DNA of 64,000 bases from a virus (taxonomy: Duplodnaviria > Caudoviricetes). How positions within the stretch are numbered: the first letter of the stretch is position 1; each line of letters begins with the position of its first letter. Location of the stretch: IMG/VR virus record IMGVR_UViG_3300034375_009028, one strand, 5' to 3'. Made by a program: the position numbers and the translations under genes. The notes below the pieces were generated by a model. The model did not search any database, was not told the origin of the DNA, and was given only the letters and a program-made list of their open reading frames with translations. Below, one piece after another: positions 1-64,000 of the stretch.

Positions 1-223
1 TGAGCTAAGTTGGAAACCAAAGATTAGTTTTGTCAAATGTTATGAGGCATATCATGAATGGTGGAATAACGATAAAGATAATTTTACTTTAGATGAATTT
101 TTTACTTATGGAAAAGACAATGATTGTTTAATGGAAAGAGATATAACCAGATGGGATGATAAATACTTCTACGATTTGGCGATGAAATATCATGAAGGTT
201 TACTTATTTCAACCACAACATGA
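1..223 (+). CDS. 3' end of an ORF entering the window (ELSWKPKISF...LLISTTT*); weak resemblance to an NAD-dependent epimerase C-terminus
   Basis: Manual translation of frame 2, open from base 2 to TGA at 221-223; overlaps the next gene's start. Confidence 0.55.
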   Translation, partial: ELSWKPKISFVKCYEAYHEWWNNDKDNFTLDEFFTYGKDNDCLMERDITRWDDKYFYDLAMKYHEGLLISTTT

Positions 224-1919
224 GATTATCATTAAAGGAGTAAAAAATTATTGGTTACCTTATGCTGCTGGTTGTTTGTGGAGTTATGCTAAAGAAAATA
301 TACCAGAGTGTGAATTGGGAGAAATTATATTCAAAAGAGAAAGTATTGATACTGTACTTGATAAAATAGAAGATCCTGATGTTTGTGCTTTTAGTACATA
401 TATTTGGAATGAACAATATAACCTAAAGTTAGCACAACAAATTAAATTAAAATATCCAAATTGTATGATTGAATTTGGAGGTCCTCAAACGACTAAACAA
501 CTGATTGAAAAAAATTATATTGACTGTGTTATTCTTGGTGAAGGTGAAAAAGATTTTGTTGATATGCTCAATAGAATAAAAAATTCCCAACCAATAAAAC
601 CAATTTATGAAAGATTGCAATCAGATTCTTTAAGTTATTCTAGTCCTTATGAATCTGGGGTCTTTGATACTCTTGTAGAAAACTATCCTGAATATCATTG
701 GGCAACTTTAGTGGAGACTACTAGAGGTTGCCCTCATCACTGCACTTTTTGTGACTGGGGTACATGGATGGATAAAATTAAAAAATTTGATTTGGATCAA
801 GTAGAAAGAGATATCAATTGGATGTCTACTCATCGAGTTGGTTTTTTAATGGTAGCAGATGCAAATTTTGGCATTTTTGCGGAAAGAGATTTAAAGATTG
901 CTAAAATGCTTAGAAAATCTGCAGATCATCCAGATGCAATAATTGATGATATTACCGTTCAATATACAAAAAATGCAACAGATGTTGTATTTGATATTAG
1001 TGAGACACTTGGGCCTTACGATAGGCGAGGTGTTACTATGAGTGTTCAATCTATGAATGGACCTACTCTTAAGGCAATCAAACGACAAAATAATAAAAAA
1101 AATGCTGAGTTTGTAAAAAAAGCAAGAGAAAGAAATTTGAATGTATATACAGAATTAATTTTAGGATTACCTGAAGAAACTTTAGATTCTTGGAAGACTG
1201 GAATATGTGAATTACTTAGTTATGGTCAAGATAGTATTGATATTTGGTTCTGTCAGGTTTTTGGTAATACGGAATTAAATATCAATAGGGATAAGTATGG
1301 AATAAGTGTTGTTAATGCAGAGGATTATGTGTCTTTTACAAATAAAAATGATAACATAAAAGAAGTTGTAGAAATTATAAACAAAACTAATACGATGACC
1401 ACAGAAGAAATGATCGAAGCTTATCTTTATTCTTGGATGGTAATACAGTTACATATTAATGGATATTCTGAGATTATATCTAATTATTTTAATAAAGAAT
1501 TTAATATAAGTTATAGAAAATTTTATGATATTATATTTGAAGATATTAATAATGATAAAGGTCCAATTGGGAATCACTTTAGAGAATTAAAAACTAGAGT
1601 TACTGAATATTTGAAAACTGGAAAAATCATATCAGATAAAGACACTGGGCATACTTTAGAATTAAGTATGGGTACTGATTTTGAGTTTTTTTGGAATCGT
1701 AAGAATACTATAATAGATTATATTTGTCGTGCATGTGGTATGAATGTTCCAGATGATATTGTGAATTTACAAGTAAATTACATATATGATCCAAATATAA
1801 ATTATCCACAAATAGTTGGAAACTATTTGGTAGATAATGGTAGACTAGAACATGAAAGAAATGATATTTGGATATTGAAAAGAAAAAATCTTTTAAAAAA
1901 TAAGATTCAAGCACTATGA
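192..1919 (+). CDS. Cobalamin (B12)-binding radical SAM protein
   Basis: N-terminal B12-binding-type motifs (DVCAFSTYIWN, EFGGPQ, VILGEGE); CxxxCxxC motif ETTRGCPHHCTFCDWG; DANFG. Confidence 0.9.
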   Translation: MKVYLFQPQHEIIIKGVKNYWLPYAAGCLWSYAKENIPECELGEIIFKRESIDTVLDKIEDPDVCAFSTYIWNEQYNLKLAQQIKLKYPNCMIEFGGPQTTKQLIEKNYIDCVILGEGEKDFVDMLNRIKNSQPIKPIYERLQSDSLSYSSPYESGVFDTLVENYPEYHWATLVETTRGCPHHCTFCDWGTWMDKIKKFDLDQVERDINWMSTHRVGFLMVADANFGIFAERDLKIAKMLRKSADHPDAIIDDITVQYTKNATDVVFDISETLGPYDRRGVTMSVQSMNGPTLKAIKRQNNKKNAEFVKKARERNLNVYTELILGLPEETLDSWKTGICELLSYGQDSIDIWFCQVFGNTELNINRDKYGISVVNAEDYVSFTNKNDNIKEVVEIINKTNTMTTEEMIEAYLYSWMVIQLHINGYSEIISNYFNKEFNISYRKFYDIIFEDINNDKGPIGNHFRELKTRVTEYLKTGKIISDKDTGHTLELSMGTDFEFFWNRKNTIIDYICRACGMNVPDDIVNLQVNYIYDPNINYPQIVGNYLVDNGRLEHERNDIWILKRKNLLKNKIQAL

Positions 1920-3682
1920 AAAATCTATATATGTTCCAACCGCAATATGCGGTAGAAGTTAGAAATGAAGAAACCTATTGGTTACCTTATAGTGTAGGTT
2001 GTCTGTGGGCATACTGTACTCAGTATAAAGATGTTGCAAGTGGATATCATCTTAAGGATTTAATTTTTAAAAGAGAAAATCCTGAAGAACTTGTTAATAG
2101 ATTAGAGAATCCTGTAGTTTGTGCCTTTAGTACATATATTTGGAATGAGCAATATAATTTGCACGTTGCTAAATTAATAAAAGAAAAGTATCCAGAATGT
2201 ATTATAGAATTTGGAGGACCACAAGCAACAGATAAACTTGCAAAGTATGAATTTATTGATTGTATTATTGTGTCTGAGGGTGAGGAAGCATTTTTAGATT
2301 TGCTTACGAGGGTGATGTATCAAGAACCTTTTGAAAGAATCTATCGCAAGCAAAGAATTGAAACTTTAGATTTTCCCAGTCCATACCAAATGGGAATCTT
2401 TGATAAAATTATAGAAGACAATCCAAATGTTCTCTGGTCAATGACTATAGAAACAAATCGCGGTTGCCCTCATAGATGTACTTATTGTGACTGGGGTGGA
2501 ATGACATATCAAAAAGTAAAACATTTTGATATAACACGAGTCAAAGAAGATATTGATTGGGCAGCAAAGCATAATGTTGGTTTTATTTTTAATGCTGATG
2601 CAAACTTCGGTATGTTTAAAGAACGCGATGTTGAGATTGCAAAATTGTTTAGAAAAGCAGCAGATGAAGGTAAACTGGAAGCGATCAATGTCCAATACTC
2701 AAAAAATTCAACTGAAGTTATTTTTGAGATTGCACAAATCCTTGGTGACATTAGTAGGGGTGTAACATTAAGTGTTCAAACTATGAACGAACCAACACTT
2801 AAATCAATCAAGCGCAAAAATATGAGCATCAATAAGATCTCAGAGCAGATTGAGAAGAGCAAAAAATATGGAGTGAAAACATATACTGAACTTATCCTTG
2901 GTCTTCCAGATGAAACCTTAGACAGCTGGAAAGAAGGATTCTCAAAAATTCTTGAATGTGGACAACACGAATCAATTGATATTTGGTTTTGTCAAATGTT
3001 TGGTGATACTGAATTGAACAGTGCAACTTCTAGGGAAGTTTTTGGTATTAAAACTATTAAAGCAGAAGATTATATGTCATTCAGTAATGATGAATATGAC
3101 ATTAAAGAAGTTATAGAATTAATATCAGAAACAAATACGATGAGTAATGATGAACTTATTGAGGCATATATGTATGGTTGGTTGATAGTTCAATTCCATA
3201 TCGCAGGATATACTCAGTTAATTGCAAAACACTTCTTCAATAATTTAAACATAACTTATAGAAAGTTTTATGATGCTTTATTTGACTATGTTAGGAATGA
3301 TGTTGGTATTATTGGTGATCATTATAGAGAAATTGAGAGAGCAGTAAGTCATTACATGAAGACTGGAAAGATACTTGATACTGGTAAGCATGGGCACACA
3401 CTACATGCAGGTAGTTTTGCATTTATGTTTAATAATAAAGATGTAATATTTAAAATGGCAGAAGACGTTAGCAAATCATTTATTGATCTTAAATCTGATG
3501 TGTTGAAACTACAAAGAGCATTCATTTTTGATGAGAACGCTGAATATCCGTTCTATCTTGAATGCTCTGATAGTAAGTATAAAGTCGATACCGAGTTCAA
3601 AGAATTTGATAAGAATGATCCTCACACAGTTTTTATTTTGAGACGTAAGGGATTATTAAAAAATCAATTAACCTTATGTTAA
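1916..3682 (+). CDS. Cobalamin (B12)-binding radical SAM protein, paralog of the preceding gene
   Basis: Same architecture (CAFSTYIWN, EFGGPQ, VSEGE, ETNRGCPHRCTYCDWG, DANFG); ATGA overlap with the upstream gene. Confidence 0.9.
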   Translation: MKNLYMFQPQYAVEVRNEETYWLPYSVGCLWAYCTQYKDVASGYHLKDLIFKRENPEELVNRLENPVVCAFSTYIWNEQYNLHVAKLIKEKYPECIIEFGGPQATDKLAKYEFIDCIIVSEGEEAFLDLLTRVMYQEPFERIYRKQRIETLDFPSPYQMGIFDKIIEDNPNVLWSMTIETNRGCPHRCTYCDWGGMTYQKVKHFDITRVKEDIDWAAKHNVGFIFNADANFGMFKERDVEIAKLFRKAADEGKLEAINVQYSKNSTEVIFEIAQILGDISRGVTLSVQTMNEPTLKSIKRKNMSINKISEQIEKSKKYGVKTYTELILGLPDETLDSWKEGFSKILECGQHESIDIWFCQMFGDTELNSATSREVFGIKTIKAEDYMSFSNDEYDIKEVIELISETNTMSNDELIEAYMYGWLIVQFHIAGYTQLIAKHFFNNLNITYRKFYDALFDYVRNDVGIIGDHYREIERAVSHYMKTGKILDTGKHGHTLHAGSFAFMFNNKDVIFKMAEDVSKSFIDLKSDVLKLQRAFIFDENAEYPFYLECSDSKYKVDTEFKEFDKNDPHTVFILRRKGLLKNQLTLC

Positions 3683-5323
3683 TGTTGGAGATTCTGGATC
3701 TATCGGTGTTTTGCCCGATTGTCCATCTATTGCTGGTGCTCCAGAACTTTGATCCATTGGCATACCAGTTGCTGGATCTATAGGTGCATTTGGATCAGGA
3801 ATAACTCCAGATGCAATCTCCTTTTTAATTAATTTATCTTGATCGATAATTTCTTCATCAGTTTGACGAAGAATCTTACGCCTTACATAATCTTGAGAGA
3901 AATACTTACCAATATATGGTTCTGCTGTTGCTGCAATATTCAATCTCTCTGTCATCAACTCCGCTTCTTTAAGTTCGGAGAAATGATTATCATATAAGAA
4001 ATCATACTGAATATGCTCTTCCATTATATCCCAATCTTGAGGAGATACAATATTTTTTAGAATTAATTGTGTCTTTAATATATCGGTAAATAAATTTGAG
4101 AATCTCTTCCTTAACCTACCAACAAATTTTGTAAACTTCAATTCATCTCTAAGAATCTCTGAAGATCTACCAAGGTTAAATCCTTCCTGACCACCAATTC
4201 TTGAAGATGGAACATTTAGTGAACGATATAATTTTTCTTGGAAATATTTAATATCAGAAAGTTCGCCAAGATTTTGTCCACCTGGAAGAGTAGAAATTTC
4301 AGTTCCTCTACCACCTTCACGACGAGGTAACCAAAAATCTTCAAGCATCGCCATGGATTTTTTATCGTCACGAATTTCTCCAGTATTTGCATCATATACA
4401 AGTTTATTGCGATAACGACTCATTACGTCTCGCAAATATTGCTCTGCTTTCATTTTTGGAAGATTTCCAACATCAATATAGAATATTCTACGTTCAGGTG
4501 CTCTTGATAACCTGTATATAACAAGAGAATCTTCAATCATGCGAAGTTGATTGATAGATTTAATTGCTTTGTGTAAATAAGATAATGTTATATTCTTATT
4601 TCTATCAACTAATCCAGAAGTACAGTATGTAATACTATCTTTTGCAAATTTTATTCCTTGAGTAACTTGACCCGATCCTTTTGCCATAGAACCAACAGGA
4701 TTTTGTGTGTTTTGATTGTACACAAAATACTCAGTTATTTCTGGAAACCCAGAATCCATGGGATCTTTTTCTAAATCTTTTGACAGAACAATTGAATTGT
4801 CGTTTCCTTTTTTTGCTGCCTGCCTAACAAAACGCATTTTTAAGGCATCAATATATCTTAACTCTTGAATACCTTCTTGTGGATTTTTTAAATCAATTAC
4901 TTTATGATAATATAATCTTCCATCAACGTACCAATTTCTATAAATTTCATGACATTTCTTATCAAAATCCAATAACTCTAGAATTGCTTTAAATTCTTCT
5001 CTTATTTTTTTCTTCAATCCATCACTTGCATTTAGATTATCCAAGTCAATTTGAACTGGACTATCATTGGTATCACTAACAATGGCTTCGTTCACAATAT
5101 CTTCAATGGCACCATCAACCTCTGGATGAAGGGCCATCTCTCTATATCTTCTAATTAAGTCATATTCGGTCCTATAGATACCTTCGATATCTACATAAGA
5201 TCCAAAAAATCCACTAGTTAGATAATGGTCAACCCCGTCCTCATTTGATTGAGGAACGGGGGAAACCACACCTTTAGATTTTTTATCTTCATCATCTATT
5301 GAAAAACCAAATAGTTTTGCCAT
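3674..5323 (-). CDS. gp20: Portal vertex protein
   Basis: T4 gp20 motifs (YREMALHPEVD, YRLSRAPERRIFYIDVGNLPK, MLEDFWLPRREGGRGTEISTLPGGQNLG); follows gp19. Confidence 0.97.
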   Translation of the reverse strand: MAKLFGFSIDDEDKKSKGVVSPVPQSNEDGVDHYLTSGFFGSYVDIEGIYRTEYDLIRRYREMALHPEVDGAIEDIVNEAIVSDTNDSPVQIDLDNLNASDGLKKKIREEFKAILELLDFDKKCHEIYRNWYVDGRLYYHKVIDLKNPQEGIQELRYIDALKMRFVRQAAKKGNDNSIVLSKDLEKDPMDSGFPEITEYFVYNQNTQNPVGSMAKGSGQVTQGIKFAKDSITYCTSGLVDRNKNITLSYLHKAIKSINQLRMIEDSLVIYRLSRAPERRIFYIDVGNLPKMKAEQYLRDVMSRYRNKLVYDANTGEIRDDKKSMAMLEDFWLPRREGGRGTEISTLPGGQNLGELSDIKYFQEKLYRSLNVPSSRIGGQEGFNLGRSSEILRDELKFTKFVGRLRKRFSNLFTDILKTQLILKNIVSPQDWDIMEEHIQYDFLYDNHFSELKEAELMTERLNIAATAEPYIGKYFSQDYVRRKILRQTDEEIIDQDKLIKKEIASGVIPDPNAPIDPATGMPMDQSSGAPAIDGQSGKTPIDPESPTLT

Positions 5324-5348
5324 TATAATCTAAAGTATTTTGATGTAC

Positions 5349-5356
5349 TATTTATT
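5349..5356 (-). promoter_or_regulatory. T4-type late promoter (AATAAATA) for gp20
   Basis: NATAAATA about 25 nt upstream of the ATG. Confidence 0.6.
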
Positions 5357-5954
5357 ATACAATAGCAGTGCCAGTTTGGTCAGTACCTTCAGCTTGCCAC
5401 CATTGGACTTGGAAGTCTACAGTGAACTCTTCAATTGTATCTGAAGTATCATAAGAGAGGTCAATTTGTCCAACATTGGTTGGGAAAATATCATAGAACT
5501 TATATGTTCTTAGAGGTAAAGATGCTGTAGCATCAGTATTTGCAGTTGAGAATCTCTTCTCGCCTCTTCCTAATTGATGAACATATGCATTTCTCATGTA
5601 TGATGTTGGAGAAGTTGCACCTGTAGCATTATCTAACTTACTTACCTGATTCATCCACTGCTCAAAAGCAGTTCTGATCTTAAAGTCTTCATCATTAATG
5701 ACAGTTACAGTCCAAACATCAAATGTTCTGTCTCCAGCAACTTTTAAAATTCTTCCTCTAAATGGAACATCAATTGATGCAACATTAGAAGCAGGAAGTG
5801 CTGCTGCTTTGCATAAGAAGTTAAATGTCTCATCATCCCAACCAGATACACTATCTGGGAAAGTTGGAATACTTACCTCAAATAGATTTGGTCTTGCTGC
5901 ACCACCCTGTAACTTTGATTTGAAGTCAGTGATGGTTCTAATCGCTCTAGTCAT
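5355..5954 (-). CDS. gp19: Tail tube protein
   Basis: GGAARPNLFEV, VPFRGRILKVAGDRTFDVWTVTVIND, IDLSYD..DTIEEFTVDFQVQWW; follows the sheath gene. Confidence 0.95.
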   Translation of the reverse strand: MTRAIRTITDFKSKLQGGAARPNLFEVSIPTFPDSVSGWDDETFNFLCKAAALPASNVASIDVPFRGRILKVAGDRTFDVWTVTVINDEDFKIRTAFEQWMNQVSKLDNATGATSPTSYMRNAYVHQLGRGEKRFSTANTDATASLPLRTYKFYDIFPTNVGQIDLSYDTSDTIEEFTVDFQVQWWQAEGTDQTGTAIV

Positions 5955-5991
5955 TGTTTTTGGTCCTCCGTGTTAGTTGTTGAATAATGAC

Positions 5992-8814
5992 TTAAACTCT
6001 ACCAGCAACTTCTTCAAAACTGATACCAGTTCTGGTTGCAACAAATGTTAGAGTAACATAGTTAATAGACTTAGCAGGCTTCAGGAAGATATCTGCTCTA
6101 AACTCATTATTATCAATAACATCTGGAGTATTATTGGTTTCGTCACAAATGATTAGGAAGTCATAGATACCTCTCTTTGCTCTGACATCACGTAAGTATG
6201 GTTCAACAATATTTACAAAGTTTGATCTTGTAATTTGATCGTTGAATTCAAATAGTTGTGCTTCAGCAGCTCTTTCAAGTGATTGTTCTACTGTTAAGAA
6301 CAATCTACGAACGTTGATTCTATCAAATGCTGATGCGTATCCAAGAGCGGTCTTATCACCAAACAGTAGTACACCTAGTCCTGGTTGAGATACAATTGGA
6401 TTAATTCTGGCAGAATAGAGACGATCTCTTTGATTCTTTCCAGGATTAAATGCTAGTTTGATTGCATTTTTGATGATACCTCTTTGCTGTCCAGCAGGTG
6501 AGAACCATGGGTAAGCAACTAAGTTTGTTCTTGCCATCAATCCAGCAACATCTGGATTACATGGAATGTAGCGGAATACATTATTGAATCTATCATAAGT
6601 GTACTTATATCCACTATCAAAAACTGCATATGAAGAAGATTGTAGAGGACCAAAGAACTCAATAATATTATTCATTTGAGTTGTTGTATTTGTTATATCA
6701 ACAACAGACGATCTGTGTGGTGATATAAGTGCCATACAATCTTTTCTTGATTCTGCAATTGCAATTATTTTATTTGCTTTTGCCTGACTTTCACCAATTG
6801 AATCAAGTCCTGGTCCCATCAATAGGAAATCGACAACAGTATCTTCTTTATTAGAGAATCTTTCATATGCTGCAATCAAGTCACCTAAAGTTGACCTTAA
6901 TCCATTATCAATAGTATAATCATTTCCACCTGCTAATGTATAAGTTACTGCACCAATTACGCTAAATGCATTATCTTTTGCTTCTCTATCCCAAGCAAGA
7001 TCTTCCAGAGGTGGAGTTGAGAATGTTGTTGGATAATCACTAACTCCAGGAATAATTGAAAATGGATATGAGACATTAAAATTTCTAACAAATACTGTGG
7101 ATGTTGGTTGGGTATTATGATAGTTATCAAATCCACCAGATTGATTTGCTCCAGCGTAAATATAGTCTGAGAAGTTTGCAAGGTAGTTCTTGTACCAAAT
7201 TTTTTCTGGTGAATTTACTTGCGAAATTGCATCAGTTGCTTTAGATAAGAATAAGTGCTTCTCTAAAATATTTCCTCTAATACCAGTTAATGCTCCAGAA
7301 TCATCAACAACAACAATGTGCATTTCATCAGACTCGCCATTACGTTGGTCTGCATAATTTGACGTTCCAGGTTTTGGTGCAATGGAGCTCCAAAGAATAT
7401 TTGAATTGTCTAATCCCAAAGTTTGTGAGTTATACCAATCATCAACTCTTTCAATTTGTGCTCTTGAAATCAGAGAGTCTACTTGAAGTGTAATCTCATC
7501 ATCTCTTAATGTATCTGCTGTAAGTACTAGGTTATCATTTGGAGCAATACCTCCAATAGCACTACCCAAAATAGTGATTTCTTCACCAACACCAAAGTTT
7601 TGACCTGGATCTACTAGTGTAACAGTACTGATTCCACCAACATTATTTCTATAAATGTTAAATGTTACTCCTGTTCCACCATCTGTACCAACACCAGAAA
7701 TATTGAAGAAGGCAGTATTTACTGAAGTACCTACAGTTGGTGCTGAACTAATTCCTGTTGATGCAACTGCACCAAAAGATAAATCATATCCACCAACCAA
7801 AGAACCAGCAATAGTAACTGTCTCTGAAGTAGTAAATCCAATACCAGGATTTGCAACAGTGATAGATTCTACAGAACCATCTGTTGTATTTCTAGTAACA
7901 TTAAAAGTTGCATCTTGTCCATTATTTGCAGCAACTCCAGCAACTCCAGAATAAGTATTTCCTTTTTCTGAAGCAATTGCAGTATCTACAAAAGTAGAAT
8001 TTAAATCTCCAACTGCATCAACAAAGGATACAATTCTATCGTTGTTGTCAATAATATTAACCCTTTGTTCTGCTAAGAAGGAGTAAATATCACTACCCAA
8101 ACTATAATCTACTCTTTGATGCTTTCCTGGTTCAGTACCTCCAGTAGATACAAGGGAATGAATTTTTACTGATAAAAAGCTTTTACTCAGCTCTGGACCA
8201 TCAACTACTTGTGTAATTATTCCTTTTAGATATCCCTCAAAAGCTTGTGTTGTTCCTGCACCAGGAATAACTTTTCCAGTAATATCTACAGTAATACCGT
8301 AACCAACTTGAGCATTAATTCCCGAACCAACACTAATTGATGTTGTAGCAAAACCAACGATTTGATCTGCAAAATCATCAATAACACAAATCTTTATATC
8401 ATTTGCCCAAGAACCTGGGTTCTTTGCAGAATAAAGAAAATCAGAAGCTGATTCTGAAATATTGGCGTTATAATCGTCAAAGTTTTTAATTTTCAAATCA
8501 GAAGATTCTGTTCCTAAACCAACATTGGAGTTCTTTAAATTTGCTCCATCAGTTCTAACTACATTGACTATTCCACCATAAGAAAGATAAGATGCTGCAC
8601 TCATCCAGTACTCATAGTGTTTGTATTCTGTTTTTGGTTTTCCAAAAGCATTGATTAGTTCTTGCTCTGTAGTTACAGTTATTGGAACATCAACAGGTCC
8701 GATTTCAAAGGGACCCGCAATACCCCCAACGTTATCAAGAACGTTATCAGCTCTTCCTACGGTAAGATCAACCTCTCTAGTTAATACACCAGGAGATAAT
8801 TGAGGAGTCGCCAT
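5992..8814 (-). CDS. gp18: Tail sheath protein, enlarged (940 aa) by an internal insertion
   Basis: SPGVLTREVDLT N-terminus; PWFSPAG, GDKTAL..SAFDRINVRRLF, FRADIFLKPAKSINYVTLTFVATRTG. Confidence 0.95.
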   Translation of the reverse strand: MATPQLSPGVLTREVDLTVGRADNVLDNVGGIAGPFEIGPVDVPITVTTEQELINAFGKPKTEYKHYEYWMSAASYLSYGGIVNVVRTDGANLKNSNVGLGTESSDLKIKNFDDYNANISESASDFLYSAKNPGSWANDIKICVIDDFADQIVGFATTSISVGSGINAQVGYGITVDITGKVIPGAGTTQAFEGYLKGIITQVVDGPELSKSFLSVKIHSLVSTGGTEPGKHQRVDYSLGSDIYSFLAEQRVNIIDNNDRIVSFVDAVGDLNSTFVDTAIASEKGNTYSGVAGVAANNGQDATFNVTRNTTDGSVESITVANPGIGFTTSETVTIAGSLVGGYDLSFGAVASTGISSAPTVGTSVNTAFFNISGVGTDGGTGVTFNIYRNNVGGISTVTLVDPGQNFGVGEEITILGSAIGGIAPNDNLVLTADTLRDDEITLQVDSLISRAQIERVDDWYNSQTLGLDNSNILWSSIAPKPGTSNYADQRNGESDEMHIVVVDDSGALTGIRGNILEKHLFLSKATDAISQVNSPEKIWYKNYLANFSDYIYAGANQSGGFDNYHNTQPTSTVFVRNFNVSYPFSIIPGVSDYPTTFSTPPLEDLAWDREAKDNAFSVIGAVTYTLAGGNDYTIDNGLRSTLGDLIAAYERFSNKEDTVVDFLLMGPGLDSIGESQAKANKIIAIAESRKDCMALISPHRSSVVDITNTTTQMNNIIEFFGPLQSSSYAVFDSGYKYTYDRFNNVFRYIPCNPDVAGLMARTNLVAYPWFSPAGQQRGIIKNAIKLAFNPGKNQRDRLYSARINPIVSQPGLGVLLFGDKTALGYASAFDRINVRRLFLTVEQSLERAAEAQLFEFNDQITRSNFVNIVEPYLRDVRAKRGIYDFLIICDETNNTPDVIDNNEFRADIFLKPAKSINYVTLTFVATRTGISFEEVAGRV

Positions 8815-8893
8815 TGATTAATTCTCCTTAAGACTCAGTTTAACTAAAAATATTTAGGAAATTGTCTATTTAGGCGGGGAAATTGGACGTGAA

Positions 8894-9139
8894 CTACCAA
8901 TCTGGATATTCCCATCTATCAAATACTCTGCTTGTCATTCTACTAACAATTATTCTCTTTTTAGTGCATTCTTTGCATTCATATGAATATGAAGAAGATA
9001 CTGCCCCTTTATTTTTACGTGTCCTATAAAATCCTTCAATTAAATTTTTTCTTTGTCCACAATATCTACAAGTTCTTTCATTTAAAAGTAGATGGGATAA
9101 AGATATTTGATTGTCTATATCCATTATTGATAATCCCAC
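8894..9139 (-). CDS. Small CxxC...CxxC (probable zinc-binding) hypothetical protein
   Basis: CRYC and ECKEC motifs; lies between gp17 and gp18. Confidence 0.75.
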   Translation of the reverse strand: MGLSIMDIDNQISLSHLLLNERTCRYCGQRKNLIEGFYRTRKNKGAVSSSYSYECKECTKKRIIVSRMTSRVFDRWEYPDW

Positions 9140-10770
9140 ATGTAGGACATGTCACCATATTCATCAGTAAACCAGCGGTCACCATCTTTATCAACAAAAC
9201 TATCTGATCCCAATCCATCATCAATAAATCCAAAAGGTGCCATGTCTTGTTCTATTTGATTCTTTTGCTCTTCATATAAACGCTTTCTAATATCCTGATC
9301 TGTTAATTCTTTAAAATAATCTTGTGCAACTAACCAAGCATATATTACTAAACACATTGCAAGATCATCATTACATCCATCCTCTGCCTCAAAGGAATTA
9401 TGTTTTTGGATAAACGTTGTTAACTCTGCAATAATATCATAGTCTTTAAATATTAATTTATCCTCTTCAATGAGTGTTTTTAAGTTCAAACATCCAACTT
9501 TTTTAACCGTCTTGGACATCTTTACACCCAATTGTGTCTTCTTCCCAGAAAATCCTTGACCAACAATTTGACCTGCTCTTCCCCTCATAGAGCACATTAA
9601 TAAATTTTGATATTCTAAATCAAATTGTAAAATAGCGGCAACTTGGTCACCAACATCATTAACTTCACACAATACATAAGCATCATTATAATTTTTTGCT
9701 ACTTCATATATGACACTTGGAAATAGCATCGGTTTTATTTCATTATGCCTATATTTTGCAACTAAACTATGTGGGAATGTTGTTATGTCTATCACAGTAA
9801 ATGCAGAATAATCACTACCCACACCTCTTGCAACATCTACGGAAATTACATAACTATGGTCTTTTTGAACGTCTTCAAATACATCTAAACCTTGATTACT
9901 TATTCTTGGTTGTTCATAAACCATAGTCCTAATTTTTGAAGGACTAATGAGAGTATCGACAGATCCTAAGAATTCGCATTCAAACTCGACCTTAAACTGC
10001 TGTTCTGATGTATTGGCAATTGTTTGCCTCTTCCATTCTTCATCTCTACCAGGAACGTCACTCCAATGAACTTCAGTTGGAATATATTCATTCTTTTGAC
10101 GCTCAGCATCATGCCATAATTTATAGAAGTGATTCATACCGTGAGGCGTGCTCACGATAATAACTTTAGTGTTCTTACCAGACGAAATTGTAGGATATAC
10201 TGAACTGAAGAACTGATCAGCAATATGGTTTGCAACGAACGCAAATTCGTCCAGGAAGATGATGTTATAAGATCCACCACGAACTGCAGATGCAGATGTT
10301 GATGCTGCAATAATTTTTGACCCATTCTCCAATTCAAGAGATGCTTTGTTCCAGGTCAAAACACCTTGCTGCAACCAGCGAGGTAAATTCTCATATGCGG
10401 TTTGCAATCTATCTAATAGATCTTTAGCAGTAGATGCCTTGTTAGCAAGAATTGCAATATTTACATTATCATTAAAAATTGCATAATAAAGTAGATAAGA
10501 TACAACAATAGTTGATTTACCAGACTGTCTTGGTAGTTTGCATATATTAAATCTATTATTATGAAAACGATCAAGCATCACCTCTTGAAATGGATACGGA
10601 TTAAACAGCTGTAATCCATAGTCTAGGGTAACAATATTAATATAGTTTTTGGCAAAATATACTGGGTCATCAATACATTTTGCAAACTCTATAACTTGAT
10701 TTTCAGTAAACCCTTGAGATGTATTTGCTTTTTTTAGCAGTGGATTACCAAGATAATGATCAACAGCCAT
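9124..10770 (-). CDS. gp17: Terminase large subunit
   Basis: Walker A PRQSGKST; Walker B IIFLDEFAF; nuclease motifs SVDVARG and DDLAM. Confidence 0.97.
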   Translation of the reverse strand: MAVDHYLGNPLLKKANTSQGFTENQVIEFAKCIDDPVYFAKNYINIVTLDYGLQLFNPYPFQEVMLDRFHNNRFNICKLPRQSGKSTIVVSYLLYYAIFNDNVNIAILANKASTAKDLLDRLQTAYENLPRWLQQGVLTWNKASLELENGSKIIAASTSASAVRGGSYNIIFLDEFAFVANHIADQFFSSVYPTISSGKNTKVIIVSTPHGMNHFYKLWHDAERQKNEYIPTEVHWSDVPGRDEEWKRQTIANTSEQQFKVEFECEFLGSVDTLISPSKIRTMVYEQPRISNQGLDVFEDVQKDHSYVISVDVARGVGSDYSAFTVIDITTFPHSLVAKYRHNEIKPMLFPSVIYEVAKNYNDAYVLCEVNDVGDQVAAILQFDLEYQNLLMCSMRGRAGQIVGQGFSGKKTQLGVKMSKTVKKVGCLNLKTLIEEDKLIFKDYDIIAELTTFIQKHNSFEAEDGCNDDLAMCLVIYAWLVAQDYFKELTDQDIRKRLYEEQKNQIEQDMAPFGFIDDGLGSDSFVDKDGDRWFTDEYGDMSYMWDYQ

Positions 10771-10778
10771 AAATTAAC

Positions 10779-11048
10779 TCAATAAATTGCGATTCCTACA
10801 GCATCAATTGTTCCAGATGCAGTTTTAAATAAATCTGTTGGATCTTTTCTTAGTGTTACTTCTTTAGCTTCTGCTACCGCACTAATTGGATATCTTCCAA
10901 TCTCAGTTCCTTCAGAATCTTCTCTAATAATAGTTGTAGAAGTTAACCCACTAGTGCTTATTTGGAAAAAAGTAATTTCTGTCTGACCATCAAAGTCAGT
11001 TCCAGCAGTTCCAACTGTAACAATACCAGTTTTTATTTTAATAGACAT
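10779..11048 (-). CDS. Hypothetical protein, late-expressed
   Basis: 89-aa ORF; GATAAATA at 11069-11076 just upstream. Confidence 0.7.
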   Translation of the reverse strand: MSIKIKTGIVTVGTAGTDFDGQTEITFFQISTSGLTSTTIIREDSEGTEIGRYPISAVAEAKEVTLRKDPTDLFKTASGTIDAVGIAIY

Positions 11049-11076
11049 TTTTTAGAAAACCTTTTTTATATTTATC

Positions 11077-11811
11077 TTATAACTCGTTCTTGATTAGTAA
11101 TATATCAAATGCCGCAGTAAAACGACCATTATTACTTCTAGTAGATAGGCGGACATCAATATCGGTTTTTTCTGGCATTTCTTGTGGAAACGAAAACTTG
11201 TAAGTATATTCTCCACCACCAGTAACTTCAAATGTATGTCCAACTCTAAAAATTGTAGCAACTGAATTGTATCTTACATACATCCATCCAGTAGCATCAG
11301 CACCCTCCTGTGCAGTAGCAACACCCTGATAGAGATATCCAGTATATCCTGCGGGTACTGTATAAACTGCCATCAGAGTTTGTCCCGCATCAGCAAGAAT
11401 ACGAAGAACTTGTGTGCCACCTCTGGAAAAGTTGAGTTCTCCTACATTGGTTCCAGCACCACTAGAAACATAACCACGATATACTCTCTTAAATGTCTTA
11501 GTTCCTGTAACTGTACCAGCACTAGAGAGAGTAAATTCTTCTGAAATTAATTCAAAATTTTCATCAAGACCTTCAATAGTTACGACTTTACCATTATCAT
11601 CTGCACCGACTTGTGCTCCTACAAGAACTCCAGGAGTATCAAACGCACTCCAAGGATAAAGTGTATCTTCCTTGTCCCATATAGATGCAGTTGTATTGTT
11701 TGATTGTGAAGGAGTTGCACCGAACTTGTGGATCTGTGATGCACCTCTTACTTTTCCACGGGCAACGTTAAGATCAAACTGTTCGTCCCAGATATAATTA
11801 CGAAATCCCAT
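11077..11811 (-). CDS. Hypothetical, probably virion-associated beta-rich protein
   Basis: 244-aa ORF in the morphogenesis module; TAATG coupling to the upstream ORF. Confidence 0.7.
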   Translation of the reverse strand: MGFRNYIWDEQFDLNVARGKVRGASQIHKFGATPSQSNNTTASIWDKEDTLYPWSAFDTPGVLVGAQVGADDNGKVVTIEGLDENFELISEEFTLSSAGTVTGTKTFKRVYRGYVSSGAGTNVGELNFSRGGTQVLRILADAGQTLMAVYTVPAGYTGYLYQGVATAQEGADATGWMYVRYNSVATIFRVGHTFEVTGGGEYTYKFSFPQEMPEKTDIDVRLSTRSNNGRFTAAFDILLIKNEL

Positions 11812-12305
11812 TATCTACAATTCCAACGTCTCAATGCTTTATTTATTCTAGAATCTGGATCTCTTGCTGTTTTAGAAGAAGTTCGTTTGGATTTCATACC
11901 TTTCATTCTACTACAAAACGAAGAACGACGCTTTTTTCTTTTACCTTCTGGATTTTTCTCTGTTACAGCAGTTTGTAATTTTGAACCTGGATTTTCTTGG
12001 CGATATTTTTTTACCGTATCTTTGCTCATACCATCAGTTCTGTCTTTGCGATTTGCTGATTGCCAATCTTCATCAATCCAAGATAATGTTCCATGATTGT
12101 AGTGCTTTGCACTAGTAATGGTAACTGTACCTTTAGGTGTAGATGGATATACGTTTTGAACTACTGCTCCAGGATACTCATTTTGAAGTTGTTCACCAAG
12201 TTCTTTTCTTGATGGTAAATCTCCATTCTCTATAACCATTTCCATATTATAGAGTCTTCCTCTCCAAAGAACGTCGGCGGTAAAATGTTCACCGACGTTA
12301 TCTAC
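11811..12305 (-). CDS. Basic protein (FCSRMKGMK...SRINKALRRWNC). Called from ATG 12245, but the frame is open to the frameshift site at about 12305; probably the C-terminal extension of the upstream ORF
   Basis: The 20 in-frame codons upstream of ATG 12245 (VDNVGEHFTADVLWRGRLYN) complete a domain paralogous to one inside ORF 12302-13591. Confidence 0.75.
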   Translation of the reverse strand, partial: VDNVGEHFTADVLWRGRLYNMEMVIENGDLPSRKELGEQLQNEYPGAVVQNVYPSTPKGTVTITSAKHYNHGTLSWIDEDWQSANRKDRTDGMSKDTVKKYRQENPGSKLQTAVTEKNPEGKRKKRRSSFCSRMKGMKSKRTSSKTARDPDSRINKALRRWNCR

Positions 12306-12325
12306 TTTTTTGGCAGATCTCCTCC
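12270..12325 (-). other. -1 programmed ribosomal frameshift signal: GGAGG (12321-12325), A_AAA_AAG (12305-12311), TAG, hairpin (12270-12299)
   Basis: Slippery heptamer in the correct phase directly before the stop codon; SD-like element 9 nt upstream; 8-bp stem AACGTCGG/CCGACGTT 5 nt downstream. Confidence 0.8.
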
Positions 12326-13591
12326 AATAACAATTGTACCAACACTGCCTCCAGAGATATTAACATCTTCTTTTACACAATTAGGAACTACTTTACCATT
12401 CTTTTTCTTGGTTCCCTTTGCCTTGTAACCATCCCAGCACTTGCTAGCACCAACGTTGGCGCGTGCTGTTGCCATTTTACCCTCAACATTAAGAGTTTCT
12501 GGATAATTTTTATCACCTGGCTTTCTTTTGGGTTTTCCTGCTTTACGTCTCGCATGAATGTTGTCCCAAAGACCTTTCTTCTCCTCAATTTCTATATCAT
12601 CACTCTTTGAACACTCACAAGGTGTCTTTTTACATTTGCCGCATTCTTCTTTAAGTTCTACTTCTTCTTTAGTAGTAACTTTAAATAATGGGGAATCAAA
12701 ATTTGCATGATTGCTAGGAAGATCTGAAGTAGAGAACTGAAGAACTCTTCCTCCAGGATAAACCTTCTCAATTTCTGCTTGAATATCTTTCTTTGTAGGT
12801 AACTTTGCTTGTGGGAAGAACATTCTTAGATATTGTGAACGTCCCCTCCAACTAACAATGACTGATAGCAAATGACCAAACTCTGAAGGTAGTCTAACTG
12901 CCTCTTCTAGTTCAACTTCCTCATTCTGACGCTCTGCTTCTAACTTAGCAGCAATCGCCATTTGGCGGATTTTTTCATCAGACTTACCTTTAAATTGAGG
13001 TTTTTTAGACTTACGAAAATCTTTAATTACATCTCCCATGTCTGCTTTTGCAAGATCCATACCTTCTTTTGTTGTATATCCTGCTACAGCATCTGTATTA
13101 TGCTCAGTATCAGTAAGTTTTGCTTGCATCCAGGCAGGAAGATTTTTTTCCTTTTTACCAATACTCTTCTTAACTTTCTTTAAGTTTTCTTGGGATTTAC
13201 TAATCTGTTTATGTGCCATGGACACTTCATGATCTTTTTCTTCTCTCTGTGAGAGTAAAGATTCTGGTGTAATTAAGTCAATAAATTCTACAAATTTGTT
13301 ACCAAAAGCATCTTCAATTGTAACTGATTCATCAACATTTGGAATTGGTTTGCAACAGTTTTCTTCAGAGCACCAATAGTGCCCATCACTACACCTCTCC
13401 TCTCCAAGAATTTTATCTACTAATTTTATTTCTTCTTTCTTAATAGTTGGTAGTCCAACCTTCATAGAAGGACGCAATTTTTTATCGGCAACTTTTCTTT
13501 CATTTTCATTTGGAGAATCCTTCATAGCAGCAATTCTATTCTGCTTTCTTGCTGAAGAATGTGCTTTAGTATCTATATTAAAACTGGCCAT
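12302..13591 (-). CDS. Modular, charged 429-aa protein (candidate internal head protein or precursor)
   Basis: Mosaic of short modules separated by Glu-rich linkers (EEVELEEA, EEVELKEE); GATAAATA late promoter at 13614-13621. Confidence 0.75.
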   Translation of the reverse strand: MASFNIDTKAHSSARKQNRIAAMKDSPNENERKVADKKLRPSMKVGLPTIKKEEIKLVDKILGEERCSDGHYWCSEENCCKPIPNVDESVTIEDAFGNKFVEFIDLITPESLLSQREEKDHEVSMAHKQISKSQENLKKVKKSIGKKEKNLPAWMQAKLTDTEHNTDAVAGYTTKEGMDLAKADMGDVIKDFRKSKKPQFKGKSDEKIRQMAIAAKLEAERQNEEVELEEAVRLPSEFGHLLSVIVSWRGRSQYLRMFFPQAKLPTKKDIQAEIEKVYPGGRVLQFSTSDLPSNHANFDSPLFKVTTKEEVELKEECGKCKKTPCECSKSDDIEIEEKKGLWDNIHARRKAGKPKRKPGDKNYPETLNVEGKMATARANVGASKCWDGYKAKGTKKKNGKVVPNCVKEDVNISGGSVGTIVIGGDLPKK

Positions 13592-13612
13592 TATCCAAAA
13601 GAGTGCTTTTTA

Positions 13613-14041
13613 CTATTTATCGTTTAGTCGCTTTTGATTTTTTAAATATTTAGATAACTCATCTGTAGATCCAAAAAATACTGCATTGTTAGTAACATTT
13701 GTTGTCTTCCCTTTGGGATTTTCCTCATCAAGTTCTTTCATCTTCTTTTGAAGATCTACTATTTTGTCCGTCGCATCTGATACATTTTTAATTAATTGTG
13801 CAACAACTTCATATGCTCTTGGTTGTCCACCATCAACAGCAATTTCTAAAGCACTATCAAGTGCTTCTTGACCCTTTTCTATAATTGAATATAAATTTCC
13901 TCTGGTATATTCATAATCTTTAGTAATATCTTCATTAGGATCTTTTATAGGAACTATTTTATCTTTTCTTTCTTTTTTTCTCTCTACTATATCAGCATCA
14001 ACGTTAAAAGTTGAATTTAAGTCATCGAAGTGTTCTTTCAT
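13613..14041 (-). CDS. gp16: Terminase small subunit
   Basis: DYEYTRGNLYSIIEKGQEAL, PRAYEVVAQLIK, TNNAVFFGSTDEL; lies between gp15 and gp17. Confidence 0.9.
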   Translation of the reverse strand: MKEHFDDLNSTFNVDADIVERKKERKDKIVPIKDPNEDITKDYEYTRGNLYSIIEKGQEALDSALEIAVDGGQPRAYEVVAQLIKNVSDATDKIVDLQKKMKELDEENPKGKTTNVTNNAVFFGSTDELSKYLKNQKRLNDK

Positions 14042-14046
14042 GATTT

Positions 14047-15036
14047 TTACCCACTAAAACCAAAGTCATCACCAGCACTGATTAAATTATTATCAGACTC
14101 ATCTATTCCATATATTGCGCTACCACCAACATGCTCAGCTGCTACTGTATTGTAAGCAGCTCTTGTGACTGTAATTTCATTACCATTTACTGATCTAACA
14201 TAAATTGTTTCCTCGTCAATTGTTATATAAGTATCTGCTGCTATTTGGGATCCATCTTCAACATCAAGAATGGTAGCATCTGGTAAAGTATCTATATTTA
14301 ATGTTGTTTTAACTATTCCTGTATAATTTTTAGTTGCTACTGGTTTCTTATAAATTAGATTTCTTGCTCCTGCACCAGAAGTATCTGCACCAGCAAGACC
14401 AATAGATACGCTCTTGATAACATCTCTGGTAGAATCTTTAACAGGACCAAACAAGTATGTTTTAGCTGTAAACTTCAACGTATAAAGTAAAACTCTTCTT
14501 GTTGTGAAATCTCCTTCATAATTATCTTCAAAATTAACAGATTCTAAAGTTATAGGAACATCTCTTTTCTCACCAATTGTATCCACCAAATCTATAGTCA
14601 ATGTATAATTTGGTTGAAAGTATGGAAGTATTTGTTCAACTATTTGTAAAGCATCGTCATTTAATAATGTCATTATAGACAACTCAAAGTCCATATTGTA
14701 TGGTACAGGAAAATATACTTTTTTAATATCAGTCTTATCTGATTTTAGTGTAGTTGTAAAGTGTTGAGTTCCTGCTAATTTTCTACCAGTATCATAAGAT
14801 ATTCCTGTAAATTCAAATGACATTCTAGGAAGACTCATTTGAACTGGTTTATTTAAATTTGCTTGCTGCTCAATCCTAGCAAGAAATTTTTGAGTGGGTC
14901 CATATGCTAATGGAACTTCAATTACTTCTTCTGCTACCCCATCAGTAGATTCTCTTTTAATTTTTATATTATTAAAAAGAGTTCCAAAAGATATTACAGT
15001 TTTTCTGAATATTTGGTGGTAAAAATGATCAAACAT
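14047..15036 (-). CDS. gp15: Tail sheath stabiliser / tail terminator
   Basis: FYHQIFRKTVISFGTLFN, VPLAYGP.QKFLAR, LPRMSFE, PVPYN, QIVEQILPYFQP. Confidence 0.92.
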   Translation of the reverse strand: MFDHFYHQIFRKTVISFGTLFNNIKIKRESTDGVAEEVIEVPLAYGPTQKFLARIEQQANLNKPVQMSLPRMSFEFTGISYDTGRKLAGTQHFTTTLKSDKTDIKKVYFPVPYNMDFELSIMTLLNDDALQIVEQILPYFQPNYTLTIDLVDTIGEKRDVPITLESVNFEDNYEGDFTTRRVLLYTLKFTAKTYLFGPVKDSTRDVIKSVSIGLAGADTSGAGARNLIYKKPVATKNYTGIVKTTLNIDTLPDATILDVEDGSQIAADTYITIDEETIYVRSVNGNEITVTRAAYNTVAAEHVGGSAIYGIDESDNNLISAGDDFGFSG

Positions 15037-15048
15037 GGCTTTATTTTT

Positions 15049-16440
15049 TTAAGGATTTCCGAAAGGATTTGACTCACTAAAATCTAGTATGTTATCTGCT
15101 TCGATTTCAATAGTTTTGTTTTGTTTGAATTTATCTTCAATTTCAATATCATTATTTAGAATAGTATACTGTGCTCCACTTTCAGATCCAGTTAAAATCT
15201 CTCCATCAATAAATGTTCCCAATATGTTGCCCAAGGTTAAGACCTTGTTAATAGTATCCCAAGATTTTACTCTTGCAGTAGAACTGTTTGCAGATCCAAC
15301 AACAACTTCATTGAATATAAATTTACCAGTTCCTATTACTACATCAGGAGGATCTATAACAACAGTAGGAACTTCAGCATAGTTGTTTCCACTATCATGA
15401 ATTACAATAGAGGTAACTATTCCAGATTCACTAATCAATGCTGATGCTACAGCAGGAATAAATCCAGTCAATCCTGCCCCAACAAATGTAACATTAGGTG
15501 CTTCATAATAACCACTACCTCCACCAGTAATTGTTACTACACCTACAGCATTATTTGCAATTTTACATACTCCATATGCTCCACTTCCACCACCTCCAGT
15601 AAATGTTATACGAGGAGTCACTGTATATCCATATCCAGGGTTTATAATATCTACTGCTTGAACTCTTAAAGACTCTTCAGATGTATCACATAGATCAACA
15701 ATTCCAGAAATCATAGATGCAATTCCAACAGCAGTTAATCCATTATCTGGTGCAGAAGTAATTGCGACTCTTGGAGATTCAAAATATCCAGAACCTCTAT
15801 TTGATATTGAAACAGTTCTTATTGCACCATCCACTAAACCAGTAAATGCTGTTGCAGTAGTTCCAACTCCAACCATTTGAAGTTTTTGTAAAAATCCTTC
15901 TTCCTCTATATTATCATCAATTTCATCTACACCCGTAGCAATAATTTCATCATTATAAACATATAGCTCACATTTTAATTCATAAACATAGTTTTTTTGT
16001 AATTGATAAAAAGGTTTTTCATGTTCTACATATTTTATTTCGAATAATTTATCACCCAATGGAAAATAAATTAAGTCCCCCTCTTTGGGTCTCTCTGTTA
16101 ATTTTGTATTCTCTATGGGTTCAATAATGGGTCGTATTCCCAACTCATACCTTTCTTTTGATATTATTAGTGTTAAATCATCTACTTCTTGAACACCAAA
16201 TTTTGATAGTAAAGTTCCTGCTCCACCAAAACCTTCATATGTATCTACATATGCTTCAATAGGAATAGCAACAGTAAATTCTGATCTAGAGACTTCTTCT
16301 AATATAGTTTTTTCATTTACAAATATTCTTGGAATGTAATAAATTTCTATCCCAAACATCTTAATGTGCTCGTTTACAAGGTCTTGAACTAAACCTTGTT
16401 CTCCAGAAGATCCGTGTAGAAAAAATGGATTTAATGGCAT
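15049..16440 (-). CDS. gp14: Neck (head-tail connector) protein with added repeat domains
   Basis: EQGLVQDLVNEHIKMFG, PKEGDLIYFPL, FEIKYVEHEKPFYQL, DFSESNPFG. Confidence 0.92.
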   Translation of the reverse strand: MPLNPFFLHGSSGEQGLVQDLVNEHIKMFGIEIYYIPRIFVNEKTILEEVSRSEFTVAIPIEAYVDTYEGFGGAGTLLSKFGVQEVDDLTLIISKERYELGIRPIIEPIENTKLTERPKEGDLIYFPLGDKLFEIKYVEHEKPFYQLQKNYVYELKCELYVYNDEIIATGVDEIDDNIEEEGFLQKLQMVGVGTTATAFTGLVDGAIRTVSISNRGSGYFESPRVAITSAPDNGLTAVGIASMISGIVDLCDTSEESLRVQAVDIINPGYGYTVTPRITFTGGGGSGAYGVCKIANNAVGVVTITGGGSGYYEAPNVTFVGAGLTGFIPAVASALISESGIVTSIVIHDSGNNYAEVPTVVIDPPDVVIGTGKFIFNEVVVGSANSSTARVKSWDTINKVLTLGNILGTFIDGEILTGSESGAQYTILNNDIEIEDKFKQNKTIEIEADNILDFSESNPFGNP

Positions 16441-16444
16441 AATA

Positions 16445-17284
16445 CTAACCTATCATATCGAACGGTGGTAATTCATAAGTAGAAGACATTTTCTCCATCA
16501 ATGCAGCAATTTCTTTTTCTCCATCATCATACATTTGTCTTCCATTTAGTTCCACTCCTCCAGGTAATTTAACTCCTTGGAATTTTATGAGGTTTTGACC
16601 CCACTGCCTTTTAATTAATGCTGTTAAGTATGGTTTTAGAAAAGAATCATTCCATACTTGGGGAGAATCTGCTGGATCCAAAAGTCTATAACAATCAATA
16701 ATCAAATATTGCCCAGGTCTAAGCATTCCCCAATCGACATCTAAATATAATCTATCTTGTCTCTGATTGTATCTTATTTGTTTTTTTGTACTTAGTAAAA
16801 AATCTATATCTTCAAGGTATCTTTTAACCATACTATAACTTAAAAGTTCTATAGAACTCCAATTATAAACTTCATTTAAAAATAATTGATATTTTACACT
16901 AAACATTCCACTAGAAATTGAGTTAGCACCCTCAAAATTCATAACTTTATTGATTCCCATAACATAATCTGGTATTTGTATATAATTACCAGTCTCAAAA
17001 TAATTAAATGATGTTGGAGTCCCTGCAATAGTTGTATCAACAGTGGTAGTCGTAATTCCAACTCCCCCCATTGTTGCGGTTCCCCTATCAATATCTTCTT
17101 GAGTAACTTTATACTTTAAAAAAGTTTGAATAACCCCATCAAAATGGCGCTCATAAAAAAACTGTAGCGCATCATCAACCAAATCTTCTATCTGTTCATC
17201 AGCAACATTGATTTCCAATACAGGATATCCAAGTTTCCTTTTACAATAATCAATTAATTCTGTTCTGGTTGTTGGTTTTGCCAT
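16445..17284 (-). CDS. gp13: Neck protein
   Basis: ELIDYCKRKLGYPVLEINV, YLTALIKRQWGQNL.KF.GV.LPGGV.LNG. Confidence 0.93.
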   Translation of the reverse strand: MAKPTTRTELIDYCKRKLGYPVLEINVADEQIEDLVDDALQFFYERHFDGVIQTFLKYKVTQEDIDRGTATMGGVGITTTTVDTTIAGTPTSFNYFETGNYIQIPDYVMGINKVMNFEGANSISSGMFSVKYQLFLNEVYNWSSIELLSYSMVKRYLEDIDFLLSTKKQIRYNQRQDRLYLDVDWGMLRPGQYLIIDCYRLLDPADSPQVWNDSFLKPYLTALIKRQWGQNLIKFQGVKLPGGVELNGRQMYDDGEKEIAALMEKMSSTYELPPFDMIG

Positions 17285-17285
17285 T

Positions 17286-17519
17286 TTAGTTATTCTTGCT
17301 TAAGTTTAATAACAAACTTTTAATATCATTTATATCATTCTTTAAACTATTTAAATCTGATTCTATTTTATTAATTCTAACAGAATCTCTTTCCTTCATT
17401 TTCCTTAATTTTATGTAGGTTTCATATCCAGATTTGTCTGTATTAATAATCCCGTTAGTGACAGTATCTCTAACGAGATTATTATGACCTTCTACCTTTA
17501 GTCTTTGATTATATTCCAT
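17286..17519 (-). CDS. Small coiled-coil hypothetical protein
   Basis: 77-aa ORF; TAATG coupling to the upstream giant gene. Confidence 0.75.
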   Translation of the reverse strand: MEYNQRLKVEGHNNLVRDTVTNGIINTDKSGYETYIKLRKMKERDSVRINKIESDLNSLKNDINDIKSLLLNLSKNN

Positions 17520-20500
17520 TATGCCAAAGCAATTACTCTAAGATCCTTTATCCTTGGTGGATTTGACTGACTTGTAGATGAACCAATAATTTTGATACTA
17601 AAATATCTAAACTCTGGAAGATCATCTGCAGTAAATGTATAGTCATTAAATAATACATCATTAGTATTTGATGATAAAACATCAGTCTTAACAACTTTCT
17701 TATCTGATAAACCATCAGAAGCAGAAATATCAATCACATTTCCATTCACATCCAAATTATTGTATCCTGGGAAGGGATAATAAACTGGATCATTTTCTGT
17801 AGTATTTGAGATCGAATAAAATACTCTAACATCATTAAATATATTTACATGTGCAGAAAGTAGAACTTTTAAAGAAGTTGCTGGATTTTCCAATTCAACT
17901 GGTAAGTTACAATAAATGAATTCATTAGGATCAGAGTTTAAAGTAGAAGTTCTTGGATCATTTACATAGTCAGTTATTGGGGCATTTACCCTATTTGATG
18001 TTAGAATAACACCTATTCTATCAAGATCAACTACTGGAGAAACTCTAATATCAGCAGAAGATAGACTTAGCTCTAATTCTAATGATTTATTTGAAATTAA
18101 ATTTGTATTATGAATGGATTCATTGACCGTTGATGTTATTAATCTTGGTTCTGTAAAATAATTAGTTTCATCTAAGGTAATGTCTACTATTGGACTTTCT
18201 AAGAACGATACTTCATTACCATCTACACTAGTTCCTGTTATACTCTTAAGTTTTGCCGTTACATTAGTTTCTGGCAGAACTAAAGTTTGTACAATAGGTC
18301 TCATTGATTCATACTGTATATTTTGAGTTGCATTTACAAGCTCACCACCATCAGATTTTGACTTACGAATGTAAAGTTTCTGTACACTTGGATCAGAATC
18401 TCTATTGATACCATTTTGAGATGTATCTAGTTTTATGTAATAAAAATCAAAACCTATAGATCTTGGAACAAGTGCATCTTGTAGATAATGTAGTTTGTTT
18501 ATTCTCCTTAAAGAAATACCATTATTTTCATATTTAAATACCGTAGTTTCTTCTGGATATGATATTGATTGTGTATTATCAATTTGCCTTGTAATTCCAG
18601 TTAAAGTTCCATTTGATATTCCAGTGTATGAAATAATCTCATCATTTATTAGAATGTACCCAGGATTTGTTGCACTAACTTCAATATTTTCAAATGTTGT
18701 GAAGTTTGTTGTGCTAGCAATACTAACAGGACCAGAGTCCGAGAAAGTATATTCTGCAGTCAGTGAAGTTGGTTCTATATCAGATCCTACTTCTGATAAC
18801 TGGACAACATTTGTTTTAGAATGCATTGCATGGTTTTTATGATTTACTTTAATATGTAAACCATCTTCAAATGGAGATGAAATCTCTATGTTTGAAATGA
18901 CAGAATCTGCTCCACCAGTATCAAAAATAGTAGTGGTTATTCCTAAAGAATTATCATATAGTAATGATTTTGATGTGTTATTCTCAAAATTACCCTGAAC
19001 ATTATCCACTACTAATTGATTAATTCCATTAATATTGGATATAGTAAATTGTGCATTTTTTCCTAAAGGTTGTGAACCAATACTATCAATAGTTACTACA
19101 TCACCTTGCTGATATCCAAATCCACCCGAATTAATAGTTGCTGCAATTGCAACTCCATTTGTACTCCCATCAGCGCCTATAGTAATATCTGCTGTTGCAT
19201 TTTTACCTAAACCACTTACCGATGTTAGAGATACTCCATTAAATGTAAAAGAAGAACCATCTGATGGAGTATATCCAATTCCAGCATTTGTTATGGTTAA
19301 TTGTCCAGAAGCAGATCCACCATATCCAACAACATCACCCCTAACAAAACTATTGTTTTGTTGTTTAATAGTATTTCCAATATCTAAAGATGTAATATCT
19401 ATCACATTTGTAGTTGTTATAATTACTTTTCTGGATTCAAATTCTAAAGGATCTGGAACCAAAGTAGCTATTTGATCATTACCCAAATCCAACCTTGGGT
19501 TAAAGAATGATATAGTTCCTGGGGAATCATTATTAAATGTAGCAGCATATAGTCTAAACTTCAAATCTTCATATTGACTTGCAGTCCAGGTAGATCCATT
19601 TTGAGATTTAAATAGTGATCCCAAATCTGGTTGCTGCGAAACAAGAGTTTGTCTTGATTCTTCTTGAAGTAATGTTGATACGTCAATCTCTCCCATTTTT
19701 GAAATCCAAACAGTATAATCATTTGAATCACTTAATAAAACTATCGCATATTCTTTATTACCTTCCAAATATATTGGGGATGGGAAGAATACTTCAGTTA
19801 CTGTTAAAGAATCTTCGGAAGTAAATACCTGTTGTGGATTTATGACAACTTCAGAAAATGGACAAACTTCATTTGTTGGATACCCATTAACCATAGGTCT
19901 TAATTGAACTGTAACTGGTATTATTGGATCTTTAGTTCTAAAGAATAGATCAACACTAGTTACAAATATACCATTAGTTTCACTAACTAAAAATGATTGT
20001 GCTAAAGGATCCCTATTTCGAGTTGACCTAATTAGTTGTCTTGCGAATCTTCCTGCACTGGGTGGATTTCTTCTGGGTGGATTTCTTTGACCTCTACGTC
20101 CTTGGTTCGGTGCTGGAGCGGGACGCCCACGACCAGCACTTACTGGTTGAGGAAAAACTTGTGGTCGTGGTGGCGGTGCTGGCGGTGGTGGTGGCGGCGG
20201 TGGCGGTGGATCTGGTATAAATCTTGATCTAGTTTCTTGGCTTCTATCTACTGCAGTAGTTACTTGAACATCTGGTACTGCTGGTCTTCTCTCTGTAGTA
20301 TCTACAACTTCAAATCTTGGTTTTCGTGTAGATCTTATAGTTTCTTGAACTGTATTCATAGTTCCAGAAGCAAAATATTGCTCTTCTCCAGAACTATCTA
20401 CAAGTCCTCCAATTTTTGTATTAGTTGAACTATTTGTTAGTCTAAAGACCTTTGTTCCTGCCTCAAAACTTGGATTTGAAGGTACATTTGGGTTTGGAAT

Positions 20501-23500
20501 AAAGAATGATCCTTTTATAGAACCAATACTATCAGTAAATAACCTTACATTTACTACTTCTGCCTCTCCATTAGGACCTCTTAGCCTCATACCTGGAACA
20601 ATAAATCCACGATACAGTGATTGATTGTTTTCTGATAGTGATCTAGTGTCAACGTTCAATAATATTGAAGAACTTGAATATTCTGCTGGTACTATATAAT
20701 TTTGATCATATGGACTCTCAACGTAAACATCACTAGGATTTGATATTGGTCCGTATTTGTGGTTTGACTTTGCTACTCTAAATTGAATTCTTGGTAAAGA
20801 TCTACCAAAGAATAATCTTCTTCCTCTAAAAAATCTTCCTCTTCTTCCAATTCTTGTTCCTCTGACAAGATCACCAACATTAAAAATTCCCCTAATCATT
20901 CTTATTTCGATTAGTTTTGGAACTATAAATTGATTTACATCCTGCTCATCAAAAAATCCATATAATCTTGTAAAAGGTTTGAATCTTCTTGCAGTAAATT
21001 CTATATTTCTAGATCTCATGAAAGGAATAACAGAGGTGTTGACAACTCTGTCTCCCTCACTCCTAGTTTCAACTTGTTCAGATACTCTTAGTCTTTTACC
21101 ATCTCTTTGATCAAAACCAGTTTGTGTTGTAGTGGTTACAGTTGTTGTTGTTACATCTCTAACATCAGTTCTAACAGTACCCCTTCCTCTTCTTATATTA
21201 CTTTGATTTCTCCAATTACTTCTAGTAGTTGATGATGTACTCGTAGAAGTGGATCCAGTCCAAGTAGTTTCCCAAGAACCCCAAACAATTGGACCGAGAC
21301 CAGTTTGTGCATCATAACCAGCATATTCTAGTTGTAATCTTGTTTGGGTATAATCATCTGATGTTATTGTTTGTGGTCTTAATCTAGTTTGATCAATCCA
21401 GATATCAGATGATGGGAATAACTCAATTGTACCCGCATAAGTAGTAACTAAATACGGAGTCACATTTTCAACTCTTGTTGCAAATGGATTTTCAACTATT
21501 ACTTCATCAGTATAATCTAATGTTAGTAATTGTCCAGTTTTTCTTATATTTGATCCAATAAGATCATCCACAAATTCAGAATCTGCAACTGTACCTGAAG
21601 TAGTTCCAATGCCAAGTAAAGATCTTCCACCCAAAAGCAAATCAATTTGTGTAGTAAAGTGAGAAGGTCTTAGTTCTAGATTTACTGGATCTATACTGTT
21701 AGTAACCCTAGAACTCTTAATTTGCGTTTTTCTAGTACTAAAATTATCAACATATATTCCAGATTTAAACCTTGTTAGTCCATTTGAATCTGGAATTGTT
21801 AGTGATTCTGCTTTTGACTCTAAAAGTGACAATGCAGTATAGTATTCTAAATTATTAACTCTCTGTTCTAGTTGACCAACATCCTCCATTCTATAGCGTT
21901 TATATTTGTTTAATTTTATTTCACAATCATCAATATCACACAAATATGGTGGTATTGATATAGTAGCTACTTCAAGAGCATCTTCTATAGGTATTGGTGG
22001 CAAAGGATCTTCTGAAGGAACTCCATTTAACAACTGAAATTCTCCAGTTTTTAATAGGAACAATTTATCAATTCTTGCCAAGTAGTGAGAATATGTTAAT
22101 CTTATAGATTCATCTGATGCAAGAATATTTTTTGCAGAATTATTTGAGTCTGAAAATTGTCTTGAAGTAAATTCAAATGGTGATAGTTGTGAATTTGAAT
22201 TGAATGGTAATACCCTTGGTCTAATATCAATAATGTCTGAGGTTCTGACATCATTTTTTACACTTAATAAGTCACAATAATCAAACTGAGAATAAGAATT
22301 GGCGGTTGTAATATCACCATTTTCAGAAGAAGAAAACTCTCCAGATTCGAAAATAACTTTTATCTGATTTTTTGGACTTTTGGAATTTTCCTTCCTAATG
22401 ATTCTAGAATAATCACAAATAGTATCTCTTTGCCCAGAATCTAAAGTGTATCTATCTGTTATATTTGTGGATCCTTGTCCAATGTCTGAAATTGTTCCTA
22501 AAATATTGCTTTTTTCTGATCTTACTGTCTCACCAATAATAAATGCAAGATCGCTTAAATAAACTATAGATATTTTTGAAGAATTTATATTTTCTACATA
22601 AATTGCTTCAGCTTCAGAAGTTTCTCCTTTAATCACTTCAGAAATAACTAAATCATCAGTTCTACCAGTTTGACCATTTAAATTTGCTAATGTTAAAGAA
22701 GGTAATACAGGTTCAAATGTATCTGAAGATTCAAAAATAGCATATACTTTAGTTACATCAGGTTCTAACAAGCAAATTTCTTTATCCTGAACTCTTAGAC
22801 CATAACCATAACTTCCATATTCTAGTCCATCATCTAAAGTCGTACTTCCAATACCAGAAGAAACTGATGTAGATTTATTTACAATAATAGAGTTTGCTCT
22901 ATTAGCAGTTTTTGTTCTACTAGTGACTCTATTTTTTGATAATGTTGCTATAAGTCTTCCAGGTCCATTGGTAGACATTCCATATATGGTGATTGATTTT
23001 GATCCATCACCATATATAAATTTATCGCCTGTCAATACTTCAAAATCACCATTAGAATTTATTAATACATACCTTTCTTCATCGAATGGTAAAAATGCTT
23101 CATCGGATTCACATTGAATTGTATTAGTAACATTCTGATTTATTACTAAATTAAATTCTTTTCTAATTGTAATTTCTGATTCTGTTAAATCAACATTAGA
23201 AATATATTTTTTTGGTAATGGTGTATATAAAGTATTATCTGTAGATGATTGCAATTTTGTTCCAATCAAACTAAAGTCCAATGCAATAACATCAGAAGAA
23301 GAAGGCATTAAACCATAATTTATTCCTGTTACTTCAGTAACACTTGTAATTCCAATAGTATATTCATCTGTTATACTTACTACTTTACCATAAGTTTTAT
23401 ATTCTGGAGACACTAATCCAGTATTTGTAAATGATACATAGTCTCCAACTTTAAATATTTTATCTAGTTGAACATCTGTTGAAACAACAGTAGATACATT

Positions 23501-25237
23501 AGCAACTGCTTGCCCAACAGTAACTTGACCTACACTAGTGTAATTAGAAAGTTTTGTGTCTGCATTAAAAGTCTCACCAATACCAATTGTACTATGTAAT
23601 GATTTTACATCTAAAGTTTTATATTCTGTTACACTAGTAATTAATGAATTTCCATCTACACCATTGAGAATTAATTTCTCACCTTTTATAAATTTTCCTC
23701 TTGTACCATAAACAGTTGCAATTCCTGCACTATTTGTGTCAAATCTTAAATGCCCACTTGCTCCACTAGACTTACCTTCAATATAAACTGGAGTTGTCCA
23801 TGAAACAGAAGAATTTAAATTTAATTCTGTATAGTATTGTGTATCATATAAAGATATGTCCCAAGTATTTAATTCTTGAACAGCAGTATCATAAGATCCA
23901 CCTTCTAAAGCATAATCATATATTCTTGATATACCAATTTCTTTGCCACTAGGAATAAATTGGTTTTCTCCAATTCTACTATCTCTTAAACTAATTAAAG
24001 ATGATGTAGTAAATCCAATTCTTGGAGCACCAACGACTCTATTAAGAGACATTGATGGACCAGTAAAATAGTTTATTGCTTGGTTTTCTAATGTACTAGT
24101 TGTTCTTGGTTTTTGGAAATCTAGATATGTTGAAGTTAAATATTCTATCTCATAACCCTTAACATATGCTTTTCCTGGAGAAATTTTATATGTCCCCAAA
24201 GATTCTCTAGGTACATTACCATTTCTAGTTAATTGATTTGATTTAAATACTCCATCATTACCTTTTCTATCATCTAGAGTTTCTTTTGCAGACACTGAAA
24301 ATGATTTTACATAAAAATCACCAGATTGCTCATAAGTTCTTCTAGCAAGCTCATCTCCAATATCATTATAAACTGATCTGTTATATGCTTTCTCAACGCC
24401 TCCTGATCTTACAATAAAGAGTTCTACAAAGTTTTCATGTTTATCTACTTCTATTGGTCTTTTTGCTAAAACAGCTCTTATTTGTAGTCTATCTGCACCA
24501 GGAGCTGCATAATTATTGAATCCAGAAGCATTATCGTTTAAACTATTATCTTGTCCAGATGTTACAATATTTTCATAAATTTCAAATCCAATTCTATATG
24601 ATGGATTATTCTCATGAGGTTCTAATATTAAAGTCTGTGCTAAAACCTTTACAAAAGTTCCTCTTAGATAGTAAACTCCTTCCTGCATAAAAACTGCAGA
24701 ACCAATAGAAGTTGATTGTGTAGGTGCAGTGGTTGTAAATGCTTGCCCTTGCTGAAAAACTGCAGCAGTTGAATTTAGATTTTCTTCTAAAATCAATAGT
24801 TCATTATCATCAAATACCGCCTTATCATCATTTCCAGTTGAAAGATAATTTATGTATAATGTAATATACCCTCTATCAGAATATTCAGTTCCTATACTAT
24901 CAACTATTTTTGCCTTAAGATTTGAATTTTGTCCCCTAATTGTAATCCCAGCCAAATCTCCCCTGAATGAGTCTAAATTTATTCCTAGATATTGACTCTC
25001 TACTTCTACACAATTTAATTCATTATTATAAGAATAATTTCCAGGAATAACTACTGACCCCTCTTTAAACAAATGTGTTCCAATTTGTTCAACTTGGTTT
25101 TGTAAAATAGACTGTAAAGTTGTAAGTTCTCTAGATTGTACTGGAAAACCTGGCTTAAAAAGAACTTTATGATATCCTTTTAGGGGATCATAATCATCAA
25201 AATAGGGAGATATATTTAAATTTGTTTCTTGTGGCAT
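17519..25237 (-). CDS. Giant virion structural protein (VrlC-like/DUF4815-type of cyanomyoviruses)
   Basis: N-terminus TNLNISPYFDDY...FKPGFPVQSRELTTLQSILQNQ; DPLAQSF motif; lies between gp8 and gp13. Confidence 0.85.
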   Translation of the reverse strand: MPQETNLNISPYFDDYDPLKGYHKVLFKPGFPVQSRELTTLQSILQNQVEQIGTHLFKEGSVVIPGNYSYNNELNCVEVESQYLGINLDSFRGDLAGITIRGQNSNLKAKIVDSIGTEYSDRGYITLYINYLSTGNDDKAVFDDNELLILEENLNSTAAVFQQGQAFTTTAPTQSTSIGSAVFMQEGVYYLRGTFVKVLAQTLILEPHENNPSYRIGFEIYENIVTSGQDNSLNDNASGFNNYAAPGADRLQIRAVLAKRPIEVDKHENFVELFIVRSGGVEKAYNRSVYNDIGDELARRTYEQSGDFYVKSFSVSAKETLDDRKGNDGVFKSNQLTRNGNVPRESLGTYKISPGKAYVKGYEIEYLTSTYLDFQKPRTTSTLENQAINYFTGPSMSLNRVVGAPRIGFTTSSLISLRDSRIGENQFIPSGKEIGISRIYDYALEGGSYDTAVQELNTWDISLYDTQYYTELNLNSSVSWTTPVYIEGKSSGASGHLRFDTNSAGIATVYGTRGKFIKGEKLILNGVDGNSLITSVTEYKTLDVKSLHSTIGIGETFNADTKLSNYTSVGQVTVGQAVANVSTVVSTDVQLDKIFKVGDYVSFTNTGLVSPEYKTYGKVVSITDEYTIGITSVTEVTGINYGLMPSSSDVIALDFSLIGTKLQSSTDNTLYTPLPKKYISNVDLTESEITIRKEFNLVINQNVTNTIQCESDEAFLPFDEERYVLINSNGDFEVLTGDKFIYGDGSKSITIYGMSTNGPGRLIATLSKNRVTSRTKTANRANSIIVNKSTSVSSGIGSTTLDDGLEYGSYGYGLRVQDKEICLLEPDVTKVYAIFESSDTFEPVLPSLTLANLNGQTGRTDDLVISEVIKGETSEAEAIYVENINSSKISIVYLSDLAFIIGETVRSEKSNILGTISDIGQGSTNITDRYTLDSGQRDTICDYSRIIRKENSKSPKNQIKVIFESGEFSSSENGDITTANSYSQFDYCDLLSVKNDVRTSDIIDIRPRVLPFNSNSQLSPFEFTSRQFSDSNNSAKNILASDESIRLTYSHYLARIDKLFLLKTGEFQLLNGVPSEDPLPPIPIEDALEVATISIPPYLCDIDDCEIKLNKYKRYRMEDVGQLEQRVNNLEYYTALSLLESKAESLTIPDSNGLTRFKSGIYVDNFSTRKTQIKSSRVTNSIDPVNLELRPSHFTTQIDLLLGGRSLLGIGTTSGTVADSEFVDDLIGSNIRKTGQLLTLDYTDEVIVENPFATRVENVTPYLVTTYAGTIELFPSSDIWIDQTRLRPQTITSDDYTQTRLQLEYAGYDAQTGLGPIVWGSWETTWTGSTSTSTSSTTRSNWRNQSNIRRGRGTVRTDVRDVTTTTVTTTTQTGFDQRDGKRLRVSEQVETRSEGDRVVNTSVIPFMRSRNIEFTARRFKPFTRLYGFFDEQDVNQFIVPKLIEIRMIRGIFNVGDLVRGTRIGRRGRFFRGRRLFFGRSLPRIQFRVAKSNHKYGPISNPSDVYVESPYDQNYIVPAEYSSSSILLNVDTRSLSENNQSLYRGFIVPGMRLRGPNGEAEVVNVRLFTDSIGSIKGSFFIPNPNVPSNPSFEAGTKVFRLTNSSTNTKIGGLVDSSGEEQYFASGTMNTVQETIRSTRKPRFEVVDTTERRPAVPDVQVTTAVDRSQETRSRFIPDPPPPPPPPPPAPPPRPQVFPQPVSAGRGRPAPAPNQGRRGQRNPPRRNPPSAGRFARQLIRSTRNRDPLAQSFLVSETNGIFVTSVDLFFRTKDPIIPVTVQLRPMVNGYPTNEVCPFSEVVINPQQVFTSEDSLTVTEVFFPSPIYLEGNKEYAIVLLSDSNDYTVWISKMGEIDVSTLLQEESRQTLVSQQPDLGSLFKSQNGSTWTASQYEDLKFRLYAATFNNDSPGTISFFNPRLDLGNDQIATLVPDPLEFESRKVIITTTNVIDITSLDIGNTIKQQNNSFVRGDVVGYGGSASGQLTITNAGIGYTPSDGSSFTFNGVSLTSVSGLGKNATADITIGADGSTNGVAIAATINSGGFGYQQGDVVTIDSIGSQPLGKNAQFTISNINGINQLVVDNVQGNFENNTSKSLLYDNSLGITTTIFDTGGADSVISNIEISSPFEDGLHIKVNHKNHAMHSKTNVVQLSEVGSDIEPTSLTAEYTFSDSGPVSIASTTNFTTFENIEVSATNPGYILINDEIISYTGISNGTLTGITRQIDNTQSISYPEETTVFKYENNGISLRRINKLHYLQDALVPRSIGFDFYYIKLDTSQNGINRDSDPSVQKLYIRKSKSDGGELVNATQNIQYESMRPIVQTLVLPETNVTAKLKSITGTSVDGNEVSFLESPIVDITLDETNYFTEPRLITSTVNESIHNTNLISNKSLELELSLSSADIRVSPVVDLDRIGVILTSNRVNAPITDYVNDPRTSTLNSDPNEFIYCNLPVELENPATSLKVLLSAHVNIFNDVRVFYSISNTTENDPVYYPFPGYNNLDVNGNVIDISASDGLSDKKVVKTDVLSSNTNDVLFNDYTFTADDLPEFRYFSIKIIGSSTSQSNPPRIKDLRVIALA

Positions 25238-25251
25238 GATTTTAACGGAAT

Positions 25252-26835
25252 TTAGAATTGTAATACAACTTTAATGTCTTCTCTTTGATTCACAGATCTT
25301 GTAATAGATGGTCTATTATCAACATAAATTATGTTTCCCGAATATTTTTCTACCTCTGGTAGAGCAACTCCATTTACAAAATTTTGCCCTAAATAATACG
25401 TCTTATTATTTATGACAGTACTTATACCTGGATTATTATTTTGACCAAATCCACTATCAATATATAGGTCACTAGAACCACCTACAATTTTCAACTCTCC
25501 ACCATCTGATACGCTAGATGTAAATTTGTTTATCGATAATCCATAGGTTGGTCTATCATTTATTGTTCCATCGGTGTTGAATCCAACTATAGACCTATCC
25601 TGCCAATACTTTAAAACTCCTGTCTGACTATCATAAGAAAGAACTCTACCAACAGCGGTCACTCCAGTACCAATTGTTTGGGTTATTATTGAATTTGGTT
25701 CATATCTTGTAGTTTTATAATCATCTTGGTTTGGTGCTAAACCAATAAGTTTTATAGCGTCTAAAGAAGTTACTCTATCATCAGTAAGTATTGTATTTGA
25801 ATTATAAGATAATGGATTTTTGATTATACCTATTCTAGATACTTTTGTTCCCGTAACAAAATCTGGATTCTGAACATCATTCTCTATTCGCGAATAGAGT
25901 AATACATTTGTAGAACCCAATTCCCTGTATACATCATATCCATGTCCATTTACTGGTGGGATAATAACATCAAACTTTGGAGATGATGCACCTAAAGGAA
26001 CAGAACCTTTAATTAAATCTACAGTACCAAAAGTGTAACCACTTCCACCCTTAGATATTGTAACAGATTCTACTTTTGCATCATTATTCACAACTATTGT
26101 ACATTCTGCTCCTGTACCATCACCAGATATTGGTACATTTGTATATGTCGTATTTGGTGGTCCAACTAAAAGACCTCTATCCTTTATAAAAATAGTTTTT
26201 AATTGACCACTAGATAATGCATTATTTCTAATATTAGTATATTCCGAATTTGATTCCCAATCAGTTGGAACTGGAATAAAATTTAAGGAGTCAAATTTTA
26301 CAATATCGTTTGGATTGATAGTATACAGATACTTCCAAACATATCCATCACCACTAGTTCCAGCAGATCTTGGCTCTAAATCTGTAAAATTTGGTTCATC
26401 TAGTGAGGGTTTTCCATTTGTATTTTCTGGATCCAATCCATTATTTAAACAAACATAAACCCTAAATTGACTATTAATTACATAAAAATTTGATGAATAT
26501 AAACTTGTTTTGTTGGACGGTCTAGAAAGATTTGTCCTAGAAATATCATGTCTGTATGAATCATAAATCGTTCCAGATTCCCATTGAATTTTTCTAACAA
26601 CGAGTCTTATGTCATCTGGTGATATTTTTTTTAATGCTATTAATGATTCCCAATATGAATTATCTTCATCGAAACAGTCTTTTGGGGAAATTGGATTACT
26701 ATCCCAAGAAGGACTTATAGAATCTGAATTTGGTAGTCCTACAAAAGTATAGTAAGACTGATTAGAATCTCGAATATCCTCCACAAAAGATTTGGCATTA
26801 TTTATTCTCAAGTAATCAGTTATGATTGCAGCCAT
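25252..26835 (-). CDS. gp8: Baseplate wedge subunit
   Basis: DGYVWKYLYTI, FIPVP, C-terminal SGNIIYVDNRPSITRS.NQREDIKVVLQF; AATAAATA at 26861-26868. Confidence 0.88.
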   Translation of the reverse strand: MAAIITDYLRINNAKSFVEDIRDSNQSYYTFVGLPNSDSISPSWDSNPISPKDCFDEDNSYWESLIALKKISPDDIRLVVRKIQWESGTIYDSYRHDISRTNLSRPSNKTSLYSSNFYVINSQFRVYVCLNNGLDPENTNGKPSLDEPNFTDLEPRSAGTSGDGYVWKYLYTINPNDIVKFDSLNFIPVPTDWESNSEYTNIRNNALSSGQLKTIFIKDRGLLVGPPNTTYTNVPISGDGTGAECTIVVNNDAKVESVTISKGGSGYTFGTVDLIKGSVPLGASSPKFDVIIPPVNGHGYDVYRELGSTNVLLYSRIENDVQNPDFVTGTKVSRIGIIKNPLSYNSNTILTDDRVTSLDAIKLIGLAPNQDDYKTTRYEPNSIITQTIGTGVTAVGRVLSYDSQTGVLKYWQDRSIVGFNTDGTINDRPTYGLSINKFTSSVSDGGELKIVGGSSDLYIDSGFGQNNNPGISTVINNKTYYLGQNFVNGVALPEVEKYSGNIIYVDNRPSITRSVNQREDIKVVLQF

Positions 26836-26870
26836 TTCTAGTATCTAACTAAGATTTGTTTATTTATTTA

Positions 26871-29800
26871 TCAGACAAAATACCCATCATATTTTAGTGG
26901 GAGTTTTCTACGCAAAATTGGGTTTGTTCCTATACCAGATTGATTTTCAGAGAATGCAGTAAATGGTTTTGCTCTAAGTCTTCTTGTTAAATCAACTTTA
27001 CCCCAGACATAATTGCCAAACAATTCTACACTATTAAAACCAGTATTACTTGGATTCTGCCCAGGAGCTAAATTTGACAGTATAACAATAACATTTTTAA
27101 CTGTAGTTGTTATACCAACAGGTAATCCAGATATTCCAGATGGTATTGTAACTATTTTTTCTGACCAATCATAGCATTGAACTACCATATCAGTAAAAAT
27201 AGTTGATATTCCAACTGGATCTGGTAAAGGTCCAGTTTGTGCAGTAAATCCAGAAGGTAAAGAAACTCTACCTCCACTTGGATCTCCAAATACAGTATGT
27301 GTAATATTAAAATAATCTCCTGTAGTTATACCAACATCATACACTCCATTCTTTCTTAAATCCGAATCCATAGGAATAAATAAATCTAGTCCAAGGAAAT
27401 ATTGATTTGTTGATTCTGAAATTCTAGACGTGTCAAAACCAACTATTACTCCATAATCACCATAATAATTAACAAAAATTGATTCCTCAGTATTTCTCCA
27501 TGGTGGTGCAATTAAAATTGGAGGTGGTTCAATTTCATTTACAATAAACTTTATAGAGTTTTCTAAAGGCCATCTTCTATAAGAACTTGCAAGACCAACG
27601 TTATCATAAACTTTAAGTTCTAATATATCACCAACAGAATAATTGACTCCCTTATCATTAATTGATGTTAATGATGTAATGGAAGTTTCTGAATTGACCG
27701 ATATATCTACGGTTGCATTTCTTCCAACACCAGTTACCGTATGTAATTTTGCACTCGTCATTATGGTTTCGCCACCAAATAAAGGTGGAAATCCAGATCC
27801 TTGAGAATAAATTGATAGTGTCTTTATTGGTCCATTGTAATAATTTGTTCCCCCATAACTAACATTCACACTATTTACAGAAGATCCCGACATTAATGCA
27901 AAAGCAGTTGCTTGAGATCCATCTATAAATGGTTTTTGTATAGTTATTTCTGGTGCCGCTGTGTACCCAAATCCAGGATTTGTAACATTTATACTATCAA
28001 TTGTACCATTTGTATTTAAAACTACCTCTGCTTCTGCAGAAATGAGTTGATCTGTAGGTATAATCTCAATTCTTCTTTGTTCTGTTGGTTCTATACCTTC
28101 TCTTGAAATATTGAACAGTGATGTATCAAAAACATAAACATGTTCTGATGTTATTGCAATACTATTGAGTATATTTGTAGTTGGATTTATTATTGGTTCA
28201 TAATAAACTCTATCTTTACCAATAAAACTATTATCGATTATTATATCTTGTTCTTGCTTAATCCAACTAATAGGTCTCTCATATAATTCATCTAAAACAA
28301 CACCAACATTTGCATAATTATTAGTAATAATTGTATCAGCTGACTTCACATCTACAACAAGTCTTTCTTCTTGAGTAAGGTTGGAATCTACATCACTAAA
28401 AATCTGTACATTATCTCCTACTTTTACTGAAGGTAAAACTCTTACAAGTCGAACATCAATTTCTGATGTTCCAGTATATGCTAAAATCTTTACAGTATCA
28501 CCAACAGTACTAAATCCAACTAATTGACCTTTAGGTGCTTCTGTAAATCTGATTCTACTTCCACCATTAAACTGATAACCTTCTCCTGGAGTTTGTAGTA
28601 CATCATTTACAAATACCAATAGATTTGACTGTAAACTAATTCCAGAACTAGTTTTTGCATAGAATGATATATCTTCACCATCTATCTGTAATGGGAATAA
28701 TCTTCTTACTCCATTAAAATATTTGGAAATATCATCCAATATTATAAATTCACCAACGTTCCAACCAGAGAACTTTGATCTGAATACTTCTGTAACGTTT
28801 AATTCAAAATGTTCAAAATTTGATATGCCAGTTAATGTTGGTATGCCAACAGTTCCCCCAATAGAGACTGTAAGTAAATCATTTTCATTATATCCATATC
28901 CATAATTTTTAATCTCAAAAGAACGTATTGTTCCATCATTACTTGGAACCAAATCTACCGTTGCTTCTGTACCAATTCCACTAGAACCTTGTGAATATAT
29001 TAATGGCAAATTTGTATAACTTAAAGGTGCATCAAAAATAACTTCTGGTGGATTTGATTGATCATATCCTGATAGAGAATTAGTTATGTTTACAGAAGTT
29101 ACATATCCACCATTTACTACAGCTTCTCCAAAGTACACAATTGTATCAGAATCTGTTCTTACACCAACTTTTACTGTTTGTAAACCAGATCTATATCCAG
29201 ATCCAGTGTTACCAATAGCAACAGAGGTAAGAACGCCTAACGGATTAATTATTGCTGTTCCACCAGCACTTACTAGTGGTTGATATCCAAATCCTTCTGT
29301 AGATCCTACGCTAACTATTATACCACCTTTTGGTAAACGATTTACATTTACATCCTTAGTTATTGTTGGGTCTGTTGGATTCAAGTTAAATCCTACTTTT
29401 AAATTTCCACCATCAACAAAAAGTTTGTAGTCTCCATAAATGCTGTATTTTGGAGTGCTTATTCTTTGAGGTCCTTGGAATATACCATCAATTAAAAGAA
29501 TTGTATTTGTGTAAGGGATATTTGTAATATTATTTCCCTCATAACTTAAATTGAATGTTGTTGATATACCATTAAATTGTGTAGTAATATCATCATAAAC
29601 ATAGTTATTATCATATGCTTTGTCGAAATCGTTAGTGTATAAAAAGTTAAGTGCGGATCTTAAAAACACTCTCCCACTAAATTTTGAAGATGTGGTCAAT
29701 CCAGTATAGTCAATTTCATTTGCAGATGTTGCAGTAGTTCCAAATCCTACAGGTATTTTGCCCCATATTCCCTCTGAGAAGTTTAAATTATTACCAACAA

Positions 29801-32800
29801 TATTAAAATTACCAGAAAGTTTTGATATTATTTGATTGGAATTGTGAGTATCCTCTTTTGTTCCAACTACCGATCTATCAACATTAATTTGATTGAGTGA
29901 TTTATTTACAGATTTTACCAACACAATCTCATTATCAATTTCTAGTAAATCTCCAGACTTAATAAAGTCGATAGTATTTACTGATATATTTGTATCACCA
30001 ATTCCAATAGAACTTGAAGTTGCTATAGTATATCCAGATCCAACAAGTGGTGATTGAATAGCTCCATTTATTGTTATAAGTAGTCTATTATTTGCATCAA
30101 TAGATCTAATTCTATGAGTAACTCCAGCACCAACTCCTACAATATCTACTCTATTTGGGTTAAATTGTAAAGAATCACCTACTGTTGCTGCTATACTTAT
30201 TTTCTGATTATCTTCCTTAATAATATAGAATCTGGAAGGTAATCTTGATGTTATTCCTATTCCTGGCCAATTAATTGGAGATATTTGTATTCCATTGTTT
30301 GGATTTTCATCGTGTGGTATGTATTCAACCTCCTCACCACTAACGAAGTAGTGATTTCCTAAGTTTATATTGTTTTGATCTACAAGCACTACATTAGAGT
30401 CTGTTCCATCAAATTCAACCTCAAATATTGGATTATTCTTTTCAAAAATCCCAAATGATTTAGTGTTAGAATCAAACTGATCACTAATATCATCTATAGT
30501 TAAAACTCTGTTACCTATAAATTCTCTATACTCTGCCAAAAACGGTAAATTAAAAAGTATCTCATTAGATACAAGAGATTCATCTACTTTAATACTCTTT
30601 TCTCTGGCAATATCAAAATCTTTAACTGCATTAAGATTCACTGATTCTGTGAGATCTGATATTGCAACAACAACGTTATCATCTTGTTCTGTTGGCATTC
30701 TATAAAGATCATTATCAGATGGTTCCAAAATCAGATCACTGAATTTTTTAAATCCAACAGTATGTGTTAAATTACTAACCAGAGGATTCCAAACAGTAAA
30801 ATCTAATGGAGATTTTACCGAATATGAAAAATATTGATAATAATCATTGTCAGACAATCTTTGGAAAAATGTATTTAACTTACCAGTTTCTTTTTTCCAT
30901 CCCTCTCTAACTATACTGCTTGAAGATACTTTGTAATCTCCTTCAGATCCAAAGGCTGATGATATTAGTGCCAGATTTTTTGAAGATTGACCATAAATTA
31001 TATCTCCAGGTGAGAATTTTTTATTGGTTCTAATTTTTATATACTCATTGTTCTGGTCATATCTTTCCACAACTCCAACATTGTCTTCATATATGACTAA
31101 TTCATTTTCATTAAATGAACCCTTTTCTAGGGTAATATCAAAGATTGGAAAATATGATTCTGGTGTTGCTGTACCAAAAGATTCAAATTCATCATAAACT
31201 CCTGGAGATTCACCAACTTTAAGTACATCTGATATATTATATACAATAGAAGGAAACTCGCCACCGATGTTTGGATCTGATTGCTTAACTTTAAATAGAG
31301 AATATCCATATGATGAAGAGTTATAACCCTTTCCGCCAATATTTAAATCAATATTAGTATTTTCAATGATTACATTATCACCAACATTAAATGGAAAGTC
31401 TGAAGCATTTGCAAAAGTAACCGCAAATGCGACTGTAACATCATTAGTAATGCTATCAAACGTAATATTACTAATTCTAATTCCATTTGGATTATTTACT
31501 GGTAGTATTTTTGGTGTAACATTGTATAGCCCAGTAGTATTTCTAATAATATTTACTTCAGTATCTCCAATATCATATCTAAGTCTTGCTTCAGTATTAA
31601 CTCTTCCAGTGAATCCATCAATAACAACTAATTGTGGAGGTACAAAGTAATTTGTACCGAAAGATGATATTTTTATCTTTTTGAATTTTGATAACGGTTC
31701 TATTTTATATGTACTTGGGAAAATTGCAGATGGTCTTAATGTTTTATCTGAAGGATAGTCTAATCCAAGATTTAATAATTTTATATTATCTATCTTACCA
31801 ATTGACTTTGAAAATGGTAAGAAAATAGCTCCAGAACCCTGTGAAGATACTACTTTAGTAACATAGGGTAAAGTTCTATAGTTTCTTCCTTGTGATACTA
31901 AAGAGACTTCTGCTATTGGACCAGTACCATAAATGGATTTGTATGTAATTATTCCATCATTTTCACTATATGAAGATTGTTCTGGATCAGAGTCTAGTGG
32001 TATTATAAAAGATGTGGTGGTTATTCCAGATATATTTGATTTACCAGAATATACACTATCAAGAATTTGTATTGAACTAGAGTTTTTTATATTACTAAAA
32101 TCTACCTTTAAATTTAACTTTGTTACTGGAGTATTTGGTAGATTGATAGGAGTTAACTTATAGTAAAGTGTTTTTGGAGTATCAGAGTCTATTTTTATTT
32201 GAACATAAGCTCCATCAGAACCAATGTCCCCAACATAAGTTACATTGAAGGTATCTGTTTTATCTGAAGAAGAATAATACTTATTTGTGAAGTTAACATC
32301 AGTATAAAATTCAAATTTAAAAGATGGGTCTTCATTATATTGCAATGATCTATCAGATAGATCAAATATTATATTTTCATTTTTATAAAATTTCAATTCT
32401 GGATTTATAAGAGATATTGATCCATCTTGTTGAGATCCAATATTTACTAATATTGAAGAATCTAACTCAGATATATCGGAATAATACTTTGTAGATAGTG
32501 CAATCGTATTAGAATTTATACTTATAATATAATAAATTCCAGAATTTATTAGTCCGATTGATGGACTTTCTGAATTATAAATTACCTTATCTCCAGTTTT
32601 AAATTGGTGGTTATTAATGGTTATTGTATTTAAATCAATATCTACATCAGAAGAACTAAATTCAGTTTTATTAACTAAGGTTCTATAAACTAAATTATCA
32701 TAAGATACTTTTATTGTTCTAGTTTTATTGCTGGACAAAGACAAATCTATTTCATTTCCAGCAACTAATCCATGAGGTGATTTTGTTATTATATTAGCAT

Positions 32801-35800
32801 ATTTTTTTACAATGCTAGATTGAATGACATCATCCCTATTTGTTTTTAGTTTTTGATTATTTCCTACTCCATAATCATTATATTTAATCAATTCAAAAAT
32901 AGATTCAGATCCAATACCAACATACTGGTTTGTAGATCCTATAGAAACTTTTTGTGTTGATAAACCAATATAATGATTAGAATAAGGTACAACGTATAAA
33001 GAATCAACATCAGTAAGATCTTTTGTTGTTGCTGCATAAGATACATTTATTGGAGTATCTGTATCATTTATTATATAAGATACTTTATCATTCAATATAA
33101 ATTTATGATTTGGTAAAAATATTGTATTTGGTATAGTATCTTTTGTTTTTACAGGATCCAGTTCTGGAACATTTACATACAATAGTCCACTCTTACCCTC
33201 CGAACGTTGAAGGGTGGAAGCATAATTTTCGTAGTAAAGACTTAAATTTTCTCTCTCAACTTGAGCTCCCCAAATATAAAATGTTGGAGTTGAATTTAGG
33301 GTAAATCCTGCTGGACCGTAAGTACCAACTCTAAAATTGTGTGTCCCCGAAGAAGTAAGTTGCTTAAATGTATATCTTCTATACGTATTTGTTAAAGTTA
33401 CTAATTGACCATAATATAAAATTCCATCATCAACTATTAAATAGACAGATTCTCCTCCTTCTTCACCCTTCAAAAATACCGAGAATACATTTTCTTCATT
33501 CGACAAGCTTACTCCATTATATCCATATAAAAAATAATCAGAGTTTCCTGTAGTATTTGCGATACTAATTTTAGCTGCTTCTTTTTTATTTTCTATAGGA
33601 GATTCTTGTAAATAATCAATAGATCCAGTGATATTGGCATCATCTTCCCAAGGAGTTCCTGGTAACTGTGATGATGAAATTGGATAAGAATATTCTAATA
33701 AATTCTCAGAATCTATTATAATAGATTCTTTAGGATTAAAATAATATTCAGAATTTGTATTGTATGATTTATCTGTAGATAATCCAGTATTAACTATTAC
33801 TTTTCTTGGTAATTCCTCAATAATATCACCAGAAGAATGTGTAGTAGAAATTGATCCAGCATAAGATCTTTCTATTTTTACAGTATAATTTTTACTGTAA
33901 ATATTCAAAATTTTAAACAATTCTTCATTTGATTTATATATATCACCAATAGATATTACAGATGTTAAGTCTCCATTGACTTTTAAATATGTGACTATGC
34001 CAGTTTGTGAAGAATTTTCTAAATCATTTAAAATAGTTAATCTATTACTCTTCTTAATTTCTAATGATTTGACAGGACCAATAAATTTTGTTGATATTAT
34101 ATTACAATTATCAATAATTGGTATATCCTGGTTTGTTATATCTATAAAGTGACTAGAAATTCCTAAGTAATTACCATCAGTGTCTAATCTAGAATATTCA
34201 AAATCTGGATAAGTATCTTCACTAAATGTAATAGTACCTATTTCCCTACCACTAACCGATTTTACAATGGCAAAGGCATTACTTCCAAAAGTTCCTTCAT
34301 TATTAAAATAAATTTCATCGCCTGCCGCATAATTTTCACCACCTGAGATAATATCTAGTTTATCTACAGAACCAGAACTAGTATTAGTTATTTTTGGAAG
34401 TACATTTTTAAATGTTTCTGGACTTACCAACCCATCATAGAATGTATTATCTTTAGAAAATCCAAAATATGATGTAAATCTAAACCAATTATCACTATCT
34501 ACAGATTTTCTAGATAAATTTGAAAAATCTTCAAAATTATATGGTATTGGTTTTGAATTAAAAGAATTTCCAATTACATAAGGAAATATTGGTTTTAAAA
34601 ATCCATTATATGGACCACTAGACTCTTTAGTGGTATTAAAAGTTGAAAAATATGCATATACTCCGTTTGGAAACTCTGGAGTTTTACAAAATCTTCCGTT
34701 ATTAATATCCAAATCTCCAGCATTAGTAAATACATAATCCTCAATAAAATATCCAGTTGGAAAAATGCTTACTGGTGGTCTATTCTCCACTATTGGTCTT
34801 AATTCATATCCACTACTCAACTGTTTAATGGCACCACCTTCAATATTTTCATATCCATATGGACCATATATTGGATTTCCATCATATGCCCATCCAACTA
34901 TGGGAGAGTGATATTTGATTGTATCCGAATCGTTAAGTAAATCTTGTTTAAATATTGGATTTCCTTCATTATCTAAGGATGATGCCAAACACTGCTCTCT
35001 AATTCCTCTTGGAGTAAATCCATGACCATAAGATAATTCTTTGGTAATATCTTTTGATTCATATATTATTCCATCATCATCATTTATTGATGATGTACTG
35101 AAAAGTTTTTCGACCAAATTTAAAGTCCAAGATTGGATATTGACATCAAAAGATACTCCAAATCCATTAGAAATTACTTCTATGAAAGTATCTTTCGTAT
35201 ATCCAAAACCTCCATTCAGAATAGTAACTGATTGTATTCTTCCATTAATTATAACAGGAGTTAAAATTGCATTAAATCCATCACCATAAATCTTGATCTC
35301 TGGGGCAGAGTTATAATTTGAGCCACCATCAATAACTGTTACTTCAATAATTCTTCCATCACTGGAAATAGTTGGTAATAATTTTGCATTTTCTCCATTG
35401 TATACATTAATAGTTGGTTTTCTATTATAATTGACAATAGAATTATCACCATATCCACTACCAGGATTTTTTACTGAAGTTGAAAAAATTTCTCCAGTAA
35501 AGATAGGATTTAATTTTCCAGTAAATGTTTGACTACTAACAGTGTTTATTCCTATAGGAGCTTCAACTTTTACTATTATTGGTGTATATGATACTCTGTG
35601 TTGACCACTTCCAAAATCTGAAAATGGAATACTTAATTTATTGTTGTAATTAAAGTCTTTATCAAAATCTGTTTGAAGTACTTCATATACTTTAAATTCA
35701 TCATCATTTACTCTTCTTACAAAGTATTCTGATGTTGATGATAATCCTGTAGGAAGAACACCATCACTATTAAAAATTACTACTTCCTTATCTAAAAATC

Positions 35801-38570
35801 CGTGATTTTTTATTTTAATTGTATCAAAATTCTTATTAATATTGTTTGAATTAAAATATAAAATTTTATTTGTATAGTTTTGTCCAGAATCCAAAACATC
35901 AACAGAAGATATACTGTTTTTTGCAGTTACTGATGTGATTTTATGGATACCATCTCCATAAGATGAAAATGTTATGGTGTTTATTCCAGAAACAGATTCT
36001 TCAAAACTATTATACAATTTTGCAGTTATTCCATCATTTGAAGTAATGTAATATATTGATCCATCTACTAATCCACCAACAGCATCTTGATTTAGAGTGT
36101 TATAAATAACAGCTTCATAATTTTTAAATCTATTGAACTTTTTAAAGTCTATAGTGCCAGTAGATAGATTTAATTGATTATATAAGTTAGATGCGTTGAA
36201 AAACACTTCATTCTTTTTACTGGATAAATTGCATTTTACTTTTGCACCAAAACCATTTCCACCACTAATGGTAACAATTGGTTCTGATTCATATCCAAAT
36301 CCAGGATCGATTACATCAACTCTTTTTAGACCACCTCTAACATTAGCAGTTACCAGAGCGTCTGTCCCAAATCCAGAAGAACCTCCTTCCCCAACATTAT
36401 CTACAATTTCTATTTTGGGTGGATTTATAACATCATAATTAGAATCTCCTGGAGAAGATACAATAACTTCTACAATTTTCCCATAAAAAACTGTATCGGT
36501 AGATTTATAATTTAATAATTCTATTCCATTTAAAAAGCACCCAGTAGACCCAGGACTTGTAATTTTCTCAGTATCTAGTGCTTCATTTGTTGGAGAATTG
36601 TATTTTCTTATTATGTCTTGTGGGTATAAAGTTTTATTATAAAATTTTGTAAATATAAGCTTATTATTAGTTGCCGTTCCAAATAGACTTAAGAAATTTT
36701 CGGATCTAATATTTGATCTACTGGAAGCTAATTTTATAGTGCTATCATTAACTCTCTTTATAAAATATTGACCTTCTGGTATGTTAAATCCAGAATTTCC
36801 ATCATAAGTGTAATATATAGAATCACCACTAAGAAATGGATGATTTCCAATTATCAATTCTTCAGTTGGGACTGGTAATACCTTTGAAAATTTTATTGTT
36901 AGTGTATTATCACCAACATCTCTTGATAGATAACTTGGTAATTGTGAAGAAGTTATATAAGTATCATCTTTATCAATATAAACATTTTGAATGTTACTAG
37001 AAACTATATTTAAGTTGGAATTGAAAAGAAATTTTGGTTTAGAAATATTTCTTTTGATAGTATATTTTTTATTTGTATCCAAAGAAGCAGTAATATTGAT
37101 ATCAAAAACTCTTTTATTTGAAAAACTTATAACAAAATTAGAATACTCTTCTCCAGAACTACTGTTTAATGTAAATACATCTCCTGCCCTAAAAAGATTA
37201 TCATCAAAAGTTTCTACTCTATATTGAGAAATCCCATTTAATTTTTCCGATACTTTAAATAAAGACTTAACATTATATGTTGGACCAACATTTAAAAACC
37301 AAGTATTGTGGATTTGTTTTGTACTTTCTTTCCCCAATGCTGTAATATTAACATTGTCATCTTCCTCATAAAAATAACTTTCTTCTCTATCATAACTAAT
37401 ATCTCCAAGAACACCCCTTACCCTTACTGTTATTATCTCATCATTATCATTGAATGAATATGCAAAATGATTATCTAATATATTAGTACCAGATTTTATA
37501 TCCACTGGTAAAGTTAAGTTAAAAAATTGATTATCATTTTTTCCATTATATTCTACTTTAGTTAAAACACCATTATCATAAAACTCAATAAAACCAGAGT
37601 CATCAAATCCTAAAGTAGAGTCTACATCCAAATATGTTTGTCCAGCAACTGCATTATCAGTAACTTTTGTTTTGGCATGAACAGAAAAATTGAAGAATTC
37701 TATATCTGGATTATAGTCTAATGTTAATGAATAAAATTCTGCACCTTCACTAATAACAAGCTCTGATGTTATGATAGTAGCAAAAGCACTTTTCTCTACA
37801 CCATTAACGTCTTCGAACAAGGTTCTACCAGCAAGATCCAGAGGATCTCCCTCATAAGGTTCAACAACAATTTTTCTTGTTACTCTAAAGTCAGCATCTG
37901 ATGATTGAATTAGATAATCTCTTGGTTTTATTATTTTACTTTCTACACCCCATACAATATTGAATAATATTTCAAATGATCTATCAGTTCCCCTTGAAGA
38001 ATAAAAATCCTTAATTCTAGATACTAATATTTTTTCATTTAATTCTTGATAAAAATCAATTTCTTCAAATCCAGGTGTGTATTGTGATTTGAATTTTTTA
38101 TATAACTCAAATAAAAACAGAGCATTTAAATTATATACAACAGTATTTGCTGTATGATCTTTTTTAAATGAAGTGGAAAATTTGAAATTGTCTTTGGTAT
38201 ATCCAGTTATACCACTAAATCCTCTTTTACAACCCAAAAATTCAGTCTTTGTTTTTTTATCATAAAATATAATTTCATCATCAATTTTAATTAAACCATT
38301 TTTAAAAGGAAATCCATCAGTATTTGTAACACTAATTGAATTTGAATTTGCAACAATATTAGAAGATAATTCAGTGTAAAATACAAGTTCAGATATATTC
38401 TCTAGTTTTGTGTAATCATTAATATTATTGAGAATATTTGTTGGACCACCAGAGGACTCTAAAGACTTATAATAATCCTTTAAGAGTTGTATGAAGTCCG
38501 AATAAGACTCTTTTACGTAAGATGGTTGCTGATCTGTGACTAAATTTTGAATTTGTACTCTATTTTTCAT
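26871..38570 (-). CDS. gp7: Giant baseplate wedge protein (gp7-like, 3899 aa)
   Basis: IKDFYSSRGT..SFEILF; HSPIVGWAYDGNPIYGPYG; DLDINNGRFCKTPEFPNGVYAYF; many GxGY repeat domains; lies between gp6 and gp8. Confidence 0.8.
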   Translation of the reverse strand: MKNRVQIQNLVTDQQPSYVKESYSDFIQLLKDYYKSLESSGGPTNILNNINDYTKLENISELVFYTELSSNIVANSNSISVTNTDGFPFKNGLIKIDDEIIFYDKKTKTEFLGCKRGFSGITGYTKDNFKFSTSFKKDHTANTVVYNLNALFLFELYKKFKSQYTPGFEEIDFYQELNEKILVSRIKDFYSSRGTDRSFEILFNIVWGVESKIIKPRDYLIQSSDADFRVTRKIVVEPYEGDPLDLAGRTLFEDVNGVEKSAFATIITSELVISEGAEFYSLTLDYNPDIEFFNFSVHAKTKVTDNAVAGQTYLDVDSTLGFDDSGFIEFYDNGVLTKVEYNGKNDNQFFNLTLPVDIKSGTNILDNHFAYSFNDNDEIITVRVRGVLGDISYDREESYFYEEDDNVNITALGKESTKQIHNTWFLNVGPTYNVKSLFKVSEKLNGISQYRVETFDDNLFRAGDVFTLNSSSGEEYSNFVISFSNKRVFDINITASLDTNKKYTIKRNISKPKFLFNSNLNIVSSNIQNVYIDKDDTYITSSQLPSYLSRDVGDNTLTIKFSKVLPVPTEELIIGNHPFLSGDSIYYTYDGNSGFNIPEGQYFIKRVNDSTIKLASSRSNIRSENFLSLFGTATNNKLIFTKFYNKTLYPQDIIRKYNSPTNEALDTEKITSPGSTGCFLNGIELLNYKSTDTVFYGKIVEVIVSSPGDSNYDVINPPKIEIVDNVGEGGSSGFGTDALVTANVRGGLKRVDVIDPGFGYESEPIVTISGGNGFGAKVKCNLSSKKNEVFFNASNLYNQLNLSTGTIDFKKFNRFKNYEAVIYNTLNQDAVGGLVDGSIYYITSNDGITAKLYNSFEESVSGINTITFSSYGDGIHKITSVTAKNSISSVDVLDSGQNYTNKILYFNSNNINKNFDTIKIKNHGFLDKEVVIFNSDGVLPTGLSSTSEYFVRRVNDDEFKVYEVLQTDFDKDFNYNNKLSIPFSDFGSGQHRVSYTPIIVKVEAPIGINTVSSQTFTGKLNPIFTGEIFSTSVKNPGSGYGDNSIVNYNRKPTINVYNGENAKLLPTISSDGRIIEVTVIDGGSNYNSAPEIKIYGDGFNAILTPVIINGRIQSVTILNGGFGYTKDTFIEVISNGFGVSFDVNIQSWTLNLVEKLFSTSSINDDDGIIYESKDITKELSYGHGFTPRGIREQCLASSLDNEGNPIFKQDLLNDSDTIKYHSPIVGWAYDGNPIYGPYGYENIEGGAIKQLSSGYELRPIVENRPPVSIFPTGYFIEDYVFTNAGDLDINNGRFCKTPEFPNGVYAYFSTFNTTKESSGPYNGFLKPIFPYVIGNSFNSKPIPYNFEDFSNLSRKSVDSDNWFRFTSYFGFSKDNTFYDGLVSPETFKNVLPKITNTSSGSVDKLDIISGGENYAAGDEIYFNNEGTFGSNAFAIVKSVSGREIGTITFSEDTYPDFEYSRLDTDGNYLGISSHFIDITNQDIPIIDNCNIISTKFIGPVKSLEIKKSNRLTILNDLENSSQTGIVTYLKVNGDLTSVISIGDIYKSNEELFKILNIYSKNYTVKIERSYAGSISTTHSSGDIIEELPRKVIVNTGLSTDKSYNTNSEYYFNPKESIIIDSENLLEYSYPISSSQLPGTPWEDDANITGSIDYLQESPIENKKEAAKISIANTTGNSDYFLYGYNGVSLSNEENVFSVFLKGEEGGESVYLIVDDGILYYGQLVTLTNTYRRYTFKQLTSSGTHNFRVGTYGPAGFTLNSTPTFYIWGAQVERENLSLYYENYASTLQRSEGKSGLLYVNVPELDPVKTKDTIPNTIFLPNHKFILNDKVSYIINDTDTPINVSYAATTKDLTDVDSLYVVPYSNHYIGLSTQKVSIGSTNQYVGIGSESIFELIKYNDYGVGNNQKLKTNRDDVIQSSIVKKYANIITKSPHGLVAGNEIDLSLSSNKTRTIKVSYDNLVYRTLVNKTEFSSSDVDIDLNTITINNHQFKTGDKVIYNSESPSIGLINSGIYYIISINSNTIALSTKYYSDISELDSSILVNIGSQQDGSISLINPELKFYKNENIIFDLSDRSLQYNEDPSFKFEFYTDVNFTNKYYSSSDKTDTFNVTYVGDIGSDGAYVQIKIDSDTPKTLYYKLTPINLPNTPVTKLNLKVDFSNIKNSSSIQILDSVYSGKSNISGITTTSFIIPLDSDPEQSSYSENDGIITYKSIYGTGPIAEVSLVSQGRNYRTLPYVTKVVSSQGSGAIFLPFSKSIGKIDNIKLLNLGLDYPSDKTLRPSAIFPSTYKIEPLSKFKKIKISSFGTNYFVPPQLVVIDGFTGRVNTEARLRYDIGDTEVNIIRNTTGLYNVTPKILPVNNPNGIRISNITFDSITNDVTVAFAVTFANASDFPFNVGDNVIIENTNIDLNIGGKGYNSSSYGYSLFKVKQSDPNIGGEFPSIVYNISDVLKVGESPGVYDEFESFGTATPESYFPIFDITLEKGSFNENELVIYEDNVGVVERYDQNNEYIKIRTNKKFSPGDIIYGQSSKNLALISSAFGSEGDYKVSSSSIVREGWKKETGKLNTFFQRLSDNDYYQYFSYSVKSPLDFTVWNPLVSNLTHTVGFKKFSDLILEPSDNDLYRMPTEQDDNVVVAISDLTESVNLNAVKDFDIAREKSIKVDESLVSNEILFNLPFLAEYREFIGNRVLTIDDISDQFDSNTKSFGIFEKNNPIFEVEFDGTDSNVVLVDQNNINLGNHYFVSGEEVEYIPHDENPNNGIQISPINWPGIGITSRLPSRFYIIKEDNQKISIAATVGDSLQFNPNRVDIVGVGAGVTHRIRSIDANNRLLITINGAIQSPLVGSGYTIATSSSIGIGDTNISVNTIDFIKSGDLLEIDNEIVLVKSVNKSLNQINVDRSVVGTKEDTHNSNQIISKLSGNFNIVGNNLNFSEGIWGKIPVGFGTTATSANEIDYTGLTTSSKFSGRVFLRSALNFLYTNDFDKAYDNNYVYDDITTQFNGISTTFNLSYEGNNITNIPYTNTILLIDGIFQGPQRISTPKYSIYGDYKLFVDGGNLKVGFNLNPTDPTITKDVNVNRLPKGGIIVSVGSTEGFGYQPLVSAGGTAIINPLGVLTSVAIGNTGSGYRSGLQTVKVGVRTDSDTIVYFGEAVVNGGYVTSVNITNSLSGYDQSNPPEVIFDAPLSYTNLPLIYSQGSSGIGTEATVDLVPSNDGTIRSFEIKNYGYGYNENDLLTVSIGGTVGIPTLTGISNFEHFELNVTEVFRSKFSGWNVGEFIILDDISKYFNGVRRLFPLQIDGEDISFYAKTSSGISLQSNLLVFVNDVLQTPGEGYQFNGGSRIRFTEAPKGQLVGFSTVGDTVKILAYTGTSEIDVRLVRVLPSVKVGDNVQIFSDVDSNLTQEERLVVDVKSADTIITNNYANVGVVLDELYERPISWIKQEQDIIIDNSFIGKDRVYYEPIINPTTNILNSIAITSEHVYVFDTSLFNISREGIEPTEQRRIEIIPTDQLISAEAEVVLNTNGTIDSINVTNPGFGYTAAPEITIQKPFIDGSQATAFALMSGSSVNSVNVSYGGTNYYNGPIKTLSIYSQGSGFPPLFGGETIMTSAKLHTVTGVGRNATVDISVNSETSITSLTSINDKGVNYSVGDILELKVYDNVGLASSYRRWPLENSIKFIVNEIEPPPILIAPPWRNTEESIFVNYYGDYGVIVGFDTSRISESTNQYFLGLDLFIPMDSDLRKNGVYDVGITTGDYFNITHTVFGDPSGGRVSLPSGFTAQTGPLPDPVGISTIFTDMVVQCYDWSEKIVTIPSGISGLPVGITTTVKNVIVILSNLAPGQNPSNTGFNSVELFGNYVWGKVDLTRRLRAKPFTAFSENQSGIGTNPILRRKLPLKYDGYFV

Positions 38571-38574
38571 GTCT

Positions 38575-40482
38575 TTATATTCTTACTAAGTCTTCGTTTA
38601 AGTAACTAGATGTAACTATATATCCTGATCCAGAAAGATCAGTTCCTGAACTGATAGTATCGTTTATTAAATTTACAGTTGAAGATGTTGTATCTAACTG
38701 TAGGTATAGGTCTTGTTTTCCTATAATATCATTTGATTCTGGAGTAGCTGATATTTCTATTATTTTATCTCCAGCAGCATTTAATTTTGTGGTTGAGATT
38801 ATGTTTAAGTAATTTAAATTAATCTCACCAGTTTTATAATTTATATTTCCTACCTTATTCTTTACTACTACTGGACTATTTTTTGACTGCAATCGGAATA
38901 TAAAGAGATCCCCATTAACATCATCTATAGGTTTATCTGCCAGATACACCACTCCAGATATGTCACTGACAGTAAATCCACTTGATTTTATGTTATAACC
39001 CGTTTTTCTTTTTATATAGAAAGAATTACCAAAGCAAATTTCATACTGTGTAGTTGTACCTTCAGTTATTTTTAGATCTCTTCTAATTGAAATTTTTGTA
39101 ATATTTGATGTTATTGATTCTGACGTATCATCAATCAACTTTAAAAATTTACTGTATTTGAATCTAGATCCATAACTATTTAATTCTTTAGATTTTGAAT
39201 ATAATTCTAAGTTATTCTGTATCTTGTCCTTAATCGTGTTAGCATAACCTCGATTTATATTATAATAAACTGAAGAATTGTATTCAATATAAAGATATTT
39301 TAAATCAATAAATTCTGGTATGATTCCAGCAACCGAATATTTTTTTAATTTTTGTTTTAATGAGTCTTTTAGTAAATTTGATAGATAAGTTCCATTTCTA
39401 GGTTTTACAGTAATAAAGACTTTTCCATATTGTGGAGGATTTAGTTCTTCTCCACCAAAAACAGCAACTGATTCTGTTTCTGGATAAATTAAAGGAACTA
39501 TAGTTTCATAATCTGACGCTGTTACTGCCCTATTTTGACTTGCATATAATCTAGGGGCGAATTTTTTTATTGATGATATTGATTCTATGGGTGATCCATA
39601 GTCACTAAATTCTATTGTTGTTAATATAGGAACATCGATATTAAGAGGATTTCCATTATTATCTGTTAATATTCCATTAAATTCAAAAGATCTAACTCCA
39701 TTAGCAAGTTCTCCTTTAGTCTTAATATAAGACACTATAATAAAGTTTTTATCTGAAAGAGCACTGCCAAATGTCCCATCACCAAATATTAATTCATACT
39801 TACTATCTTCAATTTCATTGATAAAGAATACTTTATCTGAAGATTTTACATTTGTAATATTATCTGCAAATTTATAAATTATAGAATTGCTGCTAGTCTT
39901 GCTATCCCTTACAGTTACTCTTATTGTATTTGTATCTATGTTATTATTGGATAATATAAATCTTTGATTCTTACTTAATGAATCTACAGTAAAAGTCTCC
40001 TCAATATAGTTACCTTCAAAAATATCAACATCTTTAAATTCTGCTAATTTTCCAGATACTCTAGATCTAATATCATCTGGAATTGAATATACAAAACTAT
40101 TTAAAAGTGATCCATCAGATGAAGAAGCTATAATTCCTTTTTTTACAACAACTGAAATCGGATTCTGATCATATTCTGTTAAATCGACATAAAAAGATAC
40201 CCTTGCTTTAGAGCACCTAACGGATCTTGGCAAATAACCAATATTTCTTGCAATAGATACTACGTTCTCTCTTAGAGTTGCTCCGTCTAAGAATACTTCA
40301 TTAGTCAACATATTAGCATTATAAGAGCTAATATATGTGTTGTATGCTAAAGTATCTAAAAGAACTCTAAAATTAGATCCTTCAAAATCATAATCCGTAA
40401 ATCTACCATCAGCTCTTAAAAAACTTTTGATAGATTCACGTATATCATTGAAGTCTAGTGATGATACGTTAACTAATGACAT
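38575..40482 (-). CDS. gp6: Baseplate wedge subunit
   Basis: LDFNDIRESIK, FTDYDFEGSN, QNRAVTASDYE, PPQYGKVFITVKP. Confidence 0.93.
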   Translation of the reverse strand: MSLVNVSSLDFNDIRESIKSFLRADGRFTDYDFEGSNFRVLLDTLAYNTYISSYNANMLTNEVFLDGATLRENVVSIARNIGYLPRSVRCSKARVSFYVDLTEYDQNPISVVVKKGIIASSSDGSLLNSFVYSIPDDIRSRVSGKLAEFKDVDIFEGNYIEETFTVDSLSKNQRFILSNNNIDTNTIRVTVRDSKTSSNSIIYKFADNITNVKSSDKVFFINEIEDSKYELIFGDGTFGSALSDKNFIIVSYIKTKGELANGVRSFEFNGILTDNNGNPLNIDVPILTTIEFSDYGSPIESISSIKKFAPRLYASQNRAVTASDYETIVPLIYPETESVAVFGGEELNPPQYGKVFITVKPRNGTYLSNLLKDSLKQKLKKYSVAGIIPEFIDLKYLYIEYNSSVYYNINRGYANTIKDKIQNNLELYSKSKELNSYGSRFKYSKFLKLIDDTSESITSNITKISIRRDLKITEGTTTQYEICFGNSFYIKRKTGYNIKSSGFTVSDISGVVYLADKPIDDVNGDLFIFRLQSKNSPVVVKNKVGNINYKTGEINLNYLNIISTTKLNAAGDKIIEISATPESNDIIGKQDLYLQLDTTSSTVNLINDTISSGTDLSGSGYIVTSSYLNEDLVRI

Positions 40483-40884
40483 TTATCTTGTGGGTAGTAA
40501 TATGAATGATAACTGCTGAGGAGAAGATTCAATGCCAACAATTAAATATTCTATATCCACATTTAGTTGGTTTAAATCATAATCTGGTATTACAACTACA
40601 TCTAAAAGTTTTACTCTAGGTTCGTTATTTTTTATAACAACTTCAATTTCTCTTTTTACATCATTAACTAGATCTTGTGAAATATTCTCAAATAGTAAAC
40701 GACTCAATAAAGACCCTATTTCTGGTTCAAAAAACTTCTCACCCTTTGATGTGAATACTAAATTTTTAATAGAGCGTGCTATCGCATCTTGATTTCTCAA
40801 TACAACAATGTCTTTTGTTAAAGGATTTCTTTTGAGAGAAAGGCTTATATCCTTAAACCCAGAACTGACACGCTCTATTGGCAT
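40483..40884 (-). CDS. gp25: Baseplate wedge subunit gp25
   Basis: FKDISLSLKRNPLTKDI, GEKFFEPEIGS, NNEPRVKL; immediately upstream of gp6. Confidence 0.9.
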   Translation of the reverse strand: MPIERVSSGFKDISLSLKRNPLTKDIVVLRNQDAIARSIKNLVFTSKGEKFFEPEIGSLLSRLLFENISQDLVNDVKREIEVVIKNNEPRVKLLDVVVIPDYDLNQLNVDIEYLIVGIESSPQQLSFILLPTR

Positions 40885-40906
40885 TGTAGTAGGTATAGTT
40901 ATGCTT

Positions 40907-40914
40907 TATTTATA
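40907..40914 (-). promoter_or_regulatory. T4 late promoter TATAAATA for the gp25-gp6-gp7 operon
   Basis: Exact consensus 22 nt upstream of the ATG. Confidence 0.8.
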
Positions 40915-40923
40915 CCTATTTTT

Positions 40924-41187
40924 TTACCATTCATGTCCCCAAGTAGGTTCTGTGCCATATGACCAATCATCATAGTCATTATCGTTACGAATTTTTTCGT
41001 GAATTTCATTTTGATGTTCAAAGTCATGCTTTTTTGGAGTGATATCATCTTCAACTATCTCCCTAAGCATTCTTTTTTCCGTATTTGATTGCAATTTTTT
41101 TGCTAATGAACCATAATCTGTTATTAATGCTTCGGTTCCCCACATTTCCATCATGTATTCTTGATTACGATCTGCTGGTTGTCCCAT
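40924..41187 (-). CDS. Hypothetical protein
   Basis: 87-aa ORF with an AGGAG SD. Confidence 0.75.
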   Translation of the reverse strand: MGQPADRNQEYMMEMWGTEALITDYGSLAKKLQSNTEKRMLREIVEDDITPKKHDFEHQNEIHEKIRNDNDYDDWSYGTEPTWGHEW

Positions 41188-41241
41188 TTTTGCTCCTGAT
41201 TGTTTAGATCAGAACTTTTTACGGGGTTGCTATCCCGTGAT

Positions 41242-41745
41242 TTATGTCCAGTGATTGTTTGGTTGTTCCCACCAGTAATGCAAATCTTCTATATTATCAT
41301 TATAGTATAGTGAAACCATATCACTTTGGAATTTACTATTGATATTTTCACATAATGCGACTGTATAATAGTTTTTTTCAGTATATTTTTTCATTATCTC
41401 TGTAATCCAGGTATAAGTTCCACCTTTAATTACACCTGCTTCTATCAAAACAAAGTTTTGCCAGTCTAAAACCCATTCAATATAGTTTAATTCAAAATTA
41501 ATTTGATATTTTTTGGGGTCTTCGTCTGGAAATGGTACGTTTACCGCTTCAATATGAAAAATCTCCCGCCCCATTGACAATGAGTGCGAGAGATGTTGAG
41601 TTACAATACTTGAATAATCAGGAGAAACGCACAAGAAGCAAGTTTTACTTGGATGAATGTCCCAATTGGACATTTTAATCTTATACGTTAACTCCTGAAT
41701 CAGTGCTAATTCTTTGTCTTGAGATATAAACTTCAAATTTTTCAT
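41242..41745 (-). CDS. Phosphoribosyltransferase-fold-like hypothetical protein
   Basis: FVLIEAGVIKGGT resembles a degenerate type I PRTase PRPP loop (VLIVDD...TG.T); AATAAATA at 41771-41778. Confidence 0.5.
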   Translation of the reverse strand: MKNLKFISQDKELALIQELTYKIKMSNWDIHPSKTCFLCVSPDYSSIVTQHLSHSLSMGREIFHIEAVNVPFPDEDPKKYQINFELNYIEWVLDWQNFVLIEAGVIKGGTYTWITEIMKKYTEKNYYTVALCENINSKFQSDMVSLYYNDNIEDLHYWWEQPNNHWT

Positions 41746-41773
41746 TCTAATTTAACCCAAGACTATGTTTTAT

Positions 41774-41914
41774 TTATTTTCCTTGACCCCTATACCGTTT
41801 ACGTGCTGCATTACGGGATGATGCTGCATATTTGGTATGCTGCCCTTGCCCTTGACGAGTTTTTTTGGGTTTGGATTCAATTTTAGTGTTACCAGAAGTC
41901 CTACGAGTTGCCAT
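41774..41914 (-). CDS. 46-aa highly basic peptide MATRRTSGNTKIESKPKKTRQGQGQHTKYAASSRNAARKRYRGQGK
   Basis: Manual translation; fills the gap between neighbours; below the ORF-track cutoff. Confidence 0.75.
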   Translation of the reverse strand: MATRRTSGNTKIESKPKKTRQGQGQHTKYAASSRNAARKRYRGQGK

Positions 41915-41919
41915 AATTT

Positions 41920-42087
41920 TTAATCAAATAAAGGATCAAGTTCAATAAGTTCAGGGTCAATGTCTGCACCTGAATAAAATTGCTCAGATAGATCTTGGAT
42001 GATATCCGAGCAATCGTCGAATGAGAGGTTTTTGTAAATTACTCGACCATTATAGCATAAGTTATAACGGCCTTGTGAATTACTCAT
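41920..42087 (-). CDS. Hypothetical protein (MSNSQGRY...)
   Basis: Start re-assigned to the ATG overlapping the upstream TGA. Confidence 0.65.
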   Translation of the reverse strand: MSNSQGRYNLCYNGRVIYKNLSFDDCSDIIQDLSEQFYSGADIDPELIELDPLFD

Positions 42088-42872
42088 CAAATTACGCGAG
42101 TCTTTTCGTGTCCAACACGAATACGAGGATCGCACCAAGTCTCAATACCTGCTTCCTTTGCATCCAGACAGAAGGACACGTCCTCTCCACACATATCCTG
42201 AACTGCTCCAGATTCAAAGACTTGCATCTTAGGTGCGAACCAGGGGTACTCAAGACGCTCAAAGACGCCATGACGAATCATAACCCATCCAAAACCTGTA
42301 TAATCAACTGTGAATGGTTTACGACGCTTCGAGATGCTCTCCACAGTCTCGTGATTCATCACCCCACCATTACGGCGGAAGTCCTCTTCGTCCAACCAGT
42401 GGGCAACCGAGGTGGTTTGCCCATCCTCAGTAGCATACCAACCAGCGACAATCTCTCGCTCATCCTGAGCATTACCGTCTTTATCTGGTCCAGGTACTGC
42501 AAGATCGCACAGTTGCCAGAACTTTTGACTATTAAAAACAATGTCATTATCAATCCAAAGTTGATAATCATACTTCAATTTGCCGTCCCAGGGAATTTGA
42601 TTGGGTCCGCGCAACACGTTTGCACCAAGACACTTACAACGTGCAAAGTTAACCATCGATGAGTAGTCCTGTGAGATTTGGATACTCATGTTGTTTTGTA
42701 CAAGGTCAAAGCATAGTTGCACAAAACTCTTTAGGAATGTATAAGAACAACCGCGCCCAGGCAGACAGAACACAATGCTCTTGCCTTGCATACGCTCTTT
42801 AATTGCATCATAATCCCAGTCTTCCTTCGGCGCAGTCGGTGCTGCTGCCTTTACAGTAAATCCTTTTGCCAT
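42087..42872 (-). CDS. GT-A-fold glycosyltransferase-like protein
   Basis: VNFARCKCL, DYQLWIDNDIVF (DxD), VDYTGFGWVMI, GEDVSFC. Confidence 0.7.
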   Translation of the reverse strand: MAKGFTVKAAAPTAPKEDWDYDAIKERMQGKSIVFCLPGRGCSYTFLKSFVQLCFDLVQNNMSIQISQDYSSMVNFARCKCLGANVLRGPNQIPWDGKLKYDYQLWIDNDIVFNSQKFWQLCDLAVPGPDKDGNAQDEREIVAGWYATEDGQTTSVAHWLDEEDFRRNGGVMNHETVESISKRRKPFTVDYTGFGWVMIRHGVFERLEYPWFAPKMQVFESGAVQDMCGEDVSFCLDAKEAGIETWCDPRIRVGHEKTRVI

Positions 42873-42920
42873 TTTAGAATAATTCTCTCAGATCAATTTT
42901 AACAGTTTATATGTAGCAAG

Positions 42921-43088
42921 TCAATATGAAGATTCTGCCACCATGTCCTTATTTATCTCTAGTTTCTCATACTCATAATTCTCATCATCAAGATTGTCCC
43001 ACTTCTCACGGAATTCTTCTTCAGTTAATACTGCATATAAACATTGATTCCTTTTGTTATAAATGTGATAAACTGTCTGTGATTCCAT
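42921..43088 (-). CDS. Hypothetical protein (MESQTVYHIY...)
   Basis: Start re-assigned downstream of the 43099-43242 ORF. Confidence 0.6.
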   Translation of the reverse strand: MESQTVYHIYNKRNQCLYAVLTEEEFREKWDNLDDENYEYEKLEINKDMVAESSY

Positions 43089-43098
43089 ACAAAATTCA

Positions 43099-43242
43099 TT
43101 ATCGGAACGTATTATATATGACCATAATGAGAATTCCAATGCTAACTAAAAAACCCTTCGGGTGCTTCGCAATCCAATATGTAAAGATTACTCTCCACAT
43201 GTTCCAATAAGGTCTTCGGCGGCGCATCATAAAAATTCTCAT
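43099..43242 (-). CDS. 47-aa membrane peptide MRIFMMRRRRPYWNMWRVIFTYWIAKHPKGFLVSIGILIMVIYNTFR
   Basis: Manual translation; extended -10 (TGcTATAAT) at 43250-43258 upstream. Confidence 0.65.
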   Translation of the reverse strand: MRIFMMRRRRPYWNMWRVIFTYWIAKHPKGFLVSIGILIMVIYNTFR

Positions 43243-43445
43243 TGATTCTATTATAGCACCTTTTTACCCGAAAAATTTTCTGCGAGATTTTTTTATATAC
43301 CTTATAACACACACTCGAATTGTCACCTCTGTAGGTTAGAGGGACCCGCTCATTATAAACGCAGGGGGCCGCATTAGTATAACTTATCGATCGAATTAAC
43401 TGCCATAAGGAATGCTGATCAATGAAATGTGTCCGCACGAACAAT

Positions 43446-43473
43446 AAAAAACCCCCGCACGAATGCAGGGGTT
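43446..43473 (-). terminator. Intrinsic terminator with a UUCG loop
   Basis: AACCCCTGCA-TTCG-TGCGGGGGTT followed by a T-run on the minus strand. Confidence 0.85.
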
Positions 43474-43489
43474 AAGTATACCTAACTCA

Positions 43490-43577
43490 CGGGTCGCTGG
43501 GTATAAAGAACTCAGCGACTCTAAGTGTTGCTCTCACGCATAAAAGGGTCGCTGAGTTCTTTATACCCAGCGACCCG
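43490..43577. repeat. Perfect 30-bp inverted repeat with a 28-nt spacer; each arm is itself an imperfect palindrome
   Basis: CGGGTCGCTGGGTATAAAGAACTCAGCGAC (43490-43519) is the exact reverse complement of 43548-43577. Confidence 0.95.
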
Positions 43578-43588
43578 CTAAATGTAAC

Positions 43589-43846
43589 TTAGTGTGCCAT
43601 TACGATGTAACGGAAGAATGTACCTTCTGCCAATTCTTCATCACTAGCGTCACAAATAGCAGTCCACGCAGGAACACTATTCGGACAATATACATCAACA
43701 GAATCTACAACGTCATCAGGAATAGCGTCAATTGTTGCTCCAAACCGCGCCCATAGTGTGCGGTTGCTAAGATCAAAATCGAACGATTCATCAATCGCAG
43801 CAATCCAATCGGTTTCAGATTGCAGTTCGGAGATGGTAAGTGCCAT
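43589..43846 (-). CDS. Acidic hypothetical early protein
   Basis: 85-aa ORF. Confidence 0.7.
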   Translation of the reverse strand: MALTISELQSETDWIAAIDESFDFDLSNRTLWARFGATIDAIPDDVVDSVDVYCPNSVPAWTAICDASDEELAEGTFFRYIVMAH

Positions 43847-43901
43847 GAGAATTGAAAGAATCAGGGTGTGAGATAAGGGGGACGATTGTCCCCCGATTGT
43901 T

Positions 43902-44036
43902 CTATTCTTCGGGACCGAAAGCGCACTCTAGAGAGTACATTTCCAGTTCCTGATCATCATCATAAACTGCCTGCCAATCCTCATCAGTGGGAGTGTAGAT
44001 TTCTTCAATCTGCTGCTGATCAGTGAAAGGATTCAT
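43902..44036 (-). CDS. 44-aa acidic peptide (MNPFTDQQQIEEIY...)
   Basis: Manual translation; own promoter (TATCAT at 44062-44067). Confidence 0.65.
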   Translation of the reverse strand: MNPFTDQQQIEEIYTPTDEDWQAVYDDDQELEMYSLECAFGPEE

Positions 44037-44061
44037 GGGGTTGTCTGTGTGGGACTTGATC

Positions 44062-44097
44062 ATGATAGCGACTAGGGGGGCACCCCGTAGGGTGCCC
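44062..44097 (-). promoter_or_regulatory. Early promoter (-10 TATCAT) with an 8-bp palindrome GGGCACCC-tacg-GGGTGCCC over the -35 zone
   Basis: Direct reading. Confidence 0.6.
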
Positions 44098-44108
44098 GTT
44101 ACCTTTGT

Positions 44109-44390
44109 TCACACTACAGCGGCGGCGATCAGATCACGCTTGCGACGGGTGGAGGGCATGGAAAACCAGAGGTCCCGCTTGCCAGTTTTCTGATTTCGGG
44201 TTGCTGCCAGTTGCCCACGGGTTTCCAGATCCACCAGCACGGCGTGGATGGTGCCCTTGTGGCGCTTAGGATCAAGACCCATGGCGCGAACTAGGTCGGT
44301 GCCTGTCATCGGACCTTTCTTGATCAGGATGCTGCGGGCAGCGATGCGGATCGCGGTGTGGAAGCAACGGTCGATTGCGGTGATGATCAT
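44109..44390 (-). CDS. Winged helix-turn-helix-like protein
   Basis: ILIKKGPMTGTDLVRAMGL...IHAVLVDLETRGQL...LWF helix-helix-helix-wing pattern. Confidence 0.55.
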   Translation of the reverse strand: MIITAIDRCFHTAIRIAARSILIKKGPMTGTDLVRAMGLDPKRHKGTIHAVLVDLETRGQLAATRNQKTGKRDLWFSMPSTRRKRDLIAAAVV

Positions 44391-44430
44391 GGTCTGGGTT
44401 GGGTTGTGCGGGTGTGTCCCGCGTGATCTA

Positions 44431-44459
44431 ATGATAACGCCTAGAGGGTCACCTGCCAG
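44431..44459 (-). promoter_or_regulatory. Early promoter CTGGCA-17-TATCAT
   Basis: Spacing; followed by a 5' hairpin GCGGG-acaca-CCCGC. Confidence 0.55.
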
Positions 44460-44605
44460 GTCGTCGGAGCGGGTTTGTCACAATCTGAAATAATGAAAAG
44501 TTGTGAGAGAAAGTGTTGCCATTCAGCATCAGTCATCACCACACAATTCTTTTCATCAAGTTCGCGTTGTGCGCGTTCGGAAAGTTTCAAGCGGAGATCT
44601 TTCAT
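44441..44605 (-). CDS. 54-aa hypothetical (MKDLRLKLSERAQ...)
   Basis: Manual translation. Confidence 0.55.
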   Translation of the reverse strand: MKDLRLKLSERAQRELDEKNCVVMTDAEWQHFLSQLFIISDCDKPAPTTWQVTL

Positions 44606-44615
44606 TGTTCTGATG

Positions 44616-44777
44616 TCAGTTTTTTGTGGACTTGAAAGTTACAACCTCAGCAGGAGATCCGCAGGAGCGATAGAAATCAACCATACGGTTTGCCTCATCA
44701 ATAGTGGCAAATGTTTGCTCTCTCCACTCACAAGAATTGTAGGGAGTTTGGTAGCGAATAGTGATGCCGATTGCCAT
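44616..44777 (-). CDS. 53-aa hypothetical (MAIGITIRYQTPYNSCEWR...)
   Basis: Manual translation; preceded by a GC hairpin. Confidence 0.7.
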   Translation of the reverse strand: MAIGITIRYQTPYNSCEWREQTFATIDEANRMVDFYRSCGSPAEVVTFKSTKN

Positions 44778-44828
44778 GATGTTAAGGTGAAGAATGGGAG
44801 GGGGATTGCTCCCCCTAAGTGTTTCAAA

Positions 44829-45074
44829 TCAGGCGGTGATTTCCATCCACTTGATCGGTTGAATAGTTCCCATTTTCCAGATGGTAACTTTTCTCCCGTG
44901 CAGTTCTACACTCCAATCGAATGCAGCATCCCTGGCAGAATCGAAATCAGAAAACATTTCGATCATTGCCTCGTTAAAGTTGAAATCAGGACCGATTGCC
45001 CACATGATGCTCGTTTGGGTTGTGCGAGGTCCGTTGCCTCGCTTGAATGTATATTTGCACCGATCGGGGTGCAT
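44829..45074 (-). CDS. Hypothetical protein
   Basis: 81-aa ORF; true start may be internal (MWAIG...). Confidence 0.7.
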   Translation of the reverse strand: MHPDRCKYTFKRGNGPRTTQTSIMWAIGPDFNFNEAMIEMFSDFDSARDAAFDWSVELHGRKVTIWKMGTIQPIKWMEITA

Positions 45075-45082
45075 TTCAAGCG

Positions 45083-45280
45083 TTAGTGTGCGCTTTGCCG
45101 ATTGGCACGTACCTTTGCAATTGTTTTCTTTATGTTTGCAATTGCGCGATGATCGCTGATAGTTTTGGCGGTGACAATTTGCACACCGTCAGCATCACGC
45201 CAAACATAATGTTTCTTCTCACGGACTAGTTCAAATCCGCAGGATTTCATGTACTCTTTTAGAATGTTTTTGGTTTTCAT
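45083..45280 (-). CDS. HicA-like (dsRBD-fold mRNA interferase-like) protein
   Basis: 65 aa, basic; GFELVREKKHYVWR..DG.QIV pattern with the His at the HicA catalytic position. Confidence 0.55.
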   Translation of the reverse strand: MKTKNILKEYMKSCGFELVREKKHYVWRDADGVQIVTAKTISDHRAIANIKKTIAKVRANRQSAH

Positions 45281-45315
45281 GATAAAGAATGGGGGGCAAT
45301 CGCCCCCCTGTTAGG

Positions 45316-45930
45316 TTAGATCAAACCCTTGTGAATGCGACGGTATGCAACCCATGTGATCGCTTGAATTTGCGATGCTAGGTGTACCTTACCTGTCACC
45401 TCAGAGATTAACTTAGCAGCGTCACGGTAAGCATCTTGAATCTTACCGAAAGTCTTGTCTGACATAGCAGGAACCGCTTTCAGGTTAGAAACACTGCCGT
45501 TCCAAACATTGTAGGCGTGACCATCAATGCAAGGCGTGTCACTTTTACCATCAGTGGCAATACAGAGAAAAAATGCGATAGTTTTGTTGCCACGCAATAC
45601 TTTCACAATTTGCTCCCTTTTAAGTTGCAAATCAAGAATCATGATCGCCTTATCTTTGTTTGCAGAGTAACTACAAACAGAGACAGAATTGTAGGGGATT
45701 TCATATGCCCAGGCACGCAACATTGCCTCAGCATCCTCTACATTTCTTTCCCACTTATTGTTTGGGGAAAGTGCAGCGATCACACCTGCCACGATGTCAG
45801 AATCGACACCATACTTTTCGCCAAGGTCAACACAAACGCCATAGGCGTTGCTGTACCATTGCAGACCTATTTGGCGATCGAGAGTGTTGCTCTGGAAATA
45901 CATCGCAACGATCGAATCAGTGTGTGCCAT
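45316..45930 (-). CDS. Conserved phage protein with HhH-glycosylase-like motifs
   Basis: AGVIAALSP..KW, GNKT.AF, CIDGHA, QIQAITWV. Confidence 0.55.
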   Translation of the reverse strand: MAHTDSIVAMYFQSNTLDRQIGLQWYSNAYGVCVDLGEKYGVDSDIVAGVIAALSPNNKWERNVEDAEAMLRAWAYEIPYNSVSVCSYSANKDKAIMILDLQLKREQIVKVLRGNKTIAFFLCIATDGKSDTPCIDGHAYNVWNGSVSNLKAVPAMSDKTFGKIQDAYRDAAKLISEVTGKVHLASQIQAITWVAYRRIHKGLI

Positions 45931-45956
45931 GTCGTGAAATGAATTTCGACCCTCAA

Positions 45957-45985
45957 AGTATTGCAGCGATCCGCTGCAAAGTCAA
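45957..45985 (-). promoter_or_regulatory. Promoter TTGACT-17-AATACT with a perfect palindrome TTGCAGCG-gat-CGCTGCAA in the spacer
   Basis: Direct reading. Confidence 0.75.
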
Positions 45986-46042
45986 CAGGTTTTAGATCAG
46001 CAACGCTTATCAGTGACATCAGAAATACTTATAGCCCAGGGG

Positions 46043-46091
46043 TTGACTTTAGGGGCACACTGCCCCTACGCTAGAGGGCGGGAGGGGTGGG
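46043..46091 (+). promoter_or_regulatory. Divergent plus-strand promoter TTGACT-18-TACGCT with a spacer palindrome, followed by the G4 motif GGGCGGGAGGGGTGGG
   Basis: TAGGGGCA-cac-TGCCCCTA at 46050-46068; G tracts at 46076-46091. Confidence 0.55.
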
Positions 46092-46109
46092 AAGCACAAT
46101 AAAAAATAT

Positions 46110-46138
46110 AAAAAAATACCACGCCGAAGGCGTGGTAT
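46110..46138 (-). terminator. Intrinsic terminator
   Basis: ATACCACGCC-ttc-GGCGTGGTAT followed by a T-run on the minus strand. Confidence 0.85.
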
Positions 46139-46196
46139 GATACAACCCACTTACTTACAAATCAATCACACAAACTATACAATAGGCATTCTCCGT

Positions 46197-46385
46197 TTAG
46201 TTTAACATCCAATGGGGGTCATTGTTGACATTAACCCAGAAGAAGTTGCGATTGTTTGCACTTCTTAAGAATAGCATGTCGCCTTTAACCTGTTCAATGA
46301 TACAGGTTCCGTCACATCCCATTAGATTAGCAAAACGGTTTTTTGCTTTGCTAGATTTTGGCGTGACGGTTGCCAGGGTGTCCAT
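46197..46385 (-). CDS. Hypothetical protein
   Basis: 62-aa ORF; TGATG coupling. Confidence 0.75.
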   Translation of the reverse strand: MDTLATVTPKSSKAKNRFANLMGCDGTCIIEQVKGDMLFLRSANNRNFFWVNVNNDPHWMLN

Positions 46386-46558
46386 CAGAATTCAATTGGT
46401 TGATCTGTTGGTTGAATTGTAGCACACTTTGTCATGTACTTATGAATCTTCTGATCCATTGATGGAGTCTCCTCAGAAGTAAGATTCTCAAGAATCCAGA
46501 GGATCTCAGAACCAGTTTGACCTTTCTTCAAAAGAGTAGTCATCATTTCAGTAGACAT
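46385..46558 (-). CDS. 57-aa hypothetical (MSTEMMTTLLKKGQTGSEILWIL...)
   Basis: Manual translation; stop overlaps the next ATG. Confidence 0.55.
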   Translation of the reverse strand: MSTEMMTTLLKKGQTGSEILWILENLTSEETPSMDQKIHKYMTKCATIQPTDQPIEF

Positions 46559-46607
46559 AATTGAATCCTTAGATGACGTGAATTTAGTCGAGATTAATTG
46601 ATTGATA

Positions 46608-46643
46608 CTCGACGAGATAATTTGATGATTACCTCGTCGAGAT
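46608..46643. repeat. Two CTCG(A/T)CGAGAT palindromes
   Basis: 46608-46618 and 46633-46643; partial copy at 46587-46594. Confidence 0.85.
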
Positions 46644-46652
46644 TTTCTACAC

Positions 46653-46913
46653 TCAGGCAGTCACGATTTGCAGAGTGCCATCCTTGATCTGGCAGTTGAT
46701 GAAGGAACCAACGCTCTCACCCAGGCGGATCACCTCATTGGCATCCTGTTGGAAGCGAGCAGGATCCTGCACAGTGTAGTTGTAATTGCGTCCGCCCTTA
46801 AAGGTCACGGTCACGTTACCATCATCCATGATGCTCAGGGCATCAAGGGCAGAGGAGGTGAAGGTGGAGACTTCCAGAGCGGTAGGAGCAACAGGGGTAG
46901 CAGTCATGATCAT
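46653..46913 (-). CDS. KTSC-like domain protein
   Basis: TSSALDAL...VTVTFKGGRNYNY...GESVGSFINCQIK. Confidence 0.6.
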   Translation of the reverse strand: MIMTATPVAPTALEVSTFTSSALDALSIMDDGNVTVTFKGGRNYNYTVQDPARFQQDANEVIRLGESVGSFINCQIKDGTLQIVTA

Positions 46914-46975
46914 AAAAAAATAAAGGTTTGAGTGAAGTGTTTTGAGCGGGATGCTTCACCCCCGCTGATGCAATC

Positions 46976-47022
46976 AGTATAGCATGGACTGGTTGGGGGG
47001 TGGAACCCCCCTTGTGCCAGTT
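46976..47022 (-). promoter_or_regulatory. Early promoter: AACTGGCACA upstream box, G6-TTCCA-C6 palindrome, -10 TATACT
   Basis: Direct reading. Confidence 0.7.
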
Positions 47023-47273
47023 TAGAGATCGGTCAGCATCTCATCCAGGGCAGCGGTGTCGATGGTGGGATCCATCCAGCGAGCACCATCAGGAGTCATC
47101 TGACCCCACATGATTTCCAGACGGGGAATCAGGGAGTCGTAGGAGTCATAACGCTGAGCGACCCGATAGGTTTCGTAGTCGTTCTGAATCCAGAGGGACA
47201 CGTTCCAGGTTGCCCAGTTCTTCCAACCGTTGAAGTCGGTGCGCTCAGGGATCAGAGAAGTGAGGCGGTCCAT
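47022..47273 (-). CDS. Conserved phage hypothetical (NGWxNWxTWNVxLW family)
   Basis: 83-aa ORF with its own promoter. Confidence 0.75.
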   Translation of the reverse strand: MDRLTSLIPERTDFNGWKNWATWNVSLWIQNDYETYRVAQRYDSYDSLIPRLEIMWGQMTPDGARWMDPTIDTAALDEMLTDL

Positions 47274-47282
47274 GTGTTTGTT

Positions 47283-47328
47283 TGAACTGAGGTCACAATA
47301 GGACGGATGGGGGGCAGAGTCAACCCCC
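47283..47328 (-). promoter_or_regulatory. Promoter TTGACT-17-TATTGT, -35 inside G5...C5, then CAGTTCA
   Basis: Direct reading. Confidence 0.8.
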
Positions 47329-47335
47329 TGACTGA

Positions 47336-47518
47336 TTAGTTTTCCTGATCCTCCAACAGTTCAGGATAATAATCTTTAATCTCAGTGATTAGTTCTTCTT
47401 GAGTGTAATCAGTGAGATTTTCTACCAATGTGTCATAAACAAAACATTCCATTGTTTTCATGTCCATGCTATCCAGCAGTTGCTGAGCATAGGAATGAAT
47501 CAGATCTTCTTTGTTCAT
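47336..47518 (-). CDS. Acidic hypothetical protein
   Basis: 60-aa ORF. Confidence 0.7.
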   Translation of the reverse strand: MNKEDLIHSYAQQLLDSMDMKTMECFVYDTLVENLTDYTQEELITEIKDYYPELLEDQEN

Positions 47519-47519
47519 G

Positions 47520-47720
47520 TCAGAATGAGAGGTAGGGATGATCAGAGTCTAACTCCTGATTGGTGTCGGATGCGGTGAGAAGTGTTGTGATGGGATAATA
47601 CTCATCAGCATCTGGATCATACACCATAGGAGTGCAGTCTAGTTGCTCTGCTGTCATAGACTGTAACATGATCAAAAGATCTTTGTAAGTCTGACAACCG
47701 TAGGGTGCATTAGGTGTCAT
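47520..47720 (-). CDS. Hypothetical protein (MTPNAPYG...)
   Basis: Start re-assigned to the ATGA overlap. Confidence 0.65.
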   Translation of the reverse strand: MTPNAPYGCQTYKDLLIMLQSMTAEQLDCTPMVYDPDADEYYPITTLLTASDTNQELDSDHPYLSF

Positions 47721-47932
47721 TTGAGAATAATGCGATAATCTACAGATTTGACGCACCATCCTGATGCAGTGCTGATCTCATCCATGAGATCTTCTTCATC
47801 ATCAGCATCCCAGAATTGACCGACATAAACATCACTAAGACGTTCTTCTGTCATGATCTGATCTGATTCTGACCAATCATCCTCACAATCGAGAGAACAA
47901 TCGAATTGAATTGAAGTGATTTGATACTTCAT
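47717..47932 (-). CDS. Acidic hypothetical (MKYQITSIQFD...)
   Basis: Start re-assigned to the ATGA overlap. Confidence 0.7.
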   Translation of the reverse strand: MKYQITSIQFDCSLDCEDDWSESDQIMTEERLSDVYVGQFWDADDEEDLMDEISTASGWCVKSVDYRIILK

Positions 47933-48063
47933 GATACTTGCGTGCGCGTCTCGTCGAGATTTTCTGAACAAAGAAATTCTAGCATGTAGTAATCTACCGT
48001 GACTTCTTTCGCCGCGGCCAATTCCTCAAGAGCAGAGTCAAATGCAGCGTCAAGTTCGTTCAT
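47929..48063 (-). CDS. 44-aa hypothetical (MNELDAAFDSALEELAAAKEVTVDYYMLEF...)
   Basis: Manual translation; own promoter. Confidence 0.7.
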   Translation of the reverse strand: MNELDAAFDSALEELAAAKEVTVDYYMLEFLCSENLDETRTQVS

Positions 48064-48073
48064 TGGAGTGGTG

Positions 48074-48144
48074 TGAACTGAAGTAATTATTGCACCCCCC
48101 AGGTGGTTCTGGGGGGATTGGTGGACAGTGCTCAGACCGTCACA
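48074..48144 (-). promoter_or_regulatory. Early promoter: TGTGACG-N9-CTGTCCAC box, CCCCCCAG-aaccac-CTGGGGGG palindrome, -10 AATAAT, CAGTTCA
   Basis: Direct reading. Confidence 0.7.
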
Positions 48145-48653
48145 AGAGATCCTTTGCCAACAGTCAGTGGTTCCTCTGTAAGGAAGTCATACTCAGCGGT
48201 GTTAGTGTCACCCCATCCCAACTTCCAACACTGCCAACCATCACCAGGAGTGAACAGATAGCACCACTCTTCTCCACAATTACCACTGAGGAAGTCATCG
48301 AAGTCGCCAATCTTAGGGGGAGCATCCTCACCTCGCTCACTGTAATACAGGGGCGAAGGTGTTGCTTTCACTGGAGAATAGACCCAGTTGTCATCAGCAT
48401 CACGCATGTAATCGACGGTCTTTGTACCATCAGCATGGTGAATTGTTTGCTTCAACGGTGCAGATTCCCACATGTGGGTAGAGTGAAGCGAGGACATATC
48501 GCCACCGTTGATGAGTTCTTCTACCTGTTCTTTATAAAGGTAGTTGTCAATTAGTTTGCGACCAGTATACTGAATGTAACCGTCATAATGACAGTAAACA
48601 CTGATGATCTGATCAGGACCGAGGGCAAGACCGATGCGAGAGCGAGTTCCCAT
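48132..48653 (-). CDS. Conserved phage hypothetical (MGTRSRIG...SVYCHYDGY family)
   Basis: Start re-assigned downstream of the promoter at 48681-48708. Confidence 0.8.
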   Translation of the reverse strand: MGTRSRIGLALGPDQIISVYCHYDGYIQYTGRKLIDNYLYKEQVEELINGGDMSSLHSTHMWESAPLKQTIHHADGTKTVDYMRDADDNWVYSPVKATPSPLYYSERGEDAPPKIGDFDDFLSGNCGEEWCYLFTPGDGWQCWKLGWGDTNTAEYDFLTEEPLTVGKGSLVTV

Positions 48654-48668
48654 GGGTTGTGAGTGGGG

Positions 48669-48713
48669 TGAACTGGAATCAGTGTAGCAGATTTGGGGGT
48701 GGTGTCCACCCCC
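48669..48713 (-). promoter_or_regulatory. Promoter TGGACA-16-TACACT centred in GGGGGTGG-aca-CCACCCCC, then CAGTTCA
   Basis: Direct reading. Confidence 0.7.
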
Positions 48714-48721
48714 TGAGGGAA

Positions 48722-48895
48722 TCAGTAGCGAGAATCCTCCAAGGTCTCCTTGAAGACCTGACTGACCTCCTCCCAGTGGTAGTCCTTCAGAGGACCGCAC
48801 TGGTCTTCCATCCAATCATACACCATGCACCAGTCGGCGTCCATTTCTAGGACGAACTGAGGCAGGGACTGGAGAGCGGACTTAAAAGTGGTCAT
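48722..48895 (-). CDS. 57-aa hypothetical (MTTFKSALQSL...), paralog of 51611-51877
   Basis: Start re-assigned; shared FxSxxxxLxxFV...AD...YDWxxDQC pattern. Confidence 0.7.
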   Translation of the reverse strand: MTTFKSALQSLPQFVLEMDADWCMVYDWMEDQCGPLKDYHWEEVSQVFKETLEDSRY

Positions 48896-48906
48896 GACCC
48901 GTTGGG

Positions 48907-48978
48907 TGAACTGCACAAATATTACCAACCCCTCCAACCCCTGGCAACCGCTTCCGAACCACCTCACAGACTGTCACA
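48907..48978 (-). promoter_or_regulatory. Promoter TTGCCA-17-TAATAT with an upstream TGTGACAG box, then CAGTTCA
   Basis: Direct reading. Confidence 0.8.
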
Positions 48979-49105
48979 GGCACCTCTCACAGCGTTTTAA
49001 AAGTCGTTATAATCTATGGACAATCAGCACCAACGGCAGTGGGGTAACTGCCTGATCAATGCATCGTCACTCAACTTGCAATATTTTTTTATAAAAAACA
49101 TTAAG

Positions 49106-49153
49106 AAAAAACCCATTAATGTGTGCCATCCCACAAACACACACTAATGGGTT
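49106..49153 (-). terminator. Long-stem terminator-like hairpin
   Basis: AACCCATTA/TAATGGGTT plus TGTGTG/CACACA; T-rich tail on the minus strand. Confidence 0.6.
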
Positions 49154-49190
49154 ATTATAATATGTTAAGAAGTAGTTATGGTGTACCCAC

Positions 49191-49364
49191 TCACCAATTC
49201 GTAGCGTCTAGTTCTTCAACATATGCACTCACGGTCTCATCACCCTCCAGTTGGAACACGTCATCATAATTGATTTGATGAGCATCAAAATCGTCACGAA
49301 CTTCGAATTCTAAAGTAACACGAACTTTGCGCTTTTGTGCTGCGTGGTAAACTGAAGATGCCAT
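49191..49364 (-). CDS. 57-aa hypothetical (MASSVYHAAQKRKVRVTLEFEV...)
   Basis: Manual translation; TTGACG-17-TATAAT promoter at 49389-49417. Confidence 0.75.
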   Translation of the reverse strand: MASSVYHAAQKRKVRVTLEFEVRDDFDAHQINYDDVFQLEGDETVSAYVEELDATNW

Positions 49365-49494
49365 GAGAACCTTTGTGCGAACAGTGATATTATACTATGA
49401 GATTTAATATCCGTCAACGCATGAACGTGACAATCACGATGATATTTAGAATGTTATAATGATCTTATGATTGATATTATGATGATTCGCACAC

Positions 49495-49578
49495 ATCTCG
49501 TCGAGATTTATATGATTGATATATGATTGATGACGCACATCTCGTCGAGATTGTCAAGTGCGCGTCTCGTCGAGATTT
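49495..49578. repeat. Three (A/T)TCTCGTCGAGAT palindromes
   Basis: 49495-49507, 49539-49551, 49565-49576; the 21-mer GTGCGCGTCTCGTCGAGATTT also occurs at 47942-47962. Confidence 0.9.
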
Positions 49579-49611
49579 GTGAGACCCCTCATATATTTTT
49601 CTTCGCGGTTC

Positions 49612-49640
49612 TTGTATTTTTTTCGCGGTTGTGCTATAAT
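49612..49640 (+). promoter_or_regulatory. Plus-strand promoter TTGTAT-17-TATAAT with an extended -10 (TG)
   Basis: Direct reading; no plus-strand ORF follows. Confidence 0.7.
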
Positions 49641-49712
49641 ACGCGGTCCAAGATCACAAGGATCTAGAGGATCTAGAAGATTTATAAGAGATTTTAGATC
49701 ATATTTATAACA

Positions 49713-49763
49713 TTATCCACAGTAATTCATACCTTTTCCACAGAATACGCAGAGTTTTCCACA
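49713..49763 (+). promoter_or_regulatory. Three DnaA-box-type 9-mers at a 21-bp period (TTATCCACA, TTTTCCACA, TTTTCCACA)
   Basis: Start at 49713, 49734 and 49755, each followed by G; GATC/AT-rich tract upstream. Confidence 0.7.
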
Positions 49764-49876
49764 GTATGTCAGCAAAAGAACAAACAACACATATACATTT
49801 ATTTTAACATTTATAAGTTAAAAAAGCATTAAAAACAGGTAATTTCAGGTTAAATCTGCATATTATCAAATAGAAT

Positions 49877-50071
49877 TTAAAATCCCTTATTCTTCTTACT
49901 CACTGGTTCAATCACTTCAATATGACTTAACCATTTTGACTCAGTAATAAACCAATGATTCTGAGTATCCTCCCAGTTATCAAAAACAACTTTTTTTCCA
50001 TTCTGATGAATTACCACATAATGATGGCGATCATACGGAAGATGACTTGTTTGCTCAAATACTTTAGTCAT
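49877..50071 (-). CDS. Hypothetical protein
   Basis: 64-aa ORF. Confidence 0.75.
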   Translation of the reverse strand: MTKVFEQTSHLPYDRHHYVVIHQNGKKVVFDNWEDTQNHWFITESKWLSHIEVIEPVSKKNKGF

Positions 50072-50076
50072 AACAA

Positions 50077-51087
50077 TTAAACAGTTACAATGTTTGCCGA
50101 TGCAGTGCCAATCTTCAATGCAGTCTCAGAGAATGCAGAGATTGCTGGTGCAGTAATTGGTTTTAAGATTAAAATCTCTCTACAGTATAATAAGACAAAC
50201 CAATCAAGCATTTGGTATAGCATCTTATACTTCTTTGGTTTCTTTAGAATCTCATCACCATAATATCTTACAAAAATTTCTTTCACCTCGTCTATTATAT
50301 CATGGCGCGTAACTACTCGTCCAGGTAGAACACTCTTCCAATATTTGAGATAATACCTATCTGGTAAATCAGTAGAGACATAAAACACTGTATCATGAGA
50401 GTATTTCTTCATCTCTCGAAGATACACATCATCTGGTATATACTTCCATGTATCAGATACTGACTTCCATGGACAATACTTTATAAAATCTTCCTTTTGA
50501 CTTGGAGTTAAATGATTTAAATCATCCTCTGTCCAGTTGATACCATAATATCTTCTAACATGTACTCCAACATACTTCTTAAATACATTCTCTAAATCAA
50601 CACGAAGACCATCATAATGTAATGTAATTAATGATAATGGATTCTTTCCATAAGGATAATAACCTGTTCCTATTGGCGCACTGTTGATGAACATTAAATC
50701 ACTTAACTCATATGATGCAAATTCACGATTTAATAACCGATTAAACATTCCATTATCAACATGCCTAAAATGACCAATTCCAGTGAGGAACTTCTCTTTA
50801 CTCATAAAATATGTTTTAGGGAATTTTAAAAAATATGTCTCTGGATATTGATCTAAACAATAAACAATCTTATAATTCCATCCAGTAAATCGACCAATTA
50901 AAAATCCATGATGCCAAAAGTGTAAACGACTTCCAAATCCTGTATCTTGTATATCATTCTGATTATGAGATTCTAAATTGCTAAATGGTGAATTTTGACA
51001 ATTATAAAATGAATAATTAGGAATCTTCCATGCTTCTGGCATACCAGAGAATTGATATAACTCCATTAAAAATCGAATCTGTTTCAT
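50077..51087 (-). CDS. GT11/O-fucosyltransferase-like (GT-B) glycosyltransferase
   Basis: GFGSRL, VGVHVRR, FYVSTDLP, LDWFVLLYC. Confidence 0.65.
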   Translation of the reverse strand: MKQIRFLMELYQFSGMPEAWKIPNYSFYNCQNSPFSNLESHNQNDIQDTGFGSRLHFWHHGFLIGRFTGWNYKIVYCLDQYPETYFLKFPKTYFMSKEKFLTGIGHFRHVDNGMFNRLLNREFASYELSDLMFINSAPIGTGYYPYGKNPLSLITLHYDGLRVDLENVFKKYVGVHVRRYYGINWTEDDLNHLTPSQKEDFIKYCPWKSVSDTWKYIPDDVYLREMKKYSHDTVFYVSTDLPDRYYLKYWKSVLPGRVVTRHDIIDEVKEIFVRYYGDEILKKPKKYKMLYQMLDWFVLLYCREILILKPITAPAISAFSETALKIGTASANIVTV

Positions 51088-51128
51088 TCAATCTATAACT
51101 TACTTACTTTTACATTATTTAAGCACAT

Positions 51129-51157
51129 AAAAAAACTTCCCCATTGAAGAGGAAGTT
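51129..51157 (-). terminator. Intrinsic terminator
   Basis: AACTTCC...GGAAGTT followed by a T-run. Confidence 0.7.
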
Positions 51158-51167
51158 AGGATCAATC

Positions 51168-51284
51168 TCATCTAATTTGAATTAAAATGATTGCTGCAAT
51201 CACTAAACATACAACTGCAACATGACTCAATAATCCTAGATGATGTAAAACCAAAAGAATCGCAAGAGTTAAAATTAAATTCAA
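51168..51284 (-). CDS. 38-aa hydrophobic peptide with a TTG start (MNLILTLAILLVLHHLGLLSHVAVVCLVIAAIILIQIR)
   Basis: TTGA overlap with the upstream stop; ends before the terminator. Confidence 0.45.
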   Translation of the reverse strand: MNLILTLAILLVLHHLGLLSHVAVVCLVIAAIILIQIR

Positions 51285-51427
51285 TTGGACATCACCTTTT
51301 CATACAATGAATCAAATGCTTCTGCATCCATGTCATCAGGTGGATCACCCTCAAACATCCTCATTATCAGTTGCTCTAATACAACTAACTCATCCTCAGT
51401 AAAATGAAAGATATACTCATGCGCCAT
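51281..51427 (-). CDS. 48-aa acidic hypothetical (MAHEYIFHF...)
   Basis: Start re-assigned. Confidence 0.6.
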   Translation of the reverse strand: MAHEYIFHFTEDELVVLEQLIMRMFEGDPPDDMDAEAFDSLYEKVMSN

Positions 51428-51614
51428 AGTCAAATCGCTCCTGCCATAATTCAGTAAGTTTTTCACGTACACTCTTGAGCGCACATACTTTGTCTGGATC
51501 TTCTTCACGATAGTCGTAAAGTGCATAGTATGCATCCAACATTTGAACGACTGAAGAGATAAGAATTTCATGTTCTTCACATGTCATCTCAAGATTCATT
51601 TTATCTTCATTCAT
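51417..51614 (-). CDS. Hypothetical (MNEDKMNL...)
   Basis: ATGA coupling. Confidence 0.65.
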   Translation of the reverse strand: MNEDKMNLEMTCEEHEILISSVVQMLDAYYALYDYREEDPDKVCALKSVREKLTELWQERFDYGA

Positions 51615-51877
51615 GCTGCTACCTCCACAACATATGCACTCTCCCATACATTATAAAACATATCCCATGCCCATTCATCAGCAACAAAACTCAATAGATC
51701 ACATTGATCACATACCCAATCATAGGCAGCATCACAATCTGCATTGGTGTCTGCTACAAACTCATACAGTTGTGCAATCGTACTGCGGAACTTTGGATCC
51801 TCTACATTGCTGATGAAGAACTTACCTTCATCCATCATGATGTGCTTACCAGTGATGCTGAATGATTTGGTGTACAT
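51611..51877 (-). CDS. Hypothetical protein, paralog of 48722-48895
   Basis: 88-aa ORF; TATAAT at 51919-51924. Confidence 0.7.
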   Translation of the reverse strand: MYTKSFSITGKHIMMDEGKFFISNVEDPKFRSTIAQLYEFVADTNADCDAAYDWVCDQCDLLSFVADEWAWDMFYNVWESAYVVEVAA

Positions 51878-51919
51878 GGTGTTTTTTGAAGAAGAGAACG
51901 TGTGTCCTGTACAAATGAA

Positions 51920-52141
51920 TTATAGAGTATCGAACAATGCTCGCAACTGCTCCTGTGCCACCTTGCTCGGTGGCATACGGTCGAACTTGCTCAACTGATA
52001 CCCCTCCTTCAATGCTTGCATAATAATGTTGTCATATGAATGAGAATGAAGAGGAATGTGACGATGATTCAAATAATCCTCACAATCCTCTGCAAGTTCC
52101 TCCTTTAACTCATGTGACAGCAAATTTAAATTAATGTTCAT
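51920..52141 (-). CDS. Hypothetical protein
   Basis: ATGA-coupled start. Confidence 0.65.
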   Translation of the reverse strand: MNINLNLLSHELKEELAEDCEDYLNHRHIPLHSHSYDNIIMQALKEGYQLSKFDRMPPSKVAQEQLRALFDTL

Positions 52142-52416
52142 AGTGACAATGATGCCCAACGATCAATGTTACTATTATAATACACATTGATGACATCTGT
52201 CACACATTGGTTACATTCTGAATCACTAAATCCCCATTCACGATGATTCTCATACAAATAATTGTATGCATACTTCTGTGCAATGATGGGATTGTCGTGG
52301 CGATTCAAAATACACAACAAACGTGTATTCACACGATCAATCACTTTGTCAGGAGTGTCAGTGTAACACTCCCACTCACTGCGCTTGATGACCAGTTGCT
52401 TCTCAGATACAATCAT
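52138..52416 (-). CDS. Hypothetical protein
   Basis: 92-aa ORF. Confidence 0.7.
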   Translation of the reverse strand: MIVSEKQLVIKRSEWECYTDTPDKVIDRVNTRLLCILNRHDNPIIAQKYAYNYLYENHREWGFSDSECNQCVTDVINVYYNSNIDRWASLSL

Positions 52417-52419
52417 GAC

Positions 52420-52569
52420 TCAAAACTCCCGAACAATCGAAGGCAGTTCTTCAGTGGGGAACTCACTGTCAATGTCCAGATCATTCCAATCCATAAAGTT
52501 TTCTTCCATCAACTGCTGAAGTTTCCATTCGTTGTAACTGTCAGCACCATCAAACAAAAGAGTTGCCAT
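52420..52569 (-). CDS. 49-aa acidic hypothetical (MATLLFDG...)
   Basis: Start re-assigned downstream of the promoter. Confidence 0.6.
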   Translation of the reverse strand: MATLLFDGADSYNEWKLQQLMEENFMDWNDLDIDSEFPTEELPSIVREF

Positions 52570-52581
52570 GAGAACCTCAAT

Positions 52582-52669
52582 AAAAAAGGTGTGTGGTCTT
52601 CCCACACACCTAATCTACATGCCACTCTCAACCCCATCAACCAGTGCTGTGACACCTGATCAACTGTCC
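52582..52669 (-). promoter_or_regulatory. Overlapping terminator (10-bp stem plus T-run, 52582-52611) and promoter TTGATG-17-TAGATT with a GGACAG-N8-TGTCACA box
   Basis: Direct reading. Confidence 0.7.
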
Positions 52670-53773
52670 TTATTGTACAACCGTAATTGTTCGATCATCT
52701 GGATTCTCAACTGGATAATAATGATCTTGCCCCACAATTACCCCACAACCACTAAGTGTTTGATTAAAACCATTAAGATCTCTAAGAACATTTGGAATAT
52801 CATCCTCTGGATGTCCTTGCATCCAGTACATTGGATAAATCACCTTTGTTGGATTTCCTAAAACTGTCGCCCACAAACTGTATGTACTATTACCCATAAT
52901 AATATACTCACACATTGACATTAAACAAAGATCATATGAATAATTATATTGTCCAGTTACAATCTTAGTTCTTGATGGTTCGTCCAAACTATTTAAAATT
53001 TTCTTTAATTCCTCATTCAACTGTTCTTGACTTGGATTTGTAATATCTACTGAATTTAGATTATTAATTGCAGTATCTAGTAAAAATGCATTATAGTTGA
53101 ATCGATATGTTCCATCATAATCAAGTACCCTATCAATACTTTCCATCGTACTATCAAAACCTTGATTGTTTTGATAAATGTCCTTAATAATGGTAAATCT
53201 GGATCTATCATAACTCAAATTATCTAAGATATACTCTGCTCTTTCTTTATTATTTGAAAATACTAGAACAGGTAGATCTTCTGGTAATTGTGCTAGAGCA
53301 TTCTCATAATAATCATAATTACATAAAAACATTCCACTGACAATATCTTCAAAATCACCAGCACGAATGTGCATCGCAATTACTTCACTACCAAATTGAT
53401 TCTTAAATTCTTCACATTTATTCCTAATGTTCTCTTTAAAAACTAACTCACTCTTGATTTGATCAAAAATATCAGAGATATAGTTGTTTGGAGTTGGATA
53501 TACTGATATAGTGTGATCATCAAGAACTCCATTGCAGATTGTATCAAATCCAGCATCATCATCAAATTCAAGATAACTTGTCCGTTCTTCAAAATTAGGA
53601 TCAATGTTTAAAGTCAAATTATCAAATGTATTTCTAAGTGCCTTTAAATCTGAATTCTTAAGAACCCAATCAAATCCCCTCTTTGTTGAGATAGTTCTCA
53701 TCATTACATAAGAGGATATTTGATATCCTAATCCTGTCGCAGAATCGTTAATTTGTTGTTGATAGGTAATCAT
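52670..53773 (-). CDS. Alpha-1,2-fucosyltransferase-like (GT11) protein
   Basis: GLGYQI, IAMHIRAGDF, DLCLMSMCEYIIMGNSTYSLWA. Confidence 0.8.
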   Translation of the reverse strand: MITYQQQINDSATGLGYQISSYVMMRTISTKRGFDWVLKNSDLKALRNTFDNLTLNIDPNFEERTSYLEFDDDAGFDTICNGVLDDHTISVYPTPNNYISDIFDQIKSELVFKENIRNKCEEFKNQFGSEVIAMHIRAGDFEDIVSGMFLCNYDYYENALAQLPEDLPVLVFSNNKERAEYILDNLSYDRSRFTIIKDIYQNNQGFDSTMESIDRVLDYDGTYRFNYNAFLLDTAINNLNSVDITNPSQEQLNEELKKILNSLDEPSRTKIVTGQYNYSYDLCLMSMCEYIIMGNSTYSLWATVLGNPTKVIYPMYWMQGHPEDDIPNVLRDLNGFNQTLSGCGVIVGQDHYYPVENPDDRTITVVQ

Positions 53774-53838
53774 GAATCTTGTGTATAAATGTCTCTGTAA
53801 GGTGTCTAGAATCGCCTGTAATGCCCTTTAAATATTGT

Positions 53839-54051
53839 TTAGTGTAGTTTATCCATCTCTTCTGCAATTTCCAACAATTCCATAGATCCTTTGTAACTTA
53901 TGGAATCACAATCTTCAACTAGTTCCTTAATCAAATATGCCAGAGACTTTGCTCCTATTTGATCTTTTTTATATGAAGTTACTTTAGTTAAACGAGCGGC
54001 ATATACTAAAAACTTTCTTTCTAATTCAATTGCTTTACTCTTTGCTGACAT
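53839..54051 (-). CDS. Hypothetical protein
   Basis: 70-aa ORF. Confidence 0.6.
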   Translation of the reverse strand: MSAKSKAIELERKFLVYAARLTKVTSYKKDQIGAKSLAYLIKELVEDCDSISYKGSMELLEIAEEMDKLH

Positions 54052-54056
54052 GATTT

Positions 54057-55133
54057 CTAATTAATAGTAAAAGAACGATGATCTGGATTATCTACACCTA
54101 TATATGTCTCTTTATCCATTACCTTACCTTCCTCAACTCTTGTTTGATCAAATCCTTCCAGATCTCTAACAATTTTCTTTATATTATTTTGCTTCCAATA
54201 CTTTGGATAAACTACTTTTTTACTGTCTCCAAGTATGGTTGCCCACATGCTATAATAACTATTTGACATTATGTGATAATCACACATTGACATCAAACAC
54301 AAATCAAAAGAATAATTATAGAGGTTGTTCTTTACTTTATCAACATACTTGGGATGCAACTCTCTCACAAGTTCATCAATCTTCATTTTAATAGACTTTT
54401 TATTAATTGCTATGTCATTGGAGGCAAGATTGTCCGATGCCATTTTAATTAATGCAGTTTTATAATTATATTTGCACGTTGGATCAGTATCAATCAATCT
54501 ATCCAATTCTTGTCCAACATCACAATTAATATATTCATTGTCATTGAATATATCAACGATTAGTTCAAATCTACTATCAAATAAAAAATAAGGATCATTT
54601 AAATGTTGATCCTTATCATTTGTAAACAATAGTACTTTTACATCTTTTGGTAGTTCTTCCAATGCATATTCATAATAATCTACATTTGCTTCAAATCTAA
54701 TTGATTTGGCACCCCTTTTGGGAACATGCATCGCAATAAATTGGTTCTCCTCAAACTTATCTAAAAAGTCTTTACACTTTTGATATACCTCATCCCTAAA
54801 CTCTAACTCACTAACAATATCATAAAAGTAATTGTCATCTTTAAAGATATTAGATGTTAGATTTAAAGATAAAATAGAATTGTCATTTAAGAATCGAACC
54901 ACATTATCAAACTTATCAACATGATTTAGTTTTAATTCTTCAAATTCTTTATTACTATCATCAATCTTCACATCAATATTTGAGAATGTATTCTTTAGTG
55001 CTAGTAAGTCACCATTATCAATACAATACTCAAATCCAGTAGTTTTTGATAGAGACTTCATCAATGTGTAGATTGACAACTGATGACCAAGACCAGTTCC
55101 ATATGTATTATATCTTTGCTTGTACTTGATCAT
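54057..55133 (-). CDS. GT11-like protein, paralog of 52670-53773 with a degenerate HxR motif
   Basis: GLGHQL, IAMHVPKRG, DLCLMSMCDYHIMSNSYYSMWA. Confidence 0.75.
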   Translation of the reverse strand: MIKYKQRYNTYGTGLGHQLSIYTLMKSLSKTTGFEYCIDNGDLLALKNTFSNIDVKIDDSNKEFEELKLNHVDKFDNVVRFLNDNSILSLNLTSNIFKDDNYFYDIVSELEFRDEVYQKCKDFLDKFEENQFIAMHVPKRGAKSIRFEANVDYYEYALEELPKDVKVLLFTNDKDQHLNDPYFLFDSRFELIVDIFNDNEYINCDVGQELDRLIDTDPTCKYNYKTALIKMASDNLASNDIAINKKSIKMKIDELVRELHPKYVDKVKNNLYNYSFDLCLMSMCDYHIMSNSYYSMWATILGDSKKVVYPKYWKQNNIKKIVRDLEGFDQTRVEEGKVMDKETYIGVDNPDHRSFTIN

Positions 55134-55368
55134 CGTCGTAAATTGATTTTCTACTTTTTATGTATTTTAATTCATCCCATTGATGTTGATAACATAGAAC
55201 AAGAACTCTGTCATTCTTATGTAGATTACAATCTATAAAGTTTTGTTCGTCTTTTGGTTTTACTAACAATTCAATGGTAATGTATTCACTACATTTAAAA
55301 TAAACCCAACCTTGAACGTATTCATCCCAAATAACGTAATCATTTACTTTGGGGGTATAGTTACTCAT
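55108..55368 (-). CDS. Hypothetical protein
   Basis: 86-aa ORF. Confidence 0.7.
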   Translation of the reverse strand: MSNYTPKVNDYVIWDEYVQGWVYFKCSEYITIELLVKPKDEQNFIDCNLHKNDRVLVLCYQHQWDELKYIKSRKSIYDDDQVQAKI

Positions 55369-55567
55369 ATGATGTTAAATCTTCCATGAACATCCATTCT
55401 ATAGCGTCATAACCATCAATCCTAAACTCATCATGCATAGAATCTGCATCTACAAGTTTACCTTGATCAATTAGACTAACAATGCGATTCATAAAATGTT
55501 CTTCCATTCTCACAATAGAGTCCGCCTGGACTTTATCTTGATCATATCCTCTTGGGTGAGTATTCAT
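55361..55567 (-). CDS. Hypothetical protein
   Basis: 68-aa ORF. Confidence 0.65.
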   Translation of the reverse strand: MNTHPRGYDQDKVQADSIVRMEEHFMNRIVSLIDQGKLVDADSMHDEFRIDGYDAIEWMFMEDLTSYE

Positions 55568-55682
55568 TCAAAAACTCCTGAATTGTTTTCATCTCTTTTA
55601 CAATCTTTTCCAAATCTTTCTGAAGACTTGAGAGTCTATCTTGTTGTGCTTTAATGAATTCGGGGTCATGAATGACAATCAT
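55542..55682 (-). CDS. 46-aa coiled-coil peptide (MIVIHDPEFIKAQQ...)
   Basis: Manual translation; ATGA overlap with the upstream stop. Confidence 0.5.
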   Translation of the reverse strand: MIVIHDPEFIKAQQDRLSSLQKDLEKIVKEMKTIQEFLNEYSPKRI

Positions 55683-55921
55683 GTAGTAAACTCCTCAACA
55701 ACTTCAGAGGTAAGTCCTTCCTCTGCTAGCAAAAATGTAAGAGACTTTTGAATGTTTTCACGAAGATGACCATAAAATTGCTGATTGAATCCTTCATCTT
55801 TTTCTGCAATAAGATCGAAGCACTCTTCATCATTTTCAGCAATCACATTCCAAATTCCACCATATTCAGATTGGGGGAAGGGAATGAAGTGCTCAACAAC
55901 GTAAAGGAATTTGTCTGCCAT
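55679..55921 (-). CDS. Hypothetical protein
   Basis: 80-aa ORF. Confidence 0.7.
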   Translation of the reverse strand: MADKFLYVVEHFIPFPQSEYGGIWNVIAENDEECFDLIAEKDEGFNQQFYGHLRENIQKSLTFLLAEEGLTSEVVEEFTT

Positions 55922-55969
55922 TGTTTCTTGTAATTTACCTCTTAATTTTAGAACAAATTAAACTGAGTG

Positions 55970-56107
55970 TCAAGAATCATGCATGGGATGTTCATTCATA
56001 AGAATTGCCATCATGAACTCATTGTAGTCTGAAACTTCATTGAGATCCTCTTCTTCACAAGATTGGTGCAGAAGAGCAAGACGCTGTTCAAACTCTTGAT
56101 CAGTCAT
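55970..56107 (-). CDS. 45-aa acidic peptide (MTDQEFEQRL...)
   Basis: Start re-assigned downstream of the promoter. Confidence 0.55.
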   Translation of the reverse strand: MTDQEFEQRLALLHQSCEEEDLNEVSDYNEFMMAILMNEHPMHDS

Positions 56108-56132
56108 TAGAATACCTGTTTGGTACATACTC

Positions 56133-56191
56133 ATTATAGGGGTGGTTCCACCCCCATTGGGGTGGTCGTGTGCCAGTTTACAGACCTGTCC
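56133..56191 (-). promoter_or_regulatory. Early promoter: GGACAG-N9-CTGGCACA box, GGGGTGG-aa-CCACCCC palindrome abutting TATAAT
   Basis: Direct reading. Confidence 0.75.
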
Positions 56192-56618
56192 AGACCCTGC
56201 CACTATCGCACATGTAGTGAAGAAGGTATTTTTCTTCATTTCCATGCGCTTCTACCTCATGTGGTGCATCGACACCACCACTGCTACAATCAATCCCTTT
56301 GTACACAAGAGAACCCTTTTTGAGTTTAAGACTACCATCAACCCACTGCTTCACATGAATCAATTCATGCATGAGAGTGGTTGCATACAAACGTTTATCA
56401 AGATTGGATTGAATCTCAATCAAGAAGGTTCTTGGATTCCGTTCATTGCTCATGATGTCACACCAACCATAAACACCCTCTCGCTTCAATCCACGATGGT
56501 GTACTGTGATGTCAATAGTGTGTCGTGGATAAAATGTGGTAGAGAACCAAGTCAGTATATCTTCACAGAGATACTTTGGATACCCATACCCAGTGGTCTC
56601 AAAATAGAGCATGATCAA
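56178..56618 (-). CDS. HExxH zinc metallopeptidase-like protein
   Basis: TLMHELIHVKQW plus downstream EVEA. Confidence 0.7.
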   Translation of the reverse strand: MIMLYFETTGYGYPKYLCEDILTWFSTTFYPRHTIDITVHHRGLKREGVYGWCDIMSNERNPRTFLIEIQSNLDKRLYATTLMHELIHVKQWVDGSLKLKKGSLVYKGIDCSSGGVDAPHEVEAHGNEEKYLLHYMCDSGRVWTGL

Positions 56619-56644
56619 ACTGAGGTTCTATCCCATTGTAGCAT

Positions 56645-57571
56645 CTATCTCAAACCTATGACTTCACATTTTCTAAAGTGATTTGGTCGATTGTTAAGTC
56701 TTACTGATGATTGCCCCCATTGAGAGTCTGAGGACAATATAAATTTATAACAATTGCTTAAAGCAAAAAGATCAAACAGATCCCGAACTACTGTTCTTAA
56801 AGGAGCATTTACTACATTGGTAGTATTATTCAAATCTAAAGAATATTCTTCATTAACCAATTCTTCAAATTCATTAACATAATCACTTATACAATACAAA
56901 TTATCATACCTATTCCTATAATATTGATACAATTCTTCTGGCAAATCAGTACTCATATACACATTTGAATCAACTTTATCCAAGACACTAAAATATTGTT
57001 TATCAGTAATCCAAGGAGGATCTGTTGATATTTTTTCTCTAAGCATGGTGGGTGTATTCCACAATTTATAATATTCAAGTCTTATTTTTGCATTTGGTAA
57101 AGATCTCAATTTTTTATTCCAGTCTTTTTTGGGAACTCTGACACCATGCCATCTCCTCAAATGAAAACCCACAAAATTATTAAATTTGGTAAAAAATGAG
57201 TTTACTTTATCGGATTTAAATTTTATATTCCATAAAGGATCCTTAAATTTTTGTGCAAATTGATCATTAATAGCACACATACCAAAGATTCTCCAATATG
57301 GATAATGTTTTAAATGATTCCCATAATAATGAAGAGGTTTCCATTTTATTTTGGAAATCTCTTCAGCATTCATTACAATTGTATTTGGTAAATGTAAAAA
57401 TTCATATTCCGCCCATTCATAATCAGGTATTACTATGGTAAGAGAATAATCCTGGGCACATATTGATGCCTGTGCCCAGGCAAATAATCTACTACCCAAA
57501 CCTAAATCAAAACTATGGGCAGAACAGTTGCCCTCTGTCAGAATATAACCCACCCTATCCCAAACAATCAA
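56645..57571 (-). CDS. GT11/O-fucosyltransferase-like protein, paralog of 50077-51087
   Basis: GLGSRL, VGFHLRR, VYMSTDLP, DLFALSNC; start probably TTG 57571 (TTGA coupling) rather than ATG 57628. Confidence 0.65.
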   Translation of the reverse strand: MIVWDRVGYILTEGNCSAHSFDLGLGSRLFAWAQASICAQDYSLTIVIPDYEWAEYEFLHLPNTIVMNAEEISKIKWKPLHYYGNHLKHYPYWRIFGMCAINDQFAQKFKDPLWNIKFKSDKVNSFFTKFNNFVGFHLRRWHGVRVPKKDWNKKLRSLPNAKIRLEYYKLWNTPTMLREKISTDPPWITDKQYFSVLDKVDSNVYMSTDLPEELYQYYRNRYDNLYCISDYVNEFEELVNEEYSLDLNNTTNVVNAPLRTVVRDLFDLFALSNCYKFILSSDSQWGQSSVRLNNRPNHFRKCEVIGLR

Positions 57572-57669
57572 TAAACAGCAATATTTATTAATCCATATAC
57601 AACTCGTGTTCCCCAATGCATGAACCAAACGAATGATCCAACAAAGATAAGTTTGTCAATTCTTGTCAT
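57568..57669 (-). CDS. 33-aa membrane peptide (MTRIDKLIFVGSFVWFMHWG...)
   Basis: Manual translation. Confidence 0.55.
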   Translation of the reverse strand: MTRIDKLIFVGSFVWFMHWGTRVVYGLINIAVY

Positions 57670-57763
57670 GTTTTTTGTGCTCATCTAGATGATTGAACCA
57701 AGGAGAAAAAAGTGCTAGCATTGCCCACGCAACACCAGCACTTATGATAATGAAGTACATCAT
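57656..57763 (-). CDS. 35-aa membrane peptide (MMYFIIISAGVAWAMLALFSPW...)
   Basis: Manual translation; ATGA coupling. Confidence 0.55.
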   Translation of the reverse strand: MMYFIIISAGVAWAMLALFSPWFNHLDEHKKHDKN

Positions 57764-58200
57764 TTTGCATAGAGATAAGAACCTGCCCAGTCAGCGTGCT
57801 CAAACAACCACTCACGTTGCTCAATCAATCGCAGGTCATAACGAACACCTTTGGCAGGTGACTTGATGCTGGCAGGTTTATACACTTCACCAGTCTTCTT
57901 ATCAACAAAAGCATGAACAGATCGAGAACCATTAGCACTCATCATGATTTTGTGATACTTACGTCCACTCTCAACAGTGAACTCATAACCACACTGACCA
58001 TTGCGAAGATCTTGAATGCAGGCAATGTGGTAGTGAGCGTTCTCACCACGCACCACACTGCGATTATGTGCTTTGATGCTGTAATCAATGTAGTTCTTCA
58101 GCAGAGCATCACACAGCATATAGCACCACTTTGTAACATTCAGTTGGATGGTGTTGCGGGCATCCTGCTGGGAAGCGTAGTCAGCGAAGGTGGCAGTCAT
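57760..58200 (-). CDS. Conserved T4-like hypothetical (RKYHKI...SVHAFVDKKTGEVYKPAS)
   Basis: 146-aa ORF with its own promoter. Confidence 0.8.
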   Translation of the reverse strand: MTATFADYASQQDARNTIQLNVTKWCYMLCDALLKNYIDYSIKAHNRSVVRGENAHYHIACIQDLRNGQCGYEFTVESGRKYHKIMMSANGSRSVHAFVDKKTGEVYKPASIKSPAKGVRYDLRLIEQREWLFEHADWAGSYLYAK

Positions 58201-58222
58201 GGGGTTGATTGCGTATGAGACT

Positions 58223-58278
58223 ATTATAAGGGGTCTCCATTGGTTTGGAGACCCTCAGTGGTCAGTCTTTAAACTGGG
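58223..58278 (-). promoter_or_regulatory. Early promoter: upstream box, GGGTCTCCA-aaccaa-TGGAGACCC palindrome, -10 TATAAT
   Basis: Direct reading. Confidence 0.75.
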
Positions 58279-58687
58279 CGAACCCAGTTCCAGAGTTCCA
58301 TCCACCAGGACCACTCTGGAACATCTCAGATCCTCCACCAAGTTCAGGCATAGGATCAAGTTGAGTGGTAGTGTTACCACCATTTGTTGCCATTTGATAC
58401 ATCACCTCATGAATGTTATCAACTTCTACAGTAATACTATTAGGAGTAGAATTGTTATGATGTTCGACATGAATGTTGTTTTCATGTTGATCAAGGTACT
58501 CTTGACCCTTTTCAGTAATGATCGGAGGTTCAAACCATGGATCATATGGAGCAATTACAGGTGCAGGAACACCCACATATGGTTCTGGTTCTGGAATTGA
58601 TTTGAGTTCTGTACAATCAACTACTTTATCGTCGATTGTACAAGTTACTTCTTCTTTTTTAAAAGGTTTGAGAATCATAAGAATCAA
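58262..58687 (-). CDS. Hypothetical low-complexity protein
   Basis: 141-aa ORF. Confidence 0.65.
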   Translation of the reverse strand: MILMILKPFKKEEVTCTIDDKVVDCTELKSIPEPEPYVGVPAPVIAPYDPWFEPPIITEKGQEYLDQHENNIHVEHHNNSTPNSITVEVDNIHEVMYQMATNGGNTTTQLDPMPELGGGSEMFQSGPGGWNSGTGFAQFKD

Positions 58688-58693
58688 AGCAAT

Positions 58694-58867
58694 TTAATTA
58701 TATCCCATGCCAGTAAGAATGGCACGTCGAGCACCCATTGCTACAAACTCATTTGGGAAGGTGCCAATTTTAATCCAATCTTCTTTCCAGTACAATGCCC
58801 ATTTGGTGCTTCCCCAAACCGCCTTAACTGCGATAGGATTGTCAATGCCCAATGGATAGGGTTTCAT
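58694..58867 (-). CDS. 57-aa hypothetical (MKPYPLGIDNP...)
   Basis: Manual translation. Confidence 0.65.
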   Translation of the reverse strand: MKPYPLGIDNPIAVKAVWGSTKWALYWKEDWIKIGTFPNEFVAMGARRAILTGMGYN

Positions 58868-58891
58868 GGTTGTTTTATTGGAACACAGTAA

Positions 58892-59275
58892 TTATACCAC
58901 AGGATCAGCATTTAGGTAATACCCCTTCCAATCAGCAACTCTTATGCATTGATCAATGTCCCATGATAAATTCTTATTTGGATAACCATTTGAGTTTGGT
59001 TTATAAACTGTTCCAGTATCACTGTCTATGACAGCATGTAGAATGTGTCCATCTTCATTATAGTGATAAATTCTATAATATTTTGTTCCTGAAGTATCAA
59101 GCAAAAATGAACCCAAATCAAGATTTTTATTGAGTTGCTTCTTTCTCAATTTAACTTCAAGAGTCTCACCTTCTGCTTGTTCTTTTCTACTCAATATAAA
59201 CTTAGTTTGATTTCTATAGTGTGAAGTCAATTTCAAACAAAGCAGACCAGATTTGTTGAGAACATTTGAGTTCAT
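58892..59275 (-). CDS. Hypothetical protein, distant paralog of 57760-58200
   Basis: KYYRI...LHAVIDSDTGTVYKP...ADWKGYYL versus KYHKI...VHAFVDKKTGEVYKP...ADWAGSYL. Confidence 0.7.
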   Translation of the reverse strand: MNSNVLNKSGLLCLKLTSHYRNQTKFILSRKEQAEGETLEVKLRKKQLNKNLDLGSFLLDTSGTKYYRIYHYNEDGHILHAVIDSDTGTVYKPNSNGYPNKNLSWDIDQCIRVADWKGYYLNADPVV

Positions 59276-59303
59276 TTTCTTTATGCTTTACTGTATGTAC
59301 TAT

Positions 59304-59525
59304 TTAATCTATAGTTGGTCCCCAAGCACCAGAATCTCCTGGTTTACGATTCTCAAGTTTATCCAAAAGAGAATCTGTAGTCATGATCGTATCAATTTTA
59401 CCAATCATATCTGCTATACAAACACATACCATTGGTCGTTCTTGTCTAGCAGCAAATGCAAGTGCGTTGCGAAGTGATTGATTTGCCTCCTTTAGAGACT
59501 CTTCTACAGATTTTGATAATGCCAT
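59304..59525 (-). CDS. Hypothetical protein
   Basis: 73-aa ORF. Confidence 0.75.
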   Translation of the reverse strand: MALSKSVEESLKEANQSLRNALAFAARQERPMVCVCIADMIGKIDTIMTTDSLLDKLENRKPGDSGAWGPTID

Positions 59526-59543
59526 AATAATTAAGTAATAATT

Positions 59544-60710
59544 TTAAATAAACCAAGTAACGATAGAGTATCTAATACCCTCAAGAACTTTCATTATTTC
59601 ATGTGGATACATGAAGTTTGAGGGGAACACTATTACAGATCCTGGTGCTGTTCTAATTTGAATTTCCCTATCAAAGAATGCCATCTCACCACCAATATAA
59701 TCATCATTTAGATTGATTGACATTGATAGTGTTCTTGGATTTGCTTTGTAACTATCGGTATGTTGTCGGTAGAATCCACCAACGTTATACCTTAAAAGAT
59801 CATATCCACTATCTGATTCTAGTGTAAGAGTTGGGAATTCGTCAACATATTTTTTTGCTGCAATAAATGACTTCTTAAATAACAAATCATCAATACTTTT
59901 TCTAACTTCTTGATTATTTGATATTACATCAGGTCGTGATACATTTAAAATATCACAATTTCTTACTGTCGTAGACTCTTGACCAGTTCCTACCAATGCA
60001 GTTGTCCACTCATCACTATTACAGTATTCTTTAATAATACTGTCACATTCTTCTTTAGTAAGAATGTCATCATAGACTCTAATAAAGTCAGCAAGTGGAT
60101 TTGTACTTGTAAATACTATTGTTTTCTCTGGTGGTTCTTCTCTTTGTGGTGGTTTAATTGCATCCTCAACGTATTTGTTTTGTTTGCAAAAGTACTTTAA
60201 CTTATGTGGTCCATTGACATTAACGTAATGTAAGAACAACTGAGTGCAATATTCACCATCAAAAGCATCTCTACCATGTCTAGCAATTGTCCCCAGATAG
60301 ATCATTGCATCGCCTGGTTCTAAAGAGACATGAGTTCTTGTATTATCTGGAGATTCAATCCAAATATCCCAAGGTTTATCACAATCAAGGTTCAAGGTCA
60401 AAGATATTTCACATTCACCCTTATCAACATGACCATCTAATACATTACCATTTTGGTATATCCTTGCATAGGAATATGTGGGAAGAACTTGCTCCCCAAC
60501 CAATTGACCCACTTGTGTGTTTTTTTCTACAAGTAACTGTACAAATGGTATATGATCAAACTTAGATACACAACCCTGAACTTGAGGATCATCCTCCAAA
60601 TTATGAGTTTTACTATAATGTTTGAATTCTTCTGCTAATTCTTTTGCCCGTTCCGATGATATAAAATTGGGAATAACTAAGTAATTTTTGTCAATCAATT
60701 GTTGGTTCAT
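59544..60710 (-). CDS. Tandem two-domain 2OG-Fe(II) oxygenase
   Basis: Domain 1 HVD...HGR; domain 2 HTD...HEI...RYSIVTW. Confidence 0.85.
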   Translation of the reverse strand: MNQQLIDKNYLVIPNFISSERAKELAEEFKHYSKTHNLEDDPQVQGCVSKFDHIPFVQLLVEKNTQVGQLVGEQVLPTYSYARIYQNGNVLDGHVDKGECEISLTLNLDCDKPWDIWIESPDNTRTHVSLEPGDAMIYLGTIARHGRDAFDGEYCTQLFLHYVNVNGPHKLKYFCKQNKYVEDAIKPPQREEPPEKTIVFTSTNPLADFIRVYDDILTKEECDSIIKEYCNSDEWTTALVGTGQESTTVRNCDILNVSRPDVISNNQEVRKSIDDLLFKKSFIAAKKYVDEFPTLTLESDSGYDLLRYNVGGFYRQHTDSYKANPRTLSMSINLNDDYIGGEMAFFDREIQIRTAPGSVIVFPSNFMYPHEIMKVLEGIRYSIVTWFI

Positions 60711-60712
60711 AT

Positions 60713-61513
60713 TTAATCAGGAATTTCTGCATTTGGTACATCTTCTTCAGAAGAATCTGATATCAATTCTTCAATTTCTGGAACGATTTGTTCCGTAGGA
60801 TCTTCATCAAAAAGCAATTCTAACTTAAATTCATCTTCTAGTAAAGATAAATCAATACTACTAAAATCATCTGTCAACATCGTTTCCATTAACTCATCAT
60901 CACCATCATCATCATCAAAATTTTCTTCATCAAGTTCAACTTCTTCAATAACATCTTCAAATAGACCAGGATCAACTTCAGCATCAAAGACTACTAAACT
61001 TGGACTATTTTCATCCTCAAAGACAACTTCATTTTCATCGTTTACTTCTTGTACTTTTGGTACTGAATAGAATAAACTTTCATGTGCTTCTGCTATCCTT
61101 CTATGCGCTTCATCTACTTGCCTGTCTGCATCTAATTGTGCTTGCCTTAAAGAATCCTCATGTCTCTGTTGCATTGATTCCATTCTTTCTTCAAGTTCTT
61201 GCATTACTTGTTGCCAAGAACCAACATTATTTGCTTCCTCTTCTTCTTGTCTCCTTTTTGCTTCAAGTTGAAGTTGATGCTCTTCATTAAAATGCTCAAC
61301 ATAACGTGTGAGCATATCCTTAGTTGCTGGAGTATTTGGAACTGGAGAATCGTACTCTACTTCACCAGTTCCTTCAGGTGTTCCATCATCTTTCCATTGA
61401 ATTGCCCACAAATGCTCAATATCAGCAAAAGGCCACTTATCTTCGGGAAAGAATATACCTACACCATCAATACTGATATATCTATCTGCTTCAATTAAAG
61501 TGAACTTCTTCAT
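60713..61513 (-). CDS. Acidic hypothetical protein (possible fibre-associated chaperone N-terminus)
   Basis: ISIDG...LWAIQW...GEVEY N-terminus; very D/E-rich C-terminus. Confidence 0.6.
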   Translation of the reverse strand: MKKFTLIEADRYISIDGVGIFFPEDKWPFADIEHLWAIQWKDDGTPEGTGEVEYDSPVPNTPATKDMLTRYVEHFNEEHQLQLEAKRRQEEEEANNVGSWQQVMQELEERMESMQQRHEDSLRQAQLDADRQVDEAHRRIAEAHESLFYSVPKVQEVNDENEVVFEDENSPSLVVFDAEVDPGLFEDVIEEVELDEENFDDDDGDDELMETMLTDDFSSIDLSLLEDEFKLELLFDEDPTEQIVPEIEELISDSSEEDVPNAEIPD

Positions 61514-61845
61514 TGATCGGAGACCTCTTCTACGTTTGCTTTAAGTATTTTATAATCTTGTGTATTTTGAAGCATTTGTGCTGCGGCAGACAATATATTA
61601 ATATTGTTCTCATTTGCTTTTACCATCTCATTCCTGAATGACTCAACAGCAGAACTTGTAGATCTTTGCTGTTGGGAATTCTCAATCATAAGCATAGGTA
61701 ACCAATTAACTGCACATTGCCACTCATCAACTGGTTCACCAGTGTTAGGATTTACTCCTCTAATTTGAGTATACCAAGAACACTCAATGCCTTTGCATTT
61801 ATCCTGAATCAAAGGACAAAAATCACCCGATTTGATCTGTGCCAT
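61510..61845 (-). CDS. Cys-containing conserved phage protein, typically found next to fibre genes
   Basis: CPL...C...C.W...RG.NPNTGE.VDEW.CA..WLP.L.IEN. Confidence 0.7.
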   Translation of the reverse strand: MAQIKSGDFCPLIQDKCKGIECSWYTQIRGVNPNTGEPVDEWQCAVNWLPMLMIENSQQQRSTSSAVESFRNEMVKANENNINILSAAAQMLQNTQDYKILKANVEEVSDQ

Positions 61846-61880
61846 ATTTTAAAATACATTCAATAAAATTATAACAGTAT

Positions 61881-62516
61881 TTAGTCTATTGAGCAAAGTA
61901 TAACATTAATATATTGCACTTCCATAGCAACAGTAGCACTACTTGCAATATTAGTAAATGTAACAGTTCCACTAAATGGATGTCTATGAGCACCACCTCC
62001 TGTAGACTCAACCATTCCACCAGTGGCAACAGTTCCACTTCTAACTCTTGCACCAGCATTACTAAATGGAGTAGCGTTAGAACCAGATGTTCCCGCAAGT
62101 GTTCCTGTATGTGTGTGATTTGGTATTTGACTTAAAGCAAGAGTTGTATTTCCAACATTGGCAGCAAGTGGAACAGGAATACTTACAGGAAATGTTCCAC
62201 TATAAGTTTGGAATAAATTTGGAGAAGTTCCCCCCAATATTGTACTGAATGATGAACCTAATGTTCCTTGAACTCCACCAGTTCCCCAACTACCACCAGT
62301 AGTTGTGCTGTTTACAACTCTCAAAGCAAGATCATTGATGTTAGTATTAACTGGTCCTGGAGCAGTTGCAGTAGTAACTTGTGTCCATCCAGTTGGAGCA
62401 GATGCCTGATAGAATAGTTTTTTAGTTCCTTGTGGATACAACCAATAATAACTGTTAATAGAATTAGCAGGATCTGCCAGATCAAATTGTATCCCAGTGT
62501 TTGTTAATCTTGCCAT
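61881..62516 (-). CDS. Short tail-fibre/collar-like protein
   Basis: FYQASAPTGWT, ALRVV, TTLALSQIPNHTH, GGAHRHPF. Confidence 0.7.
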   Translation of the reverse strand: MARLTNTGIQFDLADPANSINSYYWLYPQGTKKLFYQASAPTGWTQVTTATAPGPVNTNINDLALRVVNSTTTGGSWGTGGVQGTLGSSFSTILGGTSPNLFQTYSGTFPVSIPVPLAANVGNTTLALSQIPNHTHTGTLAGTSGSNATPFSNAGARVRSGTVATGGMVESTGGGAHRHPFSGTVTFTNIASSATVAMEVQYINVILCSID

Positions 62517-62523
62517 GATACTA

Positions 62524-63063
62524 TCAATTAAAACTGCAGATAATTACATCAATATATTGCAAATTCATATTCATAGTACCAGTACCAGTGGTTGTAAAAT
62601 TTATCTCTCCTGAGAATGGGTGATCATGAGATTGACCGATTGTAGGAGAAACAACACCACCAGTTGCATTTGTTCCTGATATTCTAAACGTGCCCGTTCC
62701 ACCTGCTGCACTAGCAGTTCCACCAGTTAAAGAATCGTGAGTGTGATCTGGAATTTCACTTACAGCAAGAGTATGTCCACCAACAGTACCACTAACTGGA
62801 ACTATTGCACTAAAATTAAGAGTAACTGTTCTAGCAGCATTTGGAAATATTGACGAGAATACAGTAGCACCACCAAATCCACCTCCAGGTCCACTTACAA
62901 CTCTTAACGCTCTATCATTATAAGAGGTATCCTGAGTCCATCCAGTTGGAGCAGATGCTTGAAAAAACACTCCTACAGTACTCTGAGGTATTACATCATA
63001 TTTTGTAGTTAATGACGTACCATCAGGAAATGTTATCCCCGTAGACGTTAATATTGCAGCCAT
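62524..63063 (-). CDS. Short tail-fibre/collar-like protein, paralog of the adjacent gene
   Basis: FFQASAPTGWT, ALRVVSG, HTLAVSEIPDHTH; TATAAATA at 63092-63099. Confidence 0.7.
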   Translation of the reverse strand: MAAILTSTGITFPDGTSLTTKYDVIPQSTVGVFFQASAPTGWTQDTSYNDRALRVVSGPGGGFGGATVFSSIFPNAARTVTLNFSAIVPVSGTVGGHTLAVSEIPDHTHDSLTGGTASAAGGTGTFRISGTNATGGVVSPTIGQSHDHPFSGEINFTTTGTGTMNMNLQYIDVIICSFN

Positions 63064-63106
63064 CTTTTAAATAATAACCTTTTAATATTCTTATTTATAG
63101 ATGCTG

Positions 63107-63460
63107 TTATTCTTTAAACCAAAAACCATCAGCACTCATAGTCCAACCATCAGCAACCATTTCATCATAAGTTTTATTCCTATCAGGTTGCCAGTAGTGC
63201 TCAGACTTCTCAGACTTCTCTTCCAAACACTTACCGTCGTTCTTTTTATACAGTTTACGGCACTTTTTTACTTCTTTTAATTCGTCTTTGATACGTTGAT
63301 ATGATTCTTCTGGAGTAATCTTGCGGGACATTTCCATAGCAATAATCACATCAACTCTTGTTCCAAAGTGCTTTAATGCTTCTTCAAAGCAATTTAGTTC
63401 TTCGTACATTTTATCTGTAGATGTAAGGATCTCTGTTTTTATTTTTAAGTCTTTGAACAA
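63107..63460 (-). CDS. Hypothetical protein
   Basis: 117-aa ORF. Confidence 0.7.
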   Translation of the reverse strand: MFKDLKIKTEILTSTDKMYEELNCFEEALKHFGTRVDVIIAMEMSRKITPEESYQRIKDELKEVKKCRKLYKKNDGKCLEEKSEKSEHYWQPDRNKTYDEMVADGWTMSADGFWFKE

Positions 63461-63492
63461 AATTTCTAATTCTATTCAAAATCTTTTTTATC

Positions 63493-63720
63493 TTATTCTT
63501 CATTTTGTTTTTTATTGAATCCAAATGGTTGATTTTCTATCTCTTTTTGAACGCGAAGTTTTTGTGCTAATCCACAAATTTGTTCCATAGATTTAAGAAC
63601 ATCTTCTGCTTTACATTCCAAACCTTGATCATAAAGATCTTCTTTTACAATAGAAAACAGTTCAAAGAACTGTTTAGATGCTGCTGTTACTTCTTCAGGA
63701 GTCAGTGGTTTGTTGTTCAT
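63493..63720 (-). CDS. Hypothetical protein
   Basis: 75-aa ORF. Confidence 0.65.
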   Translation of the reverse strand: MNNKPLTPEEVTAASKQFFELFSIVKEDLYDQGLECKAEDVLKSMEQICGLAQKLRVQKEIENQPFGFNKKQNEE

Positions 63721-63829
63721 TTGCTTTACTCACAGTTTCATGTAGTTGCTTCAATGCTTCAATAGTTTCTGGGGTCTCTTCCCATTCCCAAGTATCTCCA
63801 GACTTGGTTACAAATTGTCTAGTAGTCAT
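63695..63829 (-). CDS. 44-aa hypothetical (MTTRQFVTKSGDTWEWEET...)
   Basis: Manual translation. Confidence 0.55.
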   Translation of the reverse strand: MTTRQFVTKSGDTWEWEETPETIEALKQLHETVSKANEQQTTDS

Positions 63830-63858
63830 AAATCCCAATCATTGACAAATCAATTTTA

Positions 63859-64000
63859 TCACAAACTCATAGATTCTGCAATATACTTTGCAATCTTCTC
63901 ATTAGTAACAGTTCCAGAATGAACACAATCTCTTGCAGAATCAACCTTCTTAATAAACTTACATTCTGGTATTATATTCTTATTTGACGGGAATAATGTA
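63859..64000 (-). CDS. 3' end of an ORF; DxARDxxHxG suggests an SGNH-hydrolase-like C-terminus
   Basis: Manual translation ...VDSARDCVHSGTVTNEKIAKYIAESMSL*. Confidence 0.45.
   Translation of the reverse strand, partial: TLFPSNKNIIPECKFIKKVDSARDCVHSGTVTNEKIAKYIAESMSL

Follow-up and report, generated by a model that had tools for sequence, protein, structure and literature searches.

Among described systems, the closest counterparts of the locus analysed here are Escherichia coli dnaX (tau/gamma) and the orfA-orfB pairs of the IS3 family (IS911, IS150, IS3). In dnaX a −1 slip at the heptamer A_AAA_AAG yields two products from one gene. Its heptamer is preceded at ~9-10 nt by an internal Shine-Dalgarno-like element and followed after 5-6 nt by a stem-loop. 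IS3-family elements have an A_AAA_AAG-type slip near the end of the upstream ORF and a downstream structure, to which IS911 adds an upstream Shine-Dalgarno-like element; termination gives the short product and the shift a long fusion. In bacterial signals of this design an in-phase X_XXY_YYZ heptamer is accompanied by an upstream Shine-Dalgarno-like stimulator at ~8-14 nt and by a stimulatory RNA structure at 5-9 nt on the downstream side. In two phage genes expressed late, T7 gene 10A/10B and lambda G/GT, a −1 shift near the 3′ end of a structural gene produces a minor, C-terminally extended form beside the major form.

Few viruses of lakes and oceans are as abundant as the T4-like cyanophages. 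No programmed frameshift is annotated in this group, nor is one described in the searchable literature, to which the PRFect paper and a 2016 review of recoding belong. This agrees with the preliminary description of the DNA, which knew of no such case at the gp16-gp17 locus. The signal described below is apparently unreported in T4-like cyanophages.

The locus and its putative slip site

The window, the whole 64-kb stretch of DNA that was analysed, comes from an uncultured freshwater T4-like cyanophage. Two ORFs, ORF-A and ORF-B, are situated between the terminase genes (TerS, PF11053, 13613-14041; TerL, 9124-10770). The features of the locus are listed in Table 1. The ORF-A homologue of phage S-SCSM1, SSCSM1_29, is annotated as 'virion protein', and a mass spectrometric virion proteome of S-SCSM1 has been published (PMC9602691); by this annotation and proteome the homologue is a virion-detected protein.

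Table 1. Coordinates of features at the ORF-A/ORF-B locus of the window
Feature	Position	Strand	Remarks
ATAAATA, T4-type late-promoter-like motif	13614..13620	−	23 nt upstream of the ORF-A start
ORF-A, zero frame	12302..13591	−	429 aa; modular, Lys-rich; C-terminal end ...IGGDLPKK-TAG
Internal paralogous copy of the small domain in ORF-A	12743..12877	−	BLASTP; weak HMM match 246-284; large DUF6321 proteins matched by fold
Domain homologous to the stand-alone ~105-aa cyanomyovirus gene (phrog_1742)	12072..12379	−	Fused residues 405-507; spans the putative shift site
Shine-Dalgarno-like GGAGG	12321..12325	−	Also Gly-Gly codons; 9 nt upstream of the heptamer
Slippery heptamer A_AAA_AAG	12305..12311	−	In phase with ORF-A, CC[A AAA AAG]; invariant in 12 contigs
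Zero-frame TAG stop	12302..12304	−	Directly 3′ of the heptamer; invariant
−1 frame extension	11811..12305	−	164 codons + TAA
Bridging codons VDNVGEHFTADVLWRGRLYN	12246..12305	−	Cover beta-strand 1 of the domain and half of its beta-strand 2
Predicted 10-bp stem-loop	12270..12299	−	5′ arm 12299-12290, loop 12289-12280, 3′ arm 12279-12270
Annotated ORF-B	12245-11811	−	144 aa; ATG-started part of the −1 frame extension
DUF6321 (PF19846), basic C-terminal module ending ...RRWNCR	11823..12047	−	Pfam match

The 3′ end of ORF-A (13591-12302, minus strand) reads GGA GGA GAT CTG CCA AAA AAG TAG. The preliminary description had seen in it an A_AAA_AAG heptamer in the phase of ORF-A with a GGAGG 9 nt upstream, and phase, spacing and positions all proved right on the minus strand. 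Its further claims, that the −1 frame is open into the annotated ATG at 12245 and that a frameshift fusion would measure 593 aa, also held on recomputation: no stop interrupts the −1 frame between 12359 and the TAA at 11813-11811, and 429 and 164 residues add up to 593. The hairpin starts 5 nt after the heptamer as claimed, but its stem has 10 bp rather than 8. Its arms, AACGUCGGUG and CGCCGACGUU, form 10 bp including one G.U pair and enclose a 10-nt loop. The minimum free energy is −16.2 kcal/mol (z = −2.9), and an equally good fold was obtained in 1 of 200 shuffles. Rfam covariance models run over 12100-12450 with E up to 10 matched no frameshift-element family (e.g. dnaX, IS1222).

Stop-to-stop ORFs of at least 100 codons in the window contain four in-phase A_AAA_AAG heptamers. 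Only at the end of ORF-A does a stop adjoin the heptamer and a −1 ORF run on for long (164 codons, as against 2, 6 and 23 at the other three). By this survey the slip signal is beyond chance in the 64-kb window.

ORF-A and ORF-B very likely belong to a single gene with two modes of decoding, the second by a −1 ribosomal slip at A_AAA_AAG. The two ORFs would be co-transcribed, most likely as a late message. The ATAAATA motif occurs 17 times in the window (~40 expected), three copies preceding genes of the ORF-A/ORF-B block, and by analogy with T4 late promoters it may act as a promoter. Neither a late-promoter motif nor a terminator was found in the interval between ORF-A and ORF-B. Once ribosomes have read ORF-A to CCA AAA AAG, the lysine tRNAs would occupy AAA in the P site and AAG in the A site, and a fraction of the ribosomes would slip one base back onto AAA AAA. 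Three elements are candidates for stimulating the slip. The hairpin, and the pairing of the upstream GGAGG with the 16S rRNA tail, are expected to favour it, and the TAG, which then occupies the A site and is decoded slowly, probably does so too. Ribosomes that do not slip would terminate and release the 429-aa product, while those that slip would read 164 more codons to give the 593-aa product, completing a beta-beta-alpha-beta domain of the phrog_1742 type and adding the DUF6321 tail. We infer both products, as well as the 'fixed ratio' between them that had been suggested earlier.

Reading of the −1 frame and the domain across the putative shift

The site is carried by 12 contigs: the window and, from other samples, L085-L090, L094/095, L135-137 and L144. 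Their assemblies come from JGI, Logan and ENA, the last with names of the MEGAHIT and SPAdes types. In the clade, the variable sites that follow the slip site were distributed 16/6/49 over codon positions 1/2/3 of the −1 frame, and in the 20 bridging codons 2/1/9. The latter split, and homology to a single-frame protein of other cyanophages, support the original proposal that the bridging codons are coding. No ATG, GTG or TTG occurs in the −1 frame before the ATG at 12245, so the bridging codons can be translated only by ribosomes that enter in the −1 frame. The peptide VDNVGEHFTADVLWR is encoded only by the −1 frame upstream of this ATG.

The homologous protein is the product of one small single-frame gene in DSL-LC02, S-SCSM1, S-T4 and ~34 metagenomic loci. 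The −1 part matched phrog_1742 with 1.1e-17 over profile positions 33-97 of 108. An HMM built from the stand-alone small gene was used as the profile in a cross-shift test: it recognized a single domain in the fused product (positions 7-105, 92.4 bits), and scored 79.3 bits with the −1 part alone and 52.1 bits with the ATG-started ORF-B (HMM 51-105). In the AlphaFold model of a canonical member the core has pLDDT >80, and residues 37-45 form strand 1 and residues 48-56 strand 2; the ATG of the window aligns to the middle of strand 2. The leader-like segment of the domain that is encoded in frame 0 has pLDDT ~50, therefore the structural argument rests on the −1 bridging codons and not on the frame-0 tail. 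Searched by fold, the domain model had no significant hit in the PDB (best E 0.5), its matches in the viral library were confined to family members, and structure yielded no function for it. The preliminary description had aligned the domain without gaps to an internal domain of ORF-A; BLASTP confirmed a modest likeness, ungapped, of 31% identity over 45 residues (pair E = 2e-8). DUF6321 was matched by ORF-B residues 67-141 with 46.7 bits (gathering cut-off 28.5). In all ordinary relatives this module stands at the end of the large ORF.

The small gene of canonical relatives starts with MKSFxQFxSE, in which E10 is nearly invariant, and this leader resembles the T4 capsid targeting sequence MKTYQEFIAE quoted in PMC8442874. 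E10 aligns with E409 of ...NCVKE in the fused product. Internal proteins of the T4 type carry such a leader at the N-terminus, ending in Glu and removed by the prohead protease; membership of this class was considered and rejected, because the copy in the window is internal to ORF-A and keeps only the aligned Glu. A likely role for the fused product, though less well supported than the shift, is that of a multi-module virion protein, probably of the head interior; the shift would then set the number of copies that carry the last two modules.

ORF-A and ORF-B could also be two separate genes, ORF-A stopping at the TAG and ORF-B starting at the ATG at 12245 or 12239, whether independently or through termination-reinitiation, with the −1 codons upstream untranslated. 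Gene callers annotate two ORFs in all relatives, and the homologous small gene of ordinary relatives is truly separate, coupled to its neighbour by overlapping stop and start. However, the ATG at 12245 is replaced by CTA or TTA in L089, L090 and L094. Since it is not conserved and falls in the middle of the second beta-strand, a start of ORF-B at this codon is implausible. The ATG at 12239 is conserved, and some independent initiation could yield a truncated product from it; yet it too lies inside strand 2, and a protein begun at either codon would cover only about half of the 105 positions in the family profile. A search for a conserved Shine-Dalgarno sequence at working distance from the two ATGs found none. 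Moreover, the 20 codons that would be untranslated vary like coding sequence, match the family profile and add 27 bits to the score, and the invariant in-phase heptamer would be left unexplained. We consider two separate genes unlikely.

Conservation of the site in the freshwater clade

In all 12 contigs the A6 run, the adjacent TAG stop and the hairpin were the same, with flanks and upstream ORF modules that differed. The codon that provides the first A of the heptamer varies (CCA, ATA, GCA) and its final A is constant. ORF-A has gained or lost whole modules in L094, L135, L137 and L144, and always ends with IGG(D/E)xxKK-stop. Variation affected 6 of the 43 positions from heptamer to hairpin, compared with 39% upstream and 31-35% downstream.

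The refuting conditions set in the preliminary description, as far as they could be run, all turned out in favour of its reading. Heptamer, stop, GGAGG and hairpin were present in every relative with the same gene arrangement, including those with diverged flanks; covarying stem pairs, which it had proposed to look for, were not seen. Over nine distinct sequences the hairpin was 96.7% paired. Eight pairs were constant, one U.G was changed to C-G, the terminal pair was lost in three sequences, and 3 of the 10 loop positions varied. No two-sided compensatory change was found in the pairs of these nine sequences, so the structure is not separable from sequence or coding constraint. Third positions within the stem were variable in 1 of 6 cases against a background of 61% (p ~0.04, binomial estimate), a shortage of synonymous change that is only suggestive.

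The GGAGG, ~8-9 nt upstream, was invariant across clade members as GGA GGA or GGA GGC, a constancy confounded with that of the encoded Gly-Gly; in canonical relatives the same Gly-Gly is written GGT GGA or GGT GGT. Its stimulatory role is uncertain, because it encodes these conserved residues and because cyanobacteria make little use of Shine-Dalgarno pairing. A tRNA-Lys(CUU) in the host would lower the slipperiness of AAG.

The constancy of the A run was also seen in RNA. X15 record 3, a contig from an RNA library (11987-12602), crosses the slip site with zero differences and reads A6. Over the site two DNA runs gave short pieces of related phages only, whereas RNA-library contigs bridged or approached it. 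The check on the length of the A run, suggested earlier as a guard against assembly error, thus gave the same length in the 12 contigs, of differing samples and assemblers, and in the RNA-library contig.

The homopolymer would also permit transcriptional slippage, in which the RNA polymerase at times adds one A to the A6 (A7 in the marine group described below) and joins the ORFs in frame. The protein would be the same (…PKKVDN…), so that comparative protein evidence does not tell the two mechanisms apart. However, six A's are short for productive slippage, which is known from runs of ~8-9 or more. Polymerase slippage would give no role to the GGAGG, the adjacent stop or the conserved hairpin 5 nt away, all of them features of ribosomal frameshifting, and the RNA-library contig reads A6, although contigs hide rare variants. 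We judge polymerase slippage to be slightly less probable still than separate genes. An inactivating frameshift mutation or assembly indel in a former single 593-aa gene with a decaying downstream part, a picture that the loss of one A would create in a single sequence, is largely refuted and very improbable, given the constant A run in DNA contigs and RNA, the purifying selection (16/6/49) and intact DUF6321 in a downstream protein diverged to 83% identity within the clade, and the lack of a 'repaired' in-frame version in any relative.

A −1 ribosomal frameshift remains our preferred reading. When an in-frame fusion was sought among the relatives none was found, all domain-plus-DUF6321 proteins having the split form; the nearest equivalent is the stand-alone gene, whose single frame covers the shift site. 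Short DUF6321 proteins (P0013-P0120) were rejected as further frameshift cases, being C-terminal pieces of ordinary large ORFs with internal Met starts. The break inside DUF6321 in L005 is an in-frame TAA and was likewise rejected as a shift, and the small ORF of L006, truncated to 47 aa, was uninformative.

Marine relatives and comparison with known systems

A similar design, the heptamer followed by a stop at once or one codon later, was found in all marine relatives examined, including P-HM1 and P-HM2. GAA AAA AAG TA(A/G) was present in 34 of 34 IMG/VR loci examined and in Prochlorococcus phage P-HM1; in P-HM2 one codon intervenes between heptamer and stop. The A run of the marine group is A7, and the −1 ORF runs on past the site. 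Upstream, at a distance of 7-11 nt, there is a GGAG or AGGAG, embedded in any of three different amino-acid contexts. The interval from the stop to the downstream ATG has indels, all of them frame-preserving (14, 17 or 20 nt). The predicted bridging peptide of P-HM2 in the −1 frame is AIGPVVVMPTLDDPDGMK (L133 3001-3030). The marine sequences also contain a conserved hairpin that shows G-C to A-U covariation (12:8). It stands 13-19 nt away from the heptamer, with the downstream ATG enclosed in it, and we do not claim it as a frameshift stimulator.

A_AAA_AAG frameshifting might, rather tentatively, be a recurrent, portable device in multi-module and probably head-internal polyproteins of T4-like cyanophages, used at the freshwater gp16-gp17 locus and at another locus in P-HM1, P-HM2 and MED4-213. 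It would then set the stoichiometry of cargo modules packaged into the capsid for delivery to the host, and would show that Shine-Dalgarno-assisted −1 frameshifting operates on cyanobacterial ribosomes.

If the frameshift is real, two 'hypothetical' genes are mis-annotated, including PHM1_163/164 and PHM2_164/165 of cultured Prochlorococcus phages; the actual product is larger, and its conserved C-terminal module is made through recoding only. Such a gene would offer a tractable three-part signal of the dnaX/IS911 kind in cyanobacteria, with P-HM2 on Prochlorococcus MED4 as a culture system, and would link to the idea that the gp16-gp17 hypervariable region codes for modular virion cargo.

A tail assembly chaperone frameshift of the G/GT type was rejected, as the locus is between TerS and TerL, not between the genes for tail tube and tape measure, and has no match to a chaperone family. 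The tail-chaperone forms of T4-like phages are reported to be made without frameshifting, according to Vladimirov et al. (2022) as cited in PMC10885494. The T7 10A/10B and lambda G/GT shifts resemble the proposed one in their position near the end of a late structural gene, but they concern other genes (capsid, tail assembly chaperone) and other slippery sites, whereas the cyanophage site is in the hypervariable gp16-gp17 region. The stand-alone phrog_1742 gene is homologous to fused residues 405-507 over HMM positions 7-105. Unlike it, the copy in the window has neither start codon nor MKSFxQFxSE leader, is joined to a large ORF and split by the putative shift, and is followed by DUF6321 instead of ending at ...LEWI. 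With the IS3 family the locus shares the putative slip near the end of the upstream ORF, a predicted downstream structure and the predicted pair of short and fused products; it differs in that the cyanophage gene encodes a virion protein without transposase domains or inverted repeats, and in that the stop adjoins the heptamer. The heptamer and the arrangement of upstream element and stem-loop are those of dnaX, to which there is no sequence or Rfam-model relationship and whose host is not a cyanobacterium. In dnaX the shift ends almost at once and gives the short product, whereas in the cyanophage it would pass the adjacent stop and give the long one. The mechanism is classical, and the advance lies in a new, well-supported instance of it rather than in a new principle.

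A probable -1 frameshift signal between ORF-A and ORF-B

The window derives from an uncultured freshwater T4-like cyanophage, whose closest named relatives belong to the Kyanoviridae, and is present in many freshwater metagenome runs. Between the terminase genes a 429-aa ORF (ORF-A) is followed by ORF-B, the ATG-started part of a 164-codon extension in the -1 frame.

Coordinates of the locus, of ATAAATA motifs and of the frameshift-like sites in marine relatives
Feature	Position	Strand	Remark
gp15	15036-14047	minus	
small terminase subunit	14041-13613	minus	PF11053
ORF-A	13591-12302	minus	429 aa
ORF-B, as annotated from ATG	12245-11811	minus	144 aa; DUF6321 at C-terminus
244-aa ORF	11811-11077	minus	
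89-aa ORF		minus	between 244-aa ORF and large terminase subunit gene
large terminase subunit	10770-9124	minus	
ATAAATA	13614-13620	minus	just 5′ of ORF-A
ATAAATA	11840-11846	minus	just 5′ of 244-aa ORF
ATAAATA	11069-11075	minus	just 5′ of 89-aa ORF
marine site, L091	3755-3954		
marine sites, L097-L130			
marine site, L133 (P-HM2)	2995-3180		
marine site, L134 (P-HM1)	2975-3156		

ORF-A ends with GGA GGA GAT CTG CCA AAA AAG TAG. The arrangement reported in the preliminary description was confirmed: A_AAA_AAG (12311-12305) is in phase with ORF-A and immediately adjoins the TAG stop, and GGAGG stands 9 nt 5′ of the heptamer. The proposed hairpin does start 5 nt 3′ of the heptamer, but its stem has 10 bp rather than 8; folding gave -16.2 kcal/mol (z -2.9). 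The -1 frame has no stop from 12359 to 11811, and from its opening to 12245 it contains no ATG, GTG or TTG. Slipping back by one base yields the 593-aa fusion that had been claimed. Four in-phase A_AAA_AAG heptamers occur in the long ORFs of the window, and only the one ending ORF-A combines an adjacent stop with a long -1 ORF. At 52576-52610 (plus strand) an in-phase heptamer (ATA AAA AAG) is directly followed by a strong GTGTGTGG...CCCACACAC hairpin; there the -1 frame is open for just 23 codons, and the host ORF may be spurious.

Neither the late-promoter-like motif ATAAATA nor a terminator was found between ORF-A and ORF-B. The window contains fewer copies of the motif than expected (17 vs about 40), one of them 23 nt 5′ of ORF-A; by analogy, its placement in the block would be as expected for T4-type late promoters.

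An indel in the assembled A-run would provide a trivial explanation for the split. Protein look-ups and a metagenome scan revealed the two-ORF arrangement in 11 further contigs from JGI, ENA and Logan assemblies (L085-L090, L094/095, L135-L137, L144). The A6 run, the TAG and the hairpin are the same in all 11, and an RNA-library contig from another sample, spanning 11987-12602, is identical to the window. Given this agreement, an assembly indel can be regarded as excluded.

Conservation and coding capacity across the shift site

The two-ORF relatives are not near-copies: ORF-B identity is as low as 83%, and in L094, L135, L137 and L144 entire ORF-A modules have been gained or lost. Despite this turnover the zero frame always ends with IGG(D/E)xxKK-stop. 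From the heptamer through the hairpin 6/43 positions vary; the proportion is 39% in the preceding 66 nt and 31-35% in the sequence that follows. The codon supplying the heptamer's first A is CCA, ATA or GCA, with the final A always kept. Eight hairpin pairs are invariant, one changes from U.G to C-G, the terminal pair is open in three sequences, and 3/10 loop positions vary. Compensatory substitution of both partners was seen in no pair among the aligned relatives; the hairpin is conserved, but covariation gives no proof of it. The contig L137 (373-744) carries the same frameshift site with a shortened DUF6321 (…EDWQSSSKTARDPDS…), most of the module being deleted in frame.

In ordinary cyanomyoviruses (e.g. 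DSL-LC02, S-SCSM1, S-T4, many IMG/VR and metagenome loci) DUF6321 closes the large modular ORF, whose stop is overlapped by the start of a separate ~105-aa gene. This small gene keeps to one frame while encoding a leader, then a Gly-rich stretch, then VGExF.ADV.W.G..Y. Its counterpart in the window is split, the opening portion (…EDVNISGGSVGTIVIGG…) being in frame 0 and the remainder (VGEHFTADVLWRG…) in frame -1. An HMM built from 34 canonical small genes matched residues 405-507 of the fused product as one domain (HMM positions 7-105, 92.4 bits), the -1 part alone at 33-105 (79.3 bits) and ATG-started ORF-B at 51-105 (52.1 bits). PHROGs agrees, matching phrog_1742 positions 33-97 to the -1 part. 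One ordinary large ORF (L005, 2900-2915) has an in-frame TAA within DUF6321 where relatives read AAA, which reflects either a nonsense mutation or a sequencing error.

In the AlphaFold model of one canonical member, the confidently predicted core comprises two strands (37-45 and 48-56), a helix (63-73) and additional strands. ATG 12245 aligns to the middle of strand 2, so that, according to the model, a protein started there would be missing all of strand 1 and half of the second strand. In place of this ATG, L089, L090 and L094 have CTA or TTA. Variable sites 3′ of the slip site are distributed 16/6/49 over codon positions 1/2/3 of the -1 frame, and 2/1/9 within the 20 codons preceding the ATG (12246-12305). 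The latter split and the HMM alignment across the shift bear out the suggestion that these codons are under coding selection. The -1 frameshift interpretation is supported: the shift is conserved and, judged from sequence, almost certainly utilised.

A marine group with a similar design

The C-terminal third of ORF-A has among its relatives a large set of marine proteins, ~420 aa long, whose sequence ends in …AEKK. GAA AAA AAG TA(A/G) was found in 34/34 IMG/VR loci examined and in phage P-HM1; P-HM2 has one more codon before the stop (AAG CAA TAG). The -1 ORF runs on from the heptamer for 50-66 codons, stop to stop, and encodes a Cys/His module (phrog_32143); similar modules sit in frame within large ORFs of other family members. 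The stop is 14, 17 or 20 nt from a conserved downstream ATG, so indels preserve the frame. GGAG or AGGAG stands 7-11 nt 5′ of the heptamer, in three different amino-acid contexts. A conserved hairpin 13-19 nt from the heptamer encloses the ATG and shows, among ATG-containing sequences, G-C to A-U covariation (12 vs 8, none mixed); at this distance and with the ATG inside it, it is not put forward as the frameshift stimulator. The parts are annotated as separate genes in P-HM1 (PHM1_163/164) and P-HM2 (PHM2_164/165). These are probable further frameshift instances, less fully studied than the window clade, and they make a chance explanation for the window site less likely.

The name 'possible cytitidyltransferase' (PHM2_164, L133 1697-3013; L134 1682-2989) is without support; the protein, like ORF-A, is a member of this modular family, and P0184, a close 422-aa homologue from marine metagenomes, has no Pfam hit on record.

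Nature of the protein and comparison with known frameshifts

The Pfam search returned DUF6321 and no other family, and the matching PHROG families carry no functional assignment. GenBank lists the homologue of ORF-A in S-SCSM1 as 'virion protein', and the virion proteome of this phage was determined by mass spectrometry (PMC9602691). In the aligned small ORFs (L018-L056, L138-L143) the canonical start MKSFxQFxSE, with M1, K2, F4, Q6, F7 and E10 nearly invariant, closely resembles MKTYQEFIAE, the cleaved capsid targeting sequence of T4 internal proteins (PMC8442874). The window copy (12365-12379) lacks this leader and is fused behind …NCVKE; the leader's terminal Glu aligns with E409. Because of the virion annotation and proteome, the T4-like leader and the aligned E409, a head-internal, protease-processed cargo protein would be a reasonable reading.

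The literature searched contained no frameshift case from cyanophages or from the gp16-gp17 hot-spot, and the signal region (12100-12450) matched no Rfam frameshift element. The tail-chaperone frameshift is a different signal; T4-like phages are reported to make their tail-chaperone forms without frameshifting (Vladimirov et al. 2022, as cited in PMC10885494). The window frameshift almost certainly adds a new case of an established mechanism, and does so in phages of ecological importance. Its A_AAA_AAG, with the Shine-Dalgarno-like GGAGG and the predicted 3′ stem-loop as putative stimulators, follows the three-part design of E. coli dnaX and IS911, and its predicted outcome is that of IS3-family and phage structural frameshifts, in which termination gives a short product and shifting a long one.

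Follow-up and report, generated by a model that had tools for sequence, protein, structure and literature searches.

Where do T4-like cyanophages begin replicating their DNA, and could a gene-free gap that holds three evenly spaced candidate sites for the host initiator DnaA be such a place? We examined this question in a 64,000-nucleotide stretch of phage DNA (IMG/VR record IMGVR_UViG_3300034375_009028, here called the window). The window is part of a T4-like cyanomyovirus, with a gp6 baseplate wedge protein 52% identical to those of P-TIM68 and S-SM2 and with terminase and baseplate proteins that match the expected phage families. The same DNA occurs in 14 freshwater metagenome runs, so the host is probably a freshwater picocyanobacterium. 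An earlier note, made from the sequence alone, had described an antisense promoter, four GATC sites, tandem repeats, three DnaA boxes at a 21-bp period and about 100 bp of AT-rich DNA in this gap, and had proposed either a hybrid origin that recruits host DnaA early in infection or a datA-like DnaA sink that stalls host replication. Every element of that description was present on re-examination. The interpretation was only partly supported, in that an origin remains a strong but unproven candidate, DnaA appears to be an optional input rather than the core of the element, and the GATC sites have a simpler explanation.

Sequence features of the gap

The gap of 512 bp lies between two minus-strand genes and has no credible ORF, containing only 46-50 aa TTG/GTG frames that start upstream of the plus-strand promoter (Table 1). 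Three of its features were absent from the earlier note: a near-consensus minus-strand promoter that stands back to back with the plus-strand promoter, a set of palindromes between the two promoters, and gene-strand motifs that resemble the cyanophage late promoter NATAAATA (PMC2984593).

Table 1. Features in and around the gap (positions in the window).
Position	Strand	Feature	Details
49191-49364	-	Gene for a 57-aa acidic protein	phrog_12516 (7e-18), function unknown; conserved anchor gene immediately downstream of the module on the gene strand
49365-49876		Gene-free gap	512 bp
49389-49417	-	Near-consensus sigma-70-type promoter of the 57-aa gene	TTGACG-17-TATAAT; 11 of 12 matches in a promoter scan
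49495-49576		Three copies of the palindrome ATCTCG-T-CGAGAT (ATCTCGTCGAGAT)	Cores at 49496-49506, 49540-49550 and 49565-49575
49597-49636	+	Two 20-nt direct repeats (TTTTYTTCGCGGTT...)	Overlap the -35 and spacer of the plus-strand promoter; CGCGGT recurs at 49642-49647, just after the -10 hexamer
49612-49640	+	Antisense early-type promoter	-35 TTGTAT at 49612-49617, 17-bp spacer, TGcTATAAT at 49632-49640; expected start near 49647
49650-49658	+	Conserved leader AAGATCACA	At or near the expected transcript start; first GATC at 49652
49660-49677	+	Tandem GGATCTAGA, two copies	Second and third GATC at 49661 and 49670
49678-49712	+	ATTTATAA-type motifs (AGATTTATAAGAG, CATATTTATAACA)	Fourth GATC at 49697; counterparts of the CACATTTATAAG repeat units of relatives; read TTATAAAT on the gene strand, resembling a late promoter
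49713-49764	+	Three co-oriented DnaA boxes	TTATCCACAG at 49713, TTTTCCACAG at 49734 and 49755; period exactly 21 bp
49765-49876		AT-rich tract, candidate unwinding element	23% GC; conserved block AAACAACACATATACATTTA at 49782-49801
49657-49990		Low-depth contigs from metatranscriptome libraries	49657-49990, 49669-49882 and 49720-49871; unstranded
49877-50071	-	DUF7441 gene, 64 aa	Pfam PF24225 (3.8e-21), phrog_897; right-hand border of the gap

The relaxed DnaA pattern TTWTNCACA was not enriched in the window as a whole, with 7 occurrences found against 12 expected; however, 3 of the 7 lie within 51 bp at this site. From base composition we estimate a probability of about 1e-5 per position for one box, and two further boxes at fixed phase by chance would then be below 1e-7, so this arrangement is very unlikely to be chance. 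The AT-rich tract (113 bp, measured from 49764) has 23% GC compared to 34% for the window, its lowest 100-nt value (19%) lies in the bottom 1% of the window, and the tract as a whole lies in the lowest 1-2%. The block of small genes at 42-50 kb is richer, at 43-48% GC. The palindrome occurs six times in the window against 0.27 expected. A simple promoter scan did not list the plus-strand promoter because its -35 matches the consensus at only 3 of 6 positions.

No Rfam family matched in the gap, and the predicted RNA fold of 49647-49880 was only weakly better than shuffled sequence (z = -1.8), with the boxes unpaired. GC skew showed no switch at the site, although this is uninformative for a phage whose genes run mostly one way. 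The flanking genes gave no Rep-like Pfam or PHROG hit, no initiator gene lies next to the gap and the neighbours are all of unknown function.

Four freshwater metatranscriptome libraries contained parts of the region as contigs without strand. The 57-aa gene was covered from 49130/49187 to 49355/49373 at depth 13-211, with contigs of three runs ending at 49355-49373, just downstream of the expected minus-strand start. This fits a short, highly expressed early mRNA running from the minus-strand promoter to a hairpin at 49153-49110. The separate low-depth contigs of three libraries begin 10-70 nt past the predicted plus-strand start. They are only a weak hint of transcription from that promoter, as DNA carry-over is not excluded and one contig (49261-49778) of the fourth library bridges the whole gap, which makes read-through transcription also possible. 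In the three libraries with the low-depth contigs no contig covered 49374-49656, an absence that does not count as evidence.

Conservation of the module in related cyanophages

A blastn search of 49000-50400 against GenBank phages returned nothing at E 1e-5, the module being too diverged for a plain DNA search, and relatives were therefore reached through the flanking 57-aa protein, which has homologs in 15 GenBank cyanophages and 233 IMG/VR stretches. A search with the 336-aa neighbour gave only one near-identical contig (L001), which is uninformative for conservation but differs by one GGATCTAGA unit and one base, so the number of 9-bp repeats is not fixed. The records G001 and G002 are the same 27-kb fragment. 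The two genes that flank the gap are not neighbours in other phages, and DUF7441 is not the neighbour at this site in S-SM2 or Bellamy. The 57-aa gene, however, always has a long gene-free stretch upstream of it, a few kb before gp25/gp6.

In S-SM2 that stretch contains TTGACA-17-TAGAAT on the antisense strand, an AGATCAC leader, two TTTTCCACA boxes exactly 21 bp apart, an imperfect inverted box, the block AAACAACGCATATACATTTA, an AT-rich run and the hairpin terminator of the preceding gene. S-SM2 has only four TTWTCCACA boxes in 190.8 kb, and two of them are here. A 34-aa ORF annotated over the S-SM2 boxes (SSM2_086) is not conserved, the window having a stop after 3 codons when read by eye, and a peptide-coding reading was rejected. 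S-BM3 and Syn9 carry the same module with boxes. Bellamy and S-SRM01 keep the promoter, and Bellamy also the leader, but neither has a perfect box. A cluster in S-PM2 overlaps annotated tRNA genes.

To obtain a sample not biased toward boxes, we retrieved 80 IMG/VR loci using only the 57-aa protein, of which 54 had enough upstream DNA. Conservation of the 21-bp phasing had been named beforehand as a test of the boxes. Of the 54 loci, 18 have at least one perfect box 200-390 bp upstream of the gene start, and the forward boxes always have the orientation seen in the window. Eleven loci have two or more boxes and all 11 contain a 21-bp pair, with some adding a third box at +11 or an inverted box 4-5 nt after the last one. 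The 12-nt spacers differ between lineages while the 9-mers stay perfect, which is the signature of selection on protein-binding sites. In 69 non-redundant loci there were 43 boxes in 17 kb of slot against 7 in 255 kb outside it, a density about 90 times higher. However, 36 of the 54 relatives keep the module without any perfect box, and DnaA therefore cannot be essential to its core function. It looks like an accessory input that some lineages, including this one, have acquired or kept.

The antisense promoter was recognisable in at least 44 of 50 relatives, where the homologous position reads TTGACA-17-(TG)nTAnnnT, usually with a perfect TTGACA, a 17-bp spacer and an extended TG -10. AGAT(C/A)AC follows the -10 by 4-11 nt in most relatives, and the promoter-plus-leader pattern occurs once only in each of the complete genomes of S-SM2 and Bellamy, the two in which it was searched. 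Overall the module reads promoter, AGAT(C/A)AC leader, one to five repeat units of about 30 nt containing CACATTTATAAG, a variable slot, then (A)TATACATTTAAAAA...ACATTTTTAAT and the terminator of the preceding gene. The conserved block of the AT-rich tract is present in S-SM2 and in three IMG/VR loci (L079, L116 and L194). The slot holds either DnaA boxes, AT-rich palindromes of the type TTATTGA-N3-5-TCAATAA, CCCCACAGATAC-type repeats, or a GIY-YIG or HNH homing endonuclease gene read from the antisense promoter. We suspected that the AT-rich palindromes were Fur boxes, but against the E. coli 19-mer consensus they have 4-8 mismatches, mostly no better than shuffled sequence, and the idea was dropped. 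As for the palindromes between the two promoters, ATCTCGACGAG occurs 5 times at the homologous site of S-SRM01, ATCTAGACTAGAT variants occur in S-BM3, and more than 10 ATCTCGA/ATCTAGT units occur in three IMG/VR loci (L126, L130 and L132).

Similarity of the boxes to bacterial DnaA sites

The boxes match exactly the published species-specific DnaA box of cyanobacteria, TTTTCCACA, for which binding has been shown in vitro for Cyanothece and Anabaena (PMC4674748). Across IMG/VR, 161 pairs of this 9-mer show sharp spacing peaks at 11-12 bp (49 pairs) and 21-22 bp (43 pairs). The arrangement seen in several relatives (box, 12 nt, box, 3-7 nt, inverted box) has 51 exact hits in one-genome-per-species bacterial DNA, where far fewer than one is expected by chance. 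Twelve of the 51 lie beside dnaA or dnaN, and in nine of the ten loci that show both genes the match lies between them, which is the origin region of Firmicutes. A Leptolyngbya chromosome has TTTTCCACAG three times at 20/21 bp plus an inverted copy, almost the array of the window. On this evidence we consider DnaA binding, although inferred from sequence, very likely.

Compared to bacterial oriC, especially cyanobacterial oriC and the dnaA-dnaN spacer of Clostridia, the locus shares the consensus box, the co-orientation and 21-bp phasing, and an adjacent AT-rich tract. It differs in having only three boxes, no dnaA or dnaN nearby, a strong promoter in front of the array, and a place in a virus that brings its own replisome. 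In addition to this, no DnaA-trio or 13-mer motif, which cyanobacterial origins are not known to require, was recognised by eye on the strand where a Clostridial origin (L206) has TAG/TAA-type trios beside a box.

Candidate functions of the module

Our best reading, held only tentatively, is that the boxes are genuine DnaA sites in the variable slot of a gene-free control module that acts as a replication origin. In this view, unmodified host RNA polymerase would fire the plus-strand promoter early in infection against the direction of the genes, and the transcript would cross the short repeats and the DnaA array and enter the AT-rich tract. DnaA, oligomerised on one face of the helix at sites two turns apart, would help to open that tract or stall the polymerase there, fixing where the primer transcript stops, and the RNA or the opened DNA would then start phage replication. 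The analysis itself establishes the sequence features, their conservation, the selection on the boxes and the match to bacterial origin layouts, whereas DnaA binding, transcription from the plus-strand promoter, unwinding, R-loop formation and any replication role are inferences, and the sequence evidence does not separate an origin from a DnaA sink or a DnaA-gated switch. Against an origin stand the relatives without boxes, the absence of a recognised trio motif, of a skew switch and of a nearby initiator gene, the -35 of the window's own promoter, which matches at only 3 of 6 positions, the unstranded and possibly DNA-derived contigs, and the fact that T4 origins need no DnaA and these phages encode their own replisome.

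The closest parallel in T4 is oriE (Vaiskunaite et al., 1999, PMC94188; reviewed in Kreuzer and Brister, 2010, PMC3016281) and not only the R-loop origins the earlier note had in mind. oriE uses an early-mode (host sigma-70) promoter, required for its activity, and a cluster of evenly spaced direct repeats that recur at syntenic sites in relatives. oriE lies in the baseplate-gene part of the T4 genome, its early transcripts run opposite to late baseplate transcripts, and a homing endonuclease gene (segD) sits nearby. The cyanophage module has the sequence of an orphan host-type early promoter pointing against the genes, short repeats and a conserved AT-rich tract, lies upstream of the baseplate block and attracts homing endonucleases. 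However, the activity of its promoter is suggested only by the unstranded contigs, the repeats (the 9-bp and 20-nt pairs and the palindromes of the window; the 30-nt or ATCTCGA units of relatives) are not evenly spaced and are unrelated in sequence to those of T4, oriE has no DnaA boxes, and its early transcripts encode RepEA and RepEB whereas no ORF follows the promoter here. The resemblance is one of layout, and homology between the two elements cannot be assumed.

In T4 oriF (uvsY) and oriG a promoter fires into a downstream, easily unwound, non-coding tract and the transcript serves as primer from an R-loop (PMC3016281). The geometry of promoter and tract is the same here. Those promoters, however, are MotA-dependent middle promoters, while cyanomyoviruses lack MotA and AsiA (PMC2984593) and the promoter here is of the sigma-70 type; no host initiator sites are involved in T4. 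Iteron-type origins with DnaA boxes (phage P1 oriR and plasmids F, pSC101, RK2 and R6K; PMC4980987) were also considered. These combine short direct repeats, DnaA boxes, GATC-containing repeats and an AT-rich region, but here no Rep-type initiator gene is adjacent, the repeats are few and variable, and the module belongs to a lytic T4-like phage.

In the papers searched we found no replication data and no experimentally mapped replication origin for any cyanomyovirus, with only a computational prediction of a single origin in Syn9 mentioned (PMC2984593), and none that links cyanophages with DnaA boxes or iterons. What would be new compared to the T4 origins is the host-initiator input. Its use by a T4-type phage would be unexpected and would tie phage replication to host physiology in organisms that matter for global primary production. 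A single-copy module with a precise address gives a directly testable candidate origin in culturable phages (S-SM2, S-BM3, Syn9), and the exchangeable slot offers a natural experiment, as relatives with and without boxes can be compared. A bolder version, which we regard as possible but less likely than not, is that T4-like cyanophages, among the most abundant viruses in lakes and oceans, start replication at one conserved, promoter-primed origin whose middle slot is an exchangeable socket for host-factor sites. In this lineage and about a third of relatives the socket would hold a phased array for host DnaA, so that a lytic phage with its own replisome would still borrow the host initiator to open or time its origin.

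The main rival, possible but less likely, is a DnaA-gated transcription switch with no origin function, in which DnaA bound to the oriented array blocks or tunes the non-coding antisense early transcript. That transcript would run head-on into transcription of the preceding gene and lies opposite the late-promoter-like TTATAAAT motifs, and phage timing would thus be tied to the replication state of the host. The strictly conserved orientation of the boxes relative to the promoter supports this, and in E. coli DnaA-box complexes are reported to block RNA polymerase in an orientation-dependent way (Schaefer and Messer's work on asnC). The other repeat and palindrome types in the slot of relatives are also as expected for interchangeable regulator sites, and where the promoter drives homing-endonuclease genes it acts as an ordinary promoter. 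However, a switch does not explain why an AT-rich tract with a conserved block always follows the slot or why the layout copies that of bacterial origin spacers, and the antisense RNA has no known target or function and only a weak predicted fold.

It is unlikely that the repeats are not DnaA sites but bind a phage-encoded or other host protein, or act as a repeated motif in a small RNA made from the plus-strand promoter. The conserved unit is 10 nt (TTWTCCACAG), one base longer than the DnaA box, the promoter, leader and lack of an ORF fit a non-coding RNA gene, and the boxes are unpaired in the predicted fold. Against this, the match to the host consensus is exact, the same TTTTCCACAG arrays with the same spacing occur in cyanobacterial chromosomes and in dnaA-dnaN spacers, inverted copies in relatives suit a DNA site better than an RNA motif, no Rfam family matches, and the slot sequence is not conserved across relatives.

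A DnaA sink, the earlier note's alternative, is more doubtful still. The boxes are perfect high-affinity consensus sites that phage copy number would amplify, so that the array might titrate host DnaA and shut down host chromosome initiation, and E. coli datA, which titrates and inactivates DnaA, is likewise a small cluster of high-affinity boxes outside oriC. However, there are only 2-3 boxes per genome, most relatives have none, and the strict link to a promoter, a fixed orientation and an AT tract is not needed for titration. datA needs an IHF site and has no promoter or unwinding tract, so the conserved promoter and AT tract here are unexplained by a pure sink, and T4-like phages are known to degrade or silence the host genome anyway. 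That the boxes are a functionless relic of host oriC DNA or a chance repeat, as their absence from most relatives and the variable GGATCTAGA copy number might suggest, is very unlikely given perfect 9-mers and exact phase in at least 11 lineages with diverged spacers, the enrichment in the slot and no flanking host-like sequence seen.

Finally, four GATC sites in 50 bp have a Poisson probability of about 1e-4 per 50 bp, or about 0.13 expected occurrences across the whole window. Two of the four belong to the GGATCTAGA repeat of variable copy number and one to the conserved AGATCAC leader, which explains them better than a Dam-site cluster. In the predicted fold the third and fourth sites pair in a small hairpin.

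Repeats and palindromes at the control module

A palindrome family, TCTCG(T/A)CGAGA, was present in six copies in the window compared to 0.27 expected. The copy at 47949 is located just upstream of the ATG of a small gene, inside a 21-nt string shared with the module. S-SRM01 displayed ATCTCGACGAG five times at the homologous site, S-BM3 has ATCTAGACTAGAT variants, and some IMG/VR relatives carry more than 10 ATCTCGA/ATCTAGT units. The palindrome is probably the site of an unidentified phage DNA-binding protein. Lineages without DnaA boxes (L122, L135, L149, L160, L178, L180 and L181, loci of relatives) carry two or three AT-rich palindromes (TTATTGA-N3-5-TCAATAA) at the same place, in the slot of the module, with only weak similarity to the E. 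coli Fur consensus.

Coordinates of features in the window and in related sequences
Sequence	Coordinates	Strand	Feature
Window	46607-46642, 47949-47959, 49496-49575		TCTCG(T/A)CGAGA palindrome family
Window	42000-50000		Block of tiny early-type genes
Window	49130-49373		57-aa acidic protein gene (phrog_12516), region covered by metatranscriptome contigs
Window	49153-49110		Terminator with 18-bp stem
L150 (relative)	1432-2184	minus strand of the locus	Homing endonuclease gene
L147 (relative)	822-1607	minus strand of the locus	Homing endonuclease gene
L198 (relative)	1288-2094	minus strand of the locus	Homing endonuclease gene
L133 (relative)	1673-2176	minus strand of the locus	Homing endonuclease gene
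L118 (S-SM2)	3697-3801		34-aa ORF SSM2_086, annotated over the DnaA boxes
NC_006820 (S-PM2)	19231-19264		Three TTTTCCACA boxes

Genes at and around the module

The 57-aa acidic protein gene was by far the best-covered part of the region in metatranscriptome contigs, with a depth of up to 211, and appears to be a single-gene unit between its own consensus promoter and the terminator. The block of tiny early-type genes is 43-48% GC (up to 57% near 44 kb) in a genome that is otherwise 27-37% GC, and the composition drops to the usual level of the genome at the module. In several relatives a GIY-YIG (with NUMOD) or HNH homing endonuclease gene is inserted right after the antisense promoter and leader of the module, and these look like independent insertions that use the resident promoter. 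The ORF annotated over the S-SM2 boxes is not conserved in the window, where an early stop was observed, and it is probably not a gene.

DnaA-box arrays outside the module

Of the 51 bacterial genome hits (L201-L251) to the arrangement box-N12-box-N3-7-inverted box, 39 are not next to dnaA or dnaN. In Leptolyngbya (L241) and Kaiparowitsia (L210) the array lies beside guaA. These hits may be unrecognised origins, DnaA-regulated sites or mobile elements. In S-PM2, three perfect TTTTCCACA boxes (one forward, two reverse) lie within 34 bp and overlap the annotated tRNA-Asn and tRNA-Leu genes, and either the tRNA calls or the box reading is open to question. Many viral contigs outside this module family (among IMG/VR contigs L002-L117) also carry TTTTCCACA(G) arrays at 11-12 or 21-22 bp spacing, for example L032, L096 and L053 with AGTTTTCCACAGG units next to TTATAAG motifs.
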